Shown here: in pieces, positions 1 to 62,687 of the stretch | Numbering within the stretch: position 1 is the first letter of the stretch | How the letters are laid out: each line of letters opens with the position of its first letter | Assembly (NCBI GenBank): GCA_045532975.1 | Contig: JAZSGX010000067.1 | Span: 1 to 62,687, forward strand | DNA length: 62,687 nt | Source: Eubacteriales bacterium | Lineage (GTDB): Bacteria > Bacillota > Clostridia > Oscillospirales > CAG-272 | Direction of reading: 5' to 3' | The notes under the pieces: generated by a model | Database searches by the model: none | Told to the model about the DNA's origin: nothing | The model's input: only the letters and a program-made list of their open reading frames with translations | Program-made: the position numbers and the translations under genes

Positions 1-40
1 ATTCAGCTGACCGATACTAATAGACCGAAAGCTTGAACTA
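1..40 (+). rRNA. rrl: 23S rRNA, 3'-terminal fragment (gene continues upstream of the window)
   Basis: attcagctgaccgatactaatagaccgaaagcttgaac aligns with the conserved bacterial 23S 3' end (E. coli ...GAGCUAACCGGUACUAAUGAACCGUGAGGCUUAACC). The exact 3' end is approximate. Confidence 0.75.
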
Positions 41-164
41 CTTTGTATCGATTATCTCAATCAATACTTTGTTGAATACACTAAAACAAGCGTTCTCATT
101 CCTTTCTTTCTTGGGTTTTTAATGAGCATTTTGCTCAAAAGAAGCGCTTGCGGGCGATTCCGAT

Positions 165-240
165 GCACCTCTAGCTCAGTTGGTAGAGCAACTGACTCTT
201 AATCAGTGGGTCCGGAGTTCGAGTCTCCGGAGGTGCACCA
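165..240 (+). tRNA. tRNA-Lys (anticodon CTT), CCA encoded
   Basis: Full cloverleaf: acceptor GCACCTC/GAGGTGC, D stem GCTC/GAGC, anticodon stem ACTGA/TCAGT with loop CTCTTAA, T arm CGGAG-TTCGAGT-CTCCG, 3' CCA. Confidence 0.9.
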
Positions 241-334
241 TTTAGGTTACAATGGCTGTTAAACAAGACGGTCGTGGTAATAGATAAATTTCGCACAAAC
301 TAAGGCGAAATACGGTAGCGGAGCCACTCCGCAG

Positions 335-449
<115 letters not shown>

Positions 450-456
450 ACAAGTA

Positions 457-498
457 AACGCTTTTAGGAAGACAAATTCTTAAAAGCGTTTTGCTTTC
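457..498 (+). terminator. Hairpin plus T-tract between the two 5S genes
   Basis: AACGCTTTTAGGAA-gacaaa-TTCTTAAAAGCGTT (14 bp, one G.U) followed by TTGCTTTC. Confidence 0.5.
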
Positions 499-526
499 TA
501 ACAATTGAATAGGAAAAAGGAAAAAG

Positions 527-641
<115 letters not shown>

Positions 642-731
642 ATTTTTCCAATTCTATTTGATTGAAAATATCAGATTAGGGAATACTTAATCTGTTAAAT
701 ACGGAAAACGTGAATGCGTTATCCCCAATAT

Positions 732-807
732 TCCGAATTAGCTCAGTTGGCAGAGCACCTGACTGTTAATCAGGTTGTCGCTGGTTCGAGCCCAGCATTC
801 GGAGCCA
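732..807 (+). tRNA. tRNA-Asn (anticodon GTT), CCA encoded
   Basis: Acceptor TCCGAAT/ATTCGGA, D arm GCTC-AGTTGGCA-GAGC, anticodon stem CCTGA/TCAGG with loop CTGTTAA, T arm GCTGG-TTCGAGC-CCAGC, discriminator G, CCA. Confidence 0.92.
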
Positions 808-809
808 TA

Positions 810-850
810 AAAGAAAAGCACGAACTTAGTTCGTGCTTTTCTTTTATTAT
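810..850 (+). terminator. Rho-independent terminator after tRNA-Asn
   Basis: AGAAAAGCACGAA-cttag-TTCGTGCTTTTCT followed by TTTATTAT. Confidence 0.8.
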
Positions 851-929
851 GGTTCCAAATGCTGAGCTCTCACATAGCTCCATCTAATCACAGTTTGTGC
901 TCTCAAAAGCGAGCTACTCAGTTGGCAGG

Positions 930-1040
930 CGGACCGAGAAAAACAATTAAGTATTGTTTTTCGACGGGAGTTAACTAAAACAAGGAGTTTTGAAGCCGAG
1001 TGTATCGAGGCGCGCAAAACGAGTATGTTTTAGGAAGTTG
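930..1040 (+). repeat. Structured module, copy 1 (reference orientation)
   Basis: Contains hairpin AAAAACAAT-TAAGT-ATTGTTTTT (939-961), GAGTGTATCGAGGCG (998-1012) and GTATGTTTT (1023-1031). Collinear with 11762-11874. Boundaries approximate. Confidence 0.7.
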
Positions 1041-1045
1041 GTTTA

Positions 1046-1211
1046 GTTAATCAGGTTGTCGCTGGTTCACGCTTCGCGTCCACTCCAGTCGCATAGTCGA
1101 TTAACTTCGCTTCGATACGCTCAGCTTGTTACTCTTCTTGCTTTGTGGAGAGAACTGCGGCGAAAACAATTCTTAATTATTTTCGCTCTTGTTCCCCAGC
1201 ATTCGGAGCCA
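1046..1211 (+). pseudogene. tRNA-Asn 3' half (anticodon loop to CCA), interrupted in the T loop by a 126-nt module. No 5' acceptor strand.
   Basis: 1046-1068 matches tRNA-Asn 765-787 at 23 of 23 positions. 1195-1219 is identical to 792-816 (25 of 25; the tRNA 3' fragment itself ends at the CCA, 1211). The T-loop GAG is replaced by 1069-1194. A degenerate D-arm-like AGCTACTCAGTTGGCAGG lies at 912-929. Confidence 0.7.
1069..1194 (-). repeat. Structured module, copy 2 (inverted), inside the T loop of the tRNA-Asn remnant
   Basis: The reverse complement carries the same ordered blocks: hairpin 1160-1186 with a TTAAG-type loop, CGCTTCGATACGCTC (1108-1122, the reverse complement of GAGCGTATCGAAGCG), and the TTGTGGAGAGAA and CTCCAGTC blocks shared with copy 3. 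Confidence 0.65.
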
Positions 1212-1212
1212 T

Positions 1213-1250
1213 AAAAGAACCACACGAACCAAGTTCGTGTGGTTTCTTTT
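1213..1250 (+). terminator. Terminator hairpin after the duplicated tRNA-Asn 3' end
   Basis: AGAACCACACGAA-ccaag-TTCGTGTGGTTTCT plus TTTATTA. Relative to 810-850 the stem differs by paired, compensatory substitutions. Confidence 0.7.
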
Positions 1251-1385
1251 ATTACTCCGATTGTTATGGCGAAAATCTGCTCACGTCAGTGATTGCTGCG
1301 ACGGACGAAGTCCTAGTCCCTGAAAGGGGGTTCGAGCCTTAGAGCGCCATAACAACTGGGCGTCTCACCAGCGACCGCTGGTTCC

Positions 1386-1507
1386 ACCTACGGTGCCGCT
1401 CCAGTCATATGGTCGTTCTGTGTCGCAATCGCAGATCACTCCGAGAACTCCCTATTTTGTGGAGAGAATTTCGTTTAAAACGATACTTAATCGTTTTAAA
1501 CTTCATT
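1386..1507 (-). repeat. Structured module, copy 3 (inverted), inside a second tRNA-like T arm
   Basis: Flanked by CGCTGGTTC (1377-1385) and CCCCAGCAGTGGGAGCCA (1508-1525). Perfect hairpin GTTTAAAACGAT-ACTTA-ATCGTTTTAAAC (1473-1501). TTGTGGAGAGAA at 1457-1468 and CTCCAGTC at 1399-1406. Confidence 0.65.
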
Positions 1508-1691
1508 CCCCAGCAGTGGGAGCCAAAACAAAAAGGACACCAAAACCTATATTAGAAATACTCAAGTGCAATTCAAAAACTGCCTTTGAATACGGAATGC
1601 GATATCGTATAAAAAATTCTTAATGCTCGTAATAATACTCTAAAGCTACATAATAGCGGGGCTTTGGGCTTTGATTTAAGTGTATATAAAG

Positions 1692-1723
1692 AAAAGTGCA
1701 AGCCTCACTTTGACTTGCACTTT
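1692..1723 (-). terminator. Terminator downstream of the permease gene
   Basis: AAAAGTGCAAG...CTTGCACTTT hairpin with a T-rich tail on the minus strand. Confidence 0.6.
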
Positions 1724-1752
1724 ATAATATTTTCCTCCAAAAGATAACATAA

Positions 1753-2610
1753 TCAAAGGCTTACCAAGCACAGCCCCAATATGCCGATTAGTATACCAGT
1801 TAGCTTTTTTACAGTCATTTTTTCCTTAAACAAAAATATTGAGCCGAAACAGACTAAAATAATACCAAGACCGTTAAACAGTGGGAATAAAACCACAGAT
1901 GGCACTTTGCCGGCAAGAAGAGTCATTACTGTGCTGATAATACACAGAGATAATGCACTGCCAATAGCGAATGGATACATCGCCTTAGCCCTTGATTTCA
2001 ATTCAATGTGTGGCTTTGAAATGACTACTAAAATCAAAAATGCAACAACAAATGAGTAATAGTTATATGCACTTACGCTTTGGTCCTTAAAGTAGAGTGA
2101 CATCATTTTTTGTATAACCATAACAGCGCCACTGGTTAAGAAAATTATAATGCCGATTATAATTCCCAATAGCTCATATTTCTTTGCTTCACCCTTTGAA
2201 TCCTTTAATAGTACAATTGAACAAATAGCCAAAATTATACCAACTAGGGACACAAGGCTCAATTTTTCAGACCACAAGAAATGTCCCAATACGCAAGGAA
2301 CGATCATACCTGATGCGTGGCAAAGGGACATAAAAGCAACCGATGTTTTTTCATACCCTGTCATTATTAATGTTTTGCTGATTGCATACATAACACCACA
2401 TGCAATGCCGCAAGCAATTGCGCCCCAACCGAATTTGGGAGCATCATCTAAAATAACTAATGGGATAAAGAAAAAACTGCCGATAAGAAATTTAAACGCA
2501 TTATAAAATGCGTTCATTCGTACACCGTTTTTCGCTGATGCAAGCTTATCGCAAAACGCATTTGTTGCGTAAAGAGGCACACAAGCTAAAATTATAAGTA
2601 TTTCCTTCAT
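1753..2610 (-). CDS. DMT-superfamily (EamA/GRP-like) 10-TM permease
   Basis: 285 aa, hydrophobic throughout with about 10 predicted helices. Abuts the upstream hydrolase gene (2-nt gap). Confidence 0.55.
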   Translation of the reverse strand: MKEILIILACVPLYATNAFCDKLASAKNGVRMNAFYNAFKFLIGSFFFIPLVILDDAPKFGWGAIACGIACGVMYAISKTLIMTGYEKTSVAFMSLCHASGMIVPCVLGHFLWSEKLSLVSLVGIILAICSIVLLKDSKGEAKKYELLGIIIGIIIFLTSGAVMVIQKMMSLYFKDQSVSAYNYYSFVVAFLILVVISKPHIELKSRAKAMYPFAIGSALSLCIISTVMTLLAGKVPSVVLFPLFNGLGIILVCFGSIFLFKEKMTVKKLTGILIGILGLCLVSL

Positions 2611-2612
2611 AA

Positions 2613-3959
2613 TTAAATAGTTATAGTTAAATTGTTTTTCTTTTTGCTTGATAATGTAAATGTCTTGCTTATTGTTTTTTTGTCTTTTATGATTTCAATT
2701 TCATAATCACCGTAAAAGCCTCTGAAATTCACACAGCCCTCATCATTCAAGGTTAAATTAATCTCAGTGTGCCATTTCTTGTTGATTAAATTGTCAAGCA
2801 TAATGTAAGATGGCTTTGGTGTCATATCAAATCTTAATAAACCACCATAGTACACATTTTCACCCACTGTCATATTTCCTTGAGACCATCTTATAGCCTC
2901 AGGCGTAGGATTATCAACATAAGCATAGCCATCAACTAAATTCCAATATATAATTTGCTCCATTGATGGGTGTGAAAACCAAATAGTATATAAGCATTCA
3001 AGAATTTTAGCTTGAATTTCCTCGTCGGCTGGTTCATTGGAGTAAGCAGGAATGGTTATTTCTGTTACCTGCAAATGCTTTGACAAATTAGAATATAAAT
3101 TCATATGTTTGTAAAGGCATTTAGGATTGTAAAGATAGCTTGATTTGTTTATTTCGGACTCTCTGCTTTCAAACACGTGGAACTGTGCTCCAATGGCATC
3201 AATTCGAGCGCCCTTTAGCATATTTGCTTCGGTGTATGCGTAATAGCTATCGGTTGAACGGCAGTTTTCACCCCAAAATGCATCGGTATGTTCGTTTATA
3301 ACCAGCTGATTATTAGGAAAATACTTTTCAGCTAGCTTAAAGCACCATTCTATGTAATCATTTTCGTCATAAAATTCAGTGACCCTATGATTCCAAAGCA
3401 TTTCGTTAGTTACTTCAATAGTCGGGATTTTATCTGCATATCTATGTGCAATTTCCTTATATCTATTTTCAAGTGCTTCCTTAATTTCGTCAATCGTTGC
3501 ATTAGATAGCCATTTGGGGAAGTGATGCTCGTATGCAAGAGCGTGCTCTCTTGGTTCAATTCCGTTTTCCTCGCAGTATTCCATACACAAATCAATGGCG
3601 GGACGTCGATAATATTTTTCTGAATTTTTATCATATCTCAGCTTGCCCCTTTCAGGCTCAACGGAGCTCCAATAAAAGGGCAGAGTAGCCATATTGAAAA
3701 TATTTTTAAAATAATCCCTATAAAGTAGGTTTTTTTCATTGGTTTCAAGCTCATCAAGTAAAAACAGATTAGCGCCAAATTTAAATTCGTGCTTAATTTG
3801 GTTAATCTTAATTTTTGCATTGGGTACAGCATTTCCGTTTTCATCAATTACGGAAATTGTCATATCGCCCTTGCGATATTTTTCTATATTTTCGCTTACT
3901 GTGCATTCGAAAAATTCCTTATTGCTTTCAAAGTGTTCAAGCACCTTATATCTATCCAT
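2613..3959 (-). CDS. Glycoside hydrolase, GH10-like (beta/alpha)8 fold, no signal peptide
   Basis: 448 aa. Candidate acid/base motif VTNEM and nucleophile motif VTEITIP. AAGGAG RBS. Confidence 0.55.
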   Translation of the reverse strand: MDRYKVLEHFESNKEFFECTVSENIEKYRKGDMTISVIDENGNAVPNAKIKINQIKHEFKFGANLFLLDELETNEKNLLYRDYFKNIFNMATLPFYWSSVEPERGKLRYDKNSEKYYRRPAIDLCMEYCEENGIEPREHALAYEHHFPKWLSNATIDEIKEALENRYKEIAHRYADKIPTIEVTNEMLWNHRVTEFYDENDYIEWCFKLAEKYFPNNQLVINEHTDAFWGENCRSTDSYYAYTEANMLKGARIDAIGAQFHVFESRESEINKSSYLYNPKCLYKHMNLYSNLSKHLQVTEITIPAYSNEPADEEIQAKILECLYTIWFSHPSMEQIIYWNLVDGYAYVDNPTPEAIRWSQGNMTVGENVYYGGLLRFDMTPKPSYIMLDNLINKKWHTEINLTLNDEGCVNFRGFYGDYEIEIIKDKKTISKTFTLSSKKKNNLTITI

Positions 3960-3971
3960 ATTTTCTCCTTT

Positions 3972-4748
3972 TTAAGCATGTTGATTTTTATATTTTTTAA
4001 TGTATTCTGTGGGGGACACGCCAATTTGTTCCTTGAATTGCCTGCTGAAAAAGTAAATGTCGGAAAAATTACACATCTCGGCAATTTGATTAACGGAATA
4101 TCTTCGCACCGATAACAGCTCGCAGGCATAATTCATTTTCTTTTGAATTATGTATTTTTTAACCGAAACCCCAAACTTTTTCTTGAATAACCGTTTTAGA
4201 CACGATTCGCTTATTTCGCAAACGGATGCTAGATATTCGTTTGTCAAGCTCTTATCCAAAAAGCCCTGCTCAATTTCCTCAATTGCAGGAAGAATTTTTA
4301 CGTATTGCTCCGTGGGCAAATAATTGTTTTTTTGAAGGCTTGAGAGAATTTTATAAAGCAGGGACATGCTTTCGAAGTAATACCCTTCGCCTTTATTGTT
4401 CCAAACGGAAAACAGCTTTTTGAAAAGAGATCCTATATATTCGTTGCTTTTGGAGTGTACAGTAAAGGCAACACTCGATATTGGCTTGTCGGATTCAAAG
4501 AAAACATCTATACATTCACCTAATTTTGAACGCTCAATTTCATATTTGGAAACAGTTCCGCGGGGTAAAAAGCGCACGGTGCTTGGTGACACCTTCAAGA
4601 CCGTGTCGCCAAAATATACAGTATATTCACCTGAAAAGTCAAAAATCAATTCATTAGCCGGAAGCAAGCTTGCGTAGCTCTCGACACTTTTTTGCTTTCT
4701 GAATAATACAACCTTTTCAATTTTAGTAATAAGAAAATTATTTTCCAT
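3972..4748 (-). CDS. AraC-family transcriptional regulator
   Basis: C-terminal AraC HTH (IAEMCNFSDIYFFSRQFKEQIGVSPTEY). Start moved to MENNFLIT, which has a GGGAGGA RBS. The ORF track begins at 4793. Confidence 0.8.
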   Translation of the reverse strand: MENNFLITKIEKVVLFRKQKSVESYASLLPANELIFDFSGEYTVYFGDTVLKVSPSTVRFLPRGTVSKYEIERSKLGECIDVFFESDKPISSVAFTVHSKSNEYIGSLFKKLFSVWNNKGEGYYFESMSLLYKILSSLQKNNYLPTEQYVKILPAIEEIEQGFLDKSLTNEYLASVCEISESCLKRLFKKKFGVSVKKYIIQKKMNYACELLSVRRYSVNQIAEMCNFSDIYFFSRQFKEQIGVSPTEYIKKYKNQHA

Positions 4749-4906
4749 ATAATCCTCCCTGAAAATTATAAGTCTCTTTTTTGGTAAATTCAATACAATT
4801 GAATTATATCATATAAATTGATGTAAAAAAAGTACAAATTGACCTGAAAATAAAAAGAGTAAAGCTGATTTTTTGGAAGTGTTAATTCGGTAAAAATAAA
4901 AAACAC

Positions 4907-4937
4907 TTGACTTTGACCCGAGGTTAGAGTTTATAAT
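4907..4937 (+). promoter_or_regulatory. MerR-type promoter with 19-bp spacer (copy 1)
   Basis: TTGACT, 19 nt (ttgacccgaggttagagtt), TATAAT. The spacer holds an imperfect palindrome ACTTTG-ACC-CGAGGT. Near-identical to 7916-7946. Confidence 0.7.
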
Positions 4938-4960
4938 ATTTATATAAGGGGGTGATTGTT

Positions 4961-6682
4961 TTGAAAATCAACGATGTTGAAAAAATAACGGGTCTGACAA
5001 GCAAAGCAATCCGTTTATATGAAAGCAAGGGACTAATTAACATTTCAAGAGAGGAAAACGGTTATCGTAATTATAGTGAGAGTGACGTTGAAGCCTTAAA
5101 GGAAATAAAGCTTTTTAGAAGAATTGGCATAGCTATATCCGATATTAAGCTGTATCTGTTTGGGGTAGTTAGCTTAGAGGAGCTAATAGAAAAAAGAAAG
5201 GCTGAAATTCTAAAGGAAAGCGGCAAAAATTCTGAAATATATGGCATTTGCGAAAGCATTTCTGCAAAAAGCTCATTGGAAGCTCTTGAAAATAATGAAA
5301 GCTTTACCGAAAACGAAAAAGCAAGAAACGGTGGTTATGGCACACCCTGTGTGGGCATAGACATCGGCACAACAACTATAAGCGCCCTTGTGTACGATAT
5401 TGATAATAAGGAGCAAATAGAAGCCTATACCCTGCCACACAACTCATACACCCAAAGGGGAGCATTTTCGGAGCAGGACGTGTCGATAATTATGGAAAAA
5501 GCAAAAAAGCTTTTGTACCATATTCTTTCAACCTATGAGAATATAGTAAGCATTGGCATAACAGGTCAAATGCACGGAATTGTGTATATAGATGAAAACG
5601 GACAGGCAGTATCTAACCTTATAAATTGGCAGGACAAGCGCGCAGACCAAGTAATAAGGGACGAAAAAACAACCTGTGATTTAATTTACGATGTAACAGG
5701 TGAGCGTATTTCAACAGGCTATGGTATTGCAACCCATTATTACAATATGCTAAATGGACTTGTGCCAAGGGGCGCTTGCGGCATTTGTACAATAATGGAT
5801 TTGTTTGCTATGGAAATATGCGGTAACAAAAAAGTTATAACTCACACATCTCTTGGCGGTAGCCTTGGTATGCTTGATGTAAAAAATAGTAGCTTTAAAT
5901 ATGATAAGCTAGCCATTCTTGGCATAGATAAGGAGCTTTTACCACAGGTAAGTGATAAGAGCCTAATTATAGGTAAATGCAAGGGTATACCGGTAGCTAT
6001 TCCAATAGGGGACAACCAAGCAAGCTTTTTAGGCTCGGTTAGTAAAAATGAGGACAGTATGCTTGTAAATATAGGCACAGGGTCCCAAATCTCCTATGCA
6101 ACCGATGAATATCAAGAGGTAGATAAGGAGCTGGAATTACGTCCACTCATTGAGGGTAAATACTTAGTTTGTGGCTCAGCCCTTTGTGGTGGCTTTGCCT
6201 ATTCAATGGTTGAGGAGTTTTTTAGAAGCTATACGGTAAGCGCAGGGGTACAGGAAAAATCTCAATATAGCGTAATAAATCAGTTAGCCAAGCAAGCCTA
6301 TGAAAATGGAGAAGAGGGTCTTTTAGTGGATGCCTTTTTCTGTGGAAAGCGTAGCGACCCTAACCTAAGAGGCTCTATTAAAAATATAGATAGACACAGC
6401 TTTACTCCGCAAGCCCTTGTTTTAGGAGTGCTTAAGGGAATGTGTAATGAGCTATATGAGCTTTATGAAAAGGTCCCTTGCAAAAAATCGCACATAGTTG
6501 CATCCGGTGGAGCTATTAAGAGAACAGAAATTCTAAAGGACATAATAGCTAAGCGCTTTGGAGCAACTGTTTCAGCTAATAGAGTTGACGAAGAATCATC
6601 AACAGGTGCTGCCCTTTTCTCAGCATTAGCAGTTGGAAAAATCAAGTATAATAATGGCTTTTCAGAGTATGTAGGAGGGTAA
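4961..6682 (+). CDS. MerR-family HTH fused to an FGGY/ASKHA carbohydrate-kinase-like domain
   Basis: N-terminus KINDVEKITGLTSKAIRLYESKGLI...YRNYSESDV plus a coiled coil. The remainder has GIDIGTTTISA and FGGY-like N and C lobes. A TTG start at 4961 follows AAGGGGG. The track's GTG at 4952 is an alternative. Confidence 0.75.
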   Translation: MKINDVEKITGLTSKAIRLYESKGLINISREENGYRNYSESDVEALKEIKLFRRIGIAISDIKLYLFGVVSLEELIEKRKAEILKESGKNSEIYGICESISAKSSLEALENNESFTENEKARNGGYGTPCVGIDIGTTTISALVYDIDNKEQIEAYTLPHNSYTQRGAFSEQDVSIIMEKAKKLLYHILSTYENIVSIGITGQMHGIVYIDENGQAVSNLINWQDKRADQVIRDEKTTCDLIYDVTGERISTGYGIATHYYNMLNGLVPRGACGICTIMDLFAMEICGNKKVITHTSLGGSLGMLDVKNSSFKYDKLAILGIDKELLPQVSDKSLIIGKCKGIPVAIPIGDNQASFLGSVSKNEDSMLVNIGTGSQISYATDEYQEVDKELELRPLIEGKYLVCGSALCGGFAYSMVEEFFRSYTVSAGVQEKSQYSVINQLAKQAYENGEEGLLVDAFFCGKRSDPNLRGSIKNIDRHSFTPQALVLGVLKGMCNELYELYEKVPCKKSHIVASGGAIKRTEILKDIIAKRFGATVSANRVDEESSTGAALFSALAVGKIKYNNGFSEYVGG

Positions 6683-6683
6683 T

Positions 6684-7886
6684 ATGAAGGACTTTACAAT
6701 AGCCTTTGAAATTGCAAAAAATCCAATTTATGCCGTATCCTTTAAGAACGGAAGAAAAACACTTGAAGTACAAGCCTTTAACGGTATCCTTACCATATCA
6801 TCACAATATGATTTTAATATGCGTCCTCTCGAATTAACCTGCGAAGTAAAAGAAGGGGATAAAATTAAGGCTGTATTCCTTGATTACAGAATAGAGCTAT
6901 ATGTAAATGGCACCATAATGGACGAGGAGTGGCCCTGTGGCACAAGGCTTTTTGAAATTGGTGATACAATTGTAGGTAGCATAGATATACAGGCTAATGA
7001 ATATGGAGCAAATGAAAAGGAAGAGCCAAGCGTAATTGGCACCTTTGAAAATGCACAAGGCTGGTATCCCGGAAACGGAGTGTTTGTAGGGGATTGTATG
7101 CCTTATGTAAGAAATGGCGAATACCACGTTTTGTATCTAAAGGATAGACACCATCATAAAAGCAAATGGGGAATGGGCGCACATCAATGGGAGCATATAT
7201 CAACTAAGGACTTTAAAAAATGGAGCATACACCCAATGGCGGTGCCTATTACCAAAAAGGAAGAATGCTCTATATGTACAGGCTCTTGGATACAAAAAGG
7301 GAATGAAGAGCATTTATATTACACCGTAAGACGGAGTGGCTTGCCTGCAATAATTACAAGAAGTATATCCTATGATGGCTATCATTTTAAAAAGGACGAG
7401 TTCTTTGGCTTTACCATATCGGAAAAATATAACGGACCCGTTGCAAGAGATCCCAAGGTAATAATGGGCGAGGACGGATTATATCATATGTTTTTGACAA
7501 CCGTGCTTGTCAAAGAAAATAAGGGCTGTCTTGTTCACTATGTATCAAAGGACTTAGAAAAGTGGGAAGAGGCAGAAAAAACCATACACGTGGTTGAAAA
7601 TAGCGACCATCCGGAGTGCCCCGACTACTTTAAGTACAATGGAAAATATTATCTTGTATTTAGTATTCGTGGCAGAGCCAAATACTTAGTGTCAGATAAG
7701 CCCTTTGATGGCTTTGTGTCCGTAACCGAGGAGCTAATCCCCTGTGCAGGTGTGCCAAAATGCGCCCAGTGGAACGGAAAGCTTATATTTACAGGCTTTG
7801 AGGCAATAAACGGATATGCAGGCTCAATGACCTTTAAATGCGCTACCGCCAAGGAAAACGGAGAGCTTATATTTGAGGACCTTTAA
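6684..7886 (+). CDS. GH32-family-like beta-propeller hydrolase (beta-fructosidase-like) with extra N-terminal domain
   Basis: RDPKV and ECPDYF motifs. GDCMPYVRNGEYHVLYL aligns with the WMNDPNG...G.YH.FY block. No signal peptide. Confidence 0.6.
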   Translation: MKDFTIAFEIAKNPIYAVSFKNGRKTLEVQAFNGILTISSQYDFNMRPLELTCEVKEGDKIKAVFLDYRIELYVNGTIMDEEWPCGTRLFEIGDTIVGSIDIQANEYGANEKEEPSVIGTFENAQGWYPGNGVFVGDCMPYVRNGEYHVLYLKDRHHHKSKWGMGAHQWEHISTKDFKKWSIHPMAVPITKKEECSICTGSWIQKGNEEHLYYTVRRSGLPAIITRSISYDGYHFKKDEFFGFTISEKYNGPVARDPKVIMGEDGLYHMFLTTVLVKENKGCLVHYVSKDLEKWEEAEKTIHVVENSDHPECPDYFKYNGKYYLVFSIRGRAKYLVSDKPFDGFVSVTEELIPCAGVPKCAQWNGKLIFTGFEAINGYAGSMTFKCATAKENGELIFEDL

Positions 7887-7915
7887 TAAAAATTCAAAAA
7901 AATTTTGAAAAACAC

Positions 7916-7946
7916 TTGACCTTGACCCAAGGTTATAGTTTACAAT
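7916..7946 (+). promoter_or_regulatory. MerR-type promoter with 19-bp spacer (copy 2)
   Basis: TTGACC, 19 nt (ttgacccaaggttatagtt), TACAAT. Perfect palindrome ACCTTG-ACC-CAAGGT at 7919-7933. Confidence 0.7.
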
Positions 7947-8002
7947 TACAATGAGCAATAGTATGCTTAATTAAAAAGAATAAATTTAGGGAGAAAAAGG
8001 CA

Positions 8003-9601
8003 ATGAAGAAAAAACTGTTTTTGACAATCATTATGGCAACTGTTCTTGTTTTGGTACTTGCATTTGCAGTGTCGGCAGACTCTGTTCATAACGAGAACAC
8101 GGTTGACTATAGTGCAACTGTAACACTTGGTGACGGAGCTGTGCTTCGTTTGTATGACGAAAACAAAGAAGCCCTTATTTGGTACATTGACGGTACAGAT
8201 GAGGGAGGAAAGACAAAATATTCATCGGTCCGCGCGGATGACTCTAATAGGGTAACGTGGAAAGCAGAAAGCTGGGACGAGGTTCAAAACTGGGACGCCC
8301 TGCTTGAGGATGGAAAAACATCAATTAAAAGCAAAATAGTAGTAATTAATTTGATGGACGATGATGTTGTTAGAAATACAGGTAACGCTAATTATCTCTA
8401 CAAGCCTATGAACAACTTTAAGCGGTTGTTTGAGAGTATGAAAAACCTTGAATACTGTTACCTAAGACTTGATACGAAGCAAATTAACACAAACTCCTTT
8501 TCTGGATGCACCAAATTGAAGTATATAAACTTAGAGAATTTGACACAACTTCAAAGAATGGCACAGAACAGTCAGTTCAGCGGATGCACAAGCTTGTTTG
8601 ACGGACAGGTGCTTGACCTTACAAGAACTCAATTATACGAATTTGAGGGCTCCTCAACCTTTAGCGGCGTTCCCTTTAAAGGTGTAAAATTCCCGGAAAC
8701 AATGGCTAAAGTGGGTAGTGGAACAACATTTAATAACTGCACAAAGCTTGAATTTGTCTCCATAGGTAACAAGGCAAGATTCTACGGCACACCGTTTAGT
8801 GGTTGCACATCACTTAAAGCAATTTACTATGTTGGTACATTAGACGAATTAACTGCTTCAATCGGTAGCAGCGTGGTTACCGCTACAACAAAATCTTATG
8901 CTGAATACAAGGCGCTTTCCGACAAGAGTGGAGTATATGCTGTGTATAATTACAGCAGATGCGAGGCGTTTAACCAAGGCGTACACGGAACAATAAATGT
9001 AACAAATGCTTGCGTTGGTATTTGCTCAGTGTGTGATGAGACAGTTGTTAACCATGTGGACGGAAATACAGGCGTAACAATTACATATTCGAATTATGCA
9101 GATGAAGGAACAAAAACATTAAAATGTAATAACACAGGCTGTACATATAACACAACAGAAGCGGCTTCTAAACTCTTTACATGTCTCGGCTATTCAGCAC
9201 CTGAGGACGGCAGAGGTGGAATTGCAATCGGCTTTACTGTAAATAATGAAGCTATTAAAGAATACACAGAAGCAACAGGAAAAACCTTAAAATACGGTGT
9301 ATTTGCAGTATTAAAGGATAGACTTGGTGATAATGATGTGTTTGCAGATGATGGCACAGTGGCAGAGGGTGTTATCGATGTTGAAATTACAAAATACGAG
9401 TTTGTAGTATTTGAAATTAAAATAGTTGGCTTTACTGATGAGCAGAAAGATACAAAGCTTGCTATGGGTGCATATGTAGCTGTAACAGATGGTGAAACTA
9501 CAAAATATTCATATATGCAGGACGACTCCAAGGGCGTAAAGGTAGGAAATTACTACTTTGTTTCATATAACAATATTGTAGGCAAGCCTGCAGTAGAATA
9601 A
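8003..9601 (+). CDS. Secreted BspA-type leucine-rich-repeat protein with C-terminal Cys-motif plus 'GYS' domain (paralog 1)
   Basis: Signal peptide MKKKLFLTIIMATVLVLVLAFAVSA. F.GC..L LRR units. C-terminus CNNTGC...LFTCLGYS...KYGVFAVL is shared with four other proteins in the window. Confidence 0.8.
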   Translation: MKKKLFLTIIMATVLVLVLAFAVSADSVHNENTVDYSATVTLGDGAVLRLYDENKEALIWYIDGTDEGGKTKYSSVRADDSNRVTWKAESWDEVQNWDALLEDGKTSIKSKIVVINLMDDDVVRNTGNANYLYKPMNNFKRLFESMKNLEYCYLRLDTKQINTNSFSGCTKLKYINLENLTQLQRMAQNSQFSGCTSLFDGQVLDLTRTQLYEFEGSSTFSGVPFKGVKFPETMAKVGSGTTFNNCTKLEFVSIGNKARFYGTPFSGCTSLKAIYYVGTLDELTASIGSSVVTATTKSYAEYKALSDKSGVYAVYNYSRCEAFNQGVHGTINVTNACVGICSVCDETVVNHVDGNTGVTITYSNYADEGTKTLKCNNTGCTYNTTEAASKLFTCLGYSAPEDGRGGIAIGFTVNNEAIKEYTEATGKTLKYGVFAVLKDRLGDNDVFADDGTVAEGVIDVEITKYEFVVFEIKIVGFTDEQKDTKLAMGAYVAVTDGETTKYSYMQDDSKGVKVGNYYFVSYNNIVGKPAVE

Positions 9602-9612
9602 GAGGTGGTACA

Positions 9613-9768
9613 ATGAAATATGTAACACCAAAATATGAAATGTCTGTTATAGAAACAGAAGATATTATAACTGCTTCATCTAGTCAGGCTGCTAATTATG
9701 AGATTGAAGAAAAGGATGATGGAAGTGGAAATATCTTAATAGATATAGGCAAGCTATTTTTCAGTTAA
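9613..9768 (+). CDS. 51-aa acidic peptide, MKYVTPKYE family
   Basis: Not in the ORF track (under 60 aa). AGAGGTGG RBS 5 nt upstream, 11 nt after the stop of the preceding gene, followed by a hairpin. Homologous N-terminus to the ORF at 34193-34360. Confidence 0.6.
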   Translation: MKYVTPKYEMSVIETEDIITASSSQAANYEIEEKDDGSGNILIDIGKLFFS

Positions 9769-9990
9769 ACAACAGAAAAGCTGTATAGAGTAGAATCTAT
9801 ATGGCTTTTTCTTTTTGCAAAAAACTTCAAAAAAGAGGTAACAAAAGAACTCGGTTTGAGTTGGAAAATAAATGGAGCGGTGGTTTATGGTGTAATGTTG
9901 GGCTAAGAGGTAGCTGCTTTTGCAATTGGTGAATTGTTGTTGCGTTTTGCAATTGACTGTGATATAATTGAGAAAAAAGGATGTGGCGAA

Positions 9991-10158
9991 ATGGAAACAA
10001 GATTTTATGAGGTTGTAAGAATTGAGGGCGAATATGCTTACATTAAGAATGTAGAAACAGGCGAGGAGATTTTTATCGCTATGTTTTTGTTGCCTGATGG
10101 GGTTGATATTGGCACAAAATTAAAATATGAAATGCTTGAATACGAAATAATTGATTAA
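9991..10158 (+). CDS. DUF3006-like small protein
   Basis: METRFYEVVRIEGEYAYIKNVETGEEIFIAMFLLPDGVDIGTKL matches the DUF3006 pattern (E.dyAvl...g....ip...LP.g..eG). Internal ATG chosen over the track start at 9934. Confidence 0.55.
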   Translation: METRFYEVVRIEGEYAYIKNVETGEEIFIAMFLLPDGVDIGTKLKYEMLEYEIID

Positions 10159-10169
10159 GGAGATATTTT

Positions 10170-11039
10170 ATGAAAAAGGTTGCAGTTTTTATGCTTTTCG
10201 GTCAGTCCAATGCGACGGGACACGCTATGCCAATGGAGGAAAAGGACATAATTCGCGAGCCGCTTAAAAACGTTTTTGGATTGAACAGAGAGCCAAATCA
10301 GAGCTTTGACACTGAAAAGGTTAAGTTTACAGGTTATACAAGCTTTGGTATGAATTTGGCGGAAAATCAGGACAATACCTATTCCGTTGCTAACTGCTTG
10401 GCAAAGAGATGGCAGGCGGATATTGATAACGGTGTGGAATTGCCTGACTTATATATAATTCATATTTCCATAGGCTCACAGGGTGTGTACGGAATGTGGA
10501 GCCCACACAGGGCGAAAAAGCTAATACCGGGCAAGCTTGGGGATTGCGACGTTTCTATGTATCCTCTTGCGGTGCATGTCCTCGGACTTACCAAAAAGTA
10601 TTTTGAGGAAAACGAGATGGAGCCCGATTTTGTGGGCATACATTGGCGTGGTGGTGAGCAGGAGACATGGCAGCATACATCTCGTCTTGAGGGTCGCTTA
10701 AAGGCAGATTACTTAACTATCTTCAATGGCTTGCGCGAGGCAATCGGAGCAGAGGCGCCTATTGTTTTACATAGGATGCCTTTTGTACAGGTTATGAAAA
10801 ATGCGGATGCAAGCGGTAAGTGTCTTGACTCTATGAATTATATAAATGGTCTATTTGAGGAAATGGCGAACGAGCTATCTAAAACAAGTGTGTTTGATGT
10901 AAGAAGATGTCCCTTCTATGATGAGAACACCTGGGACTGCAACATATTCCGCTGGGATTTAATTCATTATCAGGGCAGGACAAACGATTGGGTAGCTTCC
11001 GAGATTTTAGAAAATTATAAAAAGGAGCGTCAAATATAA
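10170..11039 (+). CDS. SASA/DUF303-type carbohydrate esterase (sialate O-acetylesterase-like)
   Basis: N-terminal FGQSNATGH (GQSN.G catalytic block). 289 aa, no signal peptide. Confidence 0.65.
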   Translation: MKKVAVFMLFGQSNATGHAMPMEEKDIIREPLKNVFGLNREPNQSFDTEKVKFTGYTSFGMNLAENQDNTYSVANCLAKRWQADIDNGVELPDLYIIHISIGSQGVYGMWSPHRAKKLIPGKLGDCDVSMYPLAVHVLGLTKKYFEENEMEPDFVGIHWRGGEQETWQHTSRLEGRLKADYLTIFNGLREAIGAEAPIVLHRMPFVQVMKNADASGKCLDSMNYINGLFEEMANELSKTSVFDVRRCPFYDENTWDCNIFRWDLIHYQGRTNDWVASEILENYKKERQI

Positions 11040-11527
11040 TGAAAAGAATCGTAGCGTTAATTTTGTGTGTGGCAACACTTTTTGCATTTTCAGTAATGTT
11101 TACGGGCTGTGGACAGGAGCAGGAAACGTATTTGCAGTATGGTAAGAAATACACATATCGGTATGATGAAAAAACTGAGGCAAAAGAAATCCATTATAGA
11201 GATACCTTTGTATTTAACGAGGACAAAACGGGTCAATATGACGAATATGAAAAAATAGAGGACTTTGAATATGACGGTAAATATAGCTATGTGCGTTCCT
11301 TCACTATAAAATTCAAGTGGAGATGGGCAGATATGGAAAAAAGCGCTATCTATATATTTGAAACTGAGCGTATTTATAACGACGAGCATGACGATTATAA
11401 GGATGCATCGATTTCCAATCTTCCATTTATAATCGGAGAGGAGTTTGTAGCGATATCGGGCGGAGCAAGATTTGTTCTTGAGGACTCCGATGTGTTTAAC
11501 GCGGAAAACGCGCTAAATGAGAATTAA
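11039..11527 (+). CDS. Lipoprotein, function unknown
   Basis: Signal peptide with lipobox FTGC. Start overlaps the upstream stop (ATAATG). Confidence 0.6.
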   Translation: MKRIVALILCVATLFAFSVMFTGCGQEQETYLQYGKKYTYRYDEKTEAKEIHYRDTFVFNEDKTGQYDEYEKIEDFEYDGKYSYVRSFTIKFKWRWADMEKSAIYIFETERIYNDEHDDYKDASISNLPFIIGEEFVAISGGARFVLEDSDVFNAENALNEN

Positions 11528-11638
11528 GCTCATTGATATAAATAAAGCGTATCAAGGTTTTGGTAAAACGGGTCGTCGGGGACGTCTAACCCTATGACAG
11601 GTATGTGGAACAGAACACGGTGGAGAAAACAGAAAAAT

Positions 11639-11664
11639 GGGACGCCGAGGGCGTTGTCCCCTAC
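11639..11664. repeat. GC-rich REP-like hairpin, copy 1
   Basis: GGGACGCCGAGGGCGTTGTCCCCTAC matches 29893-29918 at 25 of 26 positions. Core palindrome GACGCC-GAG-GGCGT(T/C). Confidence 0.7.
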
Positions 11665-11672
11665 ATAGGGTA

Positions 11673-11761
11673 CGTGGCACGGAACACGGCAAGTAAAATG
11701 TAAAGCACCCCACAATGCTTTAGGCACAGTGGGGTGATATTTGTAAACTAAGTCTGTAAGC
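11673..11761 (-). repeat. 89-bp direct duplicate of the rnpB 3' end, terminator and downstream flank
   Basis: 88 of 89 positions identical to 11875-11963 (offset 202 bp). Includes the last nucleotides of rnpB (GCTTACAGACTTAGTT on the minus strand) and the CACCCCAC/GTGGGGTG hairpin. Confidence 0.85.
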
Positions 11762-11874
11762 TGGCGACAAGGCAAAAACAATTGAGTATTGTTTTTGGTG
11801 CAGGAGCTTGCCAAAACAGTGGGAGTGACGAGACGAGTGTATCGAGGCGAAGGCAATCGCGTATGTTTTGAGCG
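11762..11874 (+). repeat. Structured module, copy 4, between the two rnpB 3'-end duplicates
   Basis: AAAAACAAT-TGAGT-ATTGTTTTT (11774-11796), GAGTGTATCGAGGCG (11835-11849), GTATGTTTT (11861-11869). Collinear with 930-1040. Confidence 0.75.
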
Positions 11875-11944
11875 CGTGGCACAGAACACGGCAAGTAAAA
11901 TGTAAAGCACCCCACAATGCTTTAGGCACAGTGGGGTGATATTT

Positions 11945-12349
11945 GTAAACTAAGTCTGTAAGCCGTGTTCTGTCGTTTAAGACGGTCATCTATCTTTGCT
12001 TTATGTTGCCATAAAGCTCCGCAAATTGCGTGCCACCCGGGGAAACGCCAAATGGCTTGTCGGGCTAACAAGATTTTCCCCATGCGGTGTTGCTTCGGAT
12101 AGGGTTTACACCCACCCTATGTTACCATAGCGTGTCGTGAGCTCTTACCTCACGTTTTCAACCTTACATAACGGACGGTCGGGGACGCCCGTCCCTACAA
12201 CCGTGGAATATTATGCGGTAATTTTCTGTTGCACTTTCCCTAAGGTCACCCTCGGCTGACGTTATCAGTTATCCTGCCCTGTGAAGCACGGACTTTCCTC
12301 ACCGTAATACCTTTCGGCAACATACGGCGCGACCGTCCAACTTAGTTCG
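11945..12349 (-). ncRNA. rnpB: RNase P RNA (bacterial, type-A-like)
   Basis: Minus strand carries GAGGAAAGTCCG (12290-12300 on plus), AGGGCAGG, AAGTGCAACAGAAA, GGTAAGAGCTCAC, GTAAACCC and ACAGAACACGGCTTACAG. P1 pairs AACTAAGT with ACTTAGTT. Ends are good to about 5 nt. Confidence 0.9.
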
Positions 12350-12355
12350 GTATCT

Positions 12356-12384
12356 ATTATAATCGAAAAAAACTTATTTGTCAA
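12356..12384 (-). promoter_or_regulatory. Sigma-A promoter of rnpB
   Basis: Minus strand TTGACA, 17 nt, TATAAT. The -10 element ends 7 nt before the P1 5' strand. Confidence 0.7.
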
Positions 12385-12454
12385 GCAAGAATTACCACAT
12401 ATATTTTTCCCTCATATGATAAAAATAGTAATAGATAACTTTTTGGGGTGGACT

Positions 12455-12646
12455 ATGATGAATGAAATACCGAAAATTCCGCTGTCGTTGCAAATGGCTC
12501 TTGCTCATAATGCAAACGCTATGTATTCCTTTTTGAAGCTTGATAATAAAATGCAGGATGAAATAATCGAAAGAGTGAATAAAACAGAAACAAAGCGCGA
12601 AATACAAAAAATAGTTGATGAAATACCTGAAATTCGCCTCCATTAG
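12455..12646 (+). CDS. Hypothetical 63-aa protein
   Basis: GGGGTGG RBS. ORF followed by hairpin GCCTCC-ATTA-GGGGGC plus a T-tract. No family recognised. Confidence 0.4.
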   Translation: MMNEIPKIPLSLQMALAHNANAMYSFLKLDNKMQDEIIERVNKTETKREIQKIVDEIPEIRLH

Positions 12647-12732
12647 GGGGCTTTTTTCTTCCAAACGGTAATTGACAGTTGTATGTATTAGTGATATAAT
12701 ATATTATGTATAATTATGTGCGAGGTGATACT

Positions 12733-13473
12733 GTGTTAAAAATTGAAAATTTAACAAAAACCTACGGCGACAAGCGTGCCGTTGACAATTTGAGCCTACA
12801 TATTAAGGCAGGGGAGATGTATGCCTTTATCGGTCACAACGGTGCAGGCAAAACCACCACTATCAAGGCCTGCACAGGACTTTTGAATTTTGACGGTGGC
12901 GAGATTTATATTGATGGGATGTCAATTAAGAAAAGCCCTCTTGAATGTAAAAGAAAATTTGCATATATTCCCGACAATCCTGACCTTTATGAGTTTATGT
13001 CGGGCATTAAATATCTTAACTTTGTGGCGGACATATACGGTGTTTCCACCGAGGAAAGAAACGAAAAGATTAAAAAATACGGTGATATGTTTGGTCTAAC
13101 CGGGGATTTGGCACAGCCTGTGTCTGCCTACTCACACGGTATGAAGCAGAAGCTTGCTATTATTTCCGCACTTGTTCATTCCCCGAAGCTCCTTATTATG
13201 GATGAACCGTTTGTGGGGCTTGACCCAAAGGCATCCTTCCTTTTGAAGGAGGAAATGAAGAAAATATGCGAAAACGGTGGCGCTATCTTTTTCTCTACCC
13301 ACGTGCTTGATGTGGCAGAGAAGATTTGTGACAATATCGCCATAATTAAGGATGGAAAATTAGTTATCAACGGCAAGATGGCGGAGGTAAAGGGAGATAA
13401 CTCCTTGGAGAGCATTTTCTTGGAGCTTGAGGACAAGGACAGTACCTTTGGAAAGGACTGGGAGAATGCTTAA
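12733..13473 (+). CDS. ABC transporter ATP-binding protein
   Basis: Walker A GHNGAGKTT, signature SHGMKQK, Walker B LLIMDEP. GTG start after GAGGTGA. A TTGACA-17-TATAAT promoter lies at about 12670-12697. Confidence 0.85.
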   Translation: MLKIENLTKTYGDKRAVDNLSLHIKAGEMYAFIGHNGAGKTTTIKACTGLLNFDGGEIYIDGMSIKKSPLECKRKFAYIPDNPDLYEFMSGIKYLNFVADIYGVSTEERNEKIKKYGDMFGLTGDLAQPVSAYSHGMKQKLAIISALVHSPKLLIMDEPFVGLDPKASFLLKEEMKKICENGGAIFFSTHVLDVAEKICDNIAIIKDGKLVINGKMAEVKGDNSLESIFLELEDKDSTFGKDWENA

Positions 13474-15055
13474 AATCCTTATTAAAACAAGACTTTTAGC
13501 CTTGCTTACCTCTTTTAGCCAGCTTGGAAAGGGTAAAAGAAAGAAAAATCAATCCCTTGCCACTGTGCTTTTGATGACGCTGCTTTTGGGCGGAGTTATA
13601 GCTGCTAGCGTTGGCTTTATGTTTTGGGGCTTTTGCGAAATGTTTGTAGCGATTGACGCTATATGGGCGTTTTGGGTGCTTGCTGTAATTTACGCAGCTA
13701 TGCTTTGTGTAATCGGTAGTATTTTCACTGTTAAAACTCAGATTTTTGAGTCAAAGGACAATGATTTGCTCCTTTCAATGCCTATACCACAAAGATATAT
13801 TTTTATTAGCAGAATGATAGTTTTGTTAATAGTCAACGTGCTTTTGGAAGCAATAATTTTGTTGCCTGCCTTGGTGATTTACTGTATTATGGTTGGCTTG
13901 TCCATTGGCGGTGTTGTTGGCTATATCGGTATATTTTTGTTTTTGCCCTTTTTGTCCTTGACTGTATCTACGGTGGTGGCTTGGGTGGTTTCCGAGATTG
14001 CATCAAGAGTAAGGCACAAAAATCTTATAACCGTTATTTTGTTCTTAATTTTCTTTGGCGGTTATATGTACTTATCCTTCTCCATAGGCGGCTTGATAGG
14101 AGAGGGCGGACTTTTTGACCCGTCGGGCTTTAAAAACACACTTGTGTTTTGGTGGGGTGCTGACGCTATTGCAAACGGTAGCCTGTTGTCGCTTTTGTGG
14201 TTTGGCTTGTGCGCTATAATCCCTGCTGTTATTACGCTTTTTGTCCTTGACAAAACATTTATAAGAATAACAACAACTAAAAAAGCCTTAAATAAGATTG
14301 AATATAAGGGCAATAAGACAAAGTCAAACGGTGTGTCCCTTGCCCTTTTGAAAAAGGAGCTTGGTCGCTTCTTTAGTAGCGTTTCTTACATCTTAAATGC
14401 GGGAATCGGTACTATTATGACTCTTGTGATGTCAATAATCTTGGCAATTACAGCAGGCGATTTATTGCCTATTGTAGATGTGGAAGGCTTTGAGTGGGTG
14501 GCTGATATAATACCGATGGCGGTGGTTATTGTTTGCGCCTTCTTTGGCTCTATGAGCTTCGTGTCTGCCCCATCTATTTCCTTAGAGGATAAGCAGCTAT
14601 GGATTTTACATTCAATGCCCATAGACCCAAAAAGCGTGTTGATGGCTAAATTCAATGCTCATATGATGGTTTGCACTCCGCTAACCCTTATAAGCTCGGT
14701 TATGCTTTGCATAGCCTATGAGGTGGGTGCATTGATGAGTATATTCGTTATAATAACCGTGCTTGCAACGGTGGTGCTTTGCGACTATGTTGGCTTGTTC
14801 TTCGGCCTTATGTTCCCAAAATTCGGTTGGCAAAACGAAAATGCGGTTATTAAGCAAAGCATGGCGGTGACTGTTTCTATGCTTTCGGGAATGGCATTCT
14901 TTGTCAGTATGGGCGTGCTTGGATATTTCACGGCTACGGTCAACCCGTGGCTTAGCGTTGGCACGATATTTGCTGTGTGCGTAATATTGTCGGTTATACT
15001 TCACCTATATTTGATTGGCGGCGGAACAAAGAGATTTGAAAATTTGAAAAAGTAA
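13466..15055 (+). CDS. ABC-2-type multi-pass permease
   Basis: About 530 aa, at least 10 TM segments. Start overlaps the ATPase stop. Confidence 0.65.
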   Translation: MLKILIKTRLLALLTSFSQLGKGKRKKNQSLATVLLMTLLLGGVIAASVGFMFWGFCEMFVAIDAIWAFWVLAVIYAAMLCVIGSIFTVKTQIFESKDNDLLLSMPIPQRYIFISRMIVLLIVNVLLEAIILLPALVIYCIMVGLSIGGVVGYIGIFLFLPFLSLTVSTVVAWVVSEIASRVRHKNLITVILFLIFFGGYMYLSFSIGGLIGEGGLFDPSGFKNTLVFWWGADAIANGSLLSLLWFGLCAIIPAVITLFVLDKTFIRITTTKKALNKIEYKGNKTKSNGVSLALLKKELGRFFSSVSYILNAGIGTIMTLVMSIILAITAGDLLPIVDVEGFEWVADIIPMAVVIVCAFFGSMSFVSAPSISLEDKQLWILHSMPIDPKSVLMAKFNAHMMVCTPLTLISSVMLCIAYEVGALMSIFVIITVLATVVLCDYVGLFFGLMFPKFGWQNENAVIKQSMAVTVSMLSGMAFFVSMGVLGYFTATVNPWLSVGTIFAVCVILSVILHLYLIGGGTKRFENLKK

Positions 15056-15064
15056 GGAAAAATA

Positions 15065-16300
15065 ATGAAGGAATTACTTTGCCCTGCGGGCAATTTTGAA
15101 AAAATGAGAGCTGCTATACTTTACGGTGCGGATGCGGTTTATCTTGCTTCTGATATGTTTGGTATGCGTGCAGCGGCTGATAACTTTACTCTTGAGGAGC
15201 TTTCCGAGGCGGTAAAATATGCCCACGAAAGAAAGGTCAAGATTTATGTTACCGTTAATACAATGCCCCACACCTGCGAGTATGAAAGGCTTAAAAAATA
15301 TCTTTTAGCATATAATGAGATGGGGGTTGATGCCCTTATCATTTCCGATATTGGTGTTATTTCCTTGACCAAGGAAATAATTCCAAATATGGAAATACAT
15401 ATCTCTACACAAGCAAGTATTGTTTCTGCTCAAACCGCTACTGCTTTTTACAATATGGGGGCAAAGCGTGTTGTACTTGCAAGAGAGCTTTCCTTGGATG
15501 AAATTAAGGAAATTCGCGCAAATACGCCGCCAGAGTTGGAAATCGAGTGCTTTATACACGGTTCTATGTGTATCTCTTATAGTGGCAGATGCCTGTTGTC
15601 TAACTTCTACACAGGCAGGGACGCTAACCGTGGTGCTTGCGCTCAGCCTTGCAGATGGAATTATACTAACGCTATGCCTCTTGCCTTTGCGGAGGAAAAG
15701 CGTTTGGGAGATAACTTGTCAATTGAAGAATACAAAGAAGGCTCCTTTGTTATGTCCTCTAAGGATATGTGTATGATTGAGCATATACCGGAGCTTATGG
15801 AAAGCGGAATTGACAGCTTTAAAATAGAGGGACGTATGAAGAGCGCTTACTATACCGCTATTTGTGCCAACACCTACAAAATGGCAATGAGTGAGTATCT
15901 TAAAAATCCTAAGAGTTATGAATATAACCCCTTGTGGCTTCGTGAGCTTGAAAGTGTAAGCCACCGCGAATATGCAACAGGCTTTTACTTTGACAATCCT
16001 ATGGAAAATCCTCAAACCGTTACTCAAAACGGGTATCTTAGGGAAAAGGCATATCTTTGCGTAGCTACGGGAGAATACGACGGAGAATTTGCTTGGTTTG
16101 TACAAAGGAACAAGATTATCGAGGGGGACTCCTGTGAAATGATTACCCCTGGTGAGTGTGGCAAAGCCTTTGTTGCAACGGAGCTATACAATGAAAAGAG
16201 CGATAAGATTGAGTCTGCTCCACATCCGTCAATGAAATTTAAAATGCGTGTGCCATTCCCTGTAAAAGCAGGAGATATTGTGCGCTCAAGTGAGGTTTAA
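15065..16300 (+). CDS. U32-family peptidase-like protein
   Basis: MKELLCPAGN...AILYGADAVYL and the E..IHG.MC.SYSGRC motif typical of U32. Confidence 0.8.
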   Translation: MKELLCPAGNFEKMRAAILYGADAVYLASDMFGMRAAADNFTLEELSEAVKYAHERKVKIYVTVNTMPHTCEYERLKKYLLAYNEMGVDALIISDIGVISLTKEIIPNMEIHISTQASIVSAQTATAFYNMGAKRVVLARELSLDEIKEIRANTPPELEIECFIHGSMCISYSGRCLLSNFYTGRDANRGACAQPCRWNYTNAMPLAFAEEKRLGDNLSIEEYKEGSFVMSSKDMCMIEHIPELMESGIDSFKIEGRMKSAYYTAICANTYKMAMSEYLKNPKSYEYNPLWLRELESVSHREYATGFYFDNPMENPQTVTQNGYLREKAYLCVATGEYDGEFAWFVQRNKIIEGDSCEMITPGECGKAFVATELYNEKSDKIESAPHPSMKFKMRVPFPVKAGDIVRSSEV

Positions 16301-17146
16301 ATGGAAACTTTTATTGAAATACTAAAAGCGATATTCATCGGTATTGTTCAAGGCATTACCGAGTGGCTCCCTGTTTCCAGCACGGGACATATGATTATTG
16401 CTAATGAATTTGTGCAGCTTGATGTGAGTGCAGGCTGCTGGGACCTTTTCGAGGTCATAACACAGTTAGGCTCTATTGTTGCGGTTGTGATTTTGTTTTT
16501 TGACAAGCTCAATCCTTGGTCGAAAAATAAGGATGCGGTAATGCGCAAAAAAACCTGGTCATTGTGGTTTAAGGTTGTGGTAGCAGTGCTGCCTGCGGCT
16601 CTTATCGGTATTCTTTTAGAGGATTGGCTCGACGAGCATTTTTATAACTTTATCGTTGTGGCAATTGCCTTGGTTGTTTACGGTGTTTTATTTATTGTTG
16701 TGGAAAGAATTAACAAGAATAAAAGATATAAAATTGAGGACGTTTATGATATTGATTACGTAACCGCCATAAAAATCGGTTGCTTCCAGGTGCTTTCCTT
16801 AATTCCCGGTACATCACGCTCGGGCTCTACAATTTTGGGCGCTTCTACTGTTGGCGTAAACAGGACTGCGGCGGCGGAATTTTCATTTTTCCTCGCTATC
16901 CCTGTTATGCTTGGCGCATCGGCACTTAAGGTTTTTAAGGCTTTTGTGCTTGATGGTTTAACCCTTAATTTAACCGAGTGGGTTGTATTGCTCACAGGCA
17001 CGGTTGTGGCGTTCCTTGTTTCTATGATTGTTATTAAGTTCTTGATGAACTTTGTACGTCGCCATAGCTTTGAATCCTTTGGCTGGTACAGAATTGCTTT
17101 GGGTATCGTTTTGATAACCTACTACGTTATAAAAATAAACGTATAA
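16301..17146 (+). CDS. uppP: Undecaprenyl-diphosphate phosphatase
   Basis: GITEWLPVSSTGH and PGTSRSGSTI motifs. 8-TM protein. Confidence 0.9.
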   Translation: METFIEILKAIFIGIVQGITEWLPVSSTGHMIIANEFVQLDVSAGCWDLFEVITQLGSIVAVVILFFDKLNPWSKNKDAVMRKKTWSLWFKVVVAVLPAALIGILLEDWLDEHFYNFIVVAIALVVYGVLFIVVERINKNKRYKIEDVYDIDYVTAIKIGCFQVLSLIPGTSRSGSTILGASTVGVNRTAAAEFSFFLAIPVMLGASALKVFKAFVLDGLTLNLTEWVVLLTGTVVAFLVSMIVIKFLMNFVRRHSFESFGWYRIALGIVLITYYVIKINV

Positions 17147-17237
17147 TTATTTTTTAAAAAAGTGTTGATAATATAATATTTTTATGTTATACTATGCGTG
17201 GCAAAAAATTAAAATTATAATATAGGAGTAAACAAAA

Positions 17238-18533
17238 ATGACTTACAACAAGAAAACTATTGAAGACGTTAACGTAAGTGGCAAAAGAGTTCTCGTAAGA
17301 TGTGACTTCAACGTTCCTTTGAAGGATGGCGTTATCACAAGCGATAAGAGAATTATCGGTGCTTTGCCAACAATTAAGTACTTGCTCGACAATGGCGCAA
17401 AGGTTATTCTTTGCTCACACATGGGTAAGCCACACAATATCTTTACTGAGGGCTTCGGTCTTACAAAGAAGGAAAAGAAGAAGGTTGAGGAGCTTCCGGA
17501 AAATGAGCAGGCAGCAGCTAAGGCAGAGCTTTTGAAGAAGGCTCTTGGCGACAAGCAGAAGTTCACACTTAAGCCTGTTGCTGACAGACTTAATGAGCTT
17601 CTTGGCGGTATCGTTACATTTGCTGAGGATATCGTTGGCCCTGATGCTAAAGCTAAGGTTGCTAATCTTGAGGCTGGCAAGGCTGTTCTTTTGGAGAACG
17701 TTCGTTTCGACGCAAGAGAAACAAAGAACAACCCTGAGTTTGCAAAGGAGCTTTCCGAGTATGCTGACATTTATGTAAATGACGCATTCGGTACAGCACA
17801 CAGAGCGCACGCTACAACAGCAGGCGTTGCTGACTATCTCCCTGCAGTTTGCGGTTACCTCATCCAGAAGGAAATCGGCATTATGGGTAAGGCTTTGGCT
17901 GACCCTGCACGTCCATTTGTTGCTATCCTTGGCGGTGCTAAGGTTTCTGATAAGATTGGTGTTATTGAAAACCTTATCGAAAAGGTTGACACTCTCATCA
18001 TCGGTGGCGGCATGGCTTATACCTTCTTTAAGGCTAATGGCTATTCTGTTGGTACATCTCTCTGCGAGGATGACAAGGTTGAGCTTGCACGTGAAATGAT
18101 GGCTAAGGCTGAGGCTAAGGGCGTTAAGTTCTTGATTCCTGTTGATAATAAGCTCGGTCGTGAATATGACGAGAATACTGAGTCTATGTACTCCGACTCT
18201 GACAAGATTCCTGATGACTGGATGGGTCTTGATATCGGTCCTAAGACACAGGAGCTCTTTGCTAATGCAATTAAGGGCGCAGGTACTGTTGTTTGGAATG
18301 GCCCTATGGGTGTTTCCGAGTGGAAGAACTTTGCGGCTGGTACTGAGGCTGTTGCTAACGCAGTTGCTGAAAGCGGCGCAATCTCTATCATCGGTGGCGG
18401 TGACTCTGCTGCTGCAGTTGAAAAGCTCGGCTTTGCTGACAGAATGACTCATATCTCAACAGGTGGCGGTGCTTCCCTCGAATTCCTCGAAGGAAAGACT
18501 CTACCGGGTATAGCTTGCTTGCAGGACAAATAA
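17238..18533 (+). CDS. pgk: Phosphoglycerate kinase (with a roughly 35-aa lysine/glutamate-rich insertion)
   Basis: [42 protein letters not shown]. Confidence 0.95.
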
Positions 18534-18544
18534 AAACATAAAAT

Positions 18545-18578
18545 AATGTCCGTAAGCCAAAACTTACGGACATTTTTA
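18545..18578 (+). terminator. Terminator after pgk
   Basis: AATGTCCGTAAG-ccaaaa-CTTACGGACATT plus TTTT. Confidence 0.75.
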
Positions 18579-18673
18579 TATATTTGCTCGAAAGCTTTTG
18601 ATTTTGAGCAATACAGATATATGTACATTTGTACATATGAAATTAAGATAATATAAAATGGGAGAATAAAACA

Positions 18674-19429
18674 ATGAGAAGAAAAGTAATTGCTGGTAAC
18701 TGGAAAATGAATATGACACCCTCACAGGCAAAGGCCTTGATTGAGGAAACTAAGCCACTTGTTGCAGGCAAGGACAACTGCGACGTTATTTTCTGCGTAC
18801 CTTTTGTTGACATCTATGCGGCACAGGAGGCTGCAAAGGGCTCTAACATTAAGATTGGCGCTGAGAATGTACACTTTGCTGCAAAGGGTGCTTACACTGG
18901 TGAAATTTCTGCTGAAATGCTCAAGGAGTGCGGCGTTGAGTACGTTATTATCGGTCACAGCGAAAGAAGACAGTATTTCGGTGAGACAGATGAAACTGTT
19001 AACCTCCGCACAAAGGCAGCTCTTGAGGCTGGCATGACCGTTATCCTTTGCCTTGGTGAGGTTAAGGACGAAAGACTCAATGGAATCACAGACGAGGTTG
19101 TTTCTATGCAGACAAAGCTCGCTTTGAAGGATGTTAGCGCAGAACAGCTCAAGAATATTATTATTGCTTACGAGCCTGTTTGGGCTATCGGCACAGGCTT
19201 GACTGCAACTCCAGAGCAGGCTGACGAAACCTGTGGTGTTATCCGTAACACAATTAAGTCCCTTTACGGTGAAGAGGCTGCTGAGGCTATCACAATTCAG
19301 TACGGTGGCTCTATGAACGCGGCAAACGCTGCTGAGCTTTTGGCTAAGGAAAATGTTGACGGCGGTCTTATCGGCGGCGCTTCCTTGAAGGCTAAGGATT
19401 TCTCAATTATTGTTGATGCGGCTCAGTAA
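18674..19429 (+). CDS. tpiA: Triosephosphate isomerase
   Basis: AGNWKMN, IGHSERR, AYEPVWAIGTG, GGASL. Confidence 0.95.
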   Translation: MRRKVIAGNWKMNMTPSQAKALIEETKPLVAGKDNCDVIFCVPFVDIYAAQEAAKGSNIKIGAENVHFAAKGAYTGEISAEMLKECGVEYVIIGHSERRQYFGETDETVNLRTKAALEAGMTVILCLGEVKDERLNGITDEVVSMQTKLALKDVSAEQLKNIIIAYEPVWAIGTGLTATPEQADETCGVIRNTIKSLYGEEAAEAITIQYGGSMNAANAAELLAKENVDGGLIGGASLKAKDFSIIVDAAQ

Positions 19430-19444
19430 GTAGCTTTTGAATTT

Positions 19445-19479
19445 GGCATACGTTTTTTGGCGTATGCCTTTTCTTTTTT
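19445..19479 (+). terminator. Terminator after tpiA
   Basis: GGCATACG-ttttttgg-CGTATGCC plus TTTTCTTTTTT. Confidence 0.8.
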
Positions 19480-19599
19480 GACAATTTGGTTCAAAAAGGT
19501 CAATGGCTTTGATTTCCCAAAGGCTACATCTTGACAAATCTATACAATAATGTTATAATTACTATGTATCGTTGTATCAATATTGTCAAGGAGGATAAT

Positions 19600-21267
19600 A
19601 TGACGAGGAAAAAGCTGATATTGATTTTGGCAATAGCGTCATGCTTGATGCTTTTGTTTGCTATAACTACGTTTGCGGCAGCATCGGATGGTATACTTGC
19701 GTATTATGATTATAATGGAGCGGGTAACGCGTCCCTTCCCGGTTATGCGCTTTTGCGAGAGGTTTATATAGTTGGCGAGAAAAACGGAACGTTGACAATT
19801 GAGGGAATCAGAGATAAGGTAATTGGCAGTACGCCTACTGCCGCAATAAAGATAAATACAATATATATTCCTCAGGGTGTTAATTATGTGAACATGCAAA
19901 ACTCTACAAACTCAGGCGTTAAAAGGGTCGTTTTCGATTACCGCTGTGACGTAAGAGTTGATGCCTTGGATATACAAGGCTTGGAGGAAATTGTTATTTC
20001 AGGTGAGGCTGCTAAGGTCACCTTTGGTGCTAACTGTTCTGCTACTACACTTAAAAAGATTTCCATAACATCCTCTCGTGCAACAGTTGTTTTTGAGGAA
20101 AATGCTTTTTCCAACAGAGCGCTTTTGAACACGCTTGATATTTCCAAGTGCACTGATTTGGAAATTGTATCGTCATATACCTTTGGCAAAAACGCCTTTC
20201 GTAATACAGCTATCAAGGAATTGAAGCTCGATGATGACCGCGCAACCTACAAGTTCAATGGAATTGGTGCGTTTTCTAACTGCGCAAAGCTTGAGAATGT
20301 TTATCTTGGCAAAACGGTAACGGACGTTGGTGATAATGCCTTTGAAAACTGTAATGCTTTGAAGCTCGTGTATGCGGACGCATTGACCACGGTTGGCTCA
20401 AATGCGTTTGCTATAAGTAAGGGCTCGGTGGATAGGTTCTTGTTGAAGGTATATATACACACAAATGGGCTTGTTAGTATTAATAGAAACGCCTTTACTA
20501 ACCGTAATTCCAACGGTGTGGTTGTGTGCACTCTGGAAACCGATAACAAAACCTACGATAATTGTAATTATGAGCTTCACTTTGGTATACCACATAAGTA
20601 CACTGAGGTGACGGGTATTTCTACCTGTTACGTTACTTATACAACGGATTGTCCTTGCCAAAAAATAGGCAACGCATATTATCGGCTCTACGAAAAGGGC
20701 AAGAATGAGCAGGCTGTGATGATGGTTTCCGGTCCGGTTACAGGTAAGGATGTTGTTCATACCTTCTCTGACGCTCATAAGCTTGAATACCCTAACGGAA
20801 TAGAGGCGGACGGTGTTGTTCTCCGTCAGTGCGCGTCATGCGGCTTGATTGCGGAAAACGAGAAAAGAGTTGACCCTGTGTTGATTTTTTTGGGATATTC
20901 CGCTTCAGAAGCAGGTACAAAAACCTTGGTTGCAGGCGTTAGATTCAATTATGAATCCTTAAAGCTTTATGAGAAAATAAACGGTGAGACTCTTGACTAC
21001 GGCTTTGTTTTGGCAGGTGAGGATAAGCTTGGCGGCGCTAACCCCTTTAACGAGGACGGTACTCTTGCAAGCGGTGCTATGAAAATGAGCATGGTGCAAG
21101 AGGGCTATTATGAAAGTGTTATGAAAATTTCCGGCTTTACCGCAAATGCAGACAAAAAAATAATATTTGCTGTTTATATTAAAATGGGTAAGGAAATTAA
21201 ATATTTCCAGGGCGATGGAGAAACTAAAAAGCCTGTGGGCGTTTCTTATTCTCAGTTCGCCAAATGA
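19600..21267 (+). CDS. Secreted BspA-type LRR protein with C-terminal Cys-motif plus 'GYS' domain (paralog 2)
   Basis: AAGGAGGA RBS. Signal peptide MTRKKLILILAIASCLMLLFAITTFAAA. LRR units (NAFENCNALKLVY...). CASCG...PVLIFLGYS...DYGFVLAG. Confidence 0.8.
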   Translation: MTRKKLILILAIASCLMLLFAITTFAAASDGILAYYDYNGAGNASLPGYALLREVYIVGEKNGTLTIEGIRDKVIGSTPTAAIKINTIYIPQGVNYVNMQNSTNSGVKRVVFDYRCDVRVDALDIQGLEEIVISGEAAKVTFGANCSATTLKKISITSSRATVVFEENAFSNRALLNTLDISKCTDLEIVSSYTFGKNAFRNTAIKELKLDDDRATYKFNGIGAFSNCAKLENVYLGKTVTDVGDNAFENCNALKLVYADALTTVGSNAFAISKGSVDRFLLKVYIHTNGLVSINRNAFTNRNSNGVVVCTLETDNKTYDNCNYELHFGIPHKYTEVTGISTCYVTYTTDCPCQKIGNAYYRLYEKGKNEQAVMMVSGPVTGKDVVHTFSDAHKLEYPNGIEADGVVLRQCASCGLIAENEKRVDPVLIFLGYSASEAGTKTLVAGVRFNYESLKLYEKINGETLDYGFVLAGEDKLGGANPFNEDGTLASGAMKMSMVQEGYYESVMKISGFTANADKKIIFAVYIKMGKEIKYFQGDGETKKPVGVSYSQFAK

Positions 21268-21285
21268 TATTTAACTAAATAAATG

Positions 21286-21320
21286 AAAAGTGCATTCTCT
21301 TTTATGAGAATGCATTTTTT
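21286..21320 (+). terminator. Terminator after paralog 2
   Basis: AAAAGTGCATTCTC-ttttat-GAGAATGCA plus TTTTTT. Confidence 0.8.
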
Positions 21321-21413
21321 GTTGCATAAAGAAAGTAAAATGAGCCAAAATATAGATGTGTAGAAAAAGGCGTGTGCTGTTGGTTGTATGCAAAGCACAC
21401 CGAAGGAGGAAAA

Positions 21414-21680
21414 ATGAAGGAGTTTAAGCATATAATTAAGGATAAAAACGGATTGCACGCCCGCCCGGCAGGTCAGTTGGCAACGGTGGCTCGGAGCTTT
21501 GAAAGTGAGATTAAGGTGTTTTCATGCGGTAAGGAGGCTGACGGAAAAAGATTGCTTTCCTTGATGTCCCTGGGGGCAAAATGCGGTGCGGAGTTGCATT
21601 TCGAAATAAGCGGAAATGACGAAAGCGAGGCTTTGACTGTGTTAGAGGAGCATTGCAAATCAAAGCTTGACGGAGAGTGA
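21414..21680 (+). CDS. ptsH: PTS phosphocarrier protein HPr
   Basis: GLHARPAG (His15 site) and LLSLMSLG (Ser46 region). GAAGGAGG RBS. Confidence 0.9.
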   Translation: MKEFKHIIKDKNGLHARPAGQLATVARSFESEIKVFSCGKEADGKRLLSLMSLGAKCGAELHFEISGNDESEALTVLEEHCKSKLDGE

Positions 21681-21681
21681 G

Positions 21682-23328
21682 ATGGCAAAGGGTATAACGG
21701 TTAGCGGTACGGGAATATCTAACGGAAAGGTATCGGGTAAGATTAAGCTTTTTGACCAAATAGAGGACGTAGTAAAGGGAAAGCAATCGGCAAAAATCGA
21801 TAGAGAAACGGAGCTTGAGCGCTTGGACGAGGCGCGCAAAATTGCCATTAAGGAAATTAAGGAGCTTGAGAAAAAAGCACTTTTGACTCTTGGCGAGAAG
21901 GAAGCTCAGATTTTTGAGATACACGCAATGCTCTTAGAGGACGAGGACTACGTTGCCTCAATTATCGGTGAGATAAACGGGGGCAAGGACGCTTGTGAGG
22001 CGGTGCGTCAAACGTCCAAGTCTTACAGTGATATGTTAGAGTCCTTAAACGACGAATATTTGTCGGCAAGAAAAACAGATATTAAGGACATTTCTAACCA
22101 ATTAATAAGAATTTTGAATGGAGGAGTGTCGCTAAAACAGGAGAATGACACGGAACCGTATATACTCGTGGCAAGCGATTTGACACCGTCTCAGACGGTA
22201 CAGCTTGATAAGAGCAGAATACTCGGCTTTGTTACCTTTGGAGGCACACCCTCGTCACATACCGCTATTTTGGCGCGGGCTATGGGCATTCCTGCTCTTG
22301 TGGGTACAGGCGTGATTGACAAGAAGTATAATGGTTGCTTTGCACTTCTGAACGCGGAAAAGGGTACTCTTATTTTGTCACCTAATGAAAAGGAAATTGC
22401 AGATTTTGAAAAGGAAAGAAAAGCCTACAACAAAATTGCAAAGGAGCACGAAAACTATTTGCGCTCAGTTATGAACAAGCCTGCGGTGACAAGGGGCGGG
22501 CATAAGGTAATGATATATGCAAATATCGGCTCGGAGGAGGAAATTGCCTCGGCCTTGTCAAGCGGAGCTGAGGGGATCGGACTTTTGAGAAGTGAATTTT
22601 TATATCTTGCGAAAAAGGATTATCCGACAGAGGATGAGCTTTTTAAGGTTTACCGCGATATTGCTATAAAAATGCAGGGAAAGCGTGTGATTGTTCGCAC
22701 TCTCGATATAGGCGCAGACAAGCAAATAGATTACTTTAATATACCAAGGGAAGAAAATCCTGCGTTGGGATATAGAGCAATAAGGATTTGTCTTGATAGA
22801 CGTGAGCTTTTTAAAACACAGCTCCGAGCTATTTTGAGAGCCTCGTCCTACGGTATGGTTGCTATTATGCTGCCTATGATTGATTCGGTATATGAGGTGA
22901 AGGAATCCAAAGCGATTTTAGAGGAGTGCAAGCTGGAATTATCCACACAGGGTAAGGAATTTGACTCGAAAATCGAGCTTGGCATTATGATAGAAACTCC
23001 TGCTGCCGCTATAATGAGCGAGGAGCTTGCCAGGTACGTTGATTTCTTCTCCGTTGGTACGAATGATTTGACACAGTACACCTTGGCGGCAGACAGACAA
23101 AACCCTTTGGTGACTGAAATTTGTGAGAAAAACACCGAGCCTGTAATGAGACTAATAAAAATGTCATCGGCTGCCATACATCAAAGGGGCGGTTGGATTG
23201 GCGTTTGCGGAGAGATGGCGGCAGATTTGAGCTTAACCCAGCGCTTTGTAGATATGGAAATTGACGAGCTTTCCGTATCTGTGCCCTATCTGTTAGGCGT
23301 GCGCGGTAAGGTGAGTGAGTGCAGATGA
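21682..23328 (+). CDS. ptsI: PTS enzyme I (phosphoenolpyruvate-protein phosphotransferase)
   Basis: GGTPSSHTAILARAMGIPA (active-site His), SVGTNDLTQY, GVCGEMA. Confidence 0.93.
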   Translation: MAKGITVSGTGISNGKVSGKIKLFDQIEDVVKGKQSAKIDRETELERLDEARKIAIKEIKELEKKALLTLGEKEAQIFEIHAMLLEDEDYVASIIGEINGGKDACEAVRQTSKSYSDMLESLNDEYLSARKTDIKDISNQLIRILNGGVSLKQENDTEPYILVASDLTPSQTVQLDKSRILGFVTFGGTPSSHTAILARAMGIPALVGTGVIDKKYNGCFALLNAEKGTLILSPNEKEIADFEKERKAYNKIAKEHENYLRSVMNKPAVTRGGHKVMIYANIGSEEEIASALSSGAEGIGLLRSEFLYLAKKDYPTEDELFKVYRDIAIKMQGKRVIVRTLDIGADKQIDYFNIPREENPALGYRAIRICLDRRELFKTQLRAILRASSYGMVAIMLPMIDSVYEVKESKAILEECKLELSTQGKEFDSKIELGIMIETPAAAIMSEELARYVDFFSVGTNDLTQYTLAADRQNPLVTEICEKNTEPVMRLIKMSSAAIHQRGGWIGVCGEMAADLSLTQRFVDMEIDELSVSVPYLLGVRGKVSECR

Positions 23329-23475
23329 CAAAGCAAAGCCTTGAAACAAAAGCTGAAAAGCACAATCCCTCCACCGTACACGAGAACCTCAAGCCTACTA
23401 AGCGAATCCCAAGTCTTTTGCACTCCGGCTTGAGGATCCCTACGGTCCCCCTCCCTTAGATTAAGGGAGGCAAAA
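23322..23475 (+). mobile_element. 154-bp insert flanked by 27-bp direct repeats of the ptsI 3' end
   Basis: AGGCGTGCGCGGTAAGGTGAGTGAGTG occurs at 23295-23321 and at 23476-23502. The insert has stems CCTCAAGCC/GGCTTGAGG and CCTCCCTTA-gat-TAAGGGAGG. Confidence 0.6.
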
Positions 23476-23550
23476 AGGCGTGCGCGGTAAGGTGAGTGAG
23501 TGTAAATAGTGCGAAACTGATTTTGCTACGTTAATGAAGAAGGAGAAAAT

Positions 23551-24012
23551 ATGATTGAAAAGCATAAATTGGTAGCCGCTTGCAGCGGTGAGGTTATAAA
23601 ATTAGAGGATGTTTGCGATGAGGTATTTTCCTCGGGGACTCTTGGCTCAGGCTTTGGAATAATACCTGACGGTAAGGATTTTGTCTCCCCTGTGGACGGA
23701 AAGGTGGTTAATGCTCACGAGGCGGGTCACGCTTATCTTTTGGCTGGACGTGACGGGCTGGAAATTCTTGTCCATATAGGCATTGATACGGTAGAGTTAG
23801 AGGGGGAATATTTTTCCCCTGTGGTAAAGGGAGGAATGAGCGTTAAAGAAGGGGACAAGCTTGCTTATGCAGATGCGGAAAAAATCCTTGACCGAGGCTT
23901 TGACCCGGTAACTGTAACGGTAATAACCAACCCTGAAATGATTGACAGGTTTGAAATAACCTACGGCCGTGTGAAAGCAGGGGACGTGGTAATGGAGTAC
24001 ACCTTAAAATAA
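23551..24012 (+). CDS. PTS EIIA component, glucose family
   Basis: HAYLL...ILVHIGIDTVELEG double-His signature. 153 aa. Confidence 0.85.
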   Translation: MIEKHKLVAACSGEVIKLEDVCDEVFSSGTLGSGFGIIPDGKDFVSPVDGKVVNAHEAGHAYLLAGRDGLEILVHIGIDTVELEGEYFSPVVKGGMSVKEGDKLAYADAEKILDRGFDPVTVTVITNPEMIDRFEITYGRVKAGDVVMEYTLK

Positions 24013-24229
24013 ACTAAAAAATGGGTTGCCGATTGATGCGGCAACCCATTTAAACTATTGGTTTGAAGCATATAAACTAAGCGTCCATTGACAAATGATG
24101 GCAAAAATTGTAACATAAAAGCAGAACACACAGGCTTTTACCTGTGTGCATATATATTATACCACAAAAAATTTTTGAAAACAAGAATTGTAATTAAAAA
24201 TTTTTAATGGTAAAATTAGGTTGAAATTT

Positions 24230-26086
24230 ATGAAAAGGAGTATTGCTTTGGCTAAGAAGGAAAAGAAAAACAAGGAGAAAAGAGTGCCTTTTAAGCTCGT
24301 TATGAAGGACACTTGGCTATCACTGTGCTTGGCGTTCAGATACGCGCCATTTGCGTGTGTTGTTATGCTTTTGTCTTATATTTTGGAAAGCATTATCGGC
24401 TTTGCCTCGGGAACTTATGCTTTAAAATACATAATTGATTCCTATGAGGACGGGCTTGAGTTTTGGGGCGTGGCATTAAGCGTTGCTTTGATTGTGGCGG
24501 TGCCTGCGGTACTTTCAATAATTACCGATTTTATAGTAGATATTACCTGGAGCATAGGCAGTAACAAAATAAGCATGTCTGTGCATAAATCTATTTTTGA
24601 AAAAAATACAAGCGTTGAGCTTTCCTGCTATGAAAACCCACAGTTTTACGACAAGTATGTTAAGGCTTCGGCAGAAACTCCAAGCCATATTTTCAATATG
24701 GTTTTTGCGGTTTTTCATTTTTGTCATACTGTTTTAAATACGGTTTTGTACGGTAGCTTGTTATTTACAATGGACCCTGTGTTTATAATTTTTGCTATCA
24801 TACCGCTTTTTGGTTCATTTTTCAAAAAGAAAAGCAATGTTTTGTGGCACAAGCATTCTGTGGAGGATAGAGAACAGCACAGAAGATGTCAATATGCTCA
24901 AAGGGTGTTTTACTCAAACGAGTACGCAAAGGAAATGCGCCTGACTAACTCTAAAAGCTTTATGCTGAAAAAATACGAGGAAGCCTCCGAGAGCCGCAAA
25001 AACGTAGTGAAAAAATACGGCAGACGTGAAATGGTGCTTGAGGTTTTGGGAAATAAGATTTCAAGCATATTGGCAAATCCATTAGCTATTGCCTATGCGG
25101 TTTTCAGAACTGTTGTGTCGGGGGCTATGGGTCTTGGCGATTGCGCGGTTGTTATTAACTCTGTGTCACAGCTTTCTAACTCATTTATACAAATAACCAA
25201 TCAATATTATCGCTTGCACGAAAAGTCCCTGTTTATTGAGGATTATAAGGAATTTATGGAGTATGAGCCTCAAATGAAGGACACGGAAAATGCTTGCGAG
25301 GCGAAAAAAGGTACCATAAGGCTGGAAAAAGTGTCCTTTAAGTATTTTGGCAGTAATGAGTACGTATTGAAAAATGTAAATTTGGAGCTTGGTCAAAACG
25401 AAAAAATCGCCTTGGTTGGTCACAACGGGGCAGGCAAAAGCACTCTTATTAAGCTGCTTTTACGCTTGTATGACCCAACGGACGGTAAAATTACCTTGGA
25501 CGGACAGGACATAAGAGATATAAAAATGAAAAGCTACCGAGATATGTTCAGTGTAGTTTTCCAGGACTTTAAGCTAATCGCTCTGCCTGTTTTTGCAAAT
25601 GTGCTTATGCGCCCCAAAAAAGACGGGGACGAGGAAAGGGTTGTTGAAGCTCTTAAGCTGAGCGGTGCTTACGACAGAATAATGGAGTTAAAGGACGGGG
25701 TGAATACCGTTTTAACTAAGGAATTCAGTGAGGACGGAGCTGTTTTGTCCGTTGGCGAAGGGCAAAAGATAGCCATTTCTCACGCATTTATAAAGGATGC
25801 TCCGTACATAATTCTTGACGAGCCAACCAGTGCACTTGACCCTGTGGCTGAAAGTGAAATGTATCAGAATATGATGCGTGTGGGAGAAAACAAGGGCATG
25901 GTCTTTATTTCTCACCGCCTGTCAAGTGCGGTTAGCGCTGACAGAATTTATATGCTTGAAAACGGAGAGGTTATCGAGGTTGGCACGCACAAGGAGCTAA
26001 TGGAGCTTAACGGAAAGTATGCGGATATGTTTAAAAAGCAGGCGCAAAACTACGTTGACATTGAGTCAAAGGAGGTGAGCGCGTAA
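24230..26086 (+). CDS. ABC exporter, fused TMD-NBD (half-transporter 1)
   Basis: Six-TM N-terminal domain. GHNGAGKST, SVGEGQKIA, ILDEPTSALD. The TTG at 24221 is an alternative start. Confidence 0.85.
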   Translation: MKRSIALAKKEKKNKEKRVPFKLVMKDTWLSLCLAFRYAPFACVVMLLSYILESIIGFASGTYALKYIIDSYEDGLEFWGVALSVALIVAVPAVLSIITDFIVDITWSIGSNKISMSVHKSIFEKNTSVELSCYENPQFYDKYVKASAETPSHIFNMVFAVFHFCHTVLNTVLYGSLLFTMDPVFIIFAIIPLFGSFFKKKSNVLWHKHSVEDREQHRRCQYAQRVFYSNEYAKEMRLTNSKSFMLKKYEEASESRKNVVKKYGRREMVLEVLGNKISSILANPLAIAYAVFRTVVSGAMGLGDCAVVINSVSQLSNSFIQITNQYYRLHEKSLFIEDYKEFMEYEPQMKDTENACEAKKGTIRLEKVSFKYFGSNEYVLKNVNLELGQNEKIALVGHNGAGKSTLIKLLLRLYDPTDGKITLDGQDIRDIKMKSYRDMFSVVFQDFKLIALPVFANVLMRPKKDGDEERVVEALKLSGAYDRIMELKDGVNTVLTKEFSEDGAVLSVGEGQKIAISHAFIKDAPYIILDEPTSALDPVAESEMYQNMMRVGENKGMVFISHRLSSAVSADRIYMLENGEVIEVGTHKELMELNGKYADMFKKQAQNYVDIESKEVSA

Positions 26087-27876
26087 TGAGCAAAAAAACC
26101 GAAAAGGTACCGTTCAAAAGAGCGGTTAAAAATAATATCTATATGCTGAGGCTTGCCTACAAGAGCGACAAGATGATGGTTATTATGCGTCTTGTTATGG
26201 GCTTTTTTACAGGCTTAAATCACGGTGTTGCTCTGTTTTTTACAAGTGAAATACTAAATGCTCTTGACAGGGGAGACTCCCTTAGCTACATATTTACAAT
26301 GACAGGCTTGATGGGTCTTTATACTCTTGCATATGAGCTTTATTTTGCTTGGTACTACAAGCTTTTAAATCCTTATCATAAGCTCAATTTTATAAGGCTT
26401 ATACATAAGAGCTTTTTCGTTAAGGCCAGCGATATTGACCTTGCCTGCTATGACACGCCCGAATTTTATAACGACTTTATATATTCAATGCAAAATTGCG
26501 ATAAGAGTATTGTGCGCACTGTTGACCAGCTTGCTGACTTGATACGCGCCGTTGTAGCTTCAGGCTCCGTCTTTGCCTTGATTATGAGCGTTGATTCGAT
26601 AATTGCCGTGATTATTCTCGGCTTTGCCGTGGTTGATATGGTAATTCGCTTTTTCCAAAACGGAATTTACTATAAGCACAATATAAAAATGAACGAGCTT
26701 TGGAGAAAAAGCTGGTACATTGAAAGGTTTTTCTCCCTGTCTGACTATGCAAAGGAAATAAGGTTGACTGACGTTAAGGAAAACATTTTGGCAGAGTATG
26801 AGGATACAATGCTTGCTCAAAGAAGGGCAGAAACAAGGCTGTGCGTGAAAACGAGCGCTATAAATGCATTAGCCGCTATTTTGAGCCACGGCTTGACTGT
26901 GTTTATTTTGCTATTTATGGGCTATCATTTAATGGTTACGGGAACGGTGCTGATAGGTGGATTTTCTGTTGCTATAACCGCGTCATGGAAATTGAAGTAT
27001 CTTTTGTACGATATACAAAGCAAGTTTGTTGAAATGAACAAGGATGCTCTTTACGCGGACAAGGTGAGGAGATTTTTGGAAACCGAATCGAAAATCAAGG
27101 GCGGTGAAAAGACCCTTGATGAGTTTGAAAGTCTTGAATTTAAAAACGTTTCCTTTGCCTACAAGGAAGAGAATGTCCTTGAAAACGTAAGCTTTAAGGT
27201 GGAAAAGGGCGAGAGAATTGCATTTGTTGGCTACAACGGAGCAGGAAAAACAACAACTACAAAGCTGATAATGCGCTTGTATGATGTGACCGAGGGTGAA
27301 ATTCTTATAAACGGAGTAAACATTAAGGAATATAACCTTGAAAGCTTGCGTGCTAAAATGGGTGCAGTATTCCAGGATTACAAGGTGTTTGCCGCAACCG
27401 TTGCGGAAAATGTGCTTGGAGATTTGTATGAGCCTGAGAAGGAAAATGTTGTTTTGCAAGCCTTAGAGGACTCCACCTTTGGAGAAAAGCTATCAAGCCT
27501 CGACAAGGGAATACACACGGAGCTGACCCGCGAGTTTTATAATGATGGAACAAATCTTTCGGGCGGCGAAAACCAAAAGATTGCCATTGCCCGTGTGTTT
27601 GCTCACAACAATGAGCTTATCATTATGGATGAGCCGTCAAGCGCTCTTGACCCCATAGCCGAATATAATCTTAACCTTGGCATTGACAAAAATGCAAGGG
27701 ATAAAACAGTTGTATTTATTACACACCGCCTGTCAACAACAAGACACGTAAACAAGATTTATATGTTTGAAAAGGGTAGAATTATAGAAGAAGGCTCTCA
27801 CGAGGATTTGATACGCAAGGGCGGAAAATATTGCCATATGTTTGAGCTTCAAGCATCAAAGTACAGAACGATATAA
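26086..27876 (+). CDS. ABC exporter, fused TMD-NBD (half-transporter 2)
   Basis: GYNGAGKTT, SGGENQKIA, IMDEPSSALD. Start overlaps the upstream stop. Confidence 0.85.
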   Translation: MSKKTEKVPFKRAVKNNIYMLRLAYKSDKMMVIMRLVMGFFTGLNHGVALFFTSEILNALDRGDSLSYIFTMTGLMGLYTLAYELYFAWYYKLLNPYHKLNFIRLIHKSFFVKASDIDLACYDTPEFYNDFIYSMQNCDKSIVRTVDQLADLIRAVVASGSVFALIMSVDSIIAVIILGFAVVDMVIRFFQNGIYYKHNIKMNELWRKSWYIERFFSLSDYAKEIRLTDVKENILAEYEDTMLAQRRAETRLCVKTSAINALAAILSHGLTVFILLFMGYHLMVTGTVLIGGFSVAITASWKLKYLLYDIQSKFVEMNKDALYADKVRRFLETESKIKGGEKTLDEFESLEFKNVSFAYKEENVLENVSFKVEKGERIAFVGYNGAGKTTTTKLIMRLYDVTEGEILINGVNIKEYNLESLRAKMGAVFQDYKVFAATVAENVLGDLYEPEKENVVLQALEDSTFGEKLSSLDKGIHTELTREFYNDGTNLSGGENQKIAIARVFAHNNELIIMDEPSSALDPIAEYNLNLGIDKNARDKTVVFITHRLSTTRHVNKIYMFEKGRIIEEGSHEDLIRKGGKYCHMFELQASKYRTI

Positions 27877-27878
27877 GC

Positions 27879-27911
27879 AAAAAGCCTTTTCCAAAAGGGA
27901 AAAGGCTTTTT
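27879..27911. terminator. Bidirectional terminator
   Basis: AAAAAGCCTTTTCC-aaaa-GGGAAAAGGCTTTTT between convergent genes. Confidence 0.8.
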
Positions 27912-27936
27912 GCGTGAGTATTTTTGAAATAGCATA

Positions 27937-29808
27937 TTACAGGAGTAGATCGTAGTAGTAAATTGGCATACTGCTCCAGCCGTGGCAAAGGCTACCGGCG
28001 TTATCGAAGGCAGTGGCTCCCTCGGCGGTTTCCCAAACTGTGCCCACTTCTATCATTGGCTCGTAGGCTTTGCGGATGTCGTTTAAAATGAAGTCCTTAT
28101 ACTTTTCTTTATTTGTTTTTATAAGGGCATCGTAGGAGTGGCATTTCATACTAAGGGAGCAGGGAATGGGGGTACCATTTGCGAGATGGTCACATATAGC
28201 TTCAGCCTCTGCATCTGAAACAATTTCAGACTTAACCGCCAAAGCGTTTACAAGCTCGGTATAATGTCCGTTTGTGTGGAAAAGACCTGACCCTGTGTCG
28301 AAAAATTCATCTTTAATTCTTGCTTTTAGCTCGGTTAGGACTTTGTCAAAATCAAAGTCAAGGCTACAAAGGCTGCAAATTTTTTTGTAATCTTCAAGTG
28401 CTAAAGCTGTAAGAATACTAATCGTTGCATCAGGGGATTTTTCCTCGCTACTGAACAACGCACCCTCGGCATAGGGTGACCAGTCGTAAAAATTCCAGTG
28501 GTTTTGACCTTGAAGCTTGCAAACAAGACCGCCTTCCATATTGGAAATAAAGGTGTTCAAAATTTCTTCGAGCTTTGGGTTGATTTGGTCTATAATGGTC
28601 GTGTCACCTGAATGCTCAATATATTCCTTTACCGAAACGATGTAGTAAAGAGAAAATGAGGGGATTGTTAAGTCGCTTCCACAGGGATAGCAGATTGACA
28701 TAAGACCATCGTCACGCCTGTCTTGGCTCATTAACAAAAGGTTGCTTTTTGCATAATCGTAGTTGCCGCCCGAAAAGGCACGGTAGCCACAGAGCATTTG
28801 ATTGCGGGAGTCGAAGGCATAGAGGCATTGCTCACGCCAAGGGCAATCAACGTAATGCTCCATCATAGACAAGCGCAGGGTGTTTAAGCAAATTTCGTAA
28901 ATTTGCCCGTCTATGCCGTGAATGTATGATTCTCTTGGAAAAACAGGGTAATATTGCGGTATTAAGCCGATGCTTTCAACATTAATTTCACCGTCAAAGG
29001 AAAGCTCTAAGTATCTGCACGCAAAACGGAGCATATAGTTTGTGTATGTGTTTTCTCCTGCATTTGCGGTATAATCAACGGAAAAATCGCGGTTGCCGAT
29101 TTTACGCTTAACGTGTCCGTTTTCAAGACATTCTCCGTAGGCGATGTTGATTTTTGTGGGCGAGCTGCATTTTATTTTGAGGGAGAGAAGCCCCACGTAT
29201 TCCCTGCCTAAGTCGTATAAATTCTTGCCGATTTTTGTGGCTTTTATCAAGTTGCCTAAGCAAAGCCTTTCGTTTGGACGGTTAACGAAGGTGCAATTTT
29301 TCGACACGGGGTAGGCTTTTTTCATATTTTCCCCTTGACCTAAAGCCCATAAATCCTCCTTTGTGGAGTCGTATGCGTAGCTAAAGCCGAGCTGAGAGGA
29401 AATCTCACGCTCAAAGCCGCTTTCATAGGCTTTACTTTGGCGACAAAGGGCTTCTTCGCTTGTGGCAAAAAGGATTTTTTTCCTGTCACAAATTTCGCAA
29501 ATAACGCCGGGTGCGTATTTTTTGTAGCGCTGAGAGTCCTTGCCGAAGTGCCACGCCAAAATGCCGATTTTGTTTATGCCGTCTGTAAGATACGGGGTTA
29601 GGTCAAGGGTGTCAACGGACTTGTAATGCTCAAAATCTCCGTATTGATTGCTTGACACGTAATTTCCGTTTATAAAAAGGGTATAATCTCCGTCAACGCT
29701 GATTTTTGCGGTGGCATTTTTTGTTTCGGGAAATTCCCCGTAAAATTCGCCAAAGCTGTTTTGTGTGCCTTGTGTATCATACCAAATCCATTTAGCTTTT
29801 TTAAACAT
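27937..29808 (-). CDS. GH78-like (alpha-L-rhamnosidase-like) six-hairpin glycosidase
   Basis: The N-terminal KAKWIW motif and size/pattern resemble short GH78 proteins. No signal peptide. Assignment is tentative. Confidence 0.45.
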   Translation of the reverse strand: MFKKAKWIWYDTQGTQNSFGEFYGEFPETKNATAKISVDGDYTLFINGNYVSSNQYGDFEHYKSVDTLDLTPYLTDGINKIGILAWHFGKDSQRYKKYAPGVICEICDRKKILFATSEEALCRQSKAYESGFEREISSQLGFSYAYDSTKEDLWALGQGENMKKAYPVSKNCTFVNRPNERLCLGNLIKATKIGKNLYDLGREYVGLLSLKIKCSSPTKINIAYGECLENGHVKRKIGNRDFSVDYTANAGENTYTNYMLRFACRYLELSFDGEINVESIGLIPQYYPVFPRESYIHGIDGQIYEICLNTLRLSMMEHYVDCPWREQCLYAFDSRNQMLCGYRAFSGGNYDYAKSNLLLMSQDRRDDGLMSICYPCGSDLTIPSFSLYYIVSVKEYIEHSGDTTIIDQINPKLEEILNTFISNMEGGLVCKLQGQNHWNFYDWSPYAEGALFSSEEKSPDATISILTALALEDYKKICSLCSLDFDFDKVLTELKARIKDEFFDTGSGLFHTNGHYTELVNALAVKSEIVSDAEAEAICDHLANGTPIPCSLSMKCHSYDALIKTNKEKYKDFILNDIRKAYEPMIEVGTVWETAEGATAFDNAGSLCHGWSSMPIYYYDLLL

Positions 29809-29892
29809 AGGTCGCTCCTCTCTGCTAGTAAAATAATTTTAGCACAAAGAGACGGAAAAAGCAATACGATTAGTTATAATGTGAGTGTTGGC

Positions 29893-29918
29893 GGGACGCC
29901 GAGGGCGTCGTCCCCTAC
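29893..29918. repeat. GC-rich REP-like hairpin, copy 2
   Basis: GGGACGCCGAGGGCGTCGTCCCCTAC matches 11639-11664 at 25 of 26 positions. Confidence 0.7.
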
Positions 29919-29961
29919 GAGAAAAAATAATGCTTGGTGCAAAATGCGGTGGGGGAGAACG

Positions 29962-29989
29962 AAAAAAGGCGACGTGTGTCGCCTTTTTT
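29962..29989. terminator. Terminator after the SNF transporter gene
   Basis: AAAAAAGGCGAC-gtgt-GTCGCCTTTTTT. Confidence 0.85.
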
Positions 29990-29996
29990 GATGTTG

Positions 29997-31382
29997 TTAT
30001 ATGAATGGTGAAATTATACCGTAAACTAAAATGACGGAGATAATAAGGGGTAGGATGTATGCAAAGTAAATGCGCATCCAATTTTTAACCTTGAAGCCCT
30101 TGCCCTCGTTGGCTTCTGCTTGGAATTTTTTGAAGCCCCAGCCGAATTTGTGGTTGCAGAACAGAACTACTACAAGTGAGCCTAAGGGTAGCAAAATGTT
30201 GCTGACAATATAGTCCTCAAGGTCTAAGACTCCTGTGCCGTTTCCAAGTGGGGTAAAGCCTGCCCAAGCGTTAAAGCCGAGGACACAGGGGATTGAGAGG
30301 ACGAAAAGACCGATGCCGCAAATGATACAAGCACGCTTCTTGCTCCAGCCTGTTAGCTCCTGTACACAGGACAAAATGTTTTGGAATACTGCAAAAATCG
30401 TGGAAAGGGCAGCAAAGGACATAAACAGGAAGAATAGCGCGCCCCAAACCATACCGCCGGACATATTAATAAATATGTTTGGCAACGTAACAAAAATAAG
30501 GTTGGGTCCTGCCGCCGCAGTTATATCGGCGCCGCCCATATAGGTAAAGAAGGCAGGGAAGATAATAAGACCCGAAACGATAGCCACAAAGGTATCAAGG
30601 GCGGCAATAGTTACGCTTTCTCCTAAGAGTGAGCGTTCCTTACCGATAAAGCTACCGAAGATAGCCATTGAGCCGATACCTAAGCTAAGGGTGAAGAAGG
30701 CTTGGTTCATAGCCTCCACTATAACCGTGAAAATACCAACCTGACTAACCTTGTCGAAATCGGGGAGAAGATAGAATTCAAGGCCCTTGCCGGCACCATC
30801 GAGAGTGAAGGAGTTGACAGCTAAAATTATGATTAAGCCAAGTAAGGCAAGCATCATATATTTTGTGATTTTTTCAAGACCCTTTTGCATATTGAAGGAG
30901 CAAACCACAAAGCCGAGAATAACGACAACCGCCACAAAGAAAATAAGTGTCCAAGGCTCTGAGAGCATTTCCCCAAAGATAGCGCCAACCTGTGCTGACG
31001 TTGTAACATCCGAGAATTTGCCCGTTATCATATAAAAGAAATACTGTATCATCCAACCGCTGACGGATGTGTAGAACATCATAAGCAAAATACAGCCGAT
31101 AAGGGAAGCGTAGCCGTGGGCGCGCCATTTTTTGTCCTCAGGCTTTAGCTTGTGATAAATTTTAACAGGGCTTGCTTGTGCGGCGCGACCCATAGAGAAT
31201 TCCATACACATAACGGGAATACCCATTATGGCTAAGAAGATAAGGTAAATAAGCACGAAAAAGCCACCGCCGTTTTTTGCGGCAACGTAAGGAAAGCGCC
31301 ACACGTTACCAATGCCGATGGCACACCCTGCGCTGATTAAAATAAAGCCTAAGCGGCTGCCTAATTTTTCACGTTTTTCCAT
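29997..31382 (-). CDS. Sodium-dependent transporter, neurotransmitter:sodium symporter (SNF) family
   Basis: SRLGFILISAGCAIGIGNVWRFPY signature. 12 TM segments. Confidence 0.88.
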   Translation of the reverse strand: MEKREKLGSRLGFILISAGCAIGIGNVWRFPYVAAKNGGGFFVLIYLIFLAIMGIPVMCMEFSMGRAAQASPVKIYHKLKPEDKKWRAHGYASLIGCILLMMFYTSVSGWMIQYFFYMITGKFSDVTTSAQVGAIFGEMLSEPWTLIFFVAVVVILGFVVCSFNMQKGLEKITKYMMLALLGLIIILAVNSFTLDGAGKGLEFYLLPDFDKVSQVGIFTVIVEAMNQAFFTLSLGIGSMAIFGSFIGKERSLLGESVTIAALDTFVAIVSGLIIFPAFFTYMGGADITAAAGPNLIFVTLPNIFINMSGGMVWGALFFLFMSFAALSTIFAVFQNILSCVQELTGWSKKRACIICGIGLFVLSIPCVLGFNAWAGFTPLGNGTGVLDLEDYIVSNILLPLGSLVVVLFCNHKFGWGFKKFQAEANEGKGFKVKNWMRIYFAYILPLIISVILVYGIISPFI

Positions 31383-31474
31383 TTTAAAATTCCTTTGCTT
31401 TTAAAAACGGGCGAACAATGTTCGCCCTGATTATTGTGCGTTTGAGAACACAGGTTTCGTGTTATGACAAATAA

Positions 31475-31708
31475 TTACGCGTTAGCCTTCAACCATTCCT
31501 CAGCGGACTTTTTAGACATACGCTTAATGTTTTCCTTTGGGTGGATTGAGCTTTCACCACCGTTTTCGTAGAGAAAGTATGAGCCGTCCTCAGTTATGTA
31601 AAGTGTTTCCTCGTAACCGTTTGGGTCACCGAAAATGCCTGAGGTTACCTTTTTTACAATTTCTGACGCTTCTGTATCGTATAATTTTTTACAAATGATT
31701 TTCTGCAT
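31475..31708 (-). CDS. Hypothetical 77-aa protein
   Basis: AAGGAG RBS before MQKIICKK. A TTGACA-17-TATCAT promoter lies upstream. No family recognised. Confidence 0.5.
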   Translation of the reverse strand: MQKIICKKLYDTEASEIVKKVTSGIFGDPNGYEETLYITEDGSYFLYENGGESSIHPKENIKRMSKKSAEEWLKANA

Positions 31709-31792
31709 AATAAAATTCTCCTTTTTTGTTATTGCTAAAATGATAACATAAAATTCAGCTCTTGTCAACGAGTATATTTTGTCAAAACTTCG

Positions 31793-32515
31793 TTAATTTA
31801 GGCTTTCTGCTATAATTTCCGCTTCTACGTTAATTCTGCCATCCTCGTGGACACTGCGCATATAATATTTTCCGTCGGTTTTGCCAAGGTATAGCTTTAA
31901 ATAATCTCCCACCTTTGCTTCGCTCAAGTAGGAAATGGCAAAGGATTTGATAAGCTTGTTTTCAGGATTTGGCAATGCGTTTATGAGCATATTCGGGTAG
32001 TTTGTATTGTTCATATGCTTGTTTACGTCGGTATCTGAATAGCGCACCGTATGTTCGCCCACCAAGGAAAGAGGAAGCTCACTTGGAATTCTGAACTTAA
32101 CGGGATTTTCCATCTCTATCGGCTTGTCAATGGAATAATTAAGAGAAATGTCGCTACTGCGCACAGGTCTTTTTTCACGGGTGTCGATAAGCGCCCAAAT
32201 GGAGTTTGCCTCGCAAATCAACTCCTCACCGCGCATAATGGAGTATGAACGGGGGAAGGAATAGCCGCGTGGCTCACAGCCCCAGGTGCTGACTGTGATT
32301 TCGTCACCGAAGGTAAGGGTTTCATACATTTCAACCCTCATACCGTAAATTACAAATGCCTTGTGCTGGTTTAAAAGCTCACCATACGAGGGACGCTCAG
32401 CCTTCATTTGGTTCATTGCGGTTTCCTGCAAAAGCTTAAATATGTAAGAGGGGCTGACAAGCTCGTTTGCATCAGTATCGTGATAACGGACGGTATAATT
32501 TGTTGACCACTTCAT
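31793..32515 (-). CDS. Acyl-ACP thioesterase
   Basis: Double hot-dog pattern: YTVRYHDTD and, 180 aa later, HTVRYSDTDVNKHMNN. Start at MKWSTNY after AAGAGG. Confidence 0.75.
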   Translation of the reverse strand: MKWSTNYTVRYHDTDANELVSPSYIFKLLQETAMNQMKAERPSYGELLNQHKAFVIYGMRVEMYETLTFGDEITVSTWGCEPRGYSFPRSYSIMRGEELICEANSIWALIDTREKRPVRSSDISLNYSIDKPIEMENPVKFRIPSELPLSLVGEHTVRYSDTDVNKHMNNTNYPNMLINALPNPENKLIKSFAISYLSEAKVGDYLKLYLGKTDGKYYMRSVHEDGRINVEAEIIAESLN

Positions 32516-32729
32516 AGAATACCTCTTTGATGATTTGTTAACAAGGTTCATTATATCACAGGCAGAGGTGGTTTTCAAGGTCTTTAAAAAAGGTGGTGTT
32601 TAAAATTGTGCAATTTTAACAAAAATGGCGGGCGAAATACCTTATTTGTTGAAAGGGCTTGACAAAACAAGGCGAATATGTTAACATAAACTGTCTATAT
32701 AATATAAAAGTCCTATAAGGAGAAAAGAA

Positions 32730-34175
32730 ATGAAAAAGAGAATTGTATTAGTTGCTTCTTTGGTTTTCGTTATTTGTTGCCTTTTCGCTATTTCGGCAAA
32801 TGCTGCCGTTTGTGCGGACGGTTGCACAGATAATTGGACGTTGACCTATGATGCCAACGGTTATCTCGGTACTGTTTCGGCTGAAAACCAATGCTCTACT
32901 TGTGGCACTGTTATTGAGAAAAAGAGCATTGAGCCAATGTTTGTTACCACAGGCTATTCCTACAATGAGGGAAATGGCGGTATCATACAGCAGTTTGCTG
33001 TGAATGAGGCATCTATTGAAGCTTTTGAGGAAATCACAGGCAAGAGTGTACAGTTCGGTGCTGTTATTGCTTCGGGTGCGGTATTGGAGGAAATCGGTAC
33101 AAGCCTTATTGATGCAAACGGTAACAGTGTTGACGAAAGAGTTTTTTCAGCTAACATTTCAAAGACGGAATGTGTTGTTTTTGACGTTATGATTAACAAC
33201 ATTCCCGAGGATGCTCGCTCAAGCGTTAGTCTTGTTTGCGGTGCGTTCATTATCGTCGGAGGCGAGGTTTCCTATATCGACAATGGTAAGGTTAGCGAAA
33301 ATGCGGTTGCTAATACCTATGACGAGGTAGTAGAAATTGTAACCAACCCTGGAACGGACGTTAAGAAGTCACTTAAGGTTCTCACCATCGGTAACAGCTT
33401 CTCGGATGACTCTATGGAGTACGTTTACAATATAGCTAAGGCGGCAGGCGTTGAATATGTTGAGCTTGGTAATGTTCGCCGTAGCAACGGTTCCTTGGCA
33501 AACCACATTGCTGACTTTAATTCAACGACTAAGAATTACGCATACAGACATTGGGCAGACGGTGCTACCGGTTGGGACCATAACTGGGACGCAAACTCAA
33601 CTCTTAAGGCTGTTCTTGAAAAGGGCACTGATTGGGATTACGTTGTGTTCCAGCAGGTAAGCACAGATTCCGGCAATGCTAACACTTACGACGATTTGAA
33701 TACTCTTATGGATTTGGTAAGACCCTACTGTCCTAACGCTAAGTTCGCTTGGCTTATGACTTGGTCATACAGAGCTGATTATGCATACTTAGAACCTACA
33801 TACGCGCAAATTGTATCCGCTGTTAACGAAAAGATTGTTACAAACGAAAATATTGACGTTATTATTCCTTGCGGTACTGCTATTGAAAATGCTAAATTGA
33901 GCGGTCAGTTCACTGATGTTCAGCTTCAAAGAGATTCTAAGCACTTGAACTACGGTATGGGTAGATATATTGCAAGTCTTACCTTCTTTAAGGCGCTGAC
34001 CGGATTGGATATTGATGATATGAATTATCCTACAAAGGATACAGAGGGACATACAGCTACCTCGGGAAGCAATGCAAACTATCAAGCAAGCTTTAAGTTT
34101 ACAGATGCGCTCAATGAGGTTTGTATCGAGTGTGCAAACAACGCTATTGAAACACCCTTCGCTACAACAAAGTAA
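32730..34175 (+). CDS. Secreted protein: N-terminal Cys-motif plus 'GYS' domain fused to an SGNH/GDSL-like esterase domain (paralog 3)
   Basis: Signal peptide, then CSTCG...PMFVTTGYS...QFGAVIASG, then LKVLTIGNSFSDDS (SGNH block I). Confidence 0.75.
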   Translation: MKKRIVLVASLVFVICCLFAISANAAVCADGCTDNWTLTYDANGYLGTVSAENQCSTCGTVIEKKSIEPMFVTTGYSYNEGNGGIIQQFAVNEASIEAFEEITGKSVQFGAVIASGAVLEEIGTSLIDANGNSVDERVFSANISKTECVVFDVMINNIPEDARSSVSLVCGAFIIVGGEVSYIDNGKVSENAVANTYDEVVEIVTNPGTDVKKSLKVLTIGNSFSDDSMEYVYNIAKAAGVEYVELGNVRRSNGSLANHIADFNSTTKNYAYRHWADGATGWDHNWDANSTLKAVLEKGTDWDYVVFQQVSTDSGNANTYDDLNTLMDLVRPYCPNAKFAWLMTWSYRADYAYLEPTYAQIVSAVNEKIVTNENIDVIIPCGTAIENAKLSGQFTDVQLQRDSKHLNYGMGRYIASLTFFKALTGLDIDDMNYPTKDTEGHTATSGSNANYQASFKFTDALNEVCIECANNAIETPFATTK

Positions 34176-34192
34176 TAAGGAGGTAGATAACA

Positions 34193-34360
34193 ATGATAAA
34201 GTATGTAAAGCCAACCTATGAAACGGAAGGCGTAGATGTAAATGACGTTATTTTAGCCTCCCCTGTAATGGACCTTGTTGGAGAGGGCACTCTCGGTAAT
34301 ATAACCGGCCCTAAGGCGCAGGTGTCTATGGATTACAGCGCGCTTTTCGGTAACAGATAA
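34193..34360 (+). CDS. 55-aa peptide, MKYVTPKYE family (second member)
   Basis: Not in the ORF track. AAGGAGG RBS. Starts 17 nt after the stop of paralog 3. MIKYVKPTYE...NDVILAS parallels MKYVTPKYE...EDIITAS at 9613-9768. Confidence 0.6.
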   Translation: MIKYVKPTYETEGVDVNDVILASPVMDLVGEGTLGNITGPKAQVSMDYSALFGNR

Positions 34361-34371
34361 AAATCAAAATG

Positions 34372-34411
34372 AAAAGAGCCTTTGCGAGAAAAAACGCAAA
34401 GGCTCTATTTT
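34372..34411. terminator. Bidirectional terminator
   Basis: AAAAGAGCCTTTGCG-agaaaaaa-CGCAAAGGCTCT plus ATTTT. Confidence 0.8.
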
Positions 34412-34847
34412 AGTTAACGGTTGGCAAGTCGGCAGATGCAACTAAGGTGGCGGGAATGGGGGAGGGATGGATTTCGGTATTCTTTGGTGGCTCTGTCCGT
34501 CCGGCGGAAAGACCGAAGGAAACGAAAAGCGCTTCGTTTACGCTTCCCATTGCTCCCTCGTCCAAGTGACCCATTTTTTCCTTTAGACGCACCTTGTCTA
34601 TGGTGCGGATTTGCTCCAAGAGAATGACGGAATCCTTTAAGAGTCCTACCTGTGAGGCGGTGACGTCAATATGGGTTGGCAGCTTTGCCTTTGACATTTT
34701 GCTTGTAATGGCGGCGGCAATTACTGTGGGACTGTATTTGTTGCCCACGTCGTTTTGCACAATCAAAACAGGGCGAAGTCCCCCTTGCTCCGACCCCACC
34801 ACAGGGCTTAAATCTGCATAATATATATCTCCTCGTCTGATATTCAA
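34410..34847 (-). CDS. mazF: MazF/PemK/EndoA-family endoribonuclease toxin with about 30-aa C-terminal extension
   Basis: [30 protein letters not shown] and [10 protein letters not shown] are MazF/EndoA hallmarks. TTG start after AGGAGTGA. Own TATAAT promoter. Confidence 0.85.
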
Positions 34848-35113
34848 GGCTTTATCACTCCTAATTTTTTTATCTTTGACTTAATTATAGCCAAGCTTTT
34901 TAAATTTAAACGTCCTTGATAACATTTTATGCAGAAAAATAAAAAATGCAAAAAGAAGCTAAGGGATAGGGGTGTACTCTAATGGACAGTTTTGAGATAC
35001 GGCAGACTTTGGCAACGGCTCGTTTTATTCAGCTGCTATATACCGTTGTTCATTTGGTGTGTTATATAACTGATTTCAATTTTCGGGAAACATTGAAGCG
35101 CCACACAGCAAAG

Positions 35114-35180
35114 CCTCCCTTTACACAAGGGAGCCCTTTTAATGTTCATCTATGTCCTGTCAATTTTCCTGATAAGCACT
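35114..35180 (+). repeat. Direct repeat, left copy (about 68 bp)
   Basis: CCTCCCTTtacacAAGGGAG hairpin plus TTTTAATGTTCATCTATG core. Repeated at 35656-35723. Confidence 0.65.
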
Positions 35181-35233
35181 GACTTCATTAAAGACACAAA
35201 AGCAATATATTTTTGTCAAATTCTCATGCGTCG

Positions 35234-35262
35234 TTGACAAATCGAGTAAAATATGGTATAAT
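35234..35262 (+). promoter_or_regulatory. Sigma-A promoter (extended -10)
   Basis: TTGACA, 17 nt, TGgTATAAT. Confidence 0.65.
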
Positions 35263-35268
35263 GTTCAC

Positions 35269-35367
35269 GCTACACAAACTGCATATTTTACTCTGATACG
35301 GGAAAATACTTTGGTAAAAAGTGTTTTCTCTCTTTTCTCATACCGTATCGGAGAGAGTTTGTGTAGC
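35269..35367 (+). promoter_or_regulatory. 99-nt three-tier hairpin leader of unknown class
   Basis: GCTACACAAACT/AGTTTGTGTAGC closing stem, CTCTGATACGG/CCGTATCGGAGAG middle stem, GAAAATACTT/AAGTGTTTTC apical stem. Confidence 0.5.
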
Positions 35368-35441
35368 AACATTCGAGGGGAAGCATTTTTTCGGTGCATT
35401 CCTTCGGGGGTGCACTTTTTTATATGCGGATAGGGGAATGT

Positions 35442-35639
35442 ATGAGTCAAGATATTTTCAAAAAGGTAATAGATATTATCGGCATAGAACTTATGCCCGG
35501 AGAACCTGCCGTTTGTCTTGGTAACGGTGAGCAAGGCTTTGAATGTTGTTGCGACGAGTGTGACTACTATTTGCGTTGTTTTCCCGAATTTGATTCAAAA
35601 ATAAAAGAATTAACAAAAAACCCCCACACACTGCTATGA
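35442..35639 (+). CDS. 65-aa Cys-rich protein (C-x9-CCC-x2-C-x5-C)
   Basis: MSQDIFKK...CLGNGEQGFECCCDECDYYLRCF. Weak RBS AGGGGA. No family recognised. Confidence 0.45.
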   Translation: MSQDIFKKVIDIIGIELMPGEPAVCLGNGEQGFECCCDECDYYLRCFPEFDSKIKELTKNPHTLL

Positions 35640-35655
35640 CAAAGGTAGAAAAAGA

Positions 35656-35723
35656 CCCCCTTATGTAAAGGGAATCTTTTTAATGTTCATCTATGCCTTG
35701 TCAATTTTTCTGACAAGCATTGC
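35656..35723 (+). repeat. Direct repeat, right copy
   Basis: CCCCCTTatgtaAAGGGAA hairpin plus TTTTTAATGTTCATCTATG core and CTTGTCA/TGACAAG hairpin. Confidence 0.65.
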
Positions 35724-35743
35724 ATTTGTGCCTACAAATGCAA

Positions 35744-35782
35744 AAAATACGGCATATCTCGAAAGAGGTATGCCGTATTTTT
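35744..35782. terminator. Bidirectional terminator
   Basis: AAAAAATACGGCATA-tctcgaaagagg-TATGCCGTATTTTTT. Confidence 0.8.
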
Positions 35783-35829
35783 TAACTGTACTTTAAGGTA
35801 TAACCCTATGGCTTTGCTTCTTTTGTGTG

Positions 35830-37104
35830 TTATTTGGTTACAATAACGCTGACACCGTCGGGAATGGCGGTGATAGTTGGGTTATCTTTTTTTAGGATTT
35901 GCTTTGCAATTTCAAGTGCTTCGTCAATGGAGTGGGCAGGGGTTAGGTGCATTCTATATACGCTTTCGTCGTCCATTTCGGAGATGTAAATAACGTGGGC
36001 GTGGAAAAGCACACGAAGTAGCACCTGGGTTTGCCATTGGTCGGGGACTGTTTGGTTTCTTTGACGGCTCAAAAACAGGGACATTGTTTTGTTTATATCA
36101 CTCTCGTCACAAAGCTGGTGGTAGAAATGGTCGCCACCGATACCGTCGTTCGACTTGGCAAGCATAATTATAACGCCACCCTTTTTAACAGTGGCTTCTG
36201 CCGCGGTCATACCCTTTACCGCTTGATACACGTTTTGGTCAAGAGGGTAGCCGCCGTTTGTGGTAATAACTACGTCAGCCTCACAAGCCTTTGCACCGCA
36301 ATGGGTACGCAAAAAGTCCGTGCCGTGACGGTGAGCCACCTCGGGGTCGCCTGCGGTTGCAAAAATAACCTCTTTTTTGTCGTTTAGCACTACATTTACA
36401 ATAAATGCAAGCTTTGCTTTTTTAGCCGCCCAAAGCATATCCTTGTGCATTGGGTTATTTTCAAGAATACCTGTGCGACAATTCTCATTATCTATAAATT
36501 CGGAGCAGTGGTTTGCAAGGACGGTTTCACGGGCGCAAACACCCGGAAGTACGCTTTTGCGTCCACCTGAAAAGCCTGCGAAAAAGTGTGGCTCAATAAA
36601 GCCCTCGGATACCAAAAGGTCTGCTTCATAGGCTATTTTGTTGATAACGCACTCACCACCGGAGGGCAGAGTACCTATATTTACAAGCATATCTCTTTCG
36701 TCGCAGTCGTGTATGTAAATTTCCTCGTTTTTAACGATTTCCTCACCAAATTTATTAACAAGCTCATCCTTGGTTGTGCCACGGTGACAGCCTGTGGCAA
36801 TAAGAATTGTGATTTTACAGTTGGGTGCGCCTTGTCTTATCTGGCGGAGCATTTCCGGAATTATAACCTTGCTTGGCACAGGGCGGGTGTGGTCGCTGGC
36901 GATAATAACCACCTTTTCCTTACCCTTGGCAAGGTCACAAAGGGGCTGTGAGCCAAAGGGGTTAGTCATTGCCTCCTTAACTAATTCCTCGCCGCTTTTT
37001 TGCGGGTCGAATGTGTTAATGCCTGACTCCAAAACGCCTATAAGCTCGTCTCCAAACTCGTATTCAATATGCTCACGTCCGTATGGAAAAAATACCTTTG
37101 TCAT
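35830..37104 (-). CDS. LarA-family (DUF2088) nickel-pincer-dependent racemase/epimerase homolog
   Basis: IIASDHTRPVP motif and about 424 aa match the LarA pattern. Start at MTKVFFPYG after AGAGGT. Confidence 0.7.
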   Translation of the reverse strand: MTKVFFPYGREHIEYEFGDELIGVLESGINTFDPQKSGEELVKEAMTNPFGSQPLCDLAKGKEKVVIIASDHTRPVPSKVIIPEMLRQIRQGAPNCKITILIATGCHRGTTKDELVNKFGEEIVKNEEIYIHDCDERDMLVNIGTLPSGGECVINKIAYEADLLVSEGFIEPHFFAGFSGGRKSVLPGVCARETVLANHCSEFIDNENCRTGILENNPMHKDMLWAAKKAKLAFIVNVVLNDKKEVIFATAGDPEVAHRHGTDFLRTHCGAKACEADVVITTNGGYPLDQNVYQAVKGMTAAEATVKKGGVIIMLAKSNDGIGGDHFYHQLCDESDINKTMSLFLSRQRNQTVPDQWQTQVLLRVLFHAHVIYISEMDDESVYRMHLTPAHSIDEALEIAKQILKKDNPTITAIPDGVSVIVTK

Positions 37105-37120
37105 ACTGTACCTCTTTCTG

Positions 37121-38797
37121 TCACATTTCAAAGCTTAGCTTAAATGACGTCTCTCCCTTTGGCAAAACGTAGTCTATAAGATATACGTTATAGGGTGCGC
37201 TGTCTAAGTGCTTGTATGCGGTTTTTATTGTTATTTTGGGCAAAAGTCCATTTTGCGCCTTAAGGGTAACGTCGTCAATTATAACCACGTCCCCTACTAT
37301 TTTTGGCTCTATTATGGAAACAAAGCGCTCCGTGATTTCCTTTTCCTCGGTTAAAATAAAGGTGTCGGACAGGGCAATTTTATTTTCCTCAAAGGCAAAG
37401 ACACGGGTGGATTTTTTCAAAAAGTCCATACCGAAGGCTTGTGCAAAGTCAAGGGTAGCGGTCCCCTTTACTTCGTCATACTCAACGAAAACGTCGTCAC
37501 GTGCTATATCGTCCTGACCTACCCCGTTAAACATAGGAATACTGTGGGAGTAGGCGCTTGGGTTAAAGAAGGTGTATCTTTCCTTTGTGTGATAGCCCGG
37601 CAGATATGGACCTGCACCGATGTCAGCAATAATTTGCTTATTGTTCCTTGCTAAAATGAATGAGGCAACATCTATGTGGTTGTGGCTCTCACCGTTGTTG
37701 CCACCCTTAACGGTAAAGCCGTAATTCTTTGTGCGCTTGGTAAAATAGCAGGAGTTTTTTACACTGTATGTAACGTTGTCTGCCATTTCCTCGGCGTTGT
37801 TTTCTGACTTATAATAGATAAAGGAACGAAGGGCAAAATTAAAGTGGGTGTTATCGTGTACAACTATACCGTGCTCTATGGGGAGCTTTTCCACCTCATC
37901 ACCGTAAACATGGCGCAAAAGGTGAGGCAAGCCTACGTTATATTTGGAGTCAAGCCCAGAGTCACTATAGGTTGCCATTACGTTTTTCTGCAAGAACATC
38001 TTACCTATAAACTTGGAAATTTCCTTTACCTTAGGGTTAGCAAACCAGTCAACCGCGCCCTTTGTTATCTCTCTTTCCAAAAGAGCATAGGAGGCAAAGA
38101 AGCCAAAGCCAAAGCTCCAGTATCCAACACCCTCGACACACATACCGTCGTTTTTGTAGCTTGCAAGGTAACATTCCATAGCGGAGTGTAGTCTTTCTTG
38201 GTTTTCAAAGAAAAGCTCGGGAGCTTCGTACATTAAAACAGAGCCGACAGCTCCTGCACATACCGCTGTCCAGTTGTTGTTGTGAGCTTCCCAAAAATAT
38301 TTGCGCTCTAGAAATGGCTCAATTGTTCTGCGCCTAATTTCATAGGTGATTCTGTCGATTAGGAGCTTTGGAAATCTGTCACAAAAAAGGCTTTTTATCT
38401 CTGCCAAGGCAAAGGAAGCGGAGGCGGCAAAAATATCAATCAAGCCAAAGTCAAAGTCCTTTGGAGTTTTGCCGTAATATTGCTCTGTGTAGTGACCGAG
38501 AGGTGCCCAGGTATAGTCGTTTAGGTAAGCCCAAACGGACTCCAAAAGGTTCAAGTAATATTCCTCGTTTTCGGGGTAAACCAAGGACATTAAGGCGCTG
38601 GACTGCAAATGGTCAAACTGCAATCTCCAGGTGCCGTTTTCGTTATCGTTCAAAATTTCGTCTGCGGTGTGGGGGCGTGGCGCTCTTTTGCTAAATGCTT
38701 CGTCATAAAGAGCCTTTAGCTCCTGTCTGTGCTGGGAAAATTCGTCACTTGTACGCACTTTTTCCCAAAAGCTCTTGTCCCTTGCAAAATCTAACAT
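37121..38797 (-). CDS. Heparinase II/III-like protein
   Basis: GGNNGESHNHIDVASF motif (H.H.D..SF) and an alpha/alpha toroid-like N-terminus. Start at MLDFARDK after AAGGAG. Confidence 0.6.
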   Translation of the reverse strand: MLDFARDKSFWEKVRTSDEFSQHRQELKALYDEAFSKRAPRPHTADEILNDNENGTWRLQFDHLQSSALMSLVYPENEEYYLNLLESVWAYLNDYTWAPLGHYTEQYYGKTPKDFDFGLIDIFAASASFALAEIKSLFCDRFPKLLIDRITYEIRRRTIEPFLERKYFWEAHNNNWTAVCAGAVGSVLMYEAPELFFENQERLHSAMECYLASYKNDGMCVEGVGYWSFGFGFFASYALLEREITKGAVDWFANPKVKEISKFIGKMFLQKNVMATYSDSGLDSKYNVGLPHLLRHVYGDEVEKLPIEHGIVVHDNTHFNFALRSFIYYKSENNAEEMADNVTYSVKNSCYFTKRTKNYGFTVKGGNNGESHNHIDVASFILARNNKQIIADIGAGPYLPGYHTKERYTFFNPSAYSHSIPMFNGVGQDDIARDDVFVEYDEVKGTATLDFAQAFGMDFLKKSTRVFAFEENKIALSDTFILTEEKEITERFVSIIEPKIVGDVVIIDDVTLKAQNGLLPKITIKTAYKHLDSAPYNVYLIDYVLPKGETSFKLSFEM

Positions 38798-38926
38798 AAA
38801 AAATCTCCTTAAAAAGATATATCTTTTTAAATATGATAGCATATAAGGGCGGTTTTTTCAATACTTTATTGACTTTTGCTTTCGTTTAATATATACTAAA
38901 ATTAACGAGAAGCTGTGAGGTGGATT

Positions 38927-40741
38927 ATGAAAAGAGTAGATTTTTCAAACATAAAAATTACAGGCGGCTTTTGGCGTGAAAAGCAGGACCTTGTCCGTGA
39001 CGTGACTGTTAAGGCGGTATATGACAGATTTTTTGAAACGGGCAGATTTGATGCCTTTAAGTGTGACCCCAATGCCAAGATTGAGCCACACATTTTCTGG
39101 GACTCCGACGTTGCAAAGTGGATTGAGGGCGTGGCTTATTTAACAAAGGAAAAAAGAGAAATAGAGCTTGAAAAAATAGTTGACCGGGTTGTTGAGGAAA
39201 TTGAGAAAAACCGCGACGAGTGTGGCTATTTTAACTCGTTTTACTTAACAAGAGAGCAGGAAAACCGCTTTACACACAGGGATTGCCACGAGCTTTATTG
39301 TGCGGGTCACCTGATTGAAGCCGCAGTTGCTTACTATGAAGCAACAGGTAAGGATAAATTCTTAAAATTGATGTGCGACTACGCGGACTACGTTGAAAGA
39401 GTTTTCAAAATCGAAGGCACTGCTAAATTTGAAACACCGGGTCACGAGGAAATAGAGCTTGCCCTTGTGCGCCTTTACGAATGTACAGGGGAACAAAGAT
39501 ATTTGGAGCTTTCACGCCATTTTGTTGACAGAAAGGGCTATGAGGATGGCGACCCTATGCGTGCTTGGATGGAGTTTGCATACAGCCAATCCCACAAGCC
39601 TGTCAGAGAGCAGGACACGGCAGAGGGACATGCGGTGCGTGCGGTTTATCTTTACTGTGCTATGGCGGATTTGGCGCTGAAGTACAATGATAACAGCTTA
39701 GTTGTTGCTTGTAAGAAAATATTTGAGAATATTTCAAAAAAGCGTATGTACATAACGGGCGGTATTGGTTCTTCAGCTGAGGGCGAGGCTTTTACCGTGG
39801 ACTACGACTTGCCAAATCTTACCGCATATACGGAGAGCTGTGCAGCTCTTGGTTTGGCACTTTTTGCCCACCGTATGCTTTTGCTTGAAAGCAATTCAAA
39901 GTTTGCTCACGTGGTGGAAAGGGCGATTTATAACGGCTTTATGTCCTCAACCTCATTAGACGGACGCGCTTTTTTCTACACTAACCCATTGGAAATTTTA
40001 CCCCATATGCTAACCTGTAACACAAGCGTGAAGAACAAAAATCCTCTTAATTTGCCAAAGCCTCAAAGGCAAGAGGTTTTTAATTGCTCCTGCTGTCCAC
40101 CTAATATAGTTAGATTTATTCCGTCTATTGCCAACTTTATGTACACTCACGACGACAAGACGATTTATGTACATCAGTTTATGGAAAGTAATGCCAAGCT
40201 TAAGGTTGGGGAGCAAGAAATTGAGATAGAGCAAAGGACAAATTACCCCTATGACGGACGCGTGGAAATAACCGTTAAGGGAGGGGATGTGCGCTTAGCT
40301 GTGCGTGTGCCAGAGTGGTGCGATTGCTATGATGCGCCCTCAAACGGATATATGTATTATTCCGTTAACGGGGAAAACAACAAGATTTGTATGGATTTTC
40401 AAATGCAACCGAGATTTGTTTATGCTAATACCGAGGTGCTTGATGATGCGGGCAAGTGCGCCCTTGTATGCGGTCCTTTGGTTTACTGTATGGAGGGCTG
40501 CGACAACGAGCATCACTTAAGAAACATAGTCCTTGACACGGATAGCGAGTTTTACTGTGGCTTTAACAGTGAGCTTGGCGTACCCACAATTACCGTTGAT
40601 GCGTATGCAAGAAAATCAAGTGAGGCTCTTTATTCCTTTAACAAGGGTAGAATTGAAAAAACAAGAGCAACCTTTATTCCTTATTTTGCCTTTGCAAACA
40701 GAGGAGTACAAGAAATGCAGGTGTGGAGCCTTTATAAATAA
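38927..40741 (+). CDS. GH127 (DUF1680) beta-L-arabinofuranosidase-like glycosidase
   Basis: CHELYCAGHLIEAAVAYY and FNCSCCPPN (Cys/Zn site). Confidence 0.8.
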   Translation: MKRVDFSNIKITGGFWREKQDLVRDVTVKAVYDRFFETGRFDAFKCDPNAKIEPHIFWDSDVAKWIEGVAYLTKEKREIELEKIVDRVVEEIEKNRDECGYFNSFYLTREQENRFTHRDCHELYCAGHLIEAAVAYYEATGKDKFLKLMCDYADYVERVFKIEGTAKFETPGHEEIELALVRLYECTGEQRYLELSRHFVDRKGYEDGDPMRAWMEFAYSQSHKPVREQDTAEGHAVRAVYLYCAMADLALKYNDNSLVVACKKIFENISKKRMYITGGIGSSAEGEAFTVDYDLPNLTAYTESCAALGLALFAHRMLLLESNSKFAHVVERAIYNGFMSSTSLDGRAFFYTNPLEILPHMLTCNTSVKNKNPLNLPKPQRQEVFNCSCCPPNIVRFIPSIANFMYTHDDKTIYVHQFMESNAKLKVGEQEIEIEQRTNYPYDGRVEITVKGGDVRLAVRVPEWCDCYDAPSNGYMYYSVNGENNKICMDFQMQPRFVYANTEVLDDAGKCALVCGPLVYCMEGCDNEHHLRNIVLDTDSEFYCGFNSELGVPTITVDAYARKSSEALYSFNKGRIEKTRATFIPYFAFANRGVQEMQVWSLYK

Positions 40742-40770
40742 ACGCAAAATGTAAAGTGAAAAGGTGAAAT

Positions 40771-41850
40771 ATGGAGTTCAATTATAAAAAAGGAATGGGC
40801 ATAGGCGGATGGCTGACCAATTACAAGCGCTTTAACGTCTTGCCTCTTGACAAAAGGTTAGAGCTAACTGTGGGTGACTATGAGCATTTTGAGAGCTATA
40901 TCACCGAGTGGGACGTAATTAACATTAAAAATATGGGTCTTGACCATATTCGCTTGGGCTTTGACCAAATCGTTTTAGAGGAAGCGCCCTTTGTGTATAG
41001 GGAGCGCACAATGGCTTTGGTGGAGAATTTTGTTGAGCTGTGCGAAAAGCACGGGCTTGGCATTGTGCTTAATTTGCACAAGTGTATCGGTAACTATTGC
41101 GACATTGAGGAAAGTGTAACGCTTTTTGACAGTGAAGAGCTGCAAGAACGCTTTATAGGTCTTTGGGTGGAGCTTGAAAGACGCTTTGCAAACAAGGACA
41201 ACGTAATTTTTGAGCTACTAAATGAGGTGCGCGAAATTGAGCCAAGCCTTTGGAACGATTTGGCAGAAAAGACCATAAACGCAATACGTCAAGTCAACAA
41301 AAACAGGCTAATAATTGTAGGCTCAATCTGTTGGAATAACCCAAATAAGCTACACGCCCTCAAGGTTTTTGATGACAAAAACGTAATTTACACCTTCCAC
41401 GTTTATGACCCCTCGGAGTTTACCCATCAAAGGAGTGTTTTACATTGGAAGCACCTATATTACAACAGAAAAATGGAGTACCCGGGGGACATACAAAAGT
41501 ACCGCGATTTTTATCGCATTGTGCATAATAACCCCTGTGCATATTCCCACGTTGATATAATGGATATGGGCTATATGCGTGAAATTTTTGAGCCTGTTAA
41601 GGAGTTCAGGCGTCTGCACCCTGACAAGGTGCTGTGGTGCGGTGAGTTTGGCACAATCCGTCACGCAGATATGAAGAGCCGGGAGAATTGGATGCGGGAC
41701 GTAATAACGCTATGCAAGGAAAACGACGTGCCTTATTCTGTTTGGAACTACTTGAGCACTCCAAACGACGGTAACCGATTCAGCTTGGTTGACGATGACA
41801 CCCGTCAAATCTTAAGCGAGGAAATGCTGAAAATAATAAACGGAAACTGA
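40771..41850 (+). CDS. GH5-family glycoside hydrolase
   Basis: FELLNEV (acid/base) and WCGEFG (nucleophile). No signal peptide. Confidence 0.75.
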   Translation: MEFNYKKGMGIGGWLTNYKRFNVLPLDKRLELTVGDYEHFESYITEWDVINIKNMGLDHIRLGFDQIVLEEAPFVYRERTMALVENFVELCEKHGLGIVLNLHKCIGNYCDIEESVTLFDSEELQERFIGLWVELERRFANKDNVIFELLNEVREIEPSLWNDLAEKTINAIRQVNKNRLIIVGSICWNNPNKLHALKVFDDKNVIYTFHVYDPSEFTHQRSVLHWKHLYYNRKMEYPGDIQKYRDFYRIVHNNPCAYSHVDIMDMGYMREIFEPVKEFRRLHPDKVLWCGEFGTIRHADMKSRENWMRDVITLCKENDVPYSVWNYLSTPNDGNRFSLVDDDTRQILSEEMLKIINGN

Positions 41851-41905
41851 CTTTTTCAACGAATTTGAGTATGATGTGATTAAGAGCATAAGGGGGAATT
41901 AAAGA

Positions 41906-43561
41906 ATGAAAAAAATTATATTTATACTACTTTGTATAGCTTTTGTTTTTGCTTTGCTTTTATCCTTTGCCTCTTGCGGCGAAAGCGGGAATAATGACAA
42001 TGGCTCACAGAGTAGCACACAGAGCTCTGTGCCATCCGAGGATGACGGTAGCATCTCCCAAAGCAGCGGAAATGCGTCCTCAGAAAGTGATGAAACGCCG
42101 AATATCACTGAGCCGAACGACTCTTTAGCAGGAATGACTGAGGCGGAAAAGGCGTTTTATCTTTACAATATGGACGTGAAAGCAGATATAGTAAAAACGA
42201 AAGTGGTGTATAGTCTTTATACAACTGTTAACGGCAAGGTGTTAGAGGCAGAGTCATCCTCAACTGTTATAGTTAAGGGCGAGGGTGAAGCTCTTGAGGA
42301 ATACAGAGAGGGAAAAACGTCTATAACAATGGAAGGCACCTCTACGGTGCAAAAGATAACAGACGGTTATGCTAACGGACGTGGATTTGAAAAAATTATC
42401 TCTGACGGTATTTTGAAAAGTGCAATTTACGAGGAAATAAGCCTTGAGGAATACTTGGCAAATCGAGAAGGGTCATCCTTGGGCGATATAGAATTAAATG
42501 AAGATAATTGTAAGTTAGCCACCCTTGAAAAAGACAAATCAGGTAACTATATTGCTAAGTTTACCGATATTATGGGAGAGGGCTTGAGATCATTTCAAAA
42601 TTTGGTTTTGGTTGCCTTTGAAAGCCTTGTATCAAACGAGCTTGCGGATGTATGCATAACCTTGGTTGTTGACCCAGACCTTGTGCCTGTTAGCATGACG
42701 ATAGAGTTTGAGTTTGACGGGGAAAATGCGCCTGCCCTTGAGATTGAGGGAGAATTTACCTTTGACGGAGATGTTGAATTCCCGCAAATCGACTGGAGCG
42801 AGTATAGTGAAAAAATTACTCCCGATAATTTTGAGACTCTTTCAAGAGAGGAGCAGGCGTTCCATCTTTTAAGAGCAGAGAACGAAGAAACTACCTTTAC
42901 TGTTGACACTGCTATGTCATTTTCCGCTTATGTAAATGGCCGTAAGCTTACCTTGGATATTACTCAAAAATCAATAGTATCTATGGAAAACGGGGGGTAT
43001 TCGGAATATAACGTTACAAAAATTGAGTCCGTTTATATGGGATACCGTGAAAGCTCCGTGGTTACACAAGGATATTTGGACGGTAAGTCGTTTACTCATA
43101 TAACCGTAAACGGTCAATTTTACGCTGCTGAGGCGATTCCTATGACTCTTACGGAATATATGATGCAGAGAATGGAGAATGCGCAGGATACTCCCGAGCA
43201 TTATGGCATTACGGAAGAAAACTGTAACATGGCCACTTGCTCAAAGGATGGAGAGGGATATTTGGCTCGGTTTTTAAGCCTTAAAGGCGCACCGCTTGAG
43301 TATTTTCAAGATATGGCGGTGGAATATTTGAGCTATCTTGACTCTTATACGCTTTATGATGTGATTTTGTTAATCAAGGCGGATGATCAGTTGAAAACTA
43401 CCGGCATTACAGTTATTTACGATTATGGTGCAGATACTTTTTCTCCACAGGTTAATATTGAGACAACATACACCTACGAAGAGGCGGATTTCCCTCAAAT
43501 GGACTGGTCAGAATTTGAAATTTCAGACGACAGCCAAAAGCCACCGTCTGCCGAGCTTTAA
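41906..43561 (+). CDS. Lipoprotein with two tandem copies of a roughly 220-aa unit
   Basis: Lipobox LLSFASCG, Ser-rich linker, then repeats ending DVEFPQIDWSEY and EADFPQMDWSEF. Confidence 0.65.
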   Translation: MKKIIFILLCIAFVFALLLSFASCGESGNNDNGSQSSTQSSVPSEDDGSISQSSGNASSESDETPNITEPNDSLAGMTEAEKAFYLYNMDVKADIVKTKVVYSLYTTVNGKVLEAESSSTVIVKGEGEALEEYREGKTSITMEGTSTVQKITDGYANGRGFEKIISDGILKSAIYEEISLEEYLANREGSSLGDIELNEDNCKLATLEKDKSGNYIAKFTDIMGEGLRSFQNLVLVAFESLVSNELADVCITLVVDPDLVPVSMTIEFEFDGENAPALEIEGEFTFDGDVEFPQIDWSEYSEKITPDNFETLSREEQAFHLLRAENEETTFTVDTAMSFSAYVNGRKLTLDITQKSIVSMENGGYSEYNVTKIESVYMGYRESSVVTQGYLDGKSFTHITVNGQFYAAEAIPMTLTEYMMQRMENAQDTPEHYGITEENCNMATCSKDGEGYLARFLSLKGAPLEYFQDMAVEYLSYLDSYTLYDVILLIKADDQLKTTGITVIYDYGADTFSPQVNIETTYTYEEADFPQMDWSEFEISDDSQKPPSAEL

Positions 43562-43566
43562 TTAAT

Positions 43567-43602
43567 AAAAAAGCTTATCACCTCAAAGTGATAAGCTTTT
43601 TT
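43567..43602. terminator. Bidirectional terminator
   Basis: AAAAAAGCTTATCAC-ctcaaa-GTGATAAGCTTTTTT. Confidence 0.85.
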
Positions 43603-44095
43603 ATTCTTCTTTAGGGATTGATTTGTTGATATATTCTGCGTGGGAAGCTTCAAGCTGACAAAGGACAGCGTCACAGTATCCGTTGTTTTGGAAAACAACC
43701 AAATATTTTTCACCGCAAAATATATTGTGGCAATAGCGGTACACAAAGGTTTTACCGTATTTTTTCTCCAATTTTTTTCTGATACCCTTTTCATATTTTT
43801 CAATGGTCAAGGCGTCTGTCATAGGGTAGTAGCAAACGTATGCTCCTCGCTTGCCTGTTAGCTTGTCAACGTAAAAGTCAAGCCTGTCGCCATTTTCCAT
43901 AACTATATATGAATAGGTAGTAATTTCGTGCCTGATAAAAAGAAACAGCCCCACAGCCAAGAAAACCACAGACAGGGACATAAGAATTGTGCGCACAAGA
44001 CCTGTGCCAAAGCCCATCAAAACGAATGAAGCTACAATTAAGCTACCGTAAATGGCGCGCAAAAGATTATCGGTGTGCTTCGGTGTATATTTCAT
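43601..44095 (-). CDS. Hypothetical membrane protein (2 TM)
   Basis: AAGGAG RBS. Two hydrophobic helices, then a soluble domain. Confidence 0.55.
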   Translation of the reverse strand: MKYTPKHTDNLLRAIYGSLIVASFVLMGFGTGLVRTILMSLSVVFLAVGLFLFIRHEITTYSYIVMENGDRLDFYVDKLTGKRGAYVCYYPMTDALTIEKYEKGIRKKLEKKYGKTFVYRYCHNIFCGEKYLVVFQNNGYCDAVLCQLEASHAEYINKSIPKEE

Positions 44096-44151
44096 ATAAC
44101 TCCTTATAAAGTGAAAAGGGGTGAAGCATTAGCAACACCCCGTATATTCAC

Positions 44152-44337
44152 TTACGCGTTTTCTTTCTTAAAGATCTCTTTTCCGTTGTAGTAGCCACAC
44201 TCGGAGCATACGCGGTGTGTGAGGTTGTATTCACCACACTGCTTGCATCTTGCCATTGTTGGAGCTGTGAGCTTGGAATTGTTTGATCTTCTCAAATTTG
44301 TACGGGAATGAGACTGCTTTCTCTTTGGTACTGCCAT
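44152..44337 (-). CDS. rpmF: 50S ribosomal protein L32 (Cys4 form)
   Basis: MAVPKRKQSHSR...C..CG...H.VC..CG. Confidence 0.93.
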   Translation of the reverse strand: MAVPKRKQSHSRTNLRRSNNSKLTAPTMARCKQCGEYNLTHRVCSECGYYNGKEIFKKENA

Positions 44338-44393
44338 GTTGAGTAACCTCCTTTATGTTATGTAGAACATTTTTCTAAAACATTATACTACAA

Positions 44394-44918
44394 TTATTCT
44401 TCATTTTCAAGTAGTTTTTGTAAAATTGCTAAGCGGGGATCAATTTCTTTTTTCTTCGGGCAACCGCAAAGACCAGAATTAAGGCTTTTGCCGCATTTTG
44501 GACAAAGACCTGCGCATTCCTCTTTACACAGGAGCTTTGATGGGAATTCAAGCATTAAATCCTCTACTAATTCACGGTCGATGTCCAATTTGCCGTTTTT
44601 CACAATGACGTAATCGTCATTTGCTTCGTTTTGTAGAGTGCCTGATGCCGCAACGGTACGGTTGAATGTGAGGGTAAATGTGCCAAAAATATCCTCAAGA
44701 CATCTTGCACAGCGTGATTGATAATCAATTTCCGCATATGCGCAAAGGGTCATGTAACCGGCATTGTCGGTAACGTAACCGTGCACACGGATTGGCGCTG
44801 TAAAAGAAACGTCGTCCGGGGGTAAAATTGCATCCTCGTCGTCTGCTTGGGTAATTTCGTACTCAAAATCCAAACGCTGGCTTTTACCACTTAAAAGTGA
44901 TGATAAATCCAAAATCAT
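44394..44918 (-). CDS. yceD: YceD/DUF177 family protein
   Basis: Conserved position upstream of rpmF and a C-terminal CKEECAGLCPKCG motif. Confidence 0.8.
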   Translation of the reverse strand: MILDLSSLLSGKSQRLDFEYEITQADDEDAILPPDDVSFTAPIRVHGYVTDNAGYMTLCAYAEIDYQSRCARCLEDIFGTFTLTFNRTVAASGTLQNEANDDYVIVKNGKLDIDRELVEDLMLEFPSKLLCKEECAGLCPKCGKSLNSGLCGCPKKKEIDPRLAILQKLLENEE

Positions 44919-45059
44919 GCAATCTTCTCCCATCGCAATATTTTACAGTTAGATATTATATATAAATTTTCTTGTTTTGTCAAGTATTTTTTCAAAATTT
45001 CTTGATTGATTCATATTTATGTGATAGAATAGTACAAGAAATCCAAAAAAGGAGCTATT

Positions 45060-45665
45060 ATGGAAGAAAAATCTACTGCCAAGCGTGTTGGCGCTATTAT
45101 AAAAACCACCTTAACTGTGGTGCTTTTTGTCTTTATCGGTGCTTTGATTTTCAGAATGTGCCAAGCATCTCATCAGGCATTAGAGGAAACGGTGATAACC
45201 GAGGAATTTAAGTCTGCCTACAAATTAGATAACGATATTCGTACTCACGCCGTAACCGAGGAGTTTTCGGAAAACGGCGCGGTTTACGCTTATTCCCTTG
45301 TTTATATGAAAAAAGCGGGGTATTTGCAATTTACTGTGCGCTACAATACAAGGCACATTGACGAGGTGAAGAAAACCTACCCTGAGTTTGACGAAAAGAA
45401 TATTCGCTATACCTTAGTTGATGCCAAGGGAAAGGAATATAAGCCAAATGTGTTAGAAACAGACGAGGCGTATAACTACAAGTATTTTAAGTTAGAGTTT
45501 ACAGACGTTAATTTTGAAAGCGACAATTTGAGCGTTAAAATGCACCTTGACGGCATTGATATAAATGTGGGTACAAAGTCAACCGCTATTGTGCATAAGA
45601 AGGACAGCTCATCAATTCCGTATCAGCTCACAGGCGATGACGAGGATGCGCTTTTAGGAAAATAA
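45060..45665 (+). CDS. Hypothetical membrane-anchored protein
   Basis: AAGGAG RBS and a single N-terminal TM segment. Confidence 0.55.
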   Translation: MEEKSTAKRVGAIIKTTLTVVLFVFIGALIFRMCQASHQALEETVITEEFKSAYKLDNDIRTHAVTEEFSENGAVYAYSLVYMKKAGYLQFTVRYNTRHIDEVKKTYPEFDEKNIRYTLVDAKGKEYKPNVLETDEAYNYKYFKLEFTDVNFESDNLSVKMHLDGIDINVGTKSTAIVHKKDSSSIPYQLTGDDEDALLGK

Positions 45666-45668
45666 ATC

Positions 45669-45698
45669 AAAAAACTGCGACACGTGTCGCAGTTTTTT
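45669..45698. terminator. Bidirectional terminator
   Basis: AAAAAACTGCGAC-acgt-GTCGCAGTTTTTT. Confidence 0.85.
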
Positions 45699-45713
45699 GA
45701 TTTTGCTGTAGTT

Positions 45714-48700
45714 TTATCTAATTCCGTAGTACTGTGCGAGCTTGTCAACGTCATCCTTGTCAAAGGCACCGTCGAAAATCATAAACTCGTCCACGGTTCC
45801 CGGCATTGCGTAGGAGTAGGTTCCTCTACCATCCTGACCGATGTTTAAGCTATACGCGGTGTCAACGGAATCCTCTTGGAGGCTTGCGGGAATATCTATC
45901 GTAAAAATGGTTTCAAAGTCTATACATACGCCAATTTTGTGGTTTGTACGGTCAACGAATACGATGAAGTGAACCCATCCGTCTTGATAGTCAGCGGGCA
46001 GTGATACCTCGCGGTCCACACGGTTGGAGCCGTCGCCAAAGTTGAACTTAACCTTTGTCTGGGTGAGTGAGAAGGCGATACCGTTATATTTGCCATTGTC
46101 CCAGTTTTTGTTTGAGAAAATACATGGGTCTGCATTGCTTGATGTTACACCGTCGGTATTTAACCAAAATGCAACGGTAAAGCTATCTGTTCCCTTGGCG
46201 AAGTTGTTAATTGAAGCGTATCCTTTATCAAGAACAATGCCTTGACCGAAGTAACCATCTTCGTAGTCGACGGTTTTGCCCACGCTTGTGTTTCCGCCAC
46301 AGGCGTCTGTAACATTACCGTCAAAGGTCAGATATGTGGAAAGGGTGTGGTCTGTTATGAATTTATCAACGTAGCCGTCGCTATCCTTTTCAGGGGTTGG
46401 CTCACTTGTGTGGTGACGTCCCGGTACGTTTGGACGTTCTTCAGCAATGATGCCTTCAAATAAGCCAGATGGAACTCTTGAGGTCCATTTGCTTGGCTGT
46501 TCAAAGTAACCAAGGGCGTGGAGAACAATGGAGGCAGTATCGCGGATTTCCATATCCTCAATGGTTGCATTTTGAACGTTTTTGCCGGTTGCTGCGAACA
46601 TAACGTATTTTTCAGCGTCAGTCAAGCCGCCGTGACTTGTGCCTGAGCCACCGTGGTCTGCGGTTACGATAAACAAGGTGTCGTCAATCGCACCGTTTGC
46701 CTCGTATGCCTCATAAATTCTTCCGATATAACTGTCAATTTCTGCTATCTTTGAAAGCTGTGTAGCGGAGCCGTAGCCGCTGCTGTGTCCTGCACCGTCT
46801 GCCTCGTCAAACTGAACGAACATAGCGGTTGGAGTGTTGCTTTCAAGATATGCAAGGATTTCTTCTGTCAACGCAGAGTCTGATGATTGGGTTGCCTTAT
46901 GCACGCCAATATCGTCCTCAATAATACCAACGTTGATTGGATTCCAGTTACAGAAGGAGGCAAGGACTGCATCCGGGTTATTTTCTCTTATAACACGGAA
47001 GAAGCTTGGATATTCGGAATTGCTTGGATATGCAGATGATACATTATCGTTTGTCAGGCCGTGTACTTGCGGAGTAACACCGTGTAAAAGTGAGCCCCAA
47101 CACTGAGCACTGATTGTAGGATTAGAGGTTAAGCAGTTATATGTTGTAGCACCGTTTGCAAAAATGCTGTCGATGTTCGGCGTTTGAGCATTTTGGAAGA
47201 ATGTGCCTGCACCGTCAACACCGATAATTACAACGTGCTGATATGCGTCGCTTGGGCTTGCAATTACCGTAACTGTAAATTTACCTGTAAAGCCCTTTGC
47301 GGTTGCAGTAACCTCAATACCTTTGTTTCTTGTAACACCTGTGAGAATGTAGTTATCAACGGAAACAACCGAGCTGTCAAAGCTATATGTCAGCTCTCTT
47401 TCGTGTCCGCGCACGGTAACTGTTTTTGGAAGCTCTATGGAATGTCCGATTTCTACGGTAATGTCATCAAGAGCAACGACTTCCTTGCTTGATATCTCGT
47501 CCAGTGTGTCTCCGTAGGAAGTGGAGGAATAGATTTCGCCCTCGCTTGGCTTGTCTCCTTGGAGATATTCGTATTCGGTAACACCGTTAAATTTAGTTGC
47601 AGTATAAGCGCCCATTACAAGCCCTGTATATTCGCGCTTTTCGGTTATGCCGATAACCTTCAACTCAAAAAGGTTGGCGGAATATTTTGTTATGTCGGCG
47701 CTTAAAACACCTGTTGCAGGCTTACCGTCTGCACCGAAAATGTCTTTTTTACCGATTACGTCCTTGAGAACTACAAAAATACCGTAGTTGATAGTCTTGT
47801 CTGAGATTTCCTCATATTTTGCAAGGGCTTCCTTGTTTACGGAGTAGCCTATTGCAAATGAGCCGCTTGCACCCTCAAAAACGGAATAACCGACAAAAGT
47901 AAACAGTGGCTCGAATACGCCCTTTGCCTCATATTCCTCACCGCAGATGGAGCAAAGGAAGTTACCGTTGCCTCTTTCGAGATAGCTTGTGTAGGACATT
48001 GAAAGCATGCCACCGTCGGTATTGTGGCCAAGGGCAGGATTTGCCTTTGAATACTCCTCGTCGATGTAGCTGATGTTTGTCTGTGTTTCATCGTCATATG
48101 TATAAACAACTTGAATTGCAGGGGAATCGCAATCAGCAGGAGTAACTATATTGAGCACACCGTTTCTTGCTGCGCTTTGTCTTTTTAAAACCACGGACTT
48201 GTAGGTGGAGTTAATAAGCGTAGCAAAGCCACCGCCCGAGGAGTCACCGTTCAAGTTGATGTCATTAAAGGAGCTGTTTGTCGCTATGATATGATTTGTG
48301 TCGCTGTCTGAATAATAATCGCCGATTACAGTATTGTTGATGTAAATATATTCCTTACCTATAAGAGAATCAGCATGCCAGCTATCAATATATAAACTCG
48401 CGATTCTGCTATTGTTGATATAGCTGTCCGCCAGAATGTTATTAATAGCTATTCTGTCCGCATAGGTATGGTCCATTTGGAAGGAAATATCTGATTTACC
48501 GGAGCTTTTGAAATGAATAGTCCTGCAGGTCCTATCCTTGTTGTTAAAGAAGCAGGTATCAAATTTAAGATTTGTGGTGCCTGAAGCATGGCCGTCCTTT
48601 TGGTAAATAAGCTCGTCTTCACTGACAACTATGGCGTTTTTGATGGTTAAATCTCCCTGTACAATATAAAATCCGATGTAACCACCATAATAGTCAACGC

Positions 48701-49211
48701 CGTTTGACATAGCTTTGGCATTTACCTTTGTCACGTCAAAGCCTTCTTGTACCTCTTCAATGGTCCTGTTACCAATCAAGGTAAGGCAAGCGCCTTGGTT
48801 GTTGATAAAAAAGCCTGCGTATCTGTTGTCATCGGGAATCCACCAATAGTGACCGTTAAAATAAACGTTCATTTTTACTGCCTTGTCAAGTCGGATGCCC
48901 GAGCCTGTGGGGTTGCTTGGGTTTGTGCCCATGCAGTAGCTTACGTTTTCTGCAAGAATCAAATTTAAGGTCTTGCCGTCAAATTGATTTACAAAATACG
49001 TAGAATCGGCTGCTGTTGAGTCGCTGTATGAGGAATAAAGCTTCTCGATACCGATAACGCTTTTGCCCTCATCCTTTAATGTGTTCGCAAGGTCTGATTC
49101 TTCACTTTGTACTACGTAATAGGTGTTTTCACCCTCTGCCGCCAACGATACAACAGAAAGGGCGAAAATTAAGGAAAGCACAAAAGTGAGAATTAAAAGT
49201 GTTCTTTTCAT
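45714..49211 (-). CDS. Large secreted multidomain protein: beta-helix-like region, Cys-motif plus 'GYS' domain, Ig-like, alkaline-phosphatase-superfamily phosphodiesterase, LamG-like (paralog 4)
   Basis: Signal peptide MKRTLLILTFVLSLIFALSVVSLAAE. CSICG...PLFTFVGYS...NYGIFVVL. VIIGVDGAG...DEADGAGHSSG...VTADHGG. C-terminus FTVAFWLN...DEFMIFD. Confidence 0.8.
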   Translation of the reverse strand: MKRTLLILTFVLSLIFALSVVSLAAEGENTYYVVQSEESDLANTLKDEGKSVIGIEKLYSSYSDSTAADSTYFVNQFDGKTLNLILAENVSYCMGTNPSNPTGSGIRLDKAVKMNVYFNGHYWWIPDDNRYAGFFINNQGACLTLIGNRTIEEVQEGFDVTKVNAKAMSNGVDYYGGYIGFYIVQGDLTIKNAIVVSEDELIYQKDGHASGTTNLKFDTCFFNNKDRTCRTIHFKSSGKSDISFQMDHTYADRIAINNILADSYINNSRIASLYIDSWHADSLIGKEYIYINNTVIGDYYSDSDTNHIIATNSSFNDINLNGDSSGGGFATLINSTYKSVVLKRQSAARNGVLNIVTPADCDSPAIQVVYTYDDETQTNISYIDEEYSKANPALGHNTDGGMLSMSYTSYLERGNGNFLCSICGEEYEAKGVFEPLFTFVGYSVFEGASGSFAIGYSVNKEALAKYEEISDKTINYGIFVVLKDVIGKKDIFGADGKPATGVLSADITKYSANLFELKVIGITEKREYTGLVMGAYTATKFNGVTEYEYLQGDKPSEGEIYSSTSYGDTLDEISSKEVVALDDITVEIGHSIELPKTVTVRGHERELTYSFDSSVVSVDNYILTGVTRNKGIEVTATAKGFTGKFTVTVIASPSDAYQHVVIIGVDGAGTFFQNAQTPNIDSIFANGATTYNCLTSNPTISAQCWGSLLHGVTPQVHGLTNDNVSSAYPSNSEYPSFFRVIRENNPDAVLASFCNWNPINVGIIEDDIGVHKATQSSDSALTEEILAYLESNTPTAMFVQFDEADGAGHSSGYGSATQLSKIAEIDSYIGRIYEAYEANGAIDDTLFIVTADHGGSGTSHGGLTDAEKYVMFAATGKNVQNATIEDMEIRDTASIVLHALGYFEQPSKWTSRVPSGLFEGIIAEERPNVPGRHHTSEPTPEKDSDGYVDKFITDHTLSTYLTFDGNVTDACGGNTSVGKTVDYEDGYFGQGIVLDKGYASINNFAKGTDSFTVAFWLNTDGVTSSNADPCIFSNKNWDNGKYNGIAFSLTQTKVKFNFGDGSNRVDREVSLPADYQDGWVHFIVFVDRTNHKIGVCIDFETIFTIDIPASLQEDSVDTAYSLNIGQDGRGTYSYAMPGTVDEFMIFDGAFDKDDVDKLAQYYGIR

Positions 49212-49519
49212 AAGGTTTCTCCTTTCAAGGTATAACTCCTTCAAATAAAGTTATATTTAATAATTTAATTGTACAACATTATGAAAGAGTTTACAAGTGT
49301 ATAAACACATTTTCTGCGTTTTGACTAAAAATTGTTGCTTTTTTTGTTGAGGCCTACAAAAAATATGTTGCAATTTCAACAATTTTATGACGTTGGCGGT
49401 GGCTATCTGAGCTGTCGAATTTTGATGTGAGCATTAGCACATAAAAATAAACGCTTGTCAAATTAATGGAACGATACGCAGAAAAAGGTGGGGCTTATGT
49501 TAGCGTTTGCATTAAAAAC

Positions 49520-49552
49520 AAAAAACAGGAATTGCCAAAATTCCTGTTTTTT
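49520..49552. terminator. Terminator
   Basis: AAAAAACAGGAAT-tgccaaa-ATTCCTGTTTTTT. Confidence 0.8.
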
Positions 49553-49645
49553 AGGCTGATAGTTTGTTTTTTGTCAGGCGAAGTTCCGCTGGTGACAAAT
49601 CGAATAGCGCGGTTAAACAGTAAAAGCGGTGGATGAGGTGCAGAG

Positions 49646-50362
49646 CTACTTTTTGTCGGGAGATGTACCGCTTGTCAGGAAACGGATTGCACGGTCAACT
49701 GCGTCCTTTGAGTCATACCAAGGCTCTGAGTCGTAGCGGTAGTCGAACTTTTTGCAATACCAGGAAACGTCCTTGATTAGCTTGTCAAAGTATGCGTTTT
49801 CTATCTTTGAAATGTCCTCAAAGAAATCGCCGAACTTTCTCTTGTCAAGCTTTCTTTTTGCGTTTTCCATAAGCATTTGATAGTGGGGCAGGCAAAAATA
49901 TTTTTGCGCTCTTAATTTTTCTCTGAAGCGGGAGTCGGTGCCGTAGAGGAAAACTGTATTTTCTATTATGCGGCTATAATGGTTGTCCAAAATTTCGCAT
50001 ATATAACAGGAGTCTCCCTTGTCCTTTGCCGCCTTTTGATGGTTGCGGAATTTGCCACCGAAAAGGTTGGAAACAAAATTGCCGTCAAATTTTTCCTTTA
50101 AGGTCATTAGATGGCTCTCCAAAACCAGGGCTAAGGAAAGGCTGTTATTTTGCTCGGTCATCATCTTGAAATGGTGGTGGCAAAAGCCCTTTTCGTTAGT
50201 TATCATTCTGTTTGAAGGCTCCATCATAGCAGGACCTAACGCCATTTCAACCTCTTTTTTCTCCATTTTGTCGAAAAGCTTACAGATAGGGCAGTCGCAA
50301 TTGCCCTCCTCCATACCCTTTTCAAAGACTTCATTTATGGGAATAGTATATATTTGTTCCAT
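49646..50362 (-). CDS. Cys-rich hypothetical protein (DUF6062-like)
   Basis: CDCPIC...FCHHH...CYIC...FCLPH pattern. AAGGAG RBS. Confidence 0.55.
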   Translation of the reverse strand: MEQIYTIPINEVFEKGMEEGNCDCPICKLFDKMEKKEVEMALGPAMMEPSNRMITNEKGFCHHHFKMMTEQNNSLSLALVLESHLMTLKEKFDGNFVSNLFGGKFRNHQKAAKDKGDSCYICEILDNHYSRIIENTVFLYGTDSRFREKLRAQKYFCLPHYQMLMENAKRKLDKRKFGDFFEDISKIENAYFDKLIKDVSWYCKKFDYRYDSEPWYDSKDAVDRAIRFLTSGTSPDKK

Positions 50363-50452
50363 ATTTTTCTCCTTAGCGGTTATTGACTTATACTAATTAT
50401 ACGGTTATAATAAAGTTATTGCAAGACTTATTTTGTAAATTCGGGAGGAATT

Positions 50453-51337
50453 ATGGAAAAAGTTATTCCCTTTACCCTTGAAAACGGAGTTTGTGGGGTT
50501 AAAATTGAAAGTGCGCCGCGTATTGATATTTTTAAAACCTTTGACTGTGGGCAATGCTTCCGCTTTGACCCCGTGTCAGTTTTTGGAAATAAATATGAGT
50601 ATGGTGGGGTTGCCTTTGGCAGATACGTTGTTTTCGGTCAAGACAAATTAGACGAGCTATACATATATAACGCAACTAAAGAAGATTACGAGAAAATTTG
50701 GCGTGGCTTTTTAGCCTTTGACGTTGACTATTTAGAGATTGACAGTCATATATCTTGTGCGCTGAAAAGTGAGCATATGGACAAGGCGATTGAATGCTCA
50801 AAGGGTATCAGAATTTTGCGTCAGGACGGCTGGGAGGCGGTTTGCTCCTTTATAATTTCTCAAAACAACAACATACCGAGAATTAAGAAGATTATTTCCG
50901 CTTTATGCCAAAATTACGGGGGGAGTGTCTGTTTTTTAGGGAAAACATATTATACGTTCCCAAACAGTGAAACGCTTTTAGAGGCGGGGGAGGGTGCGAT
51001 TTTTGCCCTTAAAACAGGCTTCCGCGCAAAATATATAATAGATGCCTGTCAAGGCATTTCGGAAAAGCGAATTTCCCTTGAAAATATACGGAAAAACGAG
51101 AATTTTGAGGAGTGCGTAAACGAGCTTTGCAAAATTAAGGGCATTGGCTTAAAGGTGGCATCCTGCGCTTTGCTTTTTGGATTTGACAAAACCGAGGCTT
51201 TTCCTGTTGACGTGTGGATGAAGCGCGCCCTTGAAAAATACTTCCCACAGGGCATTGACTTAAAGGGGCTTGGCAAATGGGCGGGAATTGCACAGCAATA
51301 CCTGTTTTATTACGAAAAGTACATCCAAAACCCTTGA
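50453..51337 (+). CDS. ogg: 8-oxoguanine DNA glycosylase/AP lyase (HhH-GPD)
   Basis: FDCGQCFRF N-terminal motif. HhH IKGIGLKVASCALLFG and FPVDVW. Confidence 0.8.
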   Translation: MEKVIPFTLENGVCGVKIESAPRIDIFKTFDCGQCFRFDPVSVFGNKYEYGGVAFGRYVVFGQDKLDELYIYNATKEDYEKIWRGFLAFDVDYLEIDSHISCALKSEHMDKAIECSKGIRILRQDGWEAVCSFIISQNNNIPRIKKIISALCQNYGGSVCFLGKTYYTFPNSETLLEAGEGAIFALKTGFRAKYIIDACQGISEKRISLENIRKNENFEECVNELCKIKGIGLKVASCALLFGFDKTEAFPVDVWMKRALEKYFPQGIDLKGLGKWAGIAQQYLFYYEKYIQNP

Positions 51338-51396
51338 CTATGGGCAAATAATGGTATATAATCAAAGTGCAAAATCATTTTAATGAGGTAAAAGAT

Positions 51397-52422
51397 ATGA
51401 AAACAGTATGCTTCGGCGAAATTATGTTAAGATTAAATCCAGCAGGCTACACAAGATTTGTGCAGACCGACAATTTTGGCGCAACCTATGGCGGCGGTGA
51501 GGCAAACGTTGCAGTTTCCTTGGCTAACTACGGTATTGACGCGTCCTACGTTACAAAGCTTCCTAAGCACGAAATAGGTCAAGCGGCTGTAAATTCCTTG
51601 AGAAGATACGGTGTTGACACATCCGATATTGTAAGAGGTGGCGAAAGAGTTGGTATTTACTACCTTGAAACAGGCGCATCTCAGCGTCCTTCAAAGGTTA
51701 TTTATGACAGAGCCTACTCAGCTATTGCAATGGCAAAGAGAGAGGACTTTGATTGGGATAAAATTCTCGACGGTGCTAATTGGTTCCACTTTACAGGTAT
51801 TACTCCAGCCTTGGGCGGTGAAATGCCAGAGGTTTGCTTGGATGCCTTGAAGGCTTGCCGTGCTAAGGGCATTACAACAAGCTGCGACCTTAACTTTAGA
51901 AAAAACCTTTGGACAAGCGAAATGGCTGGCAAGGTTATGGGCGAGCTTATGTCTTACGTTGACGTTTGCATTGCTAACGAGGAGGATGCTGAAAAGGTAT
52001 TCGGTATCAAGGCAGAGAATACAGACGTTGATGCAGGTGTTGTAAATCACGAGGGCTACAAGAGCGTTGCAAAGCAGCTTAGCGACCGCTTTGGCTGTAA
52101 GAGAGTTGCTATTACGCTCCGTACAAGCATTTCCGCAAATGACAACATCTGGGCAGCTATGCTTTATGACAAGGCAGAGAATGAGTATTACTTCTCACGC
52201 TCATACAACATACATATTGTTGACCGTGTTGGCGGTGGAGACTCCTTTGGCGGCGGCTTGATTTACGCTTCCTTGATGAACAAGTCATCCCAGGATGTTA
52301 TTGAGTTTGCAGTTGCGGCTTCTTGCTTGAAGCACACCATTCTTGGCGACTACAACCTTGTTTCTGTTGCAGAGGTTGAAGGCCTCATCAAGGGTGGCGG
52401 AAGCGGACGTGTGCAAAGATAA
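51397..52422 (+). CDS. kdgK: PfkB-family sugar kinase, 2-dehydro-3-deoxygluconokinase-like
   Basis: GGGEANVAV near the N-terminus and DRVGGGDSFGGG near the C-terminus. Confidence 0.8.
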   Translation: MKTVCFGEIMLRLNPAGYTRFVQTDNFGATYGGGEANVAVSLANYGIDASYVTKLPKHEIGQAAVNSLRRYGVDTSDIVRGGERVGIYYLETGASQRPSKVIYDRAYSAIAMAKREDFDWDKILDGANWFHFTGITPALGGEMPEVCLDALKACRAKGITTSCDLNFRKNLWTSEMAGKVMGELMSYVDVCIANEEDAEKVFGIKAENTDVDAGVVNHEGYKSVAKQLSDRFGCKRVAITLRTSISANDNIWAAMLYDKAENEYYFSRSYNIHIVDRVGGGDSFGGGLIYASLMNKSSQDVIEFAVAASCLKHTILGDYNLVSVAEVEGLIKGGGSGRVQR

Positions 52423-52433
52423 TTTACAAAAGA

Positions 52434-52471
52434 AAATAGGTGTACTGATTTTGTCGGTACACCTATTTTTT
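52434..52471. terminator. Bidirectional terminator
   Basis: AAAATAGGTGTAC-tgattttgtcg-GTACACCTATTTTTT. Confidence 0.8.
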
Positions 52472-52762
52472 ATTGTTGATAGAAGTAAGGTCGGTTGCAA
52501 TGAGACGAAGGTGTGCGATTTGGCTTTCTGTTAAGCCCGTACAGTCAAGTGTCTTTGTTGATTCTCTGCCTAAAAGATAGTCAGTTGAAACCTTAAAAAA
52601 GTCCGCAATTTTTATAAGCATTTCAATAGACGGCAGAACATTGTCATTTTCCCAATTGGAGACGCATTGCTTGGTTACGTTCATTTCACGGGCAAATTCT
52701 ACTTGGCTTATTCCGTGCTTTTGTCTTAATTTGCGTATGTTTTCATGCAATAGGCAACTCAT
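52463..52762 (-). CDS. XRE-family HTH transcriptional regulator
   Basis: NIRKLRQKHGISQVEFAREMNVTKQCVSNWEN. Confidence 0.85.
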   Translation of the reverse strand: MSCLLHENIRKLRQKHGISQVEFAREMNVTKQCVSNWENDNVLPSIEMLIKIADFFKVSTDYLLGRESTKTLDCTGLTESQIAHLRLIATDLTSINNKK

Positions 52763-52875
52763 TTTTATGCTCCTTGAGTCAATTTTTACAATACAATTAT
52801 ATAACTTATTCTTGACAATTATAAAATACTATAGTATACTAAAAATGGACTTTGTAAGCTTGAAGGAGGAAAAAT

Positions 52876-55284
52876 ATGAATTGTCCAAAATGTAATGAAC
52901 AAATAAACGGTAGATTTTGTCCCGAGTGTGGGTATGATACGTCTATCAAAAAGCAATGTCCTGCCTGTGGAGCGGAAATAAGCGGCAGATTTTGCGAAAG
53001 CTGTGGCTATGATGGCACAAAGAAAAATAAAAAAGGCCCGTTTATTAAAAGGCACAAAATAGCGTGTGTGATTGCCGTGCTGCTGGTTCTTTGTATGGCG
53101 GCAGCTGTTCCGTTCGTTATGAATATGATGAATAACTACAGAGCAGACGTTATTATGGAAATTGGAGTAGGCTATAACAAGGCACAGGTCGAGAATTTAC
53201 TTGGAAAGCCGGACAAGGAAACTAAATTCGAGTGGGTTTATGTTGACAATGACAATTTGAAGGAAGTAGAAAAGCTTGGCGAGGAAGCAATGGAGGCATT
53301 AATGTATGGAGAGCTTGAAAGAGCTGAGGCATTGATGGAAGAATATGAGGAAAAGTGTCTTCGCTACGGGAACGAGCCGTTTGCTTGCGTTGAGATTAGA
53401 TTTGACGAGGAAGAAAAGGTAGACTCGGTATTGTTCAATCCAAATAAAAGCTATGGTAAGGAATATAAGCCTACCGGGGTTACAAGGGCGGAGCTCGGTT
53501 CCAGGTGTAGTGTAGAGGCGATTATGATTATTGACAACGGGGAAACTGAAATTGTGCCTGTGGGAATATATGAGGATCCCTCAGTTGGTGGTGGTAGAGG
53601 CGGCTACAGTGTTGAATACTCGGATGGCGGATGCTATTGCGGACATATAGACAGTGCGGCCTTTAATGCGGAAAAAACGGTAATTATAGAGCATTCATCT
53701 GAATTTGGTATGTATTCTTGGCAAAGTGCGGCGTGGATTGACAGCTATTCAAAATTGGAGTGCGTAGACGAAAGCTATGGCAGCGTTTTGTTTGTTGCAA
53801 AAATTATAGACGGAGTTTTGATGGGCTATTATGTTCGCTCAAGTGACAATTCGGTTATAATACCCGATATTGTTACAGCTATAGGTGATGGAGCGTTTAA
53901 GGATCGAGATGAACTTATAGGTGTAACGATTCCTGATAGCGTAATCAGCATAGGTGACGGAGCATTTGAAGATTGCGAAAATCTTAAAAGTATAACAATT
54001 CCTGATAGTGTAATCAGCATAGGCGATGGAGCTTTTTATAATTGTCCGAGTCTTGAAAGCAATGAATATGAAGGCGGGTGCTATTTGGGAAGCGAAGAAA
54101 ATCCATACTTGATTTTGTATGAAATAAATGATAAAGAAGCAACAAGCTTTGAAATTAATCAAGACACAAGATTTATTGGTGAAGATGCTTTCCATCGTTG
54201 CGACGACTTGGAAAGCATAACCATCCCCAGCGGTGTTACCAAAATAGGCGATGGAGTATTTTGTGGTCTTAGCGGTCTTAAAAGCATTTTTGTAGAGGAA
54301 GAAAACGAAAGCTACAAGTCAATTGACGGAAGCTTGTATACGAAGGATGGAAAAACTCTTATCACGTATGCTGCGGGAAGGAAGGAAAGCTCCTTTACAA
54401 TACCTGACTGCGTAACAGATATAGACGATTTTGCGTTTTTAGGTTGCTCTAAATTAACAAATATTGTAATACCAAATAGTGTAACAAGAATAGGCGAAAC
54501 ATTTGACGGATGCCAGGAGCTTATGTTTAACGAATATGAAAACGGGCTTTATTTGGGAAATGATGAAAATCCATATTTAGCTTTCGTTCGTGCAAATGAA
54601 GAAGAAATCACGAGCATTAAATTTGGTGAGAGCACAAGAATAATTTGCAAATCAGCATTGATGTGGCAATCTGAACTTACAAGTGTAATAATTCCTGAAA
54701 CCGTAATTAGTATAAGCGATGAAGCGTTCAGTGGCTGCTTCGGTCTTGCAAACATTACGATTCCTAACAGCGTAATCAGCATAGGTGACCGAGCATTTGG
54801 AAATTGCGAAAATCTTAAAAGTGTAACAATTCCAAATAGCGTGACAAGTATAGGCAATGAAGCGTTCAGCGGTTCTGGTCTTGCAAGCATTACTATTTCC
54901 GACAGTGTAATCAGTATAGGTGACAGAGCGTTTAGCTGGTGTAACAGCCTTGTAAGTATAACGATTCCTGACAGTGTAACAAGCATTGGGGCTGAAGCAT
55001 TTATCCGGTGTGACGCTCTTAAGAGCGTGATAATAGGCAATGGCGTAACAAAAATAGGCGATGAAGCGTTTAGTATGTGTGAAGCTCTTGAAAGTGTGAC
55101 AATAGGCAGTGGTGTGACAAGAATAGGCCGTGGTGTCCTTGGTGATTGCCGTAGCCTGACCAGTGTGACATTTAAGAATACAACGGGCTGGAAATACAAT
55201 GGAATAGCTGTTGAGGTTACGGATTCAAGTGAAAACGCAAAGAATTTTTGCGATTGTTGGAATTTATGGACGAGAAACCCATAA
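52876..55284 (+). CDS. Double zinc-ribbon, single-TM, BspA-type LRR protein
   Basis: CPKCNEQINGRFCPECG and CPACGAEISGRFCESCG, a TM segment at about aa 62-84, then at least 15 units of IPDSVISIGDGAF..C..L. Confidence 0.8.
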   Translation: MNCPKCNEQINGRFCPECGYDTSIKKQCPACGAEISGRFCESCGYDGTKKNKKGPFIKRHKIACVIAVLLVLCMAAAVPFVMNMMNNYRADVIMEIGVGYNKAQVENLLGKPDKETKFEWVYVDNDNLKEVEKLGEEAMEALMYGELERAEALMEEYEEKCLRYGNEPFACVEIRFDEEEKVDSVLFNPNKSYGKEYKPTGVTRAELGSRCSVEAIMIIDNGETEIVPVGIYEDPSVGGGRGGYSVEYSDGGCYCGHIDSAAFNAEKTVIIEHSSEFGMYSWQSAAWIDSYSKLECVDESYGSVLFVAKIIDGVLMGYYVRSSDNSVIIPDIVTAIGDGAFKDRDELIGVTIPDSVISIGDGAFEDCENLKSITIPDSVISIGDGAFYNCPSLESNEYEGGCYLGSEENPYLILYEINDKEATSFEINQDTRFIGEDAFHRCDDLESITIPSGVTKIGDGVFCGLSGLKSIFVEEENESYKSIDGSLYTKDGKTLITYAAGRKESSFTIPDCVTDIDDFAFLGCSKLTNIVIPNSVTRIGETFDGCQELMFNEYENGLYLGNDENPYLAFVRANEEEITSIKFGESTRIICKSALMWQSELTSVIIPETVISISDEAFSGCFGLANITIPNSVISIGDRAFGNCENLKSVTIPNSVTSIGNEAFSGSGLASITISDSVISIGDRAFSWCNSLVSITIPDSVTSIGAEAFIRCDALKSVIIGNGVTKIGDEAFSMCEALESVTIGSGVTRIGRGVLGDCRSLTSVTFKNTTGWKYNGIAVEVTDSSENAKNFCDCWNLWTRNP

Positions 55285-55346
55285 TGATGTTTGTTAGCGT
55301 AATAAGAAAAATAGCTAGCCCACATCGTAAATTTGATTATATAAAA

Positions 55347-55384
55347 TACGGCTATTCCCGCTCGTTTCTCGGGAATAGCCGTAA
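55347..55384. terminator. Bidirectional terminator
   Basis: ACGGCTATTCCCG-ctcgtttct-CGGGAATAGCCGT. Confidence 0.75.
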
Positions 55385-55387
55385 ATT

Positions 55388-56134
55388 TTACATAAATAGG
55401 CAGAAGATGATTGGTAAGAAAATGGCGGGGAGCATATTGGCGATTTTGACCTTTGTTGCGCCTACCATATTTAAGCCAAGGGCGATAACAATGATGGACC
55501 CTGTGGCTGAAATTTCGTTAATTGAGTTCAAAAGCAGGTCCTTGAGTGCTCCGGCACCAAGCTCAATGGCACCCTGATAAATAAAGAGCGGAATTGCCGC
55601 AAGCATAGAGCCAATGCCACCGAAGGTTGTGGCAAAAACAAGGGCGGTTATAAAGTCGAGTAACGCCTTTGTATATAGAAGCTCTTGATTTTCTCCACCG
55701 GAAAGACCGCTGTTAAGCGCGCCCATAATGGCAAGGGCGCCAACGCAACAGGTAAGGGTGGTGGAAACGAAGCCCTTTGATACGCTTTTTTTCGCTCTTG
55801 CTTCGTCTATTTCGGGGTGACCTGTAAAAGCGGGCTTGTTTCTTACAAATTTGCGCTCCATAAAAGAGCCGAATTTTTCAAGCAAGCCGTCAATGTCAAT
55901 AATTGTGCCGATAACTGTGCCTATAACCAAGGAGAGCAAGATAACAAGCTCCTTGTCAGATGACATAGCACCCTTTATGCCTATGAAAATGACGAAAACT
56001 GAGATTGCCTTCATAGCCGCCTCGGGAATTGAGGCTAAGCGTTGGTATTTTGAGAAAACACGGGAGAGCAAAATACCTAAAAGGGAGCCGCCGACAACCG
56101 TTGCACAGTTAACTAAAGTTCCAAGAAAGGGCAT
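55388..56134 (-). CDS. DUF554-family membrane protein
   Basis: MPFLGTLVNCATVVGGSLLG N-terminus is typical of DUF554. Confidence 0.7.
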   Translation of the reverse strand: MPFLGTLVNCATVVGGSLLGILLSRVFSKYQRLASIPEAAMKAISVFVIFIGIKGAMSSDKELVILLSLVIGTVIGTIIDIDGLLEKFGSFMERKFVRNKPAFTGHPEIDEARAKKSVSKGFVSTTLTCCVGALAIMGALNSGLSGGENQELLYTKALLDFITALVFATTFGGIGSMLAAIPLFIYQGAIELGAGALKDLLLNSINEISATGSIIVIALGLNMVGATKVKIANMLPAIFLPIIFCLFM

Positions 56135-57036
56135 TAATTCAACTCCTCATAAAATTTATCTGCAAGGGCGCAAAAGCTCTCAATTGACAGCTTTTCTCCC
56201 CTGATATTAATATCAAAGCCGAGCTCCTCAATGATTTCTCCAATACGCGTCTTTGGAATGTTGGAAAAAGAGGACGAAAGAGAATTAAGCATGGTTTTTC
56301 TGCGTTGGGCAAAAGCGCCCTCAATAACGCGGAACAACATTTTTTCGCTTTTTGTTTTGTATAGTGGCTCGTCGTAAAGCTCAATCCTTATAACCGTTGA
56401 GGTTACCTTGGGCGCGGGCAAGAAATTGTCGGGAGAAACGTCAAATAGCTTAAGGGCTTGTCCGTAGTAGGCAATAGATGCGGAAATTGCGCCGTAGTCC
56501 CCCTTGGTTTCGGTAGCGCACAGGCGGTCGGCAACCTCCTTTTGTACCATAACGGTAATAGAGGTTAGGCGGCTTTTACCGTTTTCTCCCCGAGCCTGCT
56601 CCAAGAGCTTCATTATGATAGGCGTGGTGATGTAATATGGCAAGTTGGCGCAAACGGACACAGAGGAGCTTCCAAAATGCTCGTTTATAAACTCACCTAA
56701 ATCAAGCTTTAAAAAATCCTCGTTTACAACGGTGATATTTTGATGCTCCGCCAAGGTTTCTCCAAGAATAGGAATAAGAGTTTTATCAATTTCAACAGCT
56801 ACAACCTTGTCGTAGCAAAGACAAAGCTCGTTTGTCAAGCAACCGATACCGGGGCCGATTTCGATAACCGCGCTTTCGCTATCTTTTTGCTTGCAGGAGT
56901 GGTAGGAATAGCTTTCGTCCGCTATTTGCATTGGAATTTGACGGTTAATCAAAAAGTTCTGACCAAAAGCCTTTTTTGTGCCTGTTTGGTGCTTGGACAT
57001 AATGCGCTTAACCACGTTTACGTCGCACAAGTTCAT
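56134..57036 (-). CDS. rsmA: 16S rRNA (adenine1518/1519-N6)-dimethyltransferase
   Basis: KKAFGQNFLIN and VIEIGPGIGCLT (SAM site). Start at MNLCDV after GGGGGTGGAG. The longer track ORF would overlap tRNA-Thr. Confidence 0.88.
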   Translation of the reverse strand: MNLCDVNVVKRIMSKHQTGTKKAFGQNFLINRQIPMQIADESYSYHSCKQKDSESAVIEIGPGIGCLTNELCLCYDKVVAVEIDKTLIPILGETLAEHQNITVVNEDFLKLDLGEFINEHFGSSSVSVCANLPYYITTPIIMKLLEQARGENGKSRLTSITVMVQKEVADRLCATETKGDYGAISASIAYYGQALKLFDVSPDNFLPAPKVTSTVIRIELYDEPLYKTKSEKMLFRVIEGAFAQRRKTMLNSLSSSFSNIPKTRIGEIIEELGFDINIRGEKLSIESFCALADKFYEELN

Positions 57037-57131
57037 ACACTCCACCCCCTGTTTTTTGAAAAAATGAGCCTTGGCGTTAAAAATCAAATTTAATCTACAA
57101 CGCAAGGCTTTACATAAAAAATACAAAAAAA

Positions 57132-57206
57132 TGGAGCTGACGATGAGATTTGAACTCATGACCTGCTGATTACGAATCAGCTGCACTACCACTGTGCTAC
57201 GCCAGC
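57132..57206 (-). tRNA. tRNA-Thr (anticodon CGT), CCA encoded
   Basis: Minus strand GCTGGCG-TA-GCAC-AGTGGTA-GTGC-A-GCTGA-TTCGTAA-TCAGC-AGGTC-ATGAG-TTCAAAT-CTCAT-CGTCAGC-T-CCA. Confidence 0.88.
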
Positions 57207-57228
57207 ATATTTGATTATTTGCTTTTGT

Positions 57229-57257
57229 ATTATATCATAAACGTTTTGAAATTGCAA
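57229..57257 (-). promoter_or_regulatory. Sigma-A promoter for tRNA-Thr and rsmA
   Basis: Minus strand TTGCAA, 17 nt, TATAAT. Confidence 0.65.
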
Positions 57258-57280
57258 CAATAAATTTTAAGTAAATAAAG

Positions 57281-57306
57281 AAAACGGCGAAAAATCTCGC
57301 CGTTTT
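57281..57306 (-). terminator. Terminator after the histidine kinase gene
   Basis: AAAACGGCGA-gattttt-TCGCCGTTTT plus CTTTATTT on the minus strand. Confidence 0.8.
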
Positions 57307-57312
57307 GCAATA

Positions 57313-58845
57313 TTATTGTACATTTTGCTCAGGTGTGTCACTTTGAGGGACGGCTTTGAATTCAAACCAGAAAATACTACCCTTACCAACCTCGCTGGAA
57401 ACACCAAAGCGGGAGTTGTGTACCATAAGTATGTTTTTAACTATGGAAAGGCCTAAGCCTGTACCTGTTATGGCGCGCTTGTGTACCTTGTCAATTTTGT
57501 AGTATCTGTCCCACACAAGAGGCAGGTTTTCTTCACTTATACCCTCACCTGTGTCGATAATTGACACTCTGACGATATCGTCAAGCACGTCCTGTCGGAT
57601 GGTGACAGTCTTGTCCTCGCCTGTGTAGTTAACAGCGTTGTTGACAAGGTTATATACAACCTGTAAAAGCCTTGTTTCGTCGGCAACAATGTAAACGTCC
57701 CTGTCGTGAATAAAGGAAATCTTGTATTCCTTATGGCTCAAAAGCGCGTCGTAGCGGTTAACTGTATCGGAAATAACCTTTGTCAAGCAAATTTTCTTCA
57801 TATCAAAGGATTGAGTACCCGATTGCAGCTTTGAAACCAACAAAAGGTCGTTGACAAGGGAGTTAAGCCTCGATGCCTCGTCAATAATAACCTGCATATT
57901 TTCAGGAGTGATTTCACTTGGAAAATCACGCATAAATTCGGAGTAGCCCGTTATCATAGTCAAAGGAGTACGCAAATCGTGGGAGATGTTGGCAATAAGC
58001 TCCTTTTGGATTATGTCCGCACGTTCAAGCTCCGTTGTCATTGTGTTCAAGGTCTTTGCAAGCTCTCTTATTTCGTAAGGCCCGTTCTCCTCGAAGCGGA
58101 CGTTATAGTCGCCGCCCCTTAATTCGGATGCGCCCTTGGTTATTTTTTCAATAGGCTTGGAAAGATTTTTCGTTAAGATGAAGGAGATAAGAACAGCAAA
58201 TGCGAAAAAGCCAAGTGTAACTAAGGCAAGGACAATGCGCACCGCACTTGTAGTTGCGGACATTGGCTCAATATCTGCATTTAAAATCAGCATAACCTGA
58301 TTTCCTGCCTTGCCTGTGACTAAGCGCACGCAGATAAGACAGTCCTCACTGATTTCCTCATCGCTTGTATTCTTTAGTCCCTCATTGGAGTTGAAGTCTC
58401 TGAATTGCTCTCTTGGAAGGACGACGGTGTATTCTCCGTCGTTTTCAATAGCCTCGTTATACCAAGTAGAGAGCAAATTAGTTGAGCTTTCATCAAGGGT
58501 ACAAATGATACAGTCGTTCAAAATGTGGTTTTGGTAAAGAATTTCGTACCCGTTTACCATAACTACCCCTAAGCAAAGCTGGTATTCCTTTGAAACCTGC
58601 TCAATGAGAGAGGCAATATCTTGGGAGTCAATATTTTCGGAAATAAGGCTTGAAGCACGCTTAATGTCGGACTCTCTTGCCGACTTGAATGCGGCATCCA
58701 AGAAAATCGCGTGGAAAACCCACAAAACCAATAATAAGGAAATTGCAAGGATTGCAACGCCCGAAAAAATGTGAAACCTTATGGAGCGAGTCCTTTTTTT
58801 TCGGCTTTTGACTCCGTTTTTTACATCTTTTACTTCGTTAAGCAT
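57313..58845 (-). CDS. Sensor histidine kinase (TM-HAMP-HisKA-HATPase)
   Basis: ISHDLRTPLT H-box, NLVNNAVNYT N-box, GTGLGLSIV G-box. The start lies 1 nt after the response-regulator stop. Confidence 0.85.
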   Translation of the reverse strand: MLNEVKDVKNGVKSRKKRTRSIRFHIFSGVAILAISLLLVLWVFHAIFLDAAFKSARESDIKRASSLISENIDSQDIASLIEQVSKEYQLCLGVVMVNGYEILYQNHILNDCIICTLDESSTNLLSTWYNEAIENDGEYTVVLPREQFRDFNSNEGLKNTSDEEISEDCLICVRLVTGKAGNQVMLILNADIEPMSATTSAVRIVLALVTLGFFAFAVLISFILTKNLSKPIEKITKGASELRGGDYNVRFEENGPYEIRELAKTLNTMTTELERADIIQKELIANISHDLRTPLTMITGYSEFMRDFPSEITPENMQVIIDEASRLNSLVNDLLLVSKLQSGTQSFDMKKICLTKVISDTVNRYDALLSHKEYKISFIHDRDVYIVADETRLLQVVYNLVNNAVNYTGEDKTVTIRQDVLDDIVRVSIIDTGEGISEENLPLVWDRYYKIDKVHKRAITGTGLGLSIVKNILMVHNSRFGVSSEVGKGSIFWFEFKAVPQSDTPEQNVQ

Positions 58846-58846
58846 T

Positions 58847-59539
58847 TTATAGTGGCTTTTCTTCGAAGCGGTAACCCATACCGCGAATAGTAACGATAAA
58901 GTCGCTATACTTACCAAGACTCTTTCTCAAAATCTTGATATGAGTGTCAAGAGTTCTGTCATCGCCAAAGAAATCATAGCCCCAAACGTCGGACAAAAGC
59001 TTGTCACGGGAAAGGGCAATATTCTTGTTTTTAAGCATATAGAAGAAAAGCTCGTATTCCTTGGGGGACATATCAATCCTCTCTCCGTCGATATATACTA
59101 TTCTCGCAGTTAAGTCAGCCACTAAGCCGCCGTTTGCCAAGGAAACAACCTCGTTTTTGTTCTCCTCGACCTTTTGAGAAGCGGAGCGCTTCATAATGGC
59201 GTTAACGCGGAGCATATGCTCCTTTGGAGAAAAGGGCTTAACAACGTAGTCGTCAATGCCAATCTCAAAGCCGTTGATTTTATCGTATTCCTCACCGCGG
59301 GCGGAGAGCATAACTATCGGCACGCTTGAGGTCTTTCTTATCTCTCGCGAAGCGGAGAAGCCGTCAAGCTCAGGCATCATAATGTCCATGATAATAAGGT
59401 CAAAGGAGCCGTTTTTGAATTTGATAACCGCATCCATACCGTCGCACGCCTCAGTCACCTTGTGACCGTCAAACTCAGCATACTTGCGTATGAGCTTTCT
59501 TATCATTTCCTCGTCGTCAACAATTAGAATGTTATACAT
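58847..59539 (-). CDS. OmpR/PhoB-type response regulator
   Basis: ILIVDDEE...DLIIMDIMMPELDG receiver domain and a C-terminal winged helix (RGMGYRF). Confidence 0.88.
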   Translation of the reverse strand: MYNILIVDDEEMIRKLIRKYAEFDGHKVTEACDGMDAVIKFKNGSFDLIIMDIMMPELDGFSASREIRKTSSVPIVMLSARGEEYDKINGFEIGIDDYVVKPFSPKEHMLRVNAIMKRSASQKVEENKNEVVSLANGGLVADLTARIVYIDGERIDMSPKEYELFFYMLKNKNIALSRDKLLSDVWGYDFFGDDRTLDTHIKILRKSLGKYSDFIVTIRGMGYRFEEKPL

Positions 59540-59600
59540 TTTAATCACCTCACGCTTTATTGTAGCACAAAAAAACTTAAAAATCAATAGTGGTTTATAT

Positions 59601-59647
59601 ACCGAAAATGCAGCACCCGTTGAACGGATTGTGCTGCATTTTCGGTT
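59601..59647 (-). terminator. Long hairpin after htrA (weak U-tract)
   Basis: ACCGAAAATGCAGCAC...GTGCTGCATTTTCGGT, a 16-bp stem. Confidence 0.5.
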
Positions 59648-59688
59648 ATTTTGAAGGAGAGTAGGATAGTATCAATTTTAGTGGAGTA

Positions 59689-60927
59689 TTATTCGTAATA
59701 CTCATAGACTGTAACGGTTACTGCATCGGTTGTGTTACCGCGTCTGATGTAGAGGGTAAGCTGTGAGCCGATTTCCATACCGTTAATGATTTTTGTCAAC
59801 TCGTCGGCGGAGGTGATTGCGTAGTCCCTACCCCCAAGTCTAACGCCGTAAATCTGGTCGTTGAGCTGAAGCGCGGAGCTATTGTCACCCTTATCTCTTT
59901 TGAGAATTTTGGAAACGTAAACACCGTTGAAAATCTCCATATTAAACTCTGTAAATATGGTTGGACGGTTGGTTGCGTAGCCAAGAGTGATAAAATCTTC
60001 ATATACTTTACATGCATCGGCTGATGGAATCGCAAAGCCTAAGCCCTCAATTTCCGTGCCGATGGATTTTGCGTTTACAATACCAACAAGCTCACCGCGA
60101 AGGTTGAAAAGACCACCGCCCGAGTTGCCGGGATTTATAGGAGCATCAATTTGCAAAAGGTTCATTTTAATACCGTCAACCGTAAGTGTGCGGTCGAGAG
60201 CACTTATATAACCGTTTGAAACCGTGCCGCCAAGCTGACCTAAGGGATTACCGATTGCAATGATGTCCTCGCCAACTCTTAATTCATAATTGTCATTGGC
60301 AAAGGAAGCAATAGGAAGCTCCTTGGTTTCTTGAATTTTTAATATTGCAATATCACCGATAACGTCGTAGCCGATAACGGATGCTTTATAGTCCGTACCG
60401 TCTGTTAACGTAACTGTGATGGTTGATTTTGTGCTTTCAATGGCGTCCTCAATAACGTGGGCATTTGTGATAATGTGATAGCCCTCTTCGGTAATCTTGC
60501 CGCTATCCTTATCCTCGGTCTTGTACTTGCCGACGATAACACCGCTGCCTGCACCGCTTTGAGTGTAGTAGTTTTGGAAAACAGCGTATTCTGTTTTAAC
60601 CTCAACCACCGTGTCCTTAACAGTGGCTATGATATCTGCGCGGGATGGATTTGAGCCGAATGACCCGCTGATAACAGCCTCGTAGGGACTTTTATGAATA
60701 TCATTTATTATAACCTCGTTACCACTTGAGCCGTTGGCGTTTTGAGAGGCGAAGATACCCCCAATAACGCCAAGAGTGGCGGAGATGATTATGCAAAAAA
60801 CACAAACCAAAACAAGGACCGTTGTACTAACCACGCCTTTGGACTTGCCGTTGCCTATATAGAAATGAATAGGTTCTTTTCCGTCGCCGTTCCCGTTAAG
60901 GTTGTCATTGTATATAAAGTCTGACAA
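59689..60927 (-). CDS. HtrA/DegP-family serine protease with N-terminal TM anchor and C-terminal PDZ
   Basis: ITNAHV (His), DIAILK (Asp), GNSGGGLFN (Ser). TTG start after GAGGTG. Confidence 0.85.
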   Translation of the reverse strand: MSDFIYNDNLNGNGDGKEPIHFYIGNGKSKGVVSTTVLVLVCVFCIIISATLGVIGGIFASQNANGSSGNEVIINDIHKSPYEAVISGSFGSNPSRADIIATVKDTVVEVKTEYAVFQNYYTQSGAGSGVIVGKYKTEDKDSGKITEEGYHIITNAHVIEDAIESTKSTITVTLTDGTDYKASVIGYDVIGDIAILKIQETKELPIASFANDNYELRVGEDIIAIGNPLGQLGGTVSNGYISALDRTLTVDGIKMNLLQIDAPINPGNSGGGLFNLRGELVGIVNAKSIGTEIEGLGFAIPSADACKVYEDFITLGYATNRPTIFTEFNMEIFNGVYVSKILKRDKGDNSSALQLNDQIYGVRLGGRDYAITSADELTKIINGMEIGSQLTLYIRRGNTTDAVTVTVYEYYE

Positions 60928-61191
60928 TTTGGCACCTCGTTCAAAACATTTCGTTTGCTTTTGTGATTACATTATAAACCATGAATGTGACAGTTTTTTG
61001 AACATAGGAAAAATAATGATTGAAAAAAGAGAGTATTTGAAACAATGGATGCGTTCGTCAAAATTTACAAAACTCGGCTTTTTAGCCAAGAAAAAACAAG
61101 GGTGGATTTGTTGATTTTGCCATATTTACATTTTTAAAGGGAAGTGTTATAATTAACGTATAATATAAATCTATTACATAAGGAGAAATTT

Positions 61192-62687
61192 ATGAGCAAG
61201 AGGTTTTTACTAACCGTTGCTGTTATGGCGCTTTTGATGTGCGCATTTGCAATGGTTGTGGGCGCAGCACCTGCAAAGCCAACCCTTGATGTTGACTTTA
61301 GCTCTGTTGCAGAAATTGATGGGTTTACCCCACCATCTCAGCTTTACGTAGGTACAGCTCAACGTGTTTTATTGGATGACGGAGAGGGCAATTATGTTAC
61401 ATATCCTACATACTACGTAACAAAGGATAGCGAAACTTTTGATTTTGACTTTTCAAAGCTTAACGCGGCACAGGCGGTACAGTATTCAAAGAAGTCTGTT
61501 GTAATGGTTGAAATTCCAAACGGAGTTAAAACGGTTTCCGGTAGCTATTTTGCAGGCACAGGTAACTTTCCGCTTTGCGTATCTGTTCAGTTCCCCGGTA
61601 CTGTAACAAGCTACGGCGGCAGTATGTTCCAAACTAATACTGTGATAAGAGTTGTTGAGTTTTTGGACGGTGAGGAGCCTGTTACAATGGGTGACGGTAT
61701 GTTTGGCGCTAACTGGCAAGCAGGTACTGCCAACCTTGAATATGTTAGATTCCCTAACAATCTTATCTCGATAGGTGCTAACACATTCGGTAAGTCTTAT
61801 CAGAACAAAACAATCATTCTTGGCGAAAATCTTCAGTCCATAGGCGCGGGCTTCTTTGGTGAGTCAACACCTGATAACAAGGATACAAACATCTATGTTT
61901 CTGACAAGTTTTTTGCTAATACCGATATCGTTGCAAGTGTTTTCGGTAACTTTGCTCAATATCACGGTAACATTTTGAAGCTTAGGTTGTTCTATGCTGG
62001 CTCAAAGGAAGCTGCTGAGGCGTTTGTTGAAAAGGGCAAGGCTGCTCAGAGCGGTTATGTGTTTGACAAAGCTACTATTGTTAGCAAGGATGAGTATGAC
62101 CCAAGCGTTCACAAGCTCACATCTGCTATCAGCATAATTATGATTTACGATTATGAAATTTGTGACCTGTTCTATGATGGTCACAACATGAGCAGTGAAG
62201 CGGAGATGAAATTCACAAGTTATTTCGAGCCTATCAAATTTGCATCCGTTTGTGAAAACGGCACTTGCACATATGCAGGCTATGACGATTCAAAGACAAT
62301 TGGCGCACTCTTTGTAAACTACGGTTACTCAATGACCGAGGTTGAAATTGGCGGCAAGCTTTCAATGTCACAGTTCTTCGGTATTGACAAGGCAAATCTT
62401 GAAAAATATACTACCTTGACAGGTAACGCCTTTGAGTATGGCTTTGTTGTTTCTTCAAACGCTGACCCAATGAACGAGGCAAACAGCGGCTTGATTGCAG
62501 AGGGCAAGACCTACATAACAACACAAAACGGATTTAAGCACGACTACTTTGCAGTTGCTGTTGCTGGATTTACAGACGCAACCGTTGATAACGCACTTAC
62601 ATTCTGCGTTTATGTTAAGGATGGAGCAAAGGTTTCCTACCTTGATAACGGTGAAACAGTTGAAACGGTAAATATGAAGAGCTACAA
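61192..62687 (+). CDS. Secreted LRR protein with Cys-motif plus 'GYS' domain (paralog 5), 3'-truncated by the window edge
   Basis: Absent from the ORF track because it has no stop. AAGGAG RBS. MSKRFLLTVAVMALLMCAFAMVVGAAP signal peptide. In frame to 62687. CENGTC...LFVNYGYS...EYGFVVSS. Confidence 0.75.
   Translation, partial: MSKRFLLTVAVMALLMCAFAMVVGAAPAKPTLDVDFSSVAEIDGFTPPSQLYVGTAQRVLLDDGEGNYVTYPTYYVTKDSETFDFDFSKLNAAQAVQYSKKSVVMVEIPNGVKTVSGSYFAGTGNFPLCVSVQFPGTVTSYGGSMFQTNTVIRVVEFLDGEEPVTMGDGMFGANWQAGTANLEYVRFPNNLISIGANTFGKSYQNKTIILGENLQSIGAGFFGESTPDNKDTNIYVSDKFFANTDIVASVFGNFAQYHGNILKLRLFYAGSKEAAEAFVEKGKAAQSGYVFDKATIVSKDEYDPSVHKLTSAISIIMIYDYEICDLFYDGHNMSSEAEMKFTSYFEPIKFASVCENGTCTYAGYDDSKTIGALFVNYGYSMTEVEIGGKLSMSQFFGIDKANLEKYTTLTGNAFEYGFVVSSNADPMNEANSGLIAEGKTYITTQNGFKHDYFAVAVAGFTDATVDNALTFCVYVKDGAKVSYLDNGETVETVNMKSY

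Follow-up and report, generated by a model that had tools for sequence, protein, structure and literature searches.

A repeated tRNA-Asn 3' end borders a variable array of strongly folded repeat units without genes behind a Clostridia rRNA operon

The partial copy of the tRNA-Asn gene that follows the rRNA operon in this stretch of Clostridia DNA forms one edge of a variable array of repeat units that fold strongly and contain no genes, and is not a bare attL/attR scar. The window, that is, the whole 62,687-nucleotide stretch that we analysed, carries the structured module of these units also behind the RNase P RNA gene, which points to tiny mobile or recombining cassettes that probably live at the ends of stable-RNA genes. 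Our preferred reading, to which we assign a probability of roughly 0.4, is that structured cassettes without genes sit at the 3' ends of stable-RNA genes and offer a recombinase element additional sites to land. Partial tRNA copies downstream of tRNA genes are usually dismissed as integrase scars. Here, the 'scar' holds a conserved fold of 130–165 nt that shows strong covariation, belongs to no Rfam family and recurs behind a second, unrelated stable-RNA gene whose own 3' end is duplicated, and among uncultured Clostridia of gut and rumen, strains that are otherwise identical have different arrays. As mobile cassettes, the units would be a class of exceptionally small elements without genes that take advantage of essential RNA genes and add landing pads for a serine-recombinase element; as host RNAs, they would represent a new tRNA-derived RNA family at rRNA operon ends. 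Under either reading, the module offers a new motif that is concrete and can be tested.

Two tandem 5S rRNA genes on the plus strand (334–450 and 526–642; Rfam RF00001, 86.3 and 85.3 bits) place the array at the distal end of an rRNA operon. They are followed by an intact tRNA-Asn(GTT) gene (732–807, plus strand) with an encoded CCA at 805–807, and ARAGORN and an Rfam tRNA score of 69.3 bits bear out the earlier note in calling it genuine. That note had also described two blocks of the tRNA 3' half reappearing downstream. The first is exact, with 23/23 positions identical between 765–787 and 1046–1068. The second is likewise fully identical (25/25), with a correction in register: 1195–1219 pairs with 791–815 (offset 404), one position off the 792–816 given before. 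Exact repeats of 23 and 25 nt within ~1 kb exclude chance as their source. The second copy of the tRNA 3' half is interrupted by an insert of ~126 nt (1069–1194), which is part of a conserved structured module, and GGAGCCA ends occur three times in the window (801–807, 1205–1211 and 1519–1525). The ~240 bp between the copies are no emptied scar; they belong to a tRNA-derived unit with two covarying module copies. The module in the split had been overlooked, as had an acceptor-like strand at 850–866, a D-loop copy, an inverted module, a second unit and the copy at RNase P.

The first unit, Unit A (850–1211, plus strand), is a tRNA-Asn-derived frame interrupted by two module copies, as delineated by repeats, duplex energies and a fold z-score of -4.78 with the two ends paired. 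Its acceptor-5'-like strand (850–866) is complementary to 1195–1211, which equals the T-stem 3' strand through the CCA, and the unit further holds a D-loop copy (917–928, identical to 742–753) and a segment identical to tRNA positions 34–56 (1046–1068). The inverted module copy (914–1053, minus strand) was detected by nhmmer (E=1.5e-6) and the covariance model R1 (31.5 bits, E=9e-6; alignment A1). The direct copy (1044–1211, plus strand; R1 170 bits, covariation in alignment A2) splits the duplicated tRNA 3' half with its core at 1069–1194. The inverted module is closer to the RNase P-linked copy than to the direct copy in the same unit, and this suggests that the two were inserted separately. 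Unit B (1255–1525, plus strand; repeats, fold z-score -4.82, R1 167 bits) begins with the 5' strand CTCCGATTG (1255–1263). It has a 5' domain that is closed by 1261–1271 / 1345–1355 and contains a T-loop-like GGTTCGAGCC (1329–1338), and it carries the module at 1360–1525, with the 3' end CAGTGGGAGCCA at 1514–1525. Because its 5' and 3' ends are mismatched, Unit B is chimeric; a version with matched ends occurs in the related locus L010, and the cognate 5' strand CCCACTG in L013. A protein-coding reading was considered and rejected: a 52-aa ORF (1056–1214) ends in GAG CCA TAA like the recombinase of relatives, but Unit B lies in another frame, with stops, and the two units share no common reading frame.

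The module measures ~130–165 nt (~150 nt) and occurs four times in the window in both orientations, twice in Unit A (once inverted), once in Unit B and once behind RNase P RNA. Its consensus structure comprises 36 pairs, 16 of them with compensatory double changes spread over five helices, covariation counts that derive from 12 related sequences in few allele classes, a point to be held against cassettes. Paired cells make up 96.8% of the module alignment, as compared to 84.1 ± 1.0% in shuffles (0/500) and ~42% with slid partners, and the long-range helices, whose arms lie 40–60 nt apart, stay paired across sequence-unrelated allele classes. The ..CCAG end of the module adjoins one of three sequences: the acceptor 3' strand of the tRNA, the P1 3' strand of RNase P or the tRNA D-loop in antisense, the last being the neighbour of the ..CCTG end of the inverted copy in Unit A. 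None of the Rfam 15 covariance models, including tRNA, tmRNA, ROOL, GOLLD and omega-RNA-type motifs, matched the module in searches of window positions 1–2000 (to E<=10) and of the array at L019 (to E<=5). Apart from the true tRNA, tRNAs and 5S rRNA, the leftovers all scored below half the family gathering score and were weak and scattered, mostly microRNA and small-RNA hairpin models over terminator palindromes. Phage and plasmid collections searched with 840–1560 gave no match, and viral contigs gave none to two DNA patterns and one weak match in a recombinase search. Exact-pattern scans of species-representative genomes and JGI metagenomes yielded only one related MAG (L001, L003), the other matches (L002, L004–L006) being chance hits inside coding genes.

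The RNase P RNA gene is of bacterial class A (11943–12348, minus strand; Rfam RF00010, 247 bits), and behind it the gene's own 3' end is duplicated, again on the minus strand. A first copy (11875–11963), comprising the last 21 nt of RNase P RNA, the terminator and ~25 nt of trailer, and a second copy of the same parts (11673–11761) form a direct repeat of 89 nt that is identical at 88/89 positions. Between them lies a module copy (11749–11909, minus strand; nhmmer E=6e-10; R1 44 bits, E=8e-9; alignment A1), whose ..CGCCAG end stands immediately 5' of CTTACAGACTTAGTT. Further on, 11567–11663 (minus strand) holds two diverged copies of an internal RNase P hairpin (compare 12170–12197), and ahead of each stands a motif of the CCGTGTTCTGT type, antisense to ACAGAACACGG in RNase P. 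The architecture and covariation of the module, and its presence behind two stable-RNA genes beside a duplicated 3' end and terminator, are established here. A module or half module follows RNase P at every locus seen (the window, L032, L034 and L035). Between the window and L032, the flanking gene is 99.8% identical and the module ~78%; between L032 and L034, the flank is 72.5% identical and the module 87.5%. In four metagenomes, the RNase P-linked copy is present at single-copy depth with no skipping joint, an observation that speaks against cassettes.

A 5' flank ending in GTTC was found at the T-loop and RNase P module sites and was absent at inverted copies, among four diverged copies with no transposase. 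An insertion of the IS91 or IS605 type after GTTC would fit two sites and fails at the inverted copies; because of this misfit, and because module orientation follows the RNA gene rather than one replication strand (the rRNA operon on the plus strand, RNase P on the minus strand, 11 kb apart), we did not adopt it.

Terminator T1 (807–850; arms 807–826 / 828–847) is, by inverted-repeat analysis, a perfect palindrome of 20 bp, 100% complementary, with a T-rich tail. T2 (1211–1254; stem 1217–1245), the hairpin that the earlier note had rightly placed after the second tRNA copy, is called as a terminator on both strands. The predicted T1 and T2 both have the G+C-containing hairpin and subsequent T run of an intrinsic terminator. 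The two stems had been said to differ at eight pairwise compensatory positions. Three swapped pairs (AAG/CTT to CCA/TGG, 6 nt) answer to that description, and the remaining two positions are loop bases (TTA to CAA); the 3' arms differ in length by 1 nt. Both types recur elsewhere, T1 at L010 4496–4546 (98% identity, after a truncated recombinase gene) and T2 3' of the recombinase gene in L012, where 3604–3774 corresponds to window 1203–1374 (92% over 173 nt). T1 and T2 thus look like two pre-existing alleles, and not like the product of compensatory mutation in place. At its right edge (1526–1546, plus strand), the array ends in only the left half of a terminator-type palindrome (AAACAAAAAGGACACC), as judged against the complete palindromes of L013 and L023. 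Half and hybrid terminators at array edges make the terminator centre a candidate crossover point, although its loop sequences are unconserved and the terminators inside the arrays mostly form perfect palindromes.

Copy number and cassette type vary between otherwise identical loci. At loci with an identical EamA protein, we counted one unit (L023), two units (L018, L020) or three units (L019), with differing terminators; an exact look-up of the window's own EamA protein returned no record. Window positions 1134–1543 match L010 1–411 at 89%, L010 being a contig of another assembly with a different downstream gene, and metagenome (Logan) contigs contain recombinant, module-swapping joints. Unit 3' ends read ATTCGGAGCCA or AGGGGGAGCCA, matching the resident tRNA, and unit 5' ends pair best with 3' ends from their own species group. 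In L017 and L025, an HTH_31 gene that has a terminator of its own interrupts a unit. A normal second tRNA was not seen in these relatives, each array having a single true tRNA.

In relatives, the cassette and tRNA GGAGCCA-terminator ends are the insertion points for a mobile element consisting of a small Rep and a large serine recombinase. The element adjoins junctions equivalent to window 801–850 and 1205–1254 in L003, L010, L011, L012 and L013. In L012, an 82-aa ORF comes first, then Rep (PF23343), then a serine recombinase with the end ..TCGGAGCCA-TAA, after which T2 and Unit B-like sequence follow. The recombinase ORF ends ..SEP-TAA on GGAGCCA-TAA in L010, L011 and L012, and reads through into the next unit in L003 and L013. 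The idea of an integration footprint at tRNA-Asn therefore holds in so far as the 3' end is a site-specific hotspot in this lineage, and lacks support in its specifics of enzyme, junction and scar: the relatives' enzyme is a large serine recombinase (PF00239, PF07508, PF13408) in place of a tyrosine integrase, and the element junction is the acceptor/CCA end in place of a crossover reaching the anticodon loop. Every recombinase copy seen is decayed, by truncation (L010, L011, L013–15), a nonsense codon (L012) or frameshifts (L007). Almost every recombinase match is a contig-edge fragment, and the module arrays explain the assembly breaks at these loci. The gene overlapping the att site is confined to relatives (Resolvase, Recombinase and C-terminal part in L012). 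The window itself has no recombinase, transposase or reverse transcriptase and, as previously stated for the integrase gene, no recombinase domain in any ORF >=150 aa; nor does any of these enzymes adjoin a module in any locus examined. The GGAGCCA-adjacent arm reads ..TCTATATCACTCTACTC in the element and ..TTCCCCAGCATTC in the units, the latter being tRNA-like (attB-type), and an attP-type, element-side half-site was not found in the units. Since the element carries no module, the module is ruled out as the end of the recombinase element; since, in addition, the element's arm is unlike the module end, the recombinase probably uses unit ends as attB-like targets without mobilising the units.

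On our preferred reading, the duplicated tRNA-Asn 3' half would mark where a tandem array of small cassettes without genes is bounded. Each of these would re-use pieces of the local stable-RNA gene, such as a 5' acceptor-like strand and body fragments, and would always include the 3' strand of the terminal helix and the terminator, with these host-gene pieces surrounding a conserved module whose single-stranded fold appears to be under constraint. The cassettes may be non-autonomous mobile or recombining elements, or descendants of such elements, which could last because they occupy the 3' end and terminator of RNA genes that are essential and highly transcribed, and supply these parts anew. 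If the repeated tRNA-like ends and the palindromic terminators recombine, arrays may grow, shrink and become chimeric, and the module may act as the functional core, folded as single-stranded DNA or RNA. Counting against cassettes, the window lacks a recombinase, none stands beside any module and the candidate enzyme is probably not the unit mobiliser. Clean excision, an excised circle, an empty site or a clean target-site duplication was likewise not found, the Logan contigs included.

A conserved host function would look alike in one respect: at least one unit stands behind 5/5 rrn-distal tRNA-Asn genes seen (the window, L001, L018, L019 and L023), and at least a half module at each RNase P locus seen. 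The units could accordingly be host structured non-coding RNAs, namely tRNA-Asn-derived 'giant tRNA-like' units together with a related extension at the 3' end of the RNase P transcript, a reading that we consider possible but on balance unlikely. Such RNAs would be produced by read-through from the rrn/tRNA and RNase P promoters and released by RNase P and 3' trimming at the acceptor-like ends, with a role in, for example, processing, sponging or protein binding. Besides the conserved position and the strong covariation of the module, the shared orientation of unit and upstream RNA gene argues for it, as do acceptor-like closing stems that end in GCCA and covary with the species' tRNA, with G.U pairs on the sense strand in L018. 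Metatranscriptome contigs cover 897–1069 and 1083–1295 at depth 2–11, with the EamA gene at 0, but this RNA evidence is thin, the contigs may include DNA, and none covers the RNase P-linked copy. Against this reading, a strong predicted terminator precedes each unit, and no sigma-70-like promoter is predicted on the plus strand in 800–1600. The sense strand is not favoured by consensus folding (-24.4 kcal/mol versus -37.8 kcal/mol) or by the counts of G.U and A.C cells (3 versus 8), the GCTGG/CCAGC T-stem is lost in several units, the ends of Unit B are mismatched in the window, and copy number and type differ among strains with identical flanks. The resemblance to tmRNA and tRNA-like RNAs is limited in the same way: they share a large internal domain within an acceptor-like stem that ends in GCCA, yet the units are not called by ARAGORN or Rfam, have a disrupted T-arm and have neither a tag ORF nor a sense-strand folding preference.

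The equal or reversed usage of G.U and A.C would fit Watson-Crick-only copying, as expected if the units were non-mobile debris of a recombination-prone region, an explanation that we hold to be decidedly unlikely. Here, unequal crossing-over and template switching at long palindromes would generate the order of gene 3' strand, terminator and complementary strand, and the compensatory changes would stem from quasi-palindrome correction and not from selection on the fold. In line with this, each terminator is nested in a longer inverted repeat, both at the tRNA-Asn array (788–815 / 842–869 and 1200–1219 / 1244–1263) and at RNase P (ACAGAACACGG...CCGTGTTCTGT). The L019 junction ..CAGCAGGGGG|CTTTGTTATGG is consistent with a palindrome deletion, L012 contains a nested partial duplication of the module, and the half and hybrid terminators at array edges point the same way. 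Debris would, however, leave unexplained why the same ~100-nt core stands behind two unrelated RNA genes 11 kb apart in both orientations, why long-range helices pair across unrelated allele classes, and why similar alleles occur in distant genomes.

The units might also be the fossil ends of larger integrative elements, cis-mobilizable-type remnants left after accretion and deletion, with the module as the conserved att-proximal end of an integrase-bearing island that is absent from every contig examined. In the ssrA islands of Dehalococcoides, the large serine recombinase dsiB targets the 3' part of a stable-RNA gene, the recombinase ORF enters the att site so that its stop codon is set by the sequence beyond, RNA 3'-end direct repeats stand in tandem arrays of strain-dependent number, and some integrase-less intervals have been interpreted as cis-mobilizable elements (PMC3146451). 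The att-overlapping serine recombinase of relatives, the tandem direct repeats (one to three RNA 3'-end units per locus) and the gene-less intervals match this pattern, all recombinase copies seen are decayed, and the HTH_31 gene in L017 and L025 could be residual cargo. The two systems differ in several respects: the islands target tmRNA, whereas here the target is tRNA-Asn, and RNase P RNA for the module; the elements here are ~3–4 kb with a rolling-circle Rep; and the inter-repeat intervals are 190–400 bp and contain a conserved covarying module and tRNA fragments, for which Dehalococcoides has no counterpart beyond a 15-bp motif (PMC3146451). We regard fossil ends as improbable, given that the sole element at the junctions has its recombinase gene, and not the module, beside GGAGCCA, that simple serine-recombinase att sites would need no covarying fold of 130 nt, and that ~170 kb of related loci, like the phage, plasmid and viral collections, yielded no larger element with the module.

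A long shot is that the module serves as the scaffold of an undescribed system that targets stable-RNA gene 3' ends, in which the host-derived tail invariably found after ..CCAG would act as a homology or guide segment and determine, as single-stranded DNA or RNA, the site of cassette recombination. This tail would be the acceptor 3' strand of the tRNA, the P1 3' strand of RNase P or the antisense tRNA D-loop, and the cassettes would form a structure-plus-homology-dependent, gene-less mobile class, for which a recombinase or a rolling-circle Rep might act in trans.

Tyrosine-integrase integration into tRNA genes leaves attL and attR with a duplicated tRNA 3' segment while the tRNA stays functional, and the array shares with it the partial 3' duplicate downstream of an intact tRNA. 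The model of the earlier note, a tyrosine-integrase attL/attR pair that crossed over in the anticodon loop and bounds an element of ~240 bp now emptied, draws on this direct repeat and on an identity block that begins at the anticodon (765 / 1046), a known tyrosine-integrase sublocation, but it is very improbable, as the repeat falls into two blocks (1046–1068 and 1195–1219) with a 126-nt module between them, no tyrosine recombinase was found in the window or relatives, Unit A has 5' acceptor-like and D-loop pieces foreign to an attR, the units form structured arrays, and the same module is present at RNase P.

The preferred reading of gene-less cassettes invites comparison with two further systems. 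Integron attC sites conserve structure over sequence, fold as single strands and stand in tandem cassette arrays of strain-variable length. The units resemble them in that structure outlasts sequence, arrays vary by strain and the fold is presumed to be single-stranded; they differ in having no IntI, no R'/R'' core consensus (RYYYAAC / GTTRRRY cores were absent at the inspected module ends) and no cassette ORFs, and in copying the end of the adjacent RNA gene. REPIN/BIME and MITE-type repeats are short, gene-less and hairpin-forming, lie at gene 3' ends in either orientation, and are modular and chimeric, with paired changes that preserve the fold. The units are likewise short, gene-less, hairpin-forming, fold-keeping, modular and chimeric and occur at gene 3' ends in both orientations. 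In contrast to these repeats, only four module copies occur in 62.7 kb, all at stable-RNA genes, and no RAYT or transposase, clean terminal repeats or target duplications were seen. The copies are 60–90% alike, as opposed to near-identical in an actively transposing MITE, which again tells against cassettes. A further difference from REPIN/BIME and MITE-type repeats is that each copy here is fused to a duplicate of the 3' end of its host gene.

The duplicated 3' tail of tRNA-Asn is best explained as the edge of a gene-less cassette array built around a structured module. Such cassettes would occupy the 3' ends of stable-RNA genes, each with a duplicate of the 3' end and terminator of the gene concerned. 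The window opens on the distal end of an rRNA operon, with tRNA-Lys (165-240), two 5S rRNA genes (334-450 and 526-642) and tRNA-Asn(GTT) (732-807). As described in the earlier note, the 3' half of tRNA-Asn recurs as a direct repeat, 765-787 being identical to 1046-1068 in 23 of 23 nt. The second repeat block likewise holds as a 25-nt identity, its coordinates (792-816) having been off by one; the true pair is 791-815 and 1195-1219. The terminator following tRNA-Asn, T1 (807-850), is a perfect 20-bp palindrome with arms at 807-826 and 828-847. Compared to T1, the terminator following the repeated tail, T2 (1211-1254), has three swapped base pairs (AAG/CTT vs CCA/TGG) and two changed loop bases, such that six of the eight stem differences originally counted as compensatory are so and the other two belong to the loop. 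T2 scores as a terminator on both strands (1217-1245), and a second bidirectional palindromic terminator is located at 1693-1723, both lying between the convergent rrn/tRNA array and the EamA gene.

The second tRNA copy is split by a 126-nt insert (1069-1194), and because this insert recurs in diverged form at 1386-1510, two tandem units are present. Unit A (approximately 850-1211) begins directly after T1, and its two ends, 850-866 and 1195-1211, are complementary to each other. Within it are a repeat of the tRNA D-loop (917-928, identical to 742-753), tRNA positions 34-56 and, from the T-stem, the 3' strand as far as CCA. Unit B (1255-1525) begins directly after T2, with CTCCGATTG as 5' end and CAGTGGGAGCCA as 3' end. 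In predicted folds, the ends of both units are paired, with z-scores of about -4.8. The two units have no common reading frame, and an Rfam search down to E<=10 returned no matching family for either. Unit B of the window is chimeric; a counterpart with matched ends is present in locus L010 from a related genome, a 5' strand fitting CAGTGGG occurs in L013, and module-swapping joints are also seen in metagenome contigs.

Searching the window with a profile of the shared part (nhmmer) and with the covariance model R1 revealed four copies of the module: 1044-1211 and 1360-1525 on the plus strand, an inverted copy inside Unit A (914-1053, minus strand) and a copy a short distance past the 3' end of the RNase P RNA gene (11749-11909, minus strand). 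Twelve distinct copies, drawn from the window as well as from related loci, aligned well, and their RNAalifold consensus comprises seven helices with 36 pairs, 16 of which are kept through two-sided changes. Standard pairs occupy 96.8% of cells vs 84.1 +/- 1.0 in column shuffles (0/500) and ~42% with slid partners, and the covariation score is 0.39 vs 0.15, independent covariation events being fewer than the cell counts suggest because the 12 sequences represent few allele classes. The long-range helices maintain pairing across allele classes with unrelated central sequences. In every context, the ..CCAG end of the module adjoins part of a stable-RNA gene, namely the acceptor 3' strand of the tRNA, the P1 3' strand of RNase P or, in the inverted copy, the D-loop of the tRNA in antisense. 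A 15-bp hairpin between the two 5S genes (456-491) carries AATTCTTAA in its loop, a motif that the long hairpin of the module also has in its loop (1170-1178).

The second locus harboring the module is that of the RNase P RNA gene (11943-12348, minus strand). An 89-nt block containing the last 21 nt of the RNA, its terminator and ~25 nt of trailer is present twice on the minus strand (11875-11963 and 11673-11761, 88/89 identical). The module is placed between the two blocks, its ..CGCCAG end immediately 5' of CTTACAGACTTAGTT, and further downstream an internal hairpin of RNase P recurs as two diverged copies. In the related locus L032, the layout is alike and the flanking gene is 99.8% identical, whereas the module is only ~78% alike; the second terminator has a different stem and the same loop. 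L034 and L035, with a flanking gene of 72.5% identity, lack the second 3'-end copy and retain the 5' half of the module, 87.5% identical to L032. Four DNA metagenomes yielded no contigs skipping the RNase P-linked insert. Despite the near-identical protein gene beside it, the RNase P RNA gene of L032 is only ~92% identical to that of the window, compared to ~95% for the more distant L034, and the internal hairpin region (~12167-12215) varies widely in metagenomes. This pattern suggests that the RNase P RNA gene is the centre of a recombinational mosaic, in which an internal hairpin has also been replaced.

The tRNA-Asn array varies at the strain level. In L001, from a roe-deer cecum Clostridia MAG, two 5S genes, tRNA-Asn and a terminator are followed by one short unit. 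Among the loci fetched via EamA homologues, L023 has tRNA-Asn and one unit, L018 and L020 have two units, L019 has three, the first fused to the second, and L031 has a Unit A-like copy with a truncated Unit B; L017 and L025 contain a unit split by an HTH_31 gene, and L027-L030 have neither units nor a tRNA beside EamA. Because L017-L026 encode an identical 285-aa EamA protein, the units differ in number and type, and even the terminator differs, between otherwise identical flanks. The tRNA-Asn acceptor 3' strand equals the unit 3' ends, being AGGGGGA in the L017-L026 species and ATTCGGA in the window, and the best pairing partners of unit 5' ends are 3' ends from their own species group. A normal second tRNA, which according to the earlier note would refute its attL/attR-like reading, is not what relatives show, because each array has only one true tRNA.

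Several side observations concern these arrays. Directly upstream of the true tRNA-Asn of L018 (4474-4549, minus strand), the region ~4555-4680 contains a tRNA-Asn 5' fragment, TCCTCCTTAGCTCAGTTGGCAGA, together with an insert of ~100 nt that looks like an inverted module. Comparable joins, linking window position 754 to 932 and 1039 to 727, occur in metagenome and metatranscriptome contigs. In L017 and L025 (reverse complement, 3859-4958), the ~650-bp insert breaks the unit after ~45 nt and comprises the HTH_31 gene, of XRE type, and its own terminator copy, in an array that does not adjoin a tRNA. In loci of the P0054 group, the final unit directly adjoins the stop codon of EamA, and thus the EamA 3' UTR would be antisense of the array. 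The spacer between Unit B and EamA in the window (1586-1625) shows short matches to the tRNA-Asn leader at 683-723 (TTGAATACGGAA, GAATGCGATATC and AAAAAATTCTTAAT), which may be the remnant of another leader copy.

The strongest rival explanation is that the units represent a conserved host ncRNA, since they keep their position and orientation at every locus that could be seen. Metatranscriptome contigs cover 897-1069 and 1083-1295 at a depth of 2-11, with EamA at 0; this is weak evidence, and the contigs may reflect DNA carry-over. For the RNase P-linked copy, no informative RNA data were found. No sigma-70-like promoter was found ahead of the units on the plus strand. Consensus folding yields -24.4 kcal/mol for the tRNA-sense vs -37.8 kcal/mol for the antisense strand, and wobble usage amounts to three G.U-type vs eight A.C-type cells. 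For the RNase P copy, the antisense strand folds better too. On these small numbers, neither folding nor wobble usage appears to favour the tRNA-sense strand.

The units of the cassette array may themselves be mobile. Junctions with a serine-recombinase element are present in related loci. L012 (1-4871; also L011, 1-1100) contains a compact integrative element with an 82-aa ORF, a rolling-circle Rep (PF23343) and a large serine recombinase, the latter having an in-frame TGA at the position of a Cys in its relative L007. The recombinase ends in ..TCGGAGCCA-TAA, followed by a terminator and Unit B-like sequence 92% identical to window 1203-1374. In L003, an ORF whose homologues carry PF13408 and PF00239 continues into ..CTCGGAGCCA, then a terminator and a unit, and in L010 a truncated recombinase copy is followed by T1 at 98% identity. 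Since all loci agree to the right of GGAGCCA and differ on the left, where the neighbour is a unit or tRNA in some and the recombinase gene in others, the junction lies at or near TCGGAGCCA. Moreover, because the arm on the side of the element is unlike the unit end, which resembles a tRNA, the units look like extra attB-type targets and not like elements mobilised by this recombinase. All recombinase copies found are decayed, and window ORFs of at least 150 aa include no recombinase, transposase or reverse transcriptase. It is possible that the units are fossil ends of larger islands, and a local palindrome-driven duplication is likewise possible.

The closest described system is the ssrA islands of Dehalococcoides, where a serine recombinase ORF overlaps the att site, insertion occurs in the T-loop region and tandem direct-repeat arrays include some integrase-less intervals (PMC3146451), all of which are features common to both systems. 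In addition, dsiB of Dehalococcoides is described as behaving at the att site like the L003/L013 recombinase, whose stop depends on the sequence beyond the junction. However, the ssrA islands have no counterpart to the covarying module or its RNase P RNA-linked occurrence, and literature searches found no published description of such a module.

In L003 (3-677) and L013 (4068-4382), the recombinase ORF carries no intrinsic stop codon at the junction; it stops at TAA only if the trailer following GCCA is TAAAAG, and otherwise reads into the next unit. Homologues of the recombinase C-terminus are nearly all fragments at contig ends, suggesting a systematic failure of short-read assembly at these junctions. 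The AT-rich upstream region of the L012 element contains repeated short hairpins, ending ..GTTAAAAT, and may represent iterons or an origin. The left junction of the element may fall between ..GCCA and TATTCGTAAATATTTGTAG, which is followed by a terminator.

Follow-up and report, generated by a model that had tools for sequence, protein, structure and literature searches.

The DNA analysed here, referred to throughout as the window, is a stretch of 62,687 nt (positions 1 to 62,687 of contig JAZSGX010000067.1) from a Eubacteriales bacterium. At the gathering score of Rfam 15, the whole window matched only rnpB, two 5S and three tRNA genes. An intact tRNA-Asn(GTT) gene and the intact RNase P RNA gene are each adjoined by partial copies of themselves, and four copies of a short module lie among these and other tRNA-like fragments (Table 1). 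Copy 1 was found in the D arm of the same pseudo-tRNA-Asn as copy 2, which adds to an earlier note made from the letters of this DNA.

Table 1. Positions in the window of the four module copies, the stable-RNA genes beside them and the gene fragments that host them (CM, covariance model).
Feature	Position	Strand	Basis
Intact tRNA-Asn(GTT), fragments of which host copies 1 and 2	732..807	+	ARAGORN; Rfam 69.3 bits
Imperfect inverted copy of the tRNA-Asn 3′ end (TGGTTCCAAATGCTGAG), directly past the tRNA-Asn terminator	848..864	+	sequence reading
Pseudo-tRNA-Asn D-arm fragment (GAGCTACTCAGTTGGCAG), immediately 5′ of copy 1	911..928	+	sequence reading
Module copy 1, D-arm type	924..1041	+	CM R1 100.2 bits
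Pseudo-tRNA-Asn, anticodon loop to T-stem 5′ strand and TTC	1046..1068	+	100% identical to 765-787
Module copy 2, T-loop type, opposite in orientation to the tRNA fragment	about 1069..1194	-	CM 96.7 bits
Pseudo-tRNA-Asn T-stem 3′ strand, acceptor 3′ strand and CCA (1195-1211), then its own terminator (1217-1245)	1195..1245	+	
T-stem-like 5′ strand and TTCC (CGCTGGTTCC), flank of copy 3	1376..1385	+	repeat comparison
Module copy 3, T-loop type, inverted	about 1386..1507	-	CM 70.2 bits
tRNA-like 3′ end (CCCCAGCAGTGGGAGCCA) behind copy 3	1507..1524	+	sequence reading
89-nt direct repeat, left copy; antisense to the final ~21 nt of rnpB and the terminator region	11673..11761	+	99% identical
Module copy 4, flanked on either side by a copy of the rnpB 3′ end and antisense to rnpB	about 11762..11874	+	CM 87.2 bits
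89-nt direct repeat, right copy, running on into intact rnpB	11875..11963	+	99% identical
Intact RNase P RNA gene (bacterial class A)	11943..12348	-	Rfam RF00010, 247 bits, model positions 1-367

The four related modules described in the earlier note were all recovered, at the positions and on the strands given there, by the covariance model and by an independent HMM. The recovered copies span 924-1041(+), 11759-11879(+), 1078-1199(-) and 1394-1513(-). This HMM, built from 26 copies of other genomes only, retrieved the four with E values of 2.6e-23, 6e-21, 4.5e-20 and 1.6e-12 (the last for copy 3), a recovery far beyond chance, and it gave no other match with E < 0.5 in the window. No fifth module was found in the window, since the sole extra match of the covariance model (35238-35341, 23.6 bits) is unlike a member. 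Pairwise identities among the four, taken from a multiple alignment, are 45-64%, somewhat lower than the 60-65% first guessed; gap-cheap global alignment was uninformative for this purpose, because shuffled sequences reached equally high scores. The hairpins and shared blocks quoted in the note are present in the window sequence. No ORF of at least 80 aa overlaps 930-1507, in agreement with the lack of coding potential reported for the modules; two mechanical ORFs, 11530-11910(-) and 11720-11989(-), overlap the copy at the rnpB site. The closest relatives of copy 1 are D-type tRNA-Asn copies at the related loci L017 (93%) and L022 (90%), those of copy 2 are at L099 (80%) and L003 (78%), and that of copy 3 is at L064 (79%).

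Both inverted copies had been placed in the T loop of tRNA-like 3′ halves, and the flanks bear this out, with matches to tRNA-Asn of 100% upstream of copy 2 and 89% downstream of it (1195-1239 against 791-835 of the intact gene); the terminator that follows was found by scan. Positions 1456-1533, at the far end of copy 3, are 73% identical to 1142-1219, and the flank at 1376-1385 is orthologous in L003 and L145. The arrangement of D-arm fragment and module recurs in L017, L022, L073 and L139, and the inverted copy of the tRNA-Asn 3′ end is also present in L017 and L073. At the rnpB junction, the module occupies the identical position in L162 and L161, a remnant persists in L160, and the module is absent in L153 and L154. 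The copy thus shared by three species at one junction shows compensatory changes in P2. At its left end (11876-11891, GTGGCACAGAACACGG), the right-hand repeat carries an inverted copy of the stretch of rnpB immediately inside the breakpoint. Promoter and terminator scans around the window copies gave convincing signals only for tRNA, pseudo-tRNA and rnpB.

The module folds on one strand into a P1 hairpin (10-12 bp, loop TRAGT) and a long irregular hairpin, P2-P3, with a conserved internal loop (AAGGAG/CGACUAU), to which the T-loop subfamily adds a small GNA-loop hairpin, P4. In copy 1, P1 spans 938-962 (loop TAAGT at 948-952), P2 pairs about 969-976 with 1026-1033, and P3 lies in between with the apical loop GAGTGTATCGA; the minimum free energy fold agrees with the structure derived from covariation (z = -3.9). 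Copy 2 carries P4 at 1069-1079 (ACGC-GAA-GCGT on the element strand), and copy 3, the most diverged of the four, has the P3 tip GATCTGCGATTGC instead of GAGTGTATCGA. The suggestion that the stems vary between copies and still pair proved correct, and compensatory variation was found across 56 copies from Clostridia MAGs: 83.5% of the cells are paired vs 64.3% in shuffles, double-change cells number 346 vs 121, and slid controls reach 38-48%. In well-paired columns, G-U pairs outnumber A-C pairs when read on the element strand (22 vs 13, and 9 vs 1 in T-type copies), and all four window copies have the greater fold stability on that strand (copy 2: -38.5 kcal/mol vs -28.9 kcal/mol on the opposite strand). 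Wobble pairs and folding energies thus favour the element's own strand. By the same two measures, T-loop copies fold on the strand that is antisense to their tRNA-like scaffold, and a module embedded in tRNA-like RNA is therefore an unlikely functional form. The relative orientation noted as common to the two T-loop copies and the rnpB copy is indeed shared, all three being antisense to the 3′ end of the host gene. The idea of a structured ncRNA or mobile RNA-like module holds as regards a structured, non-coding, multi-copy element outside Rfam.

The family envisaged from the four window copies is much wider: over 60 copies of full length occur in about 40 other MAGs, and a second phylum has over 100 copies of the hairpin core. 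A search with a two-block pattern gave 26 loci, and P1 alone gave at least 119 further loci. The 115-125-nt module is a real unit, but it proved to be an extension of a smaller one: P1 with its flanks forms an independent hairpin element of 42-46 nt, which stands alone in gut Melainabacteria, where it is abundant and has the frame A-CTCTGCCGA...GAGAGG, and in some Clostridia. The core also occurs in the frames GGACTCCG..TGGATGG and GACCGAG..CGACGGGAG, and P1 is nearly invariant between the two phyla. In Melainabacteria, two frame subfamilies each occur in D-type, T-type and non-tRNA contexts with locus-specific flanks; in Gastranaerophilales, the hairpin is near-invariant at orthologous tRNA loci of several species and the leaders diverge. 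MAGs of Ca. Avispirillum carry near-identical copies at unrelated loci, and some copies are nested within other, unrelated palindromic repeats. In the lineage of the window, copies group by site type across genomes and not by genome. Copy number per genome varies widely. Relatives also differ in which copies they carry: in L017 a further unit precedes tRNA-Asn and the counterpart of the window's 1069 copy is missing, and the 1386-type copy is the only one in L003. Copies are truncated or interrupted without replacement in L007, L008, L145 and L160. A metagenome scan for strain variants of the tRNA-Asn locus, with the 5S 3′ end, yielded two short contigs, neither of which is a clean empty site. 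A literature search by topic and by literal sequence strings returned no description of the element.

A tRNA gene lies within 400 nt of 82 of the 168 hairpins sampled; 43 of these hairpins are upstream on the same strand, 22 are convergent, 17 are downstream on the same strand and none is divergent. The copies occupy partial or decayed duplicates of stable-RNA genes that adjoin the intact gene. Copies in the D arm or variable loop have the gene's own orientation, and those in the T loop, in the anticodon loop or at the rnpB 3′ end are inverted relative to it; the polarity is therefore uniform, the element always reading from the outer end towards the interior of the gene. It takes the place of the 5′ half of the stem-loop, and the inserted unit measures 42-200 nt. 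Most junctions in Melainabacteria are 11-12 nt away from a mature end of the tRNA, 5′ or 3′, and T-loop copies replace 3-6 nt with no duplication. Sites at stable-RNA 3′ ends, on which the modules had been thought to ride, do exist, but D-arm (5′-end) and variable-loop sites are equally common. An alignment of 33 copies with 40-nt flanks contained no terminal inverted repeats (5′ end GG..GNGRRG, 3′ end GGAAG or GGAG), and there is no short target duplication of fixed length, which upholds the stated unlikeness to MITEs. The accompanying claim that target-site duplications are lacking fails for the rnpB copy, since the 89-nt direct repeats (99%) bound it exactly. Flanking repeats, where found, are copies of stable-RNA gene ends of about 11 to 89 nt. 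Orientation showed no bias relative to the local majority gene strand (33/72 copies) and none relative to GC skew (positive for 95/168, p = 0.10), both measures being proxies for the replication strand.

No gene was linked to the element. ORFs clustered within 1.5-2.5 kb of all copies gave only syntenic housekeeping genes, and the 148 nearest ORFs compared with Pfam, like the neighbours in the window, were housekeeping genes; RAYT and Y1 transposases were absent from the neighbour clusters and from the 25 most frequent Pfam families of these 148 ORFs. No integrase, transposase or reverse transcriptase was linked to the element, and about 170 copies had no integrase or other recombinase nearby. 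In IMG/VR, the two-block pattern had no match and P1 alone had one true and three chance matches, and blastn against PLSDB (plasmids) and INPHARED (phages) gave no match.

The family is non-coding, structured and uncatalogued. ROOL, GOLLD or any other Rfam 15 family, raised as possible identities, gave no match to the modules at gathering score and no credible one with E<=10 in 1-1800 and 11500-12000; nor did any family match the element at 28 related loci (gathering score) or in one Melainabacteria array (E<=10). All Rfam searches together returned only tRNA, 5S, rnpB, 23S and one TPP riboswitch. The outcomes that the earlier note named as refuting its idea were not obtained. ROOL and GOLLD are likewise structured, non-coding and near tRNA genes of Firmicutes, but they measure 500-800 nt compared with 115-125 nt, and the element is multi-copy with a folded strand often antisense to the tRNA fragment. 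TnpB/IscB guide-RNA scaffolds resemble it in their strand-specific hairpins and lack of terminal inverted repeats, and the element abuts its flank and is in principle guide-capable; however, no TnpB or IscB gene is nearby, the 42-46 nt core is far too small for the known scaffolds, and the absence of an Rfam match separates it from the HEARO and IS605-orfB motifs. The D-type copies resemble eukaryotic tRNA-derived SINEs in having a tRNA-derived head followed by a structured body, the element is non-autonomous, and many copies would, by analogy, be transcribed from a tRNA promoter. The likeness is an analogy only: here the host is a bacterium, the head stems from local copying of the adjacent tRNA and lies outside the element, inverted sites at 3′ ends occur, and there is neither a tail nor a known reverse transcriptase partner.

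Several other identities were rejected. The outer R″ (RYYYAAC) and R′ (GTTRRRY) boxes of an integron attC site close an imperfect hairpin; here AAAAC and GTTTT are apical in P1, not basal, and the box consensus is unmet. A functional tRNA or tmRNA with an insertion does not fit, as ARAGORN and Rfam call only the intact neighbours and the host copies lack a 5′ or 3′ half. On the sequence alone, group I, group II and BHB introns are discounted by the small size, the wrong strand and the pseudogene hosts, a CRISPR-like array by periods of 100-122 nt with identical "spacers", and a retroviral-type primer-binding site by flanks that run into genomic terminators and lack TGG. Covarying stems speak against a palindromic protein operator, and the lack of a conserved downstream gene against a riboswitch or leader.

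Our preferred reading, put forward tentatively, is that the family is a structured, non-autonomous mobile element that has been present in the lineage of the window for a long time. The covarying fold, the strand specificity, the concentration at stable-RNA genes and the lack of linked genes are counted in its favour. The near-identical copies at unrelated loci, the mixed contexts, the nesting and the presence or absence among relatives may be taken as signs of mobility. The element would be copied in trans through a folded single-stranded intermediate and would enter stem-loops through the action of a structure-specific enzyme or through template switching in DNA synthesis. Only insertions into redundant gene copies would survive, and the four window copies would be old residents inherited at the same sites. 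Against this stand the lack of a tied transposase, recombinase or reverse transcriptase, and the fact that no clean pair of filled and empty sites with exact boundaries was recovered. The clustering by site type and the rnpB junction kept in three species resemble selected orthologous loci, and selfish spread alone is no obvious explanation for the near-invariance of P1 over two phyla. Known ssDNA transposons have an orientation bias and insert into the lagging-strand template, unlike the element with its lack of gene-strand or GC-skew bias. The reading also gives no account of the origin of the partial gene duplications. A broader version, which we consider rather doubtful, would be a cross-phylum class of mobile hairpins that pass through a folded single strand (RNA to DNA, or strand switching) and insert at stem-loops of stable-RNA gene ends, the same event making direct and inverted partial duplications that spare the host gene. 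This would be a bacterial counterpart of tRNA-linked SINE-like elements, with strict inward polarity and a ruler of roughly 11 nt from the mature RNA end.

The main rival, unlikely but a serious possibility, is a structured element with a host function: a small RNA from tRNA precursors or tRNA-like scaffolds, or a strand-specific DNA structure beside highly expressed stable-RNA genes, the tRNA and rnpB fragments providing expression, processing or anchoring. The strong covariation, the conserved internal and apical loops and the near-invariant hairpin at orthologous Gastranaerophilales tRNA loci despite leader divergence all argue for it. So do the site-specific lineages kept across species and the identical rnpB junction with its compensatory P2 changes, a pattern that fits host function. 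D-type copies sit between the tRNA promoter region and the tRNA, so that co-transcription and release by RNase P would follow, and terminator-like hairpins lie behind the L030 units and several Avispirillum copies. However, T-loop, anticodon-loop and rnpB copies fold on the strand antisense to their host gene, and in this orientation they follow a bidirectional terminator so closely that a promoter would not fit in between. Stand-alone copies have no conserved sigma-70-like promoter upstream, the gene neighbourhood is not conserved, truncated or interrupted copies are left unreplaced, and copy number differs widely among genomes. A locus-specific duplication or chance resemblance with no wider family, which the merely moderate identity among the window copies could have suggested, is given practically no weight in view of the full-length copies in other MAGs, the core copies in a second phylum and the independent HMM with E values down to 2.6e-23.

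Miniature derivatives of single-strand DNA transposons (IS200/IS605 PATEs, REP/REPIN), which a Y1 (HUH) transposase or RAYT from another place in the genome would mobilise in trans, seem an improbable source. Like PATEs, the element has strand-specific hairpins, no terminal inverted repeats and no fixed short duplication on insertion, it is multi-copy and non-autonomous, and it enters the loops of other palindromes. Like REP/REPIN and cyanobacterial small dispersed repeats, it is a short, non-coding, multi-copy hairpin without a gene of its own, intergenic and nested in other repeats; the enzyme presumed to serve REP/REPIN in trans also uses a single strand in folded form. In IS200/IS605, the hairpins of the two ends are alike, whereas P1 and P2-P3 are dissimilar both in sequence and in form. 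The element shows no bias for a replication strand, TnpA, Y1 and TnpB genes are absent from the neighbour clusters and from the most frequent families among the 148 nearest ORFs, and a tetra- or pentanucleotide target is not conserved (no conserved tetranucleotide at the left junctions of T-type sites). REP/REPIN differ further in their GTAG or CGTC head (see PMC3733652), which the element lacks, and in their doublet organisation and linked RAYT, and the element has a strong polar tie to stable-RNA gene ends, a core common to two phyla and, in its Clostridial form, a second structured domain of 65 nt. Scars of integrase-driven elements, with the tRNA and rnpB fragments as attL/attR duplications and the module as a conserved element end beside attP, have similarly poor prospects. 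As in tRNA-targeting integrative elements, CIMEs and tycheposon-type repeats, partial tRNA or rnpB copies adjoin the intact gene, and downstream partial tRNA 3′ copies begin in the anticodon or T loop, reportedly the classical crossover sublocations of tyrosine integrases. Att-type direct repeats of the gene's 3′ part flank the insert (89 nt for rnpB, as after site-specific integration; the tRNA 3′ end with or without terminator in T-type copies). This idea of the earlier note is nevertheless disfavoured. No integrase was found near about 170 copies, the unit is of only 42-200 nt, and contiguous tRNA sequence brackets the module on both sides, splitting the loop, which makes it a loop insertion and not an element end. 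Many copies lie in D loops of upstream 5′ copies, as frequent as 3′-end sites, or inside unrelated repeats, the 42-nt core is identical across phyla with covarying stems, and the plasmids and phages searched held none, with one only in IMG/VR.

If the mobile reading is correct, gut Clostridia and Melainabacteria would have in common a new family of very small structured repeats with an unusual insertion logic, that is, into loops of surplus copies of tRNA and RNase P RNA genes, with gene-ward polarity and no linked enzyme. It would account for the tRNA-like fragments and tandem pseudo-tRNA arrays that disturb tRNA annotation in these MAGs. It makes testable which enzyme or replication process recognises the 42-nt hairpin and tRNA stem-loops, and whether insertion itself generates the partial gene duplications. 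If a host function is the true explanation, stable-RNA genes would have a new and abundant structured element, RNA or DNA, tied to them, outside Rfam and deserving a family entry. A k-turn consists of a C stem, a 3-nt bulge, tandem sheared G-A pairs and an NC stem. The frame CUC-UGCC-GA..GA-GAG of Melainabacteria allows a k-turn-like drawing in which the bulge has 4 nt; its CTGTGCC variant is uncompensated, and the variant at L065 has one G-A pair fewer.

The modules are a real and widespread family that is absent from Rfam 15. A two-block pattern matched 26 loci in MAGs of Clostridia, Oscillospiraceae and Ca. Avispirillum, with several loci per genome, and nhmmer identified 29 module copies within them. 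The hairpin P1 alone was found at at least 119 further loci, mostly in Ca. Gastranaerophilales/Melainabacteria and also in more Clostridia. No Rfam 15 family matched the modules or the related hairpin elements in the window and related loci, and literature searches by topic and literal sequence revealed no description of the module family. We place it among small structured interspersed repeats of the REP, MITE and small-dispersed-repeat kind, with unusual targeting and polarity.

In the 62.7-kb window, nhmmer and a covariance model found exactly four modules (70–100 bits), and a profile constructed solely from 26 copies in other genomes recovered all four (E 2.6e-23 to 1.6e-12). The earlier note estimated roughly 60–65% identity between these copies by eye; they do align along their entire length, but the measured identities were 45–64%. 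The next covariance-model match (35238–35341, minus strand; 23.6 bits, E about 4e-4) is an unrelated hairpin, GAAAACAC..GTATTTTC, in AT-rich intergenic sequence without the conserved blocks of the family.

Modules and stable RNA genes in the window
Feature	Position	Remarks
23S rRNA gene 3' end	window start	
tRNA-Lys(CTT)	165–240	
Two tandem 5S genes	about 334–450, 526–642	97% identical
tRNA-Asn	732–807	
Copy 1	924–1041	plus strand
Copy 2	1069–1194	minus strand
Copy 3	1386–1507	minus strand
Copy 4 (rnpB copy)	11762–11874	plus strand
RNase P RNA gene (rnpB)	11943–12348	minus strand
tRNA-Thr		beyond the rRNA-operon tail

Three helices were derived from the alignments. P1 has 10–12 bp and the loop TRAGT; P2 is the closing helix of a long irregular hairpin; and P3 consists of 7 + 3 bp on either side of a GA/GAC internal loop and frequently has GAGUGUAUCGA as its tip. 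A conserved internal loop, AAGGAG/CGACUAU, separates P2 from P3, and the T-loop subfamily has an extra small C-GNA-G hairpin. Single-sequence folds reproduced this structure in all four window copies. Pairing was found in 82.8% of cells with 30 copies (66.9% in shuffles) and in 83.5% with 56 copies aligned to the model (64.3% in shuffles, 38–48% in slid controls); in the latter alignment, 346 cells had double changes, versus 121 in shuffles, and 25 of 31 pairs had changes on both sides. P2 occurs in at least five versions, all pairing (CUAAAAC/GUUUUAG, CGAAAAU/AUUUUCG, CCGCC/GGUGG, CUCCA/UGGAG and GUCAUC/GAUGAC).

The Melainabacteria repeat unit comprises only 42–46 nt, in which A-CTCTGCCGA and GAGAGG enclose AAAACRATTRAGTATYGTTTT and, on either side of it, the two matching strands of a variable paired extension; the A-CTCTGCCGA...GAGAGG frame is present in 66 of 149 unique copies, and a second frame is GGACTCCG..TGGATGG. 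The extension covaries (AC/GT, GC/GC, GA/TC, GAA/TTC, ACA/TGT). Clostridial modules contain a homologous core, GACCGAG-P1-CGACGGGAG, followed by P2–P3, and some Clostridia (loci L027 and L041) have the core without P2–P3. The Clostridial module is an extended version of the 42–46-nt unit. In Melainabacteria and related MAGs (L046, L049, L050, L071, L080, L091, L095), the hairpin element is nested in another abundant palindromic repeat (GTCATTGCGAGCG... / GTCATCCTGAGC... ...CTCGCAATGAC), directly past its 5' arm. Hairpin copies at L034 (~1600–1720), L086 (~200–330) and L058 (~6590–6760) break the helix of a common sequence, ..GCGGATTTTCG before the element and ..CGAAATCCCGAATAATCCAAGAC.. after it, for which Rfam has no family.

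A tRNA gene lies no more than 400 nt from 82 of the 168 P1 hairpins, and many tRNA identities are represented: 43 of these hairpins are upstream and 17 downstream on the strand of the gene, 22 are convergent and none is divergent. Along the element strand there is a single topology, consisting of an outer gene-end fragment, the element, local gene sequence or spacer, and the intact gene. D-type copies have tRNA 1–11/12 as the outer fragment and the element in place of 12–17; then come tRNA 18 to ~35, a short leader and finally the real tRNA, and 2–3 tandem units of 100–122 nt are often present (L029, L030, L037, L079, L103). T-type copies (L056, L063, L069, L072, L090, L092, L133) have the antisense of the final ~11 nt of the tRNA as the outer fragment, with the element in place of one half of the T stem-loop. 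Anticodon-loop and anticodon-stem sites were also found (L077, L108, tRNA-Ile loci), and sites in Clostridia are the 3' side of the D stem, the variable-loop position and the T loop, with T-loop copies inverted. In all site classes, the element takes the place of the 5' half of a stem-loop on the element strand, and in every case the host copy is a duplicate, partial or decayed, alongside an intact gene. At L040 (2480–2570), a hairpin-free partial tRNA-Ile 5' copy (1–28) is fused to a second partial copy with the hairpin, so partial tRNA duplications also occur without the element. Sites of this kind can also hold other inserts: at L014 (~4030–4200), a third 5' copy of tRNA-Pro has a different insert of ~150 nt in its D loop, and at L146 (~560–625, minus strand), the tRNA-Asn D-type site has a shorter two-hairpin insert, in which only the 3' spacer with its CACCGTAGGTG hairpin is shared. 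Downstream of tRNA-Met at L077 (~4500–5800), a 1.3-kb insertion with one ORF of no assigned function separates repeat units 2 and 3.

As the earlier note described, each of the inverted copies 2 and 3 sits within a tRNA-like 3' half, in its T loop; tRNA-Asn matches flank copy 2, with 1046–1068 identical to 765–787 and 1195–1239 89% identical to 791–835, terminator included. Beyond that description, a D-arm fragment of the same pseudo-tRNA-Asn (911–928) precedes copy 1, and copy 4 is exactly bounded by an 89-nt direct repeat composed of rnpB 3'-end and terminator-region sequence. Among 15 loci retrieved by an rnpB 3'-end scan, a module was present at the identical junction (..GTCTGTAAGC^TGGCGACAAGG.. 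and ..CG^TGGYACAGAACACGG; carets, breakpoints) in L162 (E 2.5e-24) and L161 (E 2.7e-11), the latter differing in both P2 class and P3 tip; L160 retains only a 3' remnant of the module, and the site lacks the module in L153, L154 and all Tissierellia/Soehngenia loci. The rnpB segment immediately inside the breakpoint recurs in inverted form on the right of the module, and the tRNA 3' end does so beyond the tRNA-Asn terminator; direct and inverted partial duplications are thus both present. The terminators of tRNA-Asn, pseudo-tRNA-Asn and rnpB (796–864, 1200–1263, 11881–11975) each have an inverted copy of their own gene's 3' segment alongside, giving long-range hairpins in which the acceptor 3' strand or the rnpB ACAGAACACGG segment takes part. 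Upstream of copy 4, at 11560–11700, two further decayed units of ~69 nt, each with a GC-rich segment like rnpB 12170–12197 (AACGGNCGNCGGGGACG..CCCTA) and then GTGGNACNGAACACGG, look like older partial rnpB duplications.

The genes near the modules are ordinary (EamA transporter, GH10 xylanase, AraC regulator, FGGY kinase, ABC transporters), and close relatives of the locus come from uncultured gut Eubacteriales/Clostridia MAGs (L017, L003, L022). The rRNA-operon tail (1–807) is unusual, and its gene order recurs in L017, L022 and L070. Between copies 2 and 3, a ~110-nt unit (1263–1375) closed by GTTATGGCG...CGCCATAAC contains a T-loop-like GGGGTTCGAGCC, with a related piece in L017; at L145 (395–500), the closing helix is GCTATGGCG...CGCCATAGC, compensatory with respect to the window. 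This unit is possibly another small structured insert family.

G-U outnumbered A-C on the element strand in well-paired columns (22 vs 13, 8 of the 13 stemming from one misaligned column), in columns next to P1 (36 vs 16, 149 unique copies) and in T-loop-type copies outside the window (9 vs 1), and this strand was more stable by 4–10 kcal/mol in all four window copies. Read along it, copy 2 comes immediately after a bidirectional terminator. Because both the T-loop copies and the rnpB copy fold on a strand that is antisense to their host gene, a module carried within a tRNA-like transcript is unlikely to be the selected form.

Our leading, still tentative, interpretation is a non-autonomous structured mobile element acting via a folded single strand and long resident in the lineage of the window. 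Avispirillum has near-identical copies whose loci are unrelated; individual core subfamilies recur at D-type, T-type and non-tRNA sites, with flanks specific to each locus; copies are nested within other palindromic repeats; presence or absence varies among relatives; and one core is common to two phyla. Insertion may proceed by template switching at stem-loops, which would account jointly for the replaced half-stem and the direct and inverted duplications. A host-functional RNA or DNA element is a possibility that we rank second: each window copy is nearest to copies of the same site type in other genomes (79–93% for copies 1–3; copy 1, 93% and 90%; copy 2, 80% and 78%; copy 3, 79%), the rnpB junction is kept with compensatory change, and the core is nearly invariant.

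A Y1/RAYT-type system and integrase scars both appear improbable. Arguing against known mobile systems, the neighbouring genes of the copies examined include no linked integrase, transposase or reverse transcriptase, the modules have neither terminal inverted repeats nor a fixed target duplication, proxies gave no sign of replication-strand bias, and carriage is essentially nil in the phage and plasmid collections searched.

In Ca. Avispirillum (L018, 7500–7760; L011, 1–260; L008), stand-alone modules are preceded by a conserved ~170-nt region. It contains two hairpins: one of 16–20 bp, with stem covariation from copy to copy, and a second that is terminator-like. Around these modules, CCCCGATAAACCCGAATTT is a recurrent motif in both orientations, which suggests that they belong with a distinct repeat family or to a larger composite element. 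At L007 (351–469) and L008 (1786–1905), an unrelated ~90-nt insert splits the module past GAGTGTATCGARGCG, and the module restarts at GATCGACTATG.

Follow-up and report, generated by a model that had tools for sequence, protein, structure and literature searches.

How can the last part of an essential, single-copy ribozyme gene come to lie twice around a short non-coding insert while the gene itself stays intact? This question is raised by the rnpB locus of the window, a term used here for the whole stretch of 62,687 nucleotides that was analysed. A preliminary description had read the locus as an attL–insert–attR structure almost devoid of cargo, and had noted three downstream motifs complementary to a conserved strand of the ribozyme. 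Both points are re-examined here by comparison with related genomes and with the wider family to which the insert belongs.

The rnpB gene and its duplicated end

The rnpB gene is located on the minus strand (12348–11943) and encodes a bacterial type A RNase P RNA, as indicated by a full-length covariance-model match above the gathering score of 100 (Rfam RF00010, model positions 1–367, 247.4 bits, E 2e-79). It is preceded by a promoter with a perfect TTGACA-17-TATAAT arrangement (12384–12356). Its helix P12 has a 35-nt extra hairpin and contains a REP-like 25-mer (12173–12197, minus strand) of a hairpin family shared with the hairpins downstream of the gene. The conserved J/P4 3′ strand, ACAGAACACGGC (11962–11973, minus strand), lies directly 5′ of the start of the duplicated segment.

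Direct-repeat analysis upheld the 89-bp duplication of the preliminary description. Its two copies, 11673–11761 and 11875–11963, are identical at 88 of 89 positions with a spacing of 202 bp, and each comprises GCTTACAGACTTAGTTTACAA (the last 21 nt of the Rfam rnpB match), a hairpin with 13-bp arms (11706–11736 and 11908–11938) and 33 nt of flank. The proximal copy (cassette 1, 11875–11963, minus strand) contains the last 21 nt of the functional gene (11943–11963), followed by the terminator hairpin T1 (11908–11938) with loop GCCUAAAGC, a U-rich tail, a 12-mer complementary to the P4 3′ strand and hence called anti-P4 (GCCGUGUUCUGU, 11892–11881), and the block G-CCA-C (11880–11876). The U tail of T1 is interrupted in this allele, and a simple scan made no terminator call. 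The distal copy (cassette 2, 11673–11761, minus strand) holds a pseudo rnpB 3′ end (11741–11761), the hairpin T2 (11706–11736) and an anti-P4 copy with one mismatch (GCCGUGUUCCGU, 11690–11679), again followed by G-CCA-C.

Two tandem units of 69 bp, about 68% identical (11567–11704, minus strand), each consist of a REP-like GGGAC..GUCCC hairpin (11570–11592 and 11640–11662) and an anti-P4/N-CCA block; the native unit (11567–11635, motif at 11605–11620) is common to the empty allele L107. Motif GTGGMACRGAACACGG, announced as occurring three times on the plus strand, was found exactly at 11605, 11674 and 11876, with 0.05 matches expected by chance and no shuffle reaching three. The inverted repeat with rnpB likewise held and is perfect over 12 nt, ACAGAACACGGC (11881–11892) pairing with 11962–11973, its left arm. 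The three anti-P4 copies of the window arise from the 89-bp duplication and an older tandem duplication of 69 bp. That repeats at 53857–55070 share the 69-nt period is coincidental, these being BspA-type LRR coding repeats.

A structured repeat family at stable-RNA gene ends

The 113 bp between the cassettes (11762–11874, minus strand), designated module copy 4 from the outset, indeed match the covariance model of a family of structured repeats of about 112 nt (CM R1, 11879–11767, 81.7 bits). The module consists of a bipartite helix P1, an AUAGUCG-like box, a helix P2 with an invariant 11-nt loop UCGAUACACUC and a long hairpin P3, AAAAACAAU-ACUCA-AUUGUUUUU. The window contains exactly three further copies, all beside the intact tRNA-Asn(GTT) gene (732–807, plus strand), the 3′ end of which is the source of the repeats around copies c2 and c3. 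Copy c1 (932–1041, minus strand, 86.2 bits) is enclosed by two fragments of a pseudo tRNA-Asn, one D-arm-like and one from the anticodon arm. Copy c2 (1078–1191, plus strand, 86.5 bits) is bordered on one side by a fragment resembling the anticodon and T arms of tRNA-Asn (..GCTGGTTC), with a UUCG hairpin, and on the other by a duplicated tRNA-Asn 3′ end with terminator; the 25-nt direct repeat that flanks it, CCCAGCATTCGGAGCCATAAAAGAA, is also present in the real tRNA-Asn. After the diverged copy c3 (1394–1505, plus strand, 52.1 bits) comes the pseudo tRNA 3′ end CCCAGCAGTGGGAGCCA.

Beyond the window, one pattern retrieved the module from 105 genomic stretches, and nhmmer detected 108 copies in about 38 species-level metagenome-assembled genomes (MAGs) of gut Clostridia, RGIG1710 alone supplying 14 loci. 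No curated family of Rfam 15 (group II intron domains, ribozymes and sRNAs among them) matched the module even at E ≤ 10, nor was it found in the viral contigs, phage records and plasmid records scanned. Helices P2 and P3 are 91–96% paired, with compensatory changes in 24 of 28 pairs; the covariation score of 0.379 compares with 0.125 in shuffles and at most 0.137 with slid partners, and none of 500 shuffles reached the observed covariation by any measure. P1 forms a duplex of −9.0 kcal/mol with its own partner versus −4.8 kcal/mol with a partner from another copy. The module is thus a structured RNA or single-stranded DNA element with a conserved fold. Helix mismatches of the G-T and A-C types are equally rare (22 and 25 cells), so that the fold may act in RNA or in single-stranded DNA, and on either strand.

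The position of the modules is far from random. An intact tRNA gene lies within 300 nt of 25% of the copies, versus 4.7% of random positions in the same loci, and 34 of 83 copies (41%) abut a direct repeat that is 12 nt or longer (25 nt or longer in 18), versus 1 of 321 controls (0.3%). These repeats are the ends of stable-RNA genes, usually of tRNAs (tRNA-Asn, -Ser, -Pro or -Met) and otherwise the rnpB 3′ end, with junctions in the T loop, variable arm, anticodon stem or D arm and in both orientations. In tRNA-linked copies, the 5′ extension of the module also opens with CCAC. Many copies sit 5–10 nt 3′ of a hairpin. Typically, a few nucleotides separate the module from the 3′ side of a hairpin located at the end of a stable-RNA gene. 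Head-to-tail arrays occur in L021 (four copies) and L066 (three copies). Many copies, those of subfamily A, nested inside a larger repeat bounded by terminal inverted repeats, have no long flanking repeat. In the reading favoured below, the module is an element that is dispersed in uncultured gut Clostridia and mobile on an evolutionary scale.

It shares with REP/BIME, Correia, RUP/BOX and bcr1-type repeats and with MITEs a short, non-coding, multi-copy nature, a conserved secondary structure, proximity to terminators and a tendency to break short-read assemblies. Unlike them, it has neither terminal inverted repeats nor a short fixed target duplication, its loops (UCGAUACACUC, AUAGUCG) are unusually conserved, and it prefers tRNA and rnpB ends with long flanking repeats of 17–138 nt. 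Derivation from a DDE transposon as a MITE was discarded, the module ends not being inverted repeats and the flanking repeats varying from 12 to 138 nt. The location 3′ of hairpins recalls class C group II introns and the insertion of IS1397/IS110-type elements in REPs, but the module has no ribozyme, ORF, Rfam group II match or constant target motif, and a relationship to group II intron domain V is unsupported by sequence. Likewise, the heterogeneous 5′ flanks do not fit an IS200/IS605-type PATE or an IS91-type rolling-circle element with a constant 4–5-nt target (e.g. TTAC; GTTC/CTTG); of 80 distinct flanks, only 17 have GTTC in the 34 nt upstream, versus a 9% background, mostly in tRNA T loops. 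Reading of the alignment revealed no RYYYAAC ... GTTRRRY boxes (R″/L″–L′/R′) of integron attC sites at the P1 arms.

Alleles of the rnpB end and their origin

The comparison of rnpB loci took in about six closely related species-level loci. In the species of the window, L107 and L108 are empty, with one cassette and no module; over 1 kb they share 98.2–98.5% identity with the window, and the 162-aa protein that they encode is identical. L110 is a filled allele of this species. The structure is thus polymorphic within a species. Locus L106, from a related species, is also empty and was the one locus recovered by a metagenome scan with the rnpB 3′ junction. A duplication fixed in all relatives, which the preliminary description had set against mobility, is not what these flanks display. 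One related species has three alleles, L129, L126/L127 and L128/L130. Paralogues of the 289-aa protein (P0013, P0017, P0019) showed no synteny.

That an assembler collapsed or expanded a repeat is very improbable. Short-read metagenome assemblies do often break here, L110 starting inside the module and L113 ending at the motif. However, the two 89-bp copies differ by one base, and the order cassette–module–cassette recurs in two MAGs from GenBank and in four assemblies made independently for a related species; the finding of the same architecture in L110 and, in a related species, in L126–L128 and L130 speaks against an artefact.

The cassette of the window is only 72.9% identical to that of L107, from its own species, but 87.6–88.8% identical to the distal cassette of L126/L128, from another species with an rnpB that is 82.9% identical; it is nearer to the L126 distal and L106 cassettes than to its own species' cassette. 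A simple target-site duplication of native sequence is excluded for this species, since the repeat and the native cassette of the empty allele share only ~72% of their positions. The modules of the window and of L126/L128 are 84.5–85.3% identical. Between species, the module and the foreign-type (type II) cassette are thus more alike than rnpB itself, which points to horizontal movement, the ~202-bp unit spreading and being reshuffled by recombination. The window, L091, L096, L112 and L126–L130 share one insertion point, after ...CCACG(C/T)G. The order of cassettes varies. In L091, the element-type cassette is on rnpB and the native type is distal; in L126/L128, the order is opposite, with the foreign cassette distal; in the window, both are of the foreign type. 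L129 and L112 retain module scars of 22–33 nt.

Several of these features are those of classical site-specific integration, in which a tiny cis-mobilizable remnant (the module plus an attP carrying the rnpB 3′ end) would be inserted by a tyrosine integrase whose gene lies in another place, with attL and attR represented by the 89-bp repeats. As in tRNA- and tmRNA-targeting islands and their cargo-less remnants, the repeats start within a stable-RNA gene, extend past its 3′ end and restore it, the proximal copy supplying the rnpB 3′ end; empty sites, tandem arrays like those of L021 and L066, and decayed gene-end fragments are common to both, and the cassette order of L091 is as expected. In contrast to such islands, the insert is just 113 bp, and no integrase or other recombinase was detected in the 62.7-kb window by motif screening followed by Pfam analysis of candidates; ORF 37121–38842, flagged by the integrase/reverse-transcriptase motif screen, shows only a weak heparinase-like Pfam match. 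No recombinase, transposase or reverse transcriptase recurs within 2.5 kb of ~100 module copies, and clustering of the ORFs within this distance of all modules gave no recurrent partner gene, integrase-like ORFs being present at two loci (L048, L070). Truncated modules fused to other conserved sequence were considered as ends of autonomous elements, but their neighbours are ABC transporters and housekeeping genes. Furthermore, the repeats around this one module family come from at least five different RNA genes, with varied internal junctions and both orientations, which is not expected from a single site-specific integrase. A single integration should give one native and one element-borne copy, so that the two foreign cassettes of the window argue against it; together with the distal foreign cassette of L126/L128, they would be difficult to reconcile with a single crossover point, which the order in L091 does fit. 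The literature search gave no support for rnpB as a known integrase target. The attL–insert–attR reading therefore stands in part: the insert geometry, the intact rnpB and the empty sites agree with it, whereas the lack of an integrase in the window or recurrently near the modules, and the two foreign cassettes of the window, do not. Classical integration is regarded as unlikely.

A purely local origin has a somewhat smaller chance still. It supposes that an old module resident behind rnpB was swept into a tandem duplication that arose spontaneously, through slippage or through unequal crossing over between microhomologies, with no movement between genomes. The exact period, the head-to-tail arrangement of cassette, module and cassette, and a joint microhomology of only 2–3 nt are compatible with it, and recombination between the 38-nt repeats can account for short alleles as derivatives of long ones. 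A precedent without any module exists in E. coli K-12, where tandem 113-bp repeats were reportedly described by Reed et al. in 1982 with the M1 RNA gene sequence. Inspection of NC_000913 verified ~3.7 such units behind rnpB; the literature search on them gave nothing useful. The window qualifies as an rnpB 3′-end tandem repeat of this type, since in both bacteria the units lie head-to-tail directly behind rnpB, each with the 3′-terminal segment of the gene and a rho-independent terminator. In E. coli, the match between the pseudo copies and the real gene breaks off at the corresponding place, in the P4 3′ strand immediately ahead of CGGCUUA. However, the E. coli unit (113 bp) has no folded module and no anti-P4 complement and keeps in sense 21 nt upstream of the P4 break, whereas that of the window (~202 bp) contains a member of a dispersed family, starts after P4 and is polymorphic among strains. 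The cassette type incongruent with species, the dispersal of the module family across many genomes and contexts, and the recurrence of repeat-flanked modules at many tRNA genes weigh against a local origin.

The explanation that is favoured, with a confidence slightly above even, is that the rnpB 3′ end is a strain-variable tandem array of ~202-bp units in which modules and cassettes recombine through gene-end homology. A unit would comprise an ~89-bp cassette (the ~21 terminal nt of RNase P RNA, the terminator hairpin with loop GCCUAAAGC, the U-rich tail, the anti-P4 12-mer and N-CCA-C) and one folded non-coding module of ~112 nt. The module would travel with an adjoining copy of the terminal segment of its host gene, and this segment would act as a homology region, or att-like site, by means of which the unit enters the locus, leaves it or shifts along it by recombination. 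Crossing over within the conserved stretch ACAGAACACGGCTTACAGA would place the incoming cassette on rnpB and push the native one distally, as in L091; a crossover in the likewise conserved anti-P4/CCAC/module-start region would leave the native cassette on rnpB with the module and foreign cassette distal, as in L126 and L128. Recombination between repeats may then lead to the loss of units with scars (L129, L112) or to a swap of the cassette on rnpB, and the window allele, with two type II cassettes identical at 88 of 89 positions, may be a recent product of such duplication or conversion. The gene would keep its function through the proximal cassette, which in every case provides a P1 3′ strand that is compatible, together with a terminator. 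Against this recombining array, the homology tracts of 9–38 nt are short for RecA-type recombination, and the two foreign-type cassettes of the window require the assumption of at least two events or of gene conversion. In addition, since many copies (those of subfamily A) have no long repeat, the repeats may reflect selection for intact essential genes rather than insertion chemistry.

The complement of P4 and the significance of the locus

Throughout the clade, each rnpB locus that lacks the module contains a single copy of the anti-P4 motif; the 12-mer appears to be native to the rnpB locus and not a by-product of insertion. It is invariant in the approximately six species-level rnpB loci (as an 11-mer in L126/L129) while its surroundings diverge, and the terminator loop GCCUAAAGC is invariant across all rnpB loci compared. 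CCA follows after one variable nucleotide in 12 of 13 copies of the block, which matches by sequence the geometry of a tRNA-like minihelix (a 12-bp helix, then N73-CCA). In RNA folding, the predicted helix between the P4 3′ strand and anti-P4 dominates both the minimum free energy and the centroid structures (z-scores −4.8 to −7.3); in L128, where a change in the P1 3′ strand compensates, it lengthens to 22 bp. By this prediction, read-through RNA could pair with the P4 3′ strand, as the preliminary description had proposed.

The conserved downstream block may be a functional cis element of rnpB, a doubtful interpretation that is compatible with any of the others. The read-through sequence GCCGUGUUCUGU and the P4 3′ strand would form a 12-bp helix plus N-CCA that sequesters the catalytic core and mimics a tRNA acceptor/T minihelix; read-through precursors would be inactivated, processed or cleaved by RNase P or by tRNA 3′-end enzymes, and the extra copies of the window would be further fail-safe sites. 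The conservation of 12-mer and CCA amid divergent surroundings, the retention of the 12-mer in loci without module, the dominance of the helix in the folds and the interrupted U tail of T1 favour such a role. Conversely, P4 is invariant, so that the helix cannot covary, the sample of species is small and closely related, and the CCAC that also starts the 5′ extension of tRNA-linked modules means that the block could be a scar of the element, conserved for its use in recombination. The resemblance to minihelix substrates of RNase P (12 bp, N73 and CCA) lies in the predicted helix, the variable nucleotide and the conserved CCA; unlike in such substrates, the ‘loop’ is ~69 nt with a terminator hairpin and the 5′ strand belongs to the ribozyme itself. 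If functional, the anti-P4/N-CCA block would be the first cis element known to exert control over RNase P RNA through base pairing with the catalytic core.

It is a long shot that both linked readings hold together, namely a novel type of protein-less mobile unit made of a module and an adjoining mimic of an essential stable-RNA gene end (tRNA or RNase P RNA), and a self-targeting block behind rnpB. If the former is true, a universally conserved gene end would serve as portable homology for entering genomes without killing the gene. If the latter is true, the P4 complement, N and CCA would fold read-through RNase P RNA into a tRNA-like minihelix that buries the catalytic core, the transcript becoming a substrate of RNase P or of tRNA 3′-end enzymes in a ribozyme quality control or feedback loop. 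The module accounts for many contig breaks in MAGs of gut Clostridia, and the unexplained rnpB repeats of E. coli are revived as part of a wider phenomenon. In this essential single-copy ribozyme gene, the last helix strand and the terminator form an exchangeable cassette that differs within one species. Linked to this exchange is a family of structured repeats that had not been catalogued before and that colonizes tRNA gene ends as well. The locus thereby offers a testable system for small non-coding elements that settle in or beside essential RNA genes without inactivating them.

The duplicated 3′ end of rnpB

The full-length type A RNase P RNA gene (rnpB, 12348..11943, minus strand) is preceded by a perfect sigma-70 promoter, and its 3′ end occurs twice. 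The 89-bp tandem duplication around a 113-bp module claimed in the preliminary description is confirmed, the blocks at 11673-11761 and 11875-11963 being identical at 88 of 89 positions with an offset of 202 bp. Read in the rnpB direction, each block (‘cassette’) comprises GCTTACAGACTTAGTTTACAA (the 21 3′-terminal ribozyme nucleotides, forming the P1 3′ strand), a terminator hairpin with 13-bp arms and loop GCCUAAAGC, a U-rich tail, and GCCGTGTTC(T/C)GT followed by GCCACG. The intervening 113 bp are a module copy. Exactly four copies occur in the window, the remaining three being interspersed with fragments of pseudo-tRNA-Asn that follow the 5S/tRNA-Asn cluster. Loop GCCUAAAGC, at 11921-11925 in the proximal (T1) and 11719-11723 in the distal (T2) terminator, recurs in all related loci; among the rnpB loci compared, the loop GCCTAAAGC is invariant across species over covarying stems, which is unusual for an intrinsic terminator.

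Helix P12 carries a 35-nt insertion formed by a 25-nt REP-like hairpin (TAGGGACGGGCGTCCCCGACCGTCC; 12173-12197, minus strand), the RNA being 406 nt long versus 371-372 nt in related species. Diverged copies of this 25-mer lie just downstream of rnpB (11570-11592 and 11640-11662), and its family also has members elsewhere, at unrelated loci in further MAGs (L079 twice, L086 and L089; L-numbers denote compared loci from other assemblies). The 69-nt period shared by this flank and the repeats at 53857-55070 is a coincidence, the latter encoding BspA-type leucine-rich repeats (ORF 52876-55284).

A known analogue is the arrangement of Escherichia coli K-12 (L111, NC_000913 3269835-3270256), where ∼3.7 tandem 113-bp units, each with the terminal segment of rnpB and its terminator, follow the gene; these repeats were reportedly described in the original paper on the M1 RNA gene. 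The E. coli pseudo copies leave the gene sequence within the P4 3′ strand, immediately ahead of CGGCUUA, a position homologous to the break found here; in each of them an 18-nt segment, GCTATACCCAAAAGAAAG or ACTATACCCAAAAGAAAG, takes the place of the P4-strand AGAACC. In contrast to E. coli, the present locus contains a dispersed structured module, carries a complement of P4 and is demonstrably polymorphic. It represents a new form of two known types of feature, structured repeats and rnpB 3′-end tandem repeats. Assignment to a MITE, a PATE, an IS91-type element, attC or any Rfam family failed the respective tests.

A conserved complement of the P4 strand

The 16-mer listed in the preliminary description was correctly described: it occurs three times in the window versus 0.05 expected by chance, and its core forms, with ACAGAACACGGC of rnpB, an inverted repeat that matches at all 12 nt. 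Its interpretation changes, as all rnpB loci seen, whether or not they carry a module, have an invariant CCGTGTTCTGT 10-25 nt past the terminator, flanked by a freely diverging spacer; in most loci a preceding G extends it to a 12-mer. This ‘anti-P4’ block is therefore a native, conserved feature of the rnpB locus, and the 89-bp duplication, together with an older 69-bp tandem duplication of the REP-like hairpin and the block, accounts for the three copies in the window. Next to the block comes a nucleotide that may be A, G, C or T, and then CCA-C, which 12 of 13 copies retain; the N-CCA lies at 11877-11880, 11675-11678 and 11606-11609 (minus strand) and also in all related rnpB loci.

When the read-through 3′ region is folded, the P4 3′ strand and the anti-P4 block are predicted to form a 12-13-bp helix enclosing the terminator hairpin (z-scores −4.8 to −7.3), lengthened to a predicted 22 bp in L128. 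Twelve base pairs followed by N-CCA is also the layout of the tRNA acceptor/T minihelix (N73-CCA), a resemblance that is a lead rather than a result. That the anti-P4/N-CCA block is functional would be compatible with a recombining unit, an integrase or a local duplication alike; we consider it rather improbable. Since CCAC also opens the 5′ extension of tRNA-linked modules, the block could alternatively be an element scar retained as a recombination anchor.

The module family and its surroundings

Searching a species-representative genome collection with one degenerate pattern yielded 105 stretches with the module, nearly all from uncultured gut Clostridia (‘Clostridia bacterium RGIG...’, Oscillospiraceae SIG..., Eubacteriales and ‘Ca. 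Avispirillum’); the module was absent from the viral contigs, phages and plasmids searched. Over these loci nhmmer retrieved 108 copies, in tandem runs of up to four, a single MAG supplying 14 loci, many at contig ends. According to a 66-sequence alignment, the module (∼112 nt) consists of a bipartite P1, a conserved AUAGUCG box, a two-part P2 with the invariant closing loop UCGAUACACUC, a CUCC box and a long A/U-rich hairpin P3 (loop ACUYA). The helices covary strongly: P2 and P3 are paired at 91-96%, 24 of 28 helix pairs show double changes, and every measure exceeds 500 shuffles and all slid controls. P1 arms pair at −9.0 kcal/mol with their own partner versus −4.8 with that of another copy. 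No Rfam family matches, even with the threshold relaxed to E ≤ 10. Since G-T (22 cells) and A-C (25 cells) mismatches are equally rare, the fold may act in RNA or in single-stranded DNA; RNA of the forward strand (here the rnpB strand) is favoured by the UUCG/UACG tetraloop hairpins that immediately precede several copies.

Module copies are associated with the ends of stable-RNA genes. An intact tRNA gene lies within 300 nt of 25% of them versus 4.7% of random positions in the same loci (a fivefold enrichment), and 41% of testable copies abut a direct repeat ≥12 nt long at one end versus 0.3% of control windows. These repeats are terminal gene pieces with adjoining flank: T loop to 3′ end plus terminator (tRNA-Asn, tRNA-Ser), 5′ end to D arm in antisense orientation (tRNA-Pro, tRNA-Asn), the anticodon stem (tRNA-Met) or the rnpB 3′ end. 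Conserved target motifs, terminal inverted repeats and short duplications of fixed length are all absent; in many copies, a hairpin lies 5-10 nt upstream of the module.

The commonest subfamily lacks long flanking repeats and is embedded in a larger repeat that is bounded by terminal inverted repeats (AAATTCGGGTTTATCGGGG...) and contains A/T-loop hairpins (L034, L043, L044, L083 and L089; about −55 to +300 around the module), and it is this composite, not the module alone, that proliferated in RGIG1710 and ‘Ca. Avispirillum’. Other copies are 5′-truncated (model positions ∼30-110; L005, L024, L028, L030, L046, L047, L057, L060 and L078), with no transposase nearby; in the five whose upstream flank was read (L005, L024, L028, L030 and L060), the truncated end joins a common conserved sequence (...CCCGCTCAGNCTTTGCAAAAGCAAAG...).

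In the window, two tandem 5S rRNA genes (333-450 and 525-642, 97% identical) lie between tRNA-Lys and tRNA-Asn, a layout shared with L008, L065 and L084. An imperfect ∼38-bp palindrome (784-869), made of the tRNA-Asn 3′ half, its terminator and an inverted 3′-half copy, is comparable to the inverted repeat that P4 and anti-P4 form on either side of the rnpB terminator. Three modules, representing both orientations, interrupt the pseudo tRNA-Asn remnants at 890-1535 (D arm, anticodon/T arm, 3′ end plus terminator), with UUCG/UACG tetraloop hairpins between GGTTC and module.

Alleles, cassette types and a proposed recombining unit

Comparison of rnpB flanks in relatives revealed empty-site variants. 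L107 and L108, from the same species as the window (identical 162-aa neighbour; 98.2-98.5% identity over 1 kb), read rnpB, one cassette, anti-P4 motif and REP-like hairpin, with neither module nor duplication; L106, from a related species, is also empty. L110 (same species) has the module and the window-type cassette, in L096 and L091 (related species) the same point is occupied and the distal copies have decayed, two modules being present in L091, and in L112 (related species) the module is reduced to 33 nt. One further species has three alleles across independent assemblies: cassette a, motif and 22 nt of module (L129); cassette a, module, cassette b and remnant (L126/L127); and cassette c, module, cassette b and remnant (L128/L130). 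Independent assemblies exclude an assembly artefact.

The attL-insert-attR structure proposed in the preliminary description is partly supported, by the flanking-repeat geometry and the empty alleles. Integrase-mediated integration of the classical type is nevertheless unlikely: no recombinase gene was found in the window, none recurs within 2.5 kb of about 100 module copies, and the diversity of targets is a poor fit. The likeness to tRNA-targeting islands is one of geometry only.

Cassette types do not track species. With L107, of the same species, the window shares 72.9% cassette identity; with L126/L128 the figure is 87.6-88.8% for their distal cassette b, 82.9% for rnpB and 84.5-85.3% for the modules. 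The distal copy of L091 is L107-like. A purely local tandem duplication is contradicted by this incongruence and appears quite improbable. By hand inspection, the P1 3′ strand of either cassette type still pairs with the unchanged 5′ end.

We lean, by a modest preference, towards a recombining ∼202-bp unit of module plus gene-end cassette, and infer both its route of recombination and its transfer between genomes. Crossovers in the conserved stretch ACAGAACACGGCTTACAGA would give the L091 arrangement, and those in the conserved anti-P4/CCAC/module-start stretch that of L126/L128. Repeat-mediated deletion would produce short and empty alleles, recombination between two 38-nt repeats (motif, CCACGTG and module start) leaving L129, and the rnpB-attached cassette would be swapped. 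The near-identical pair in the window would reflect recent duplication or conversion. Two minority readings would be substantially new if true, namely that mimicry of gene ends is an integration strategy and that read-through RNase P RNA undergoes tRNA-like self-pairing.
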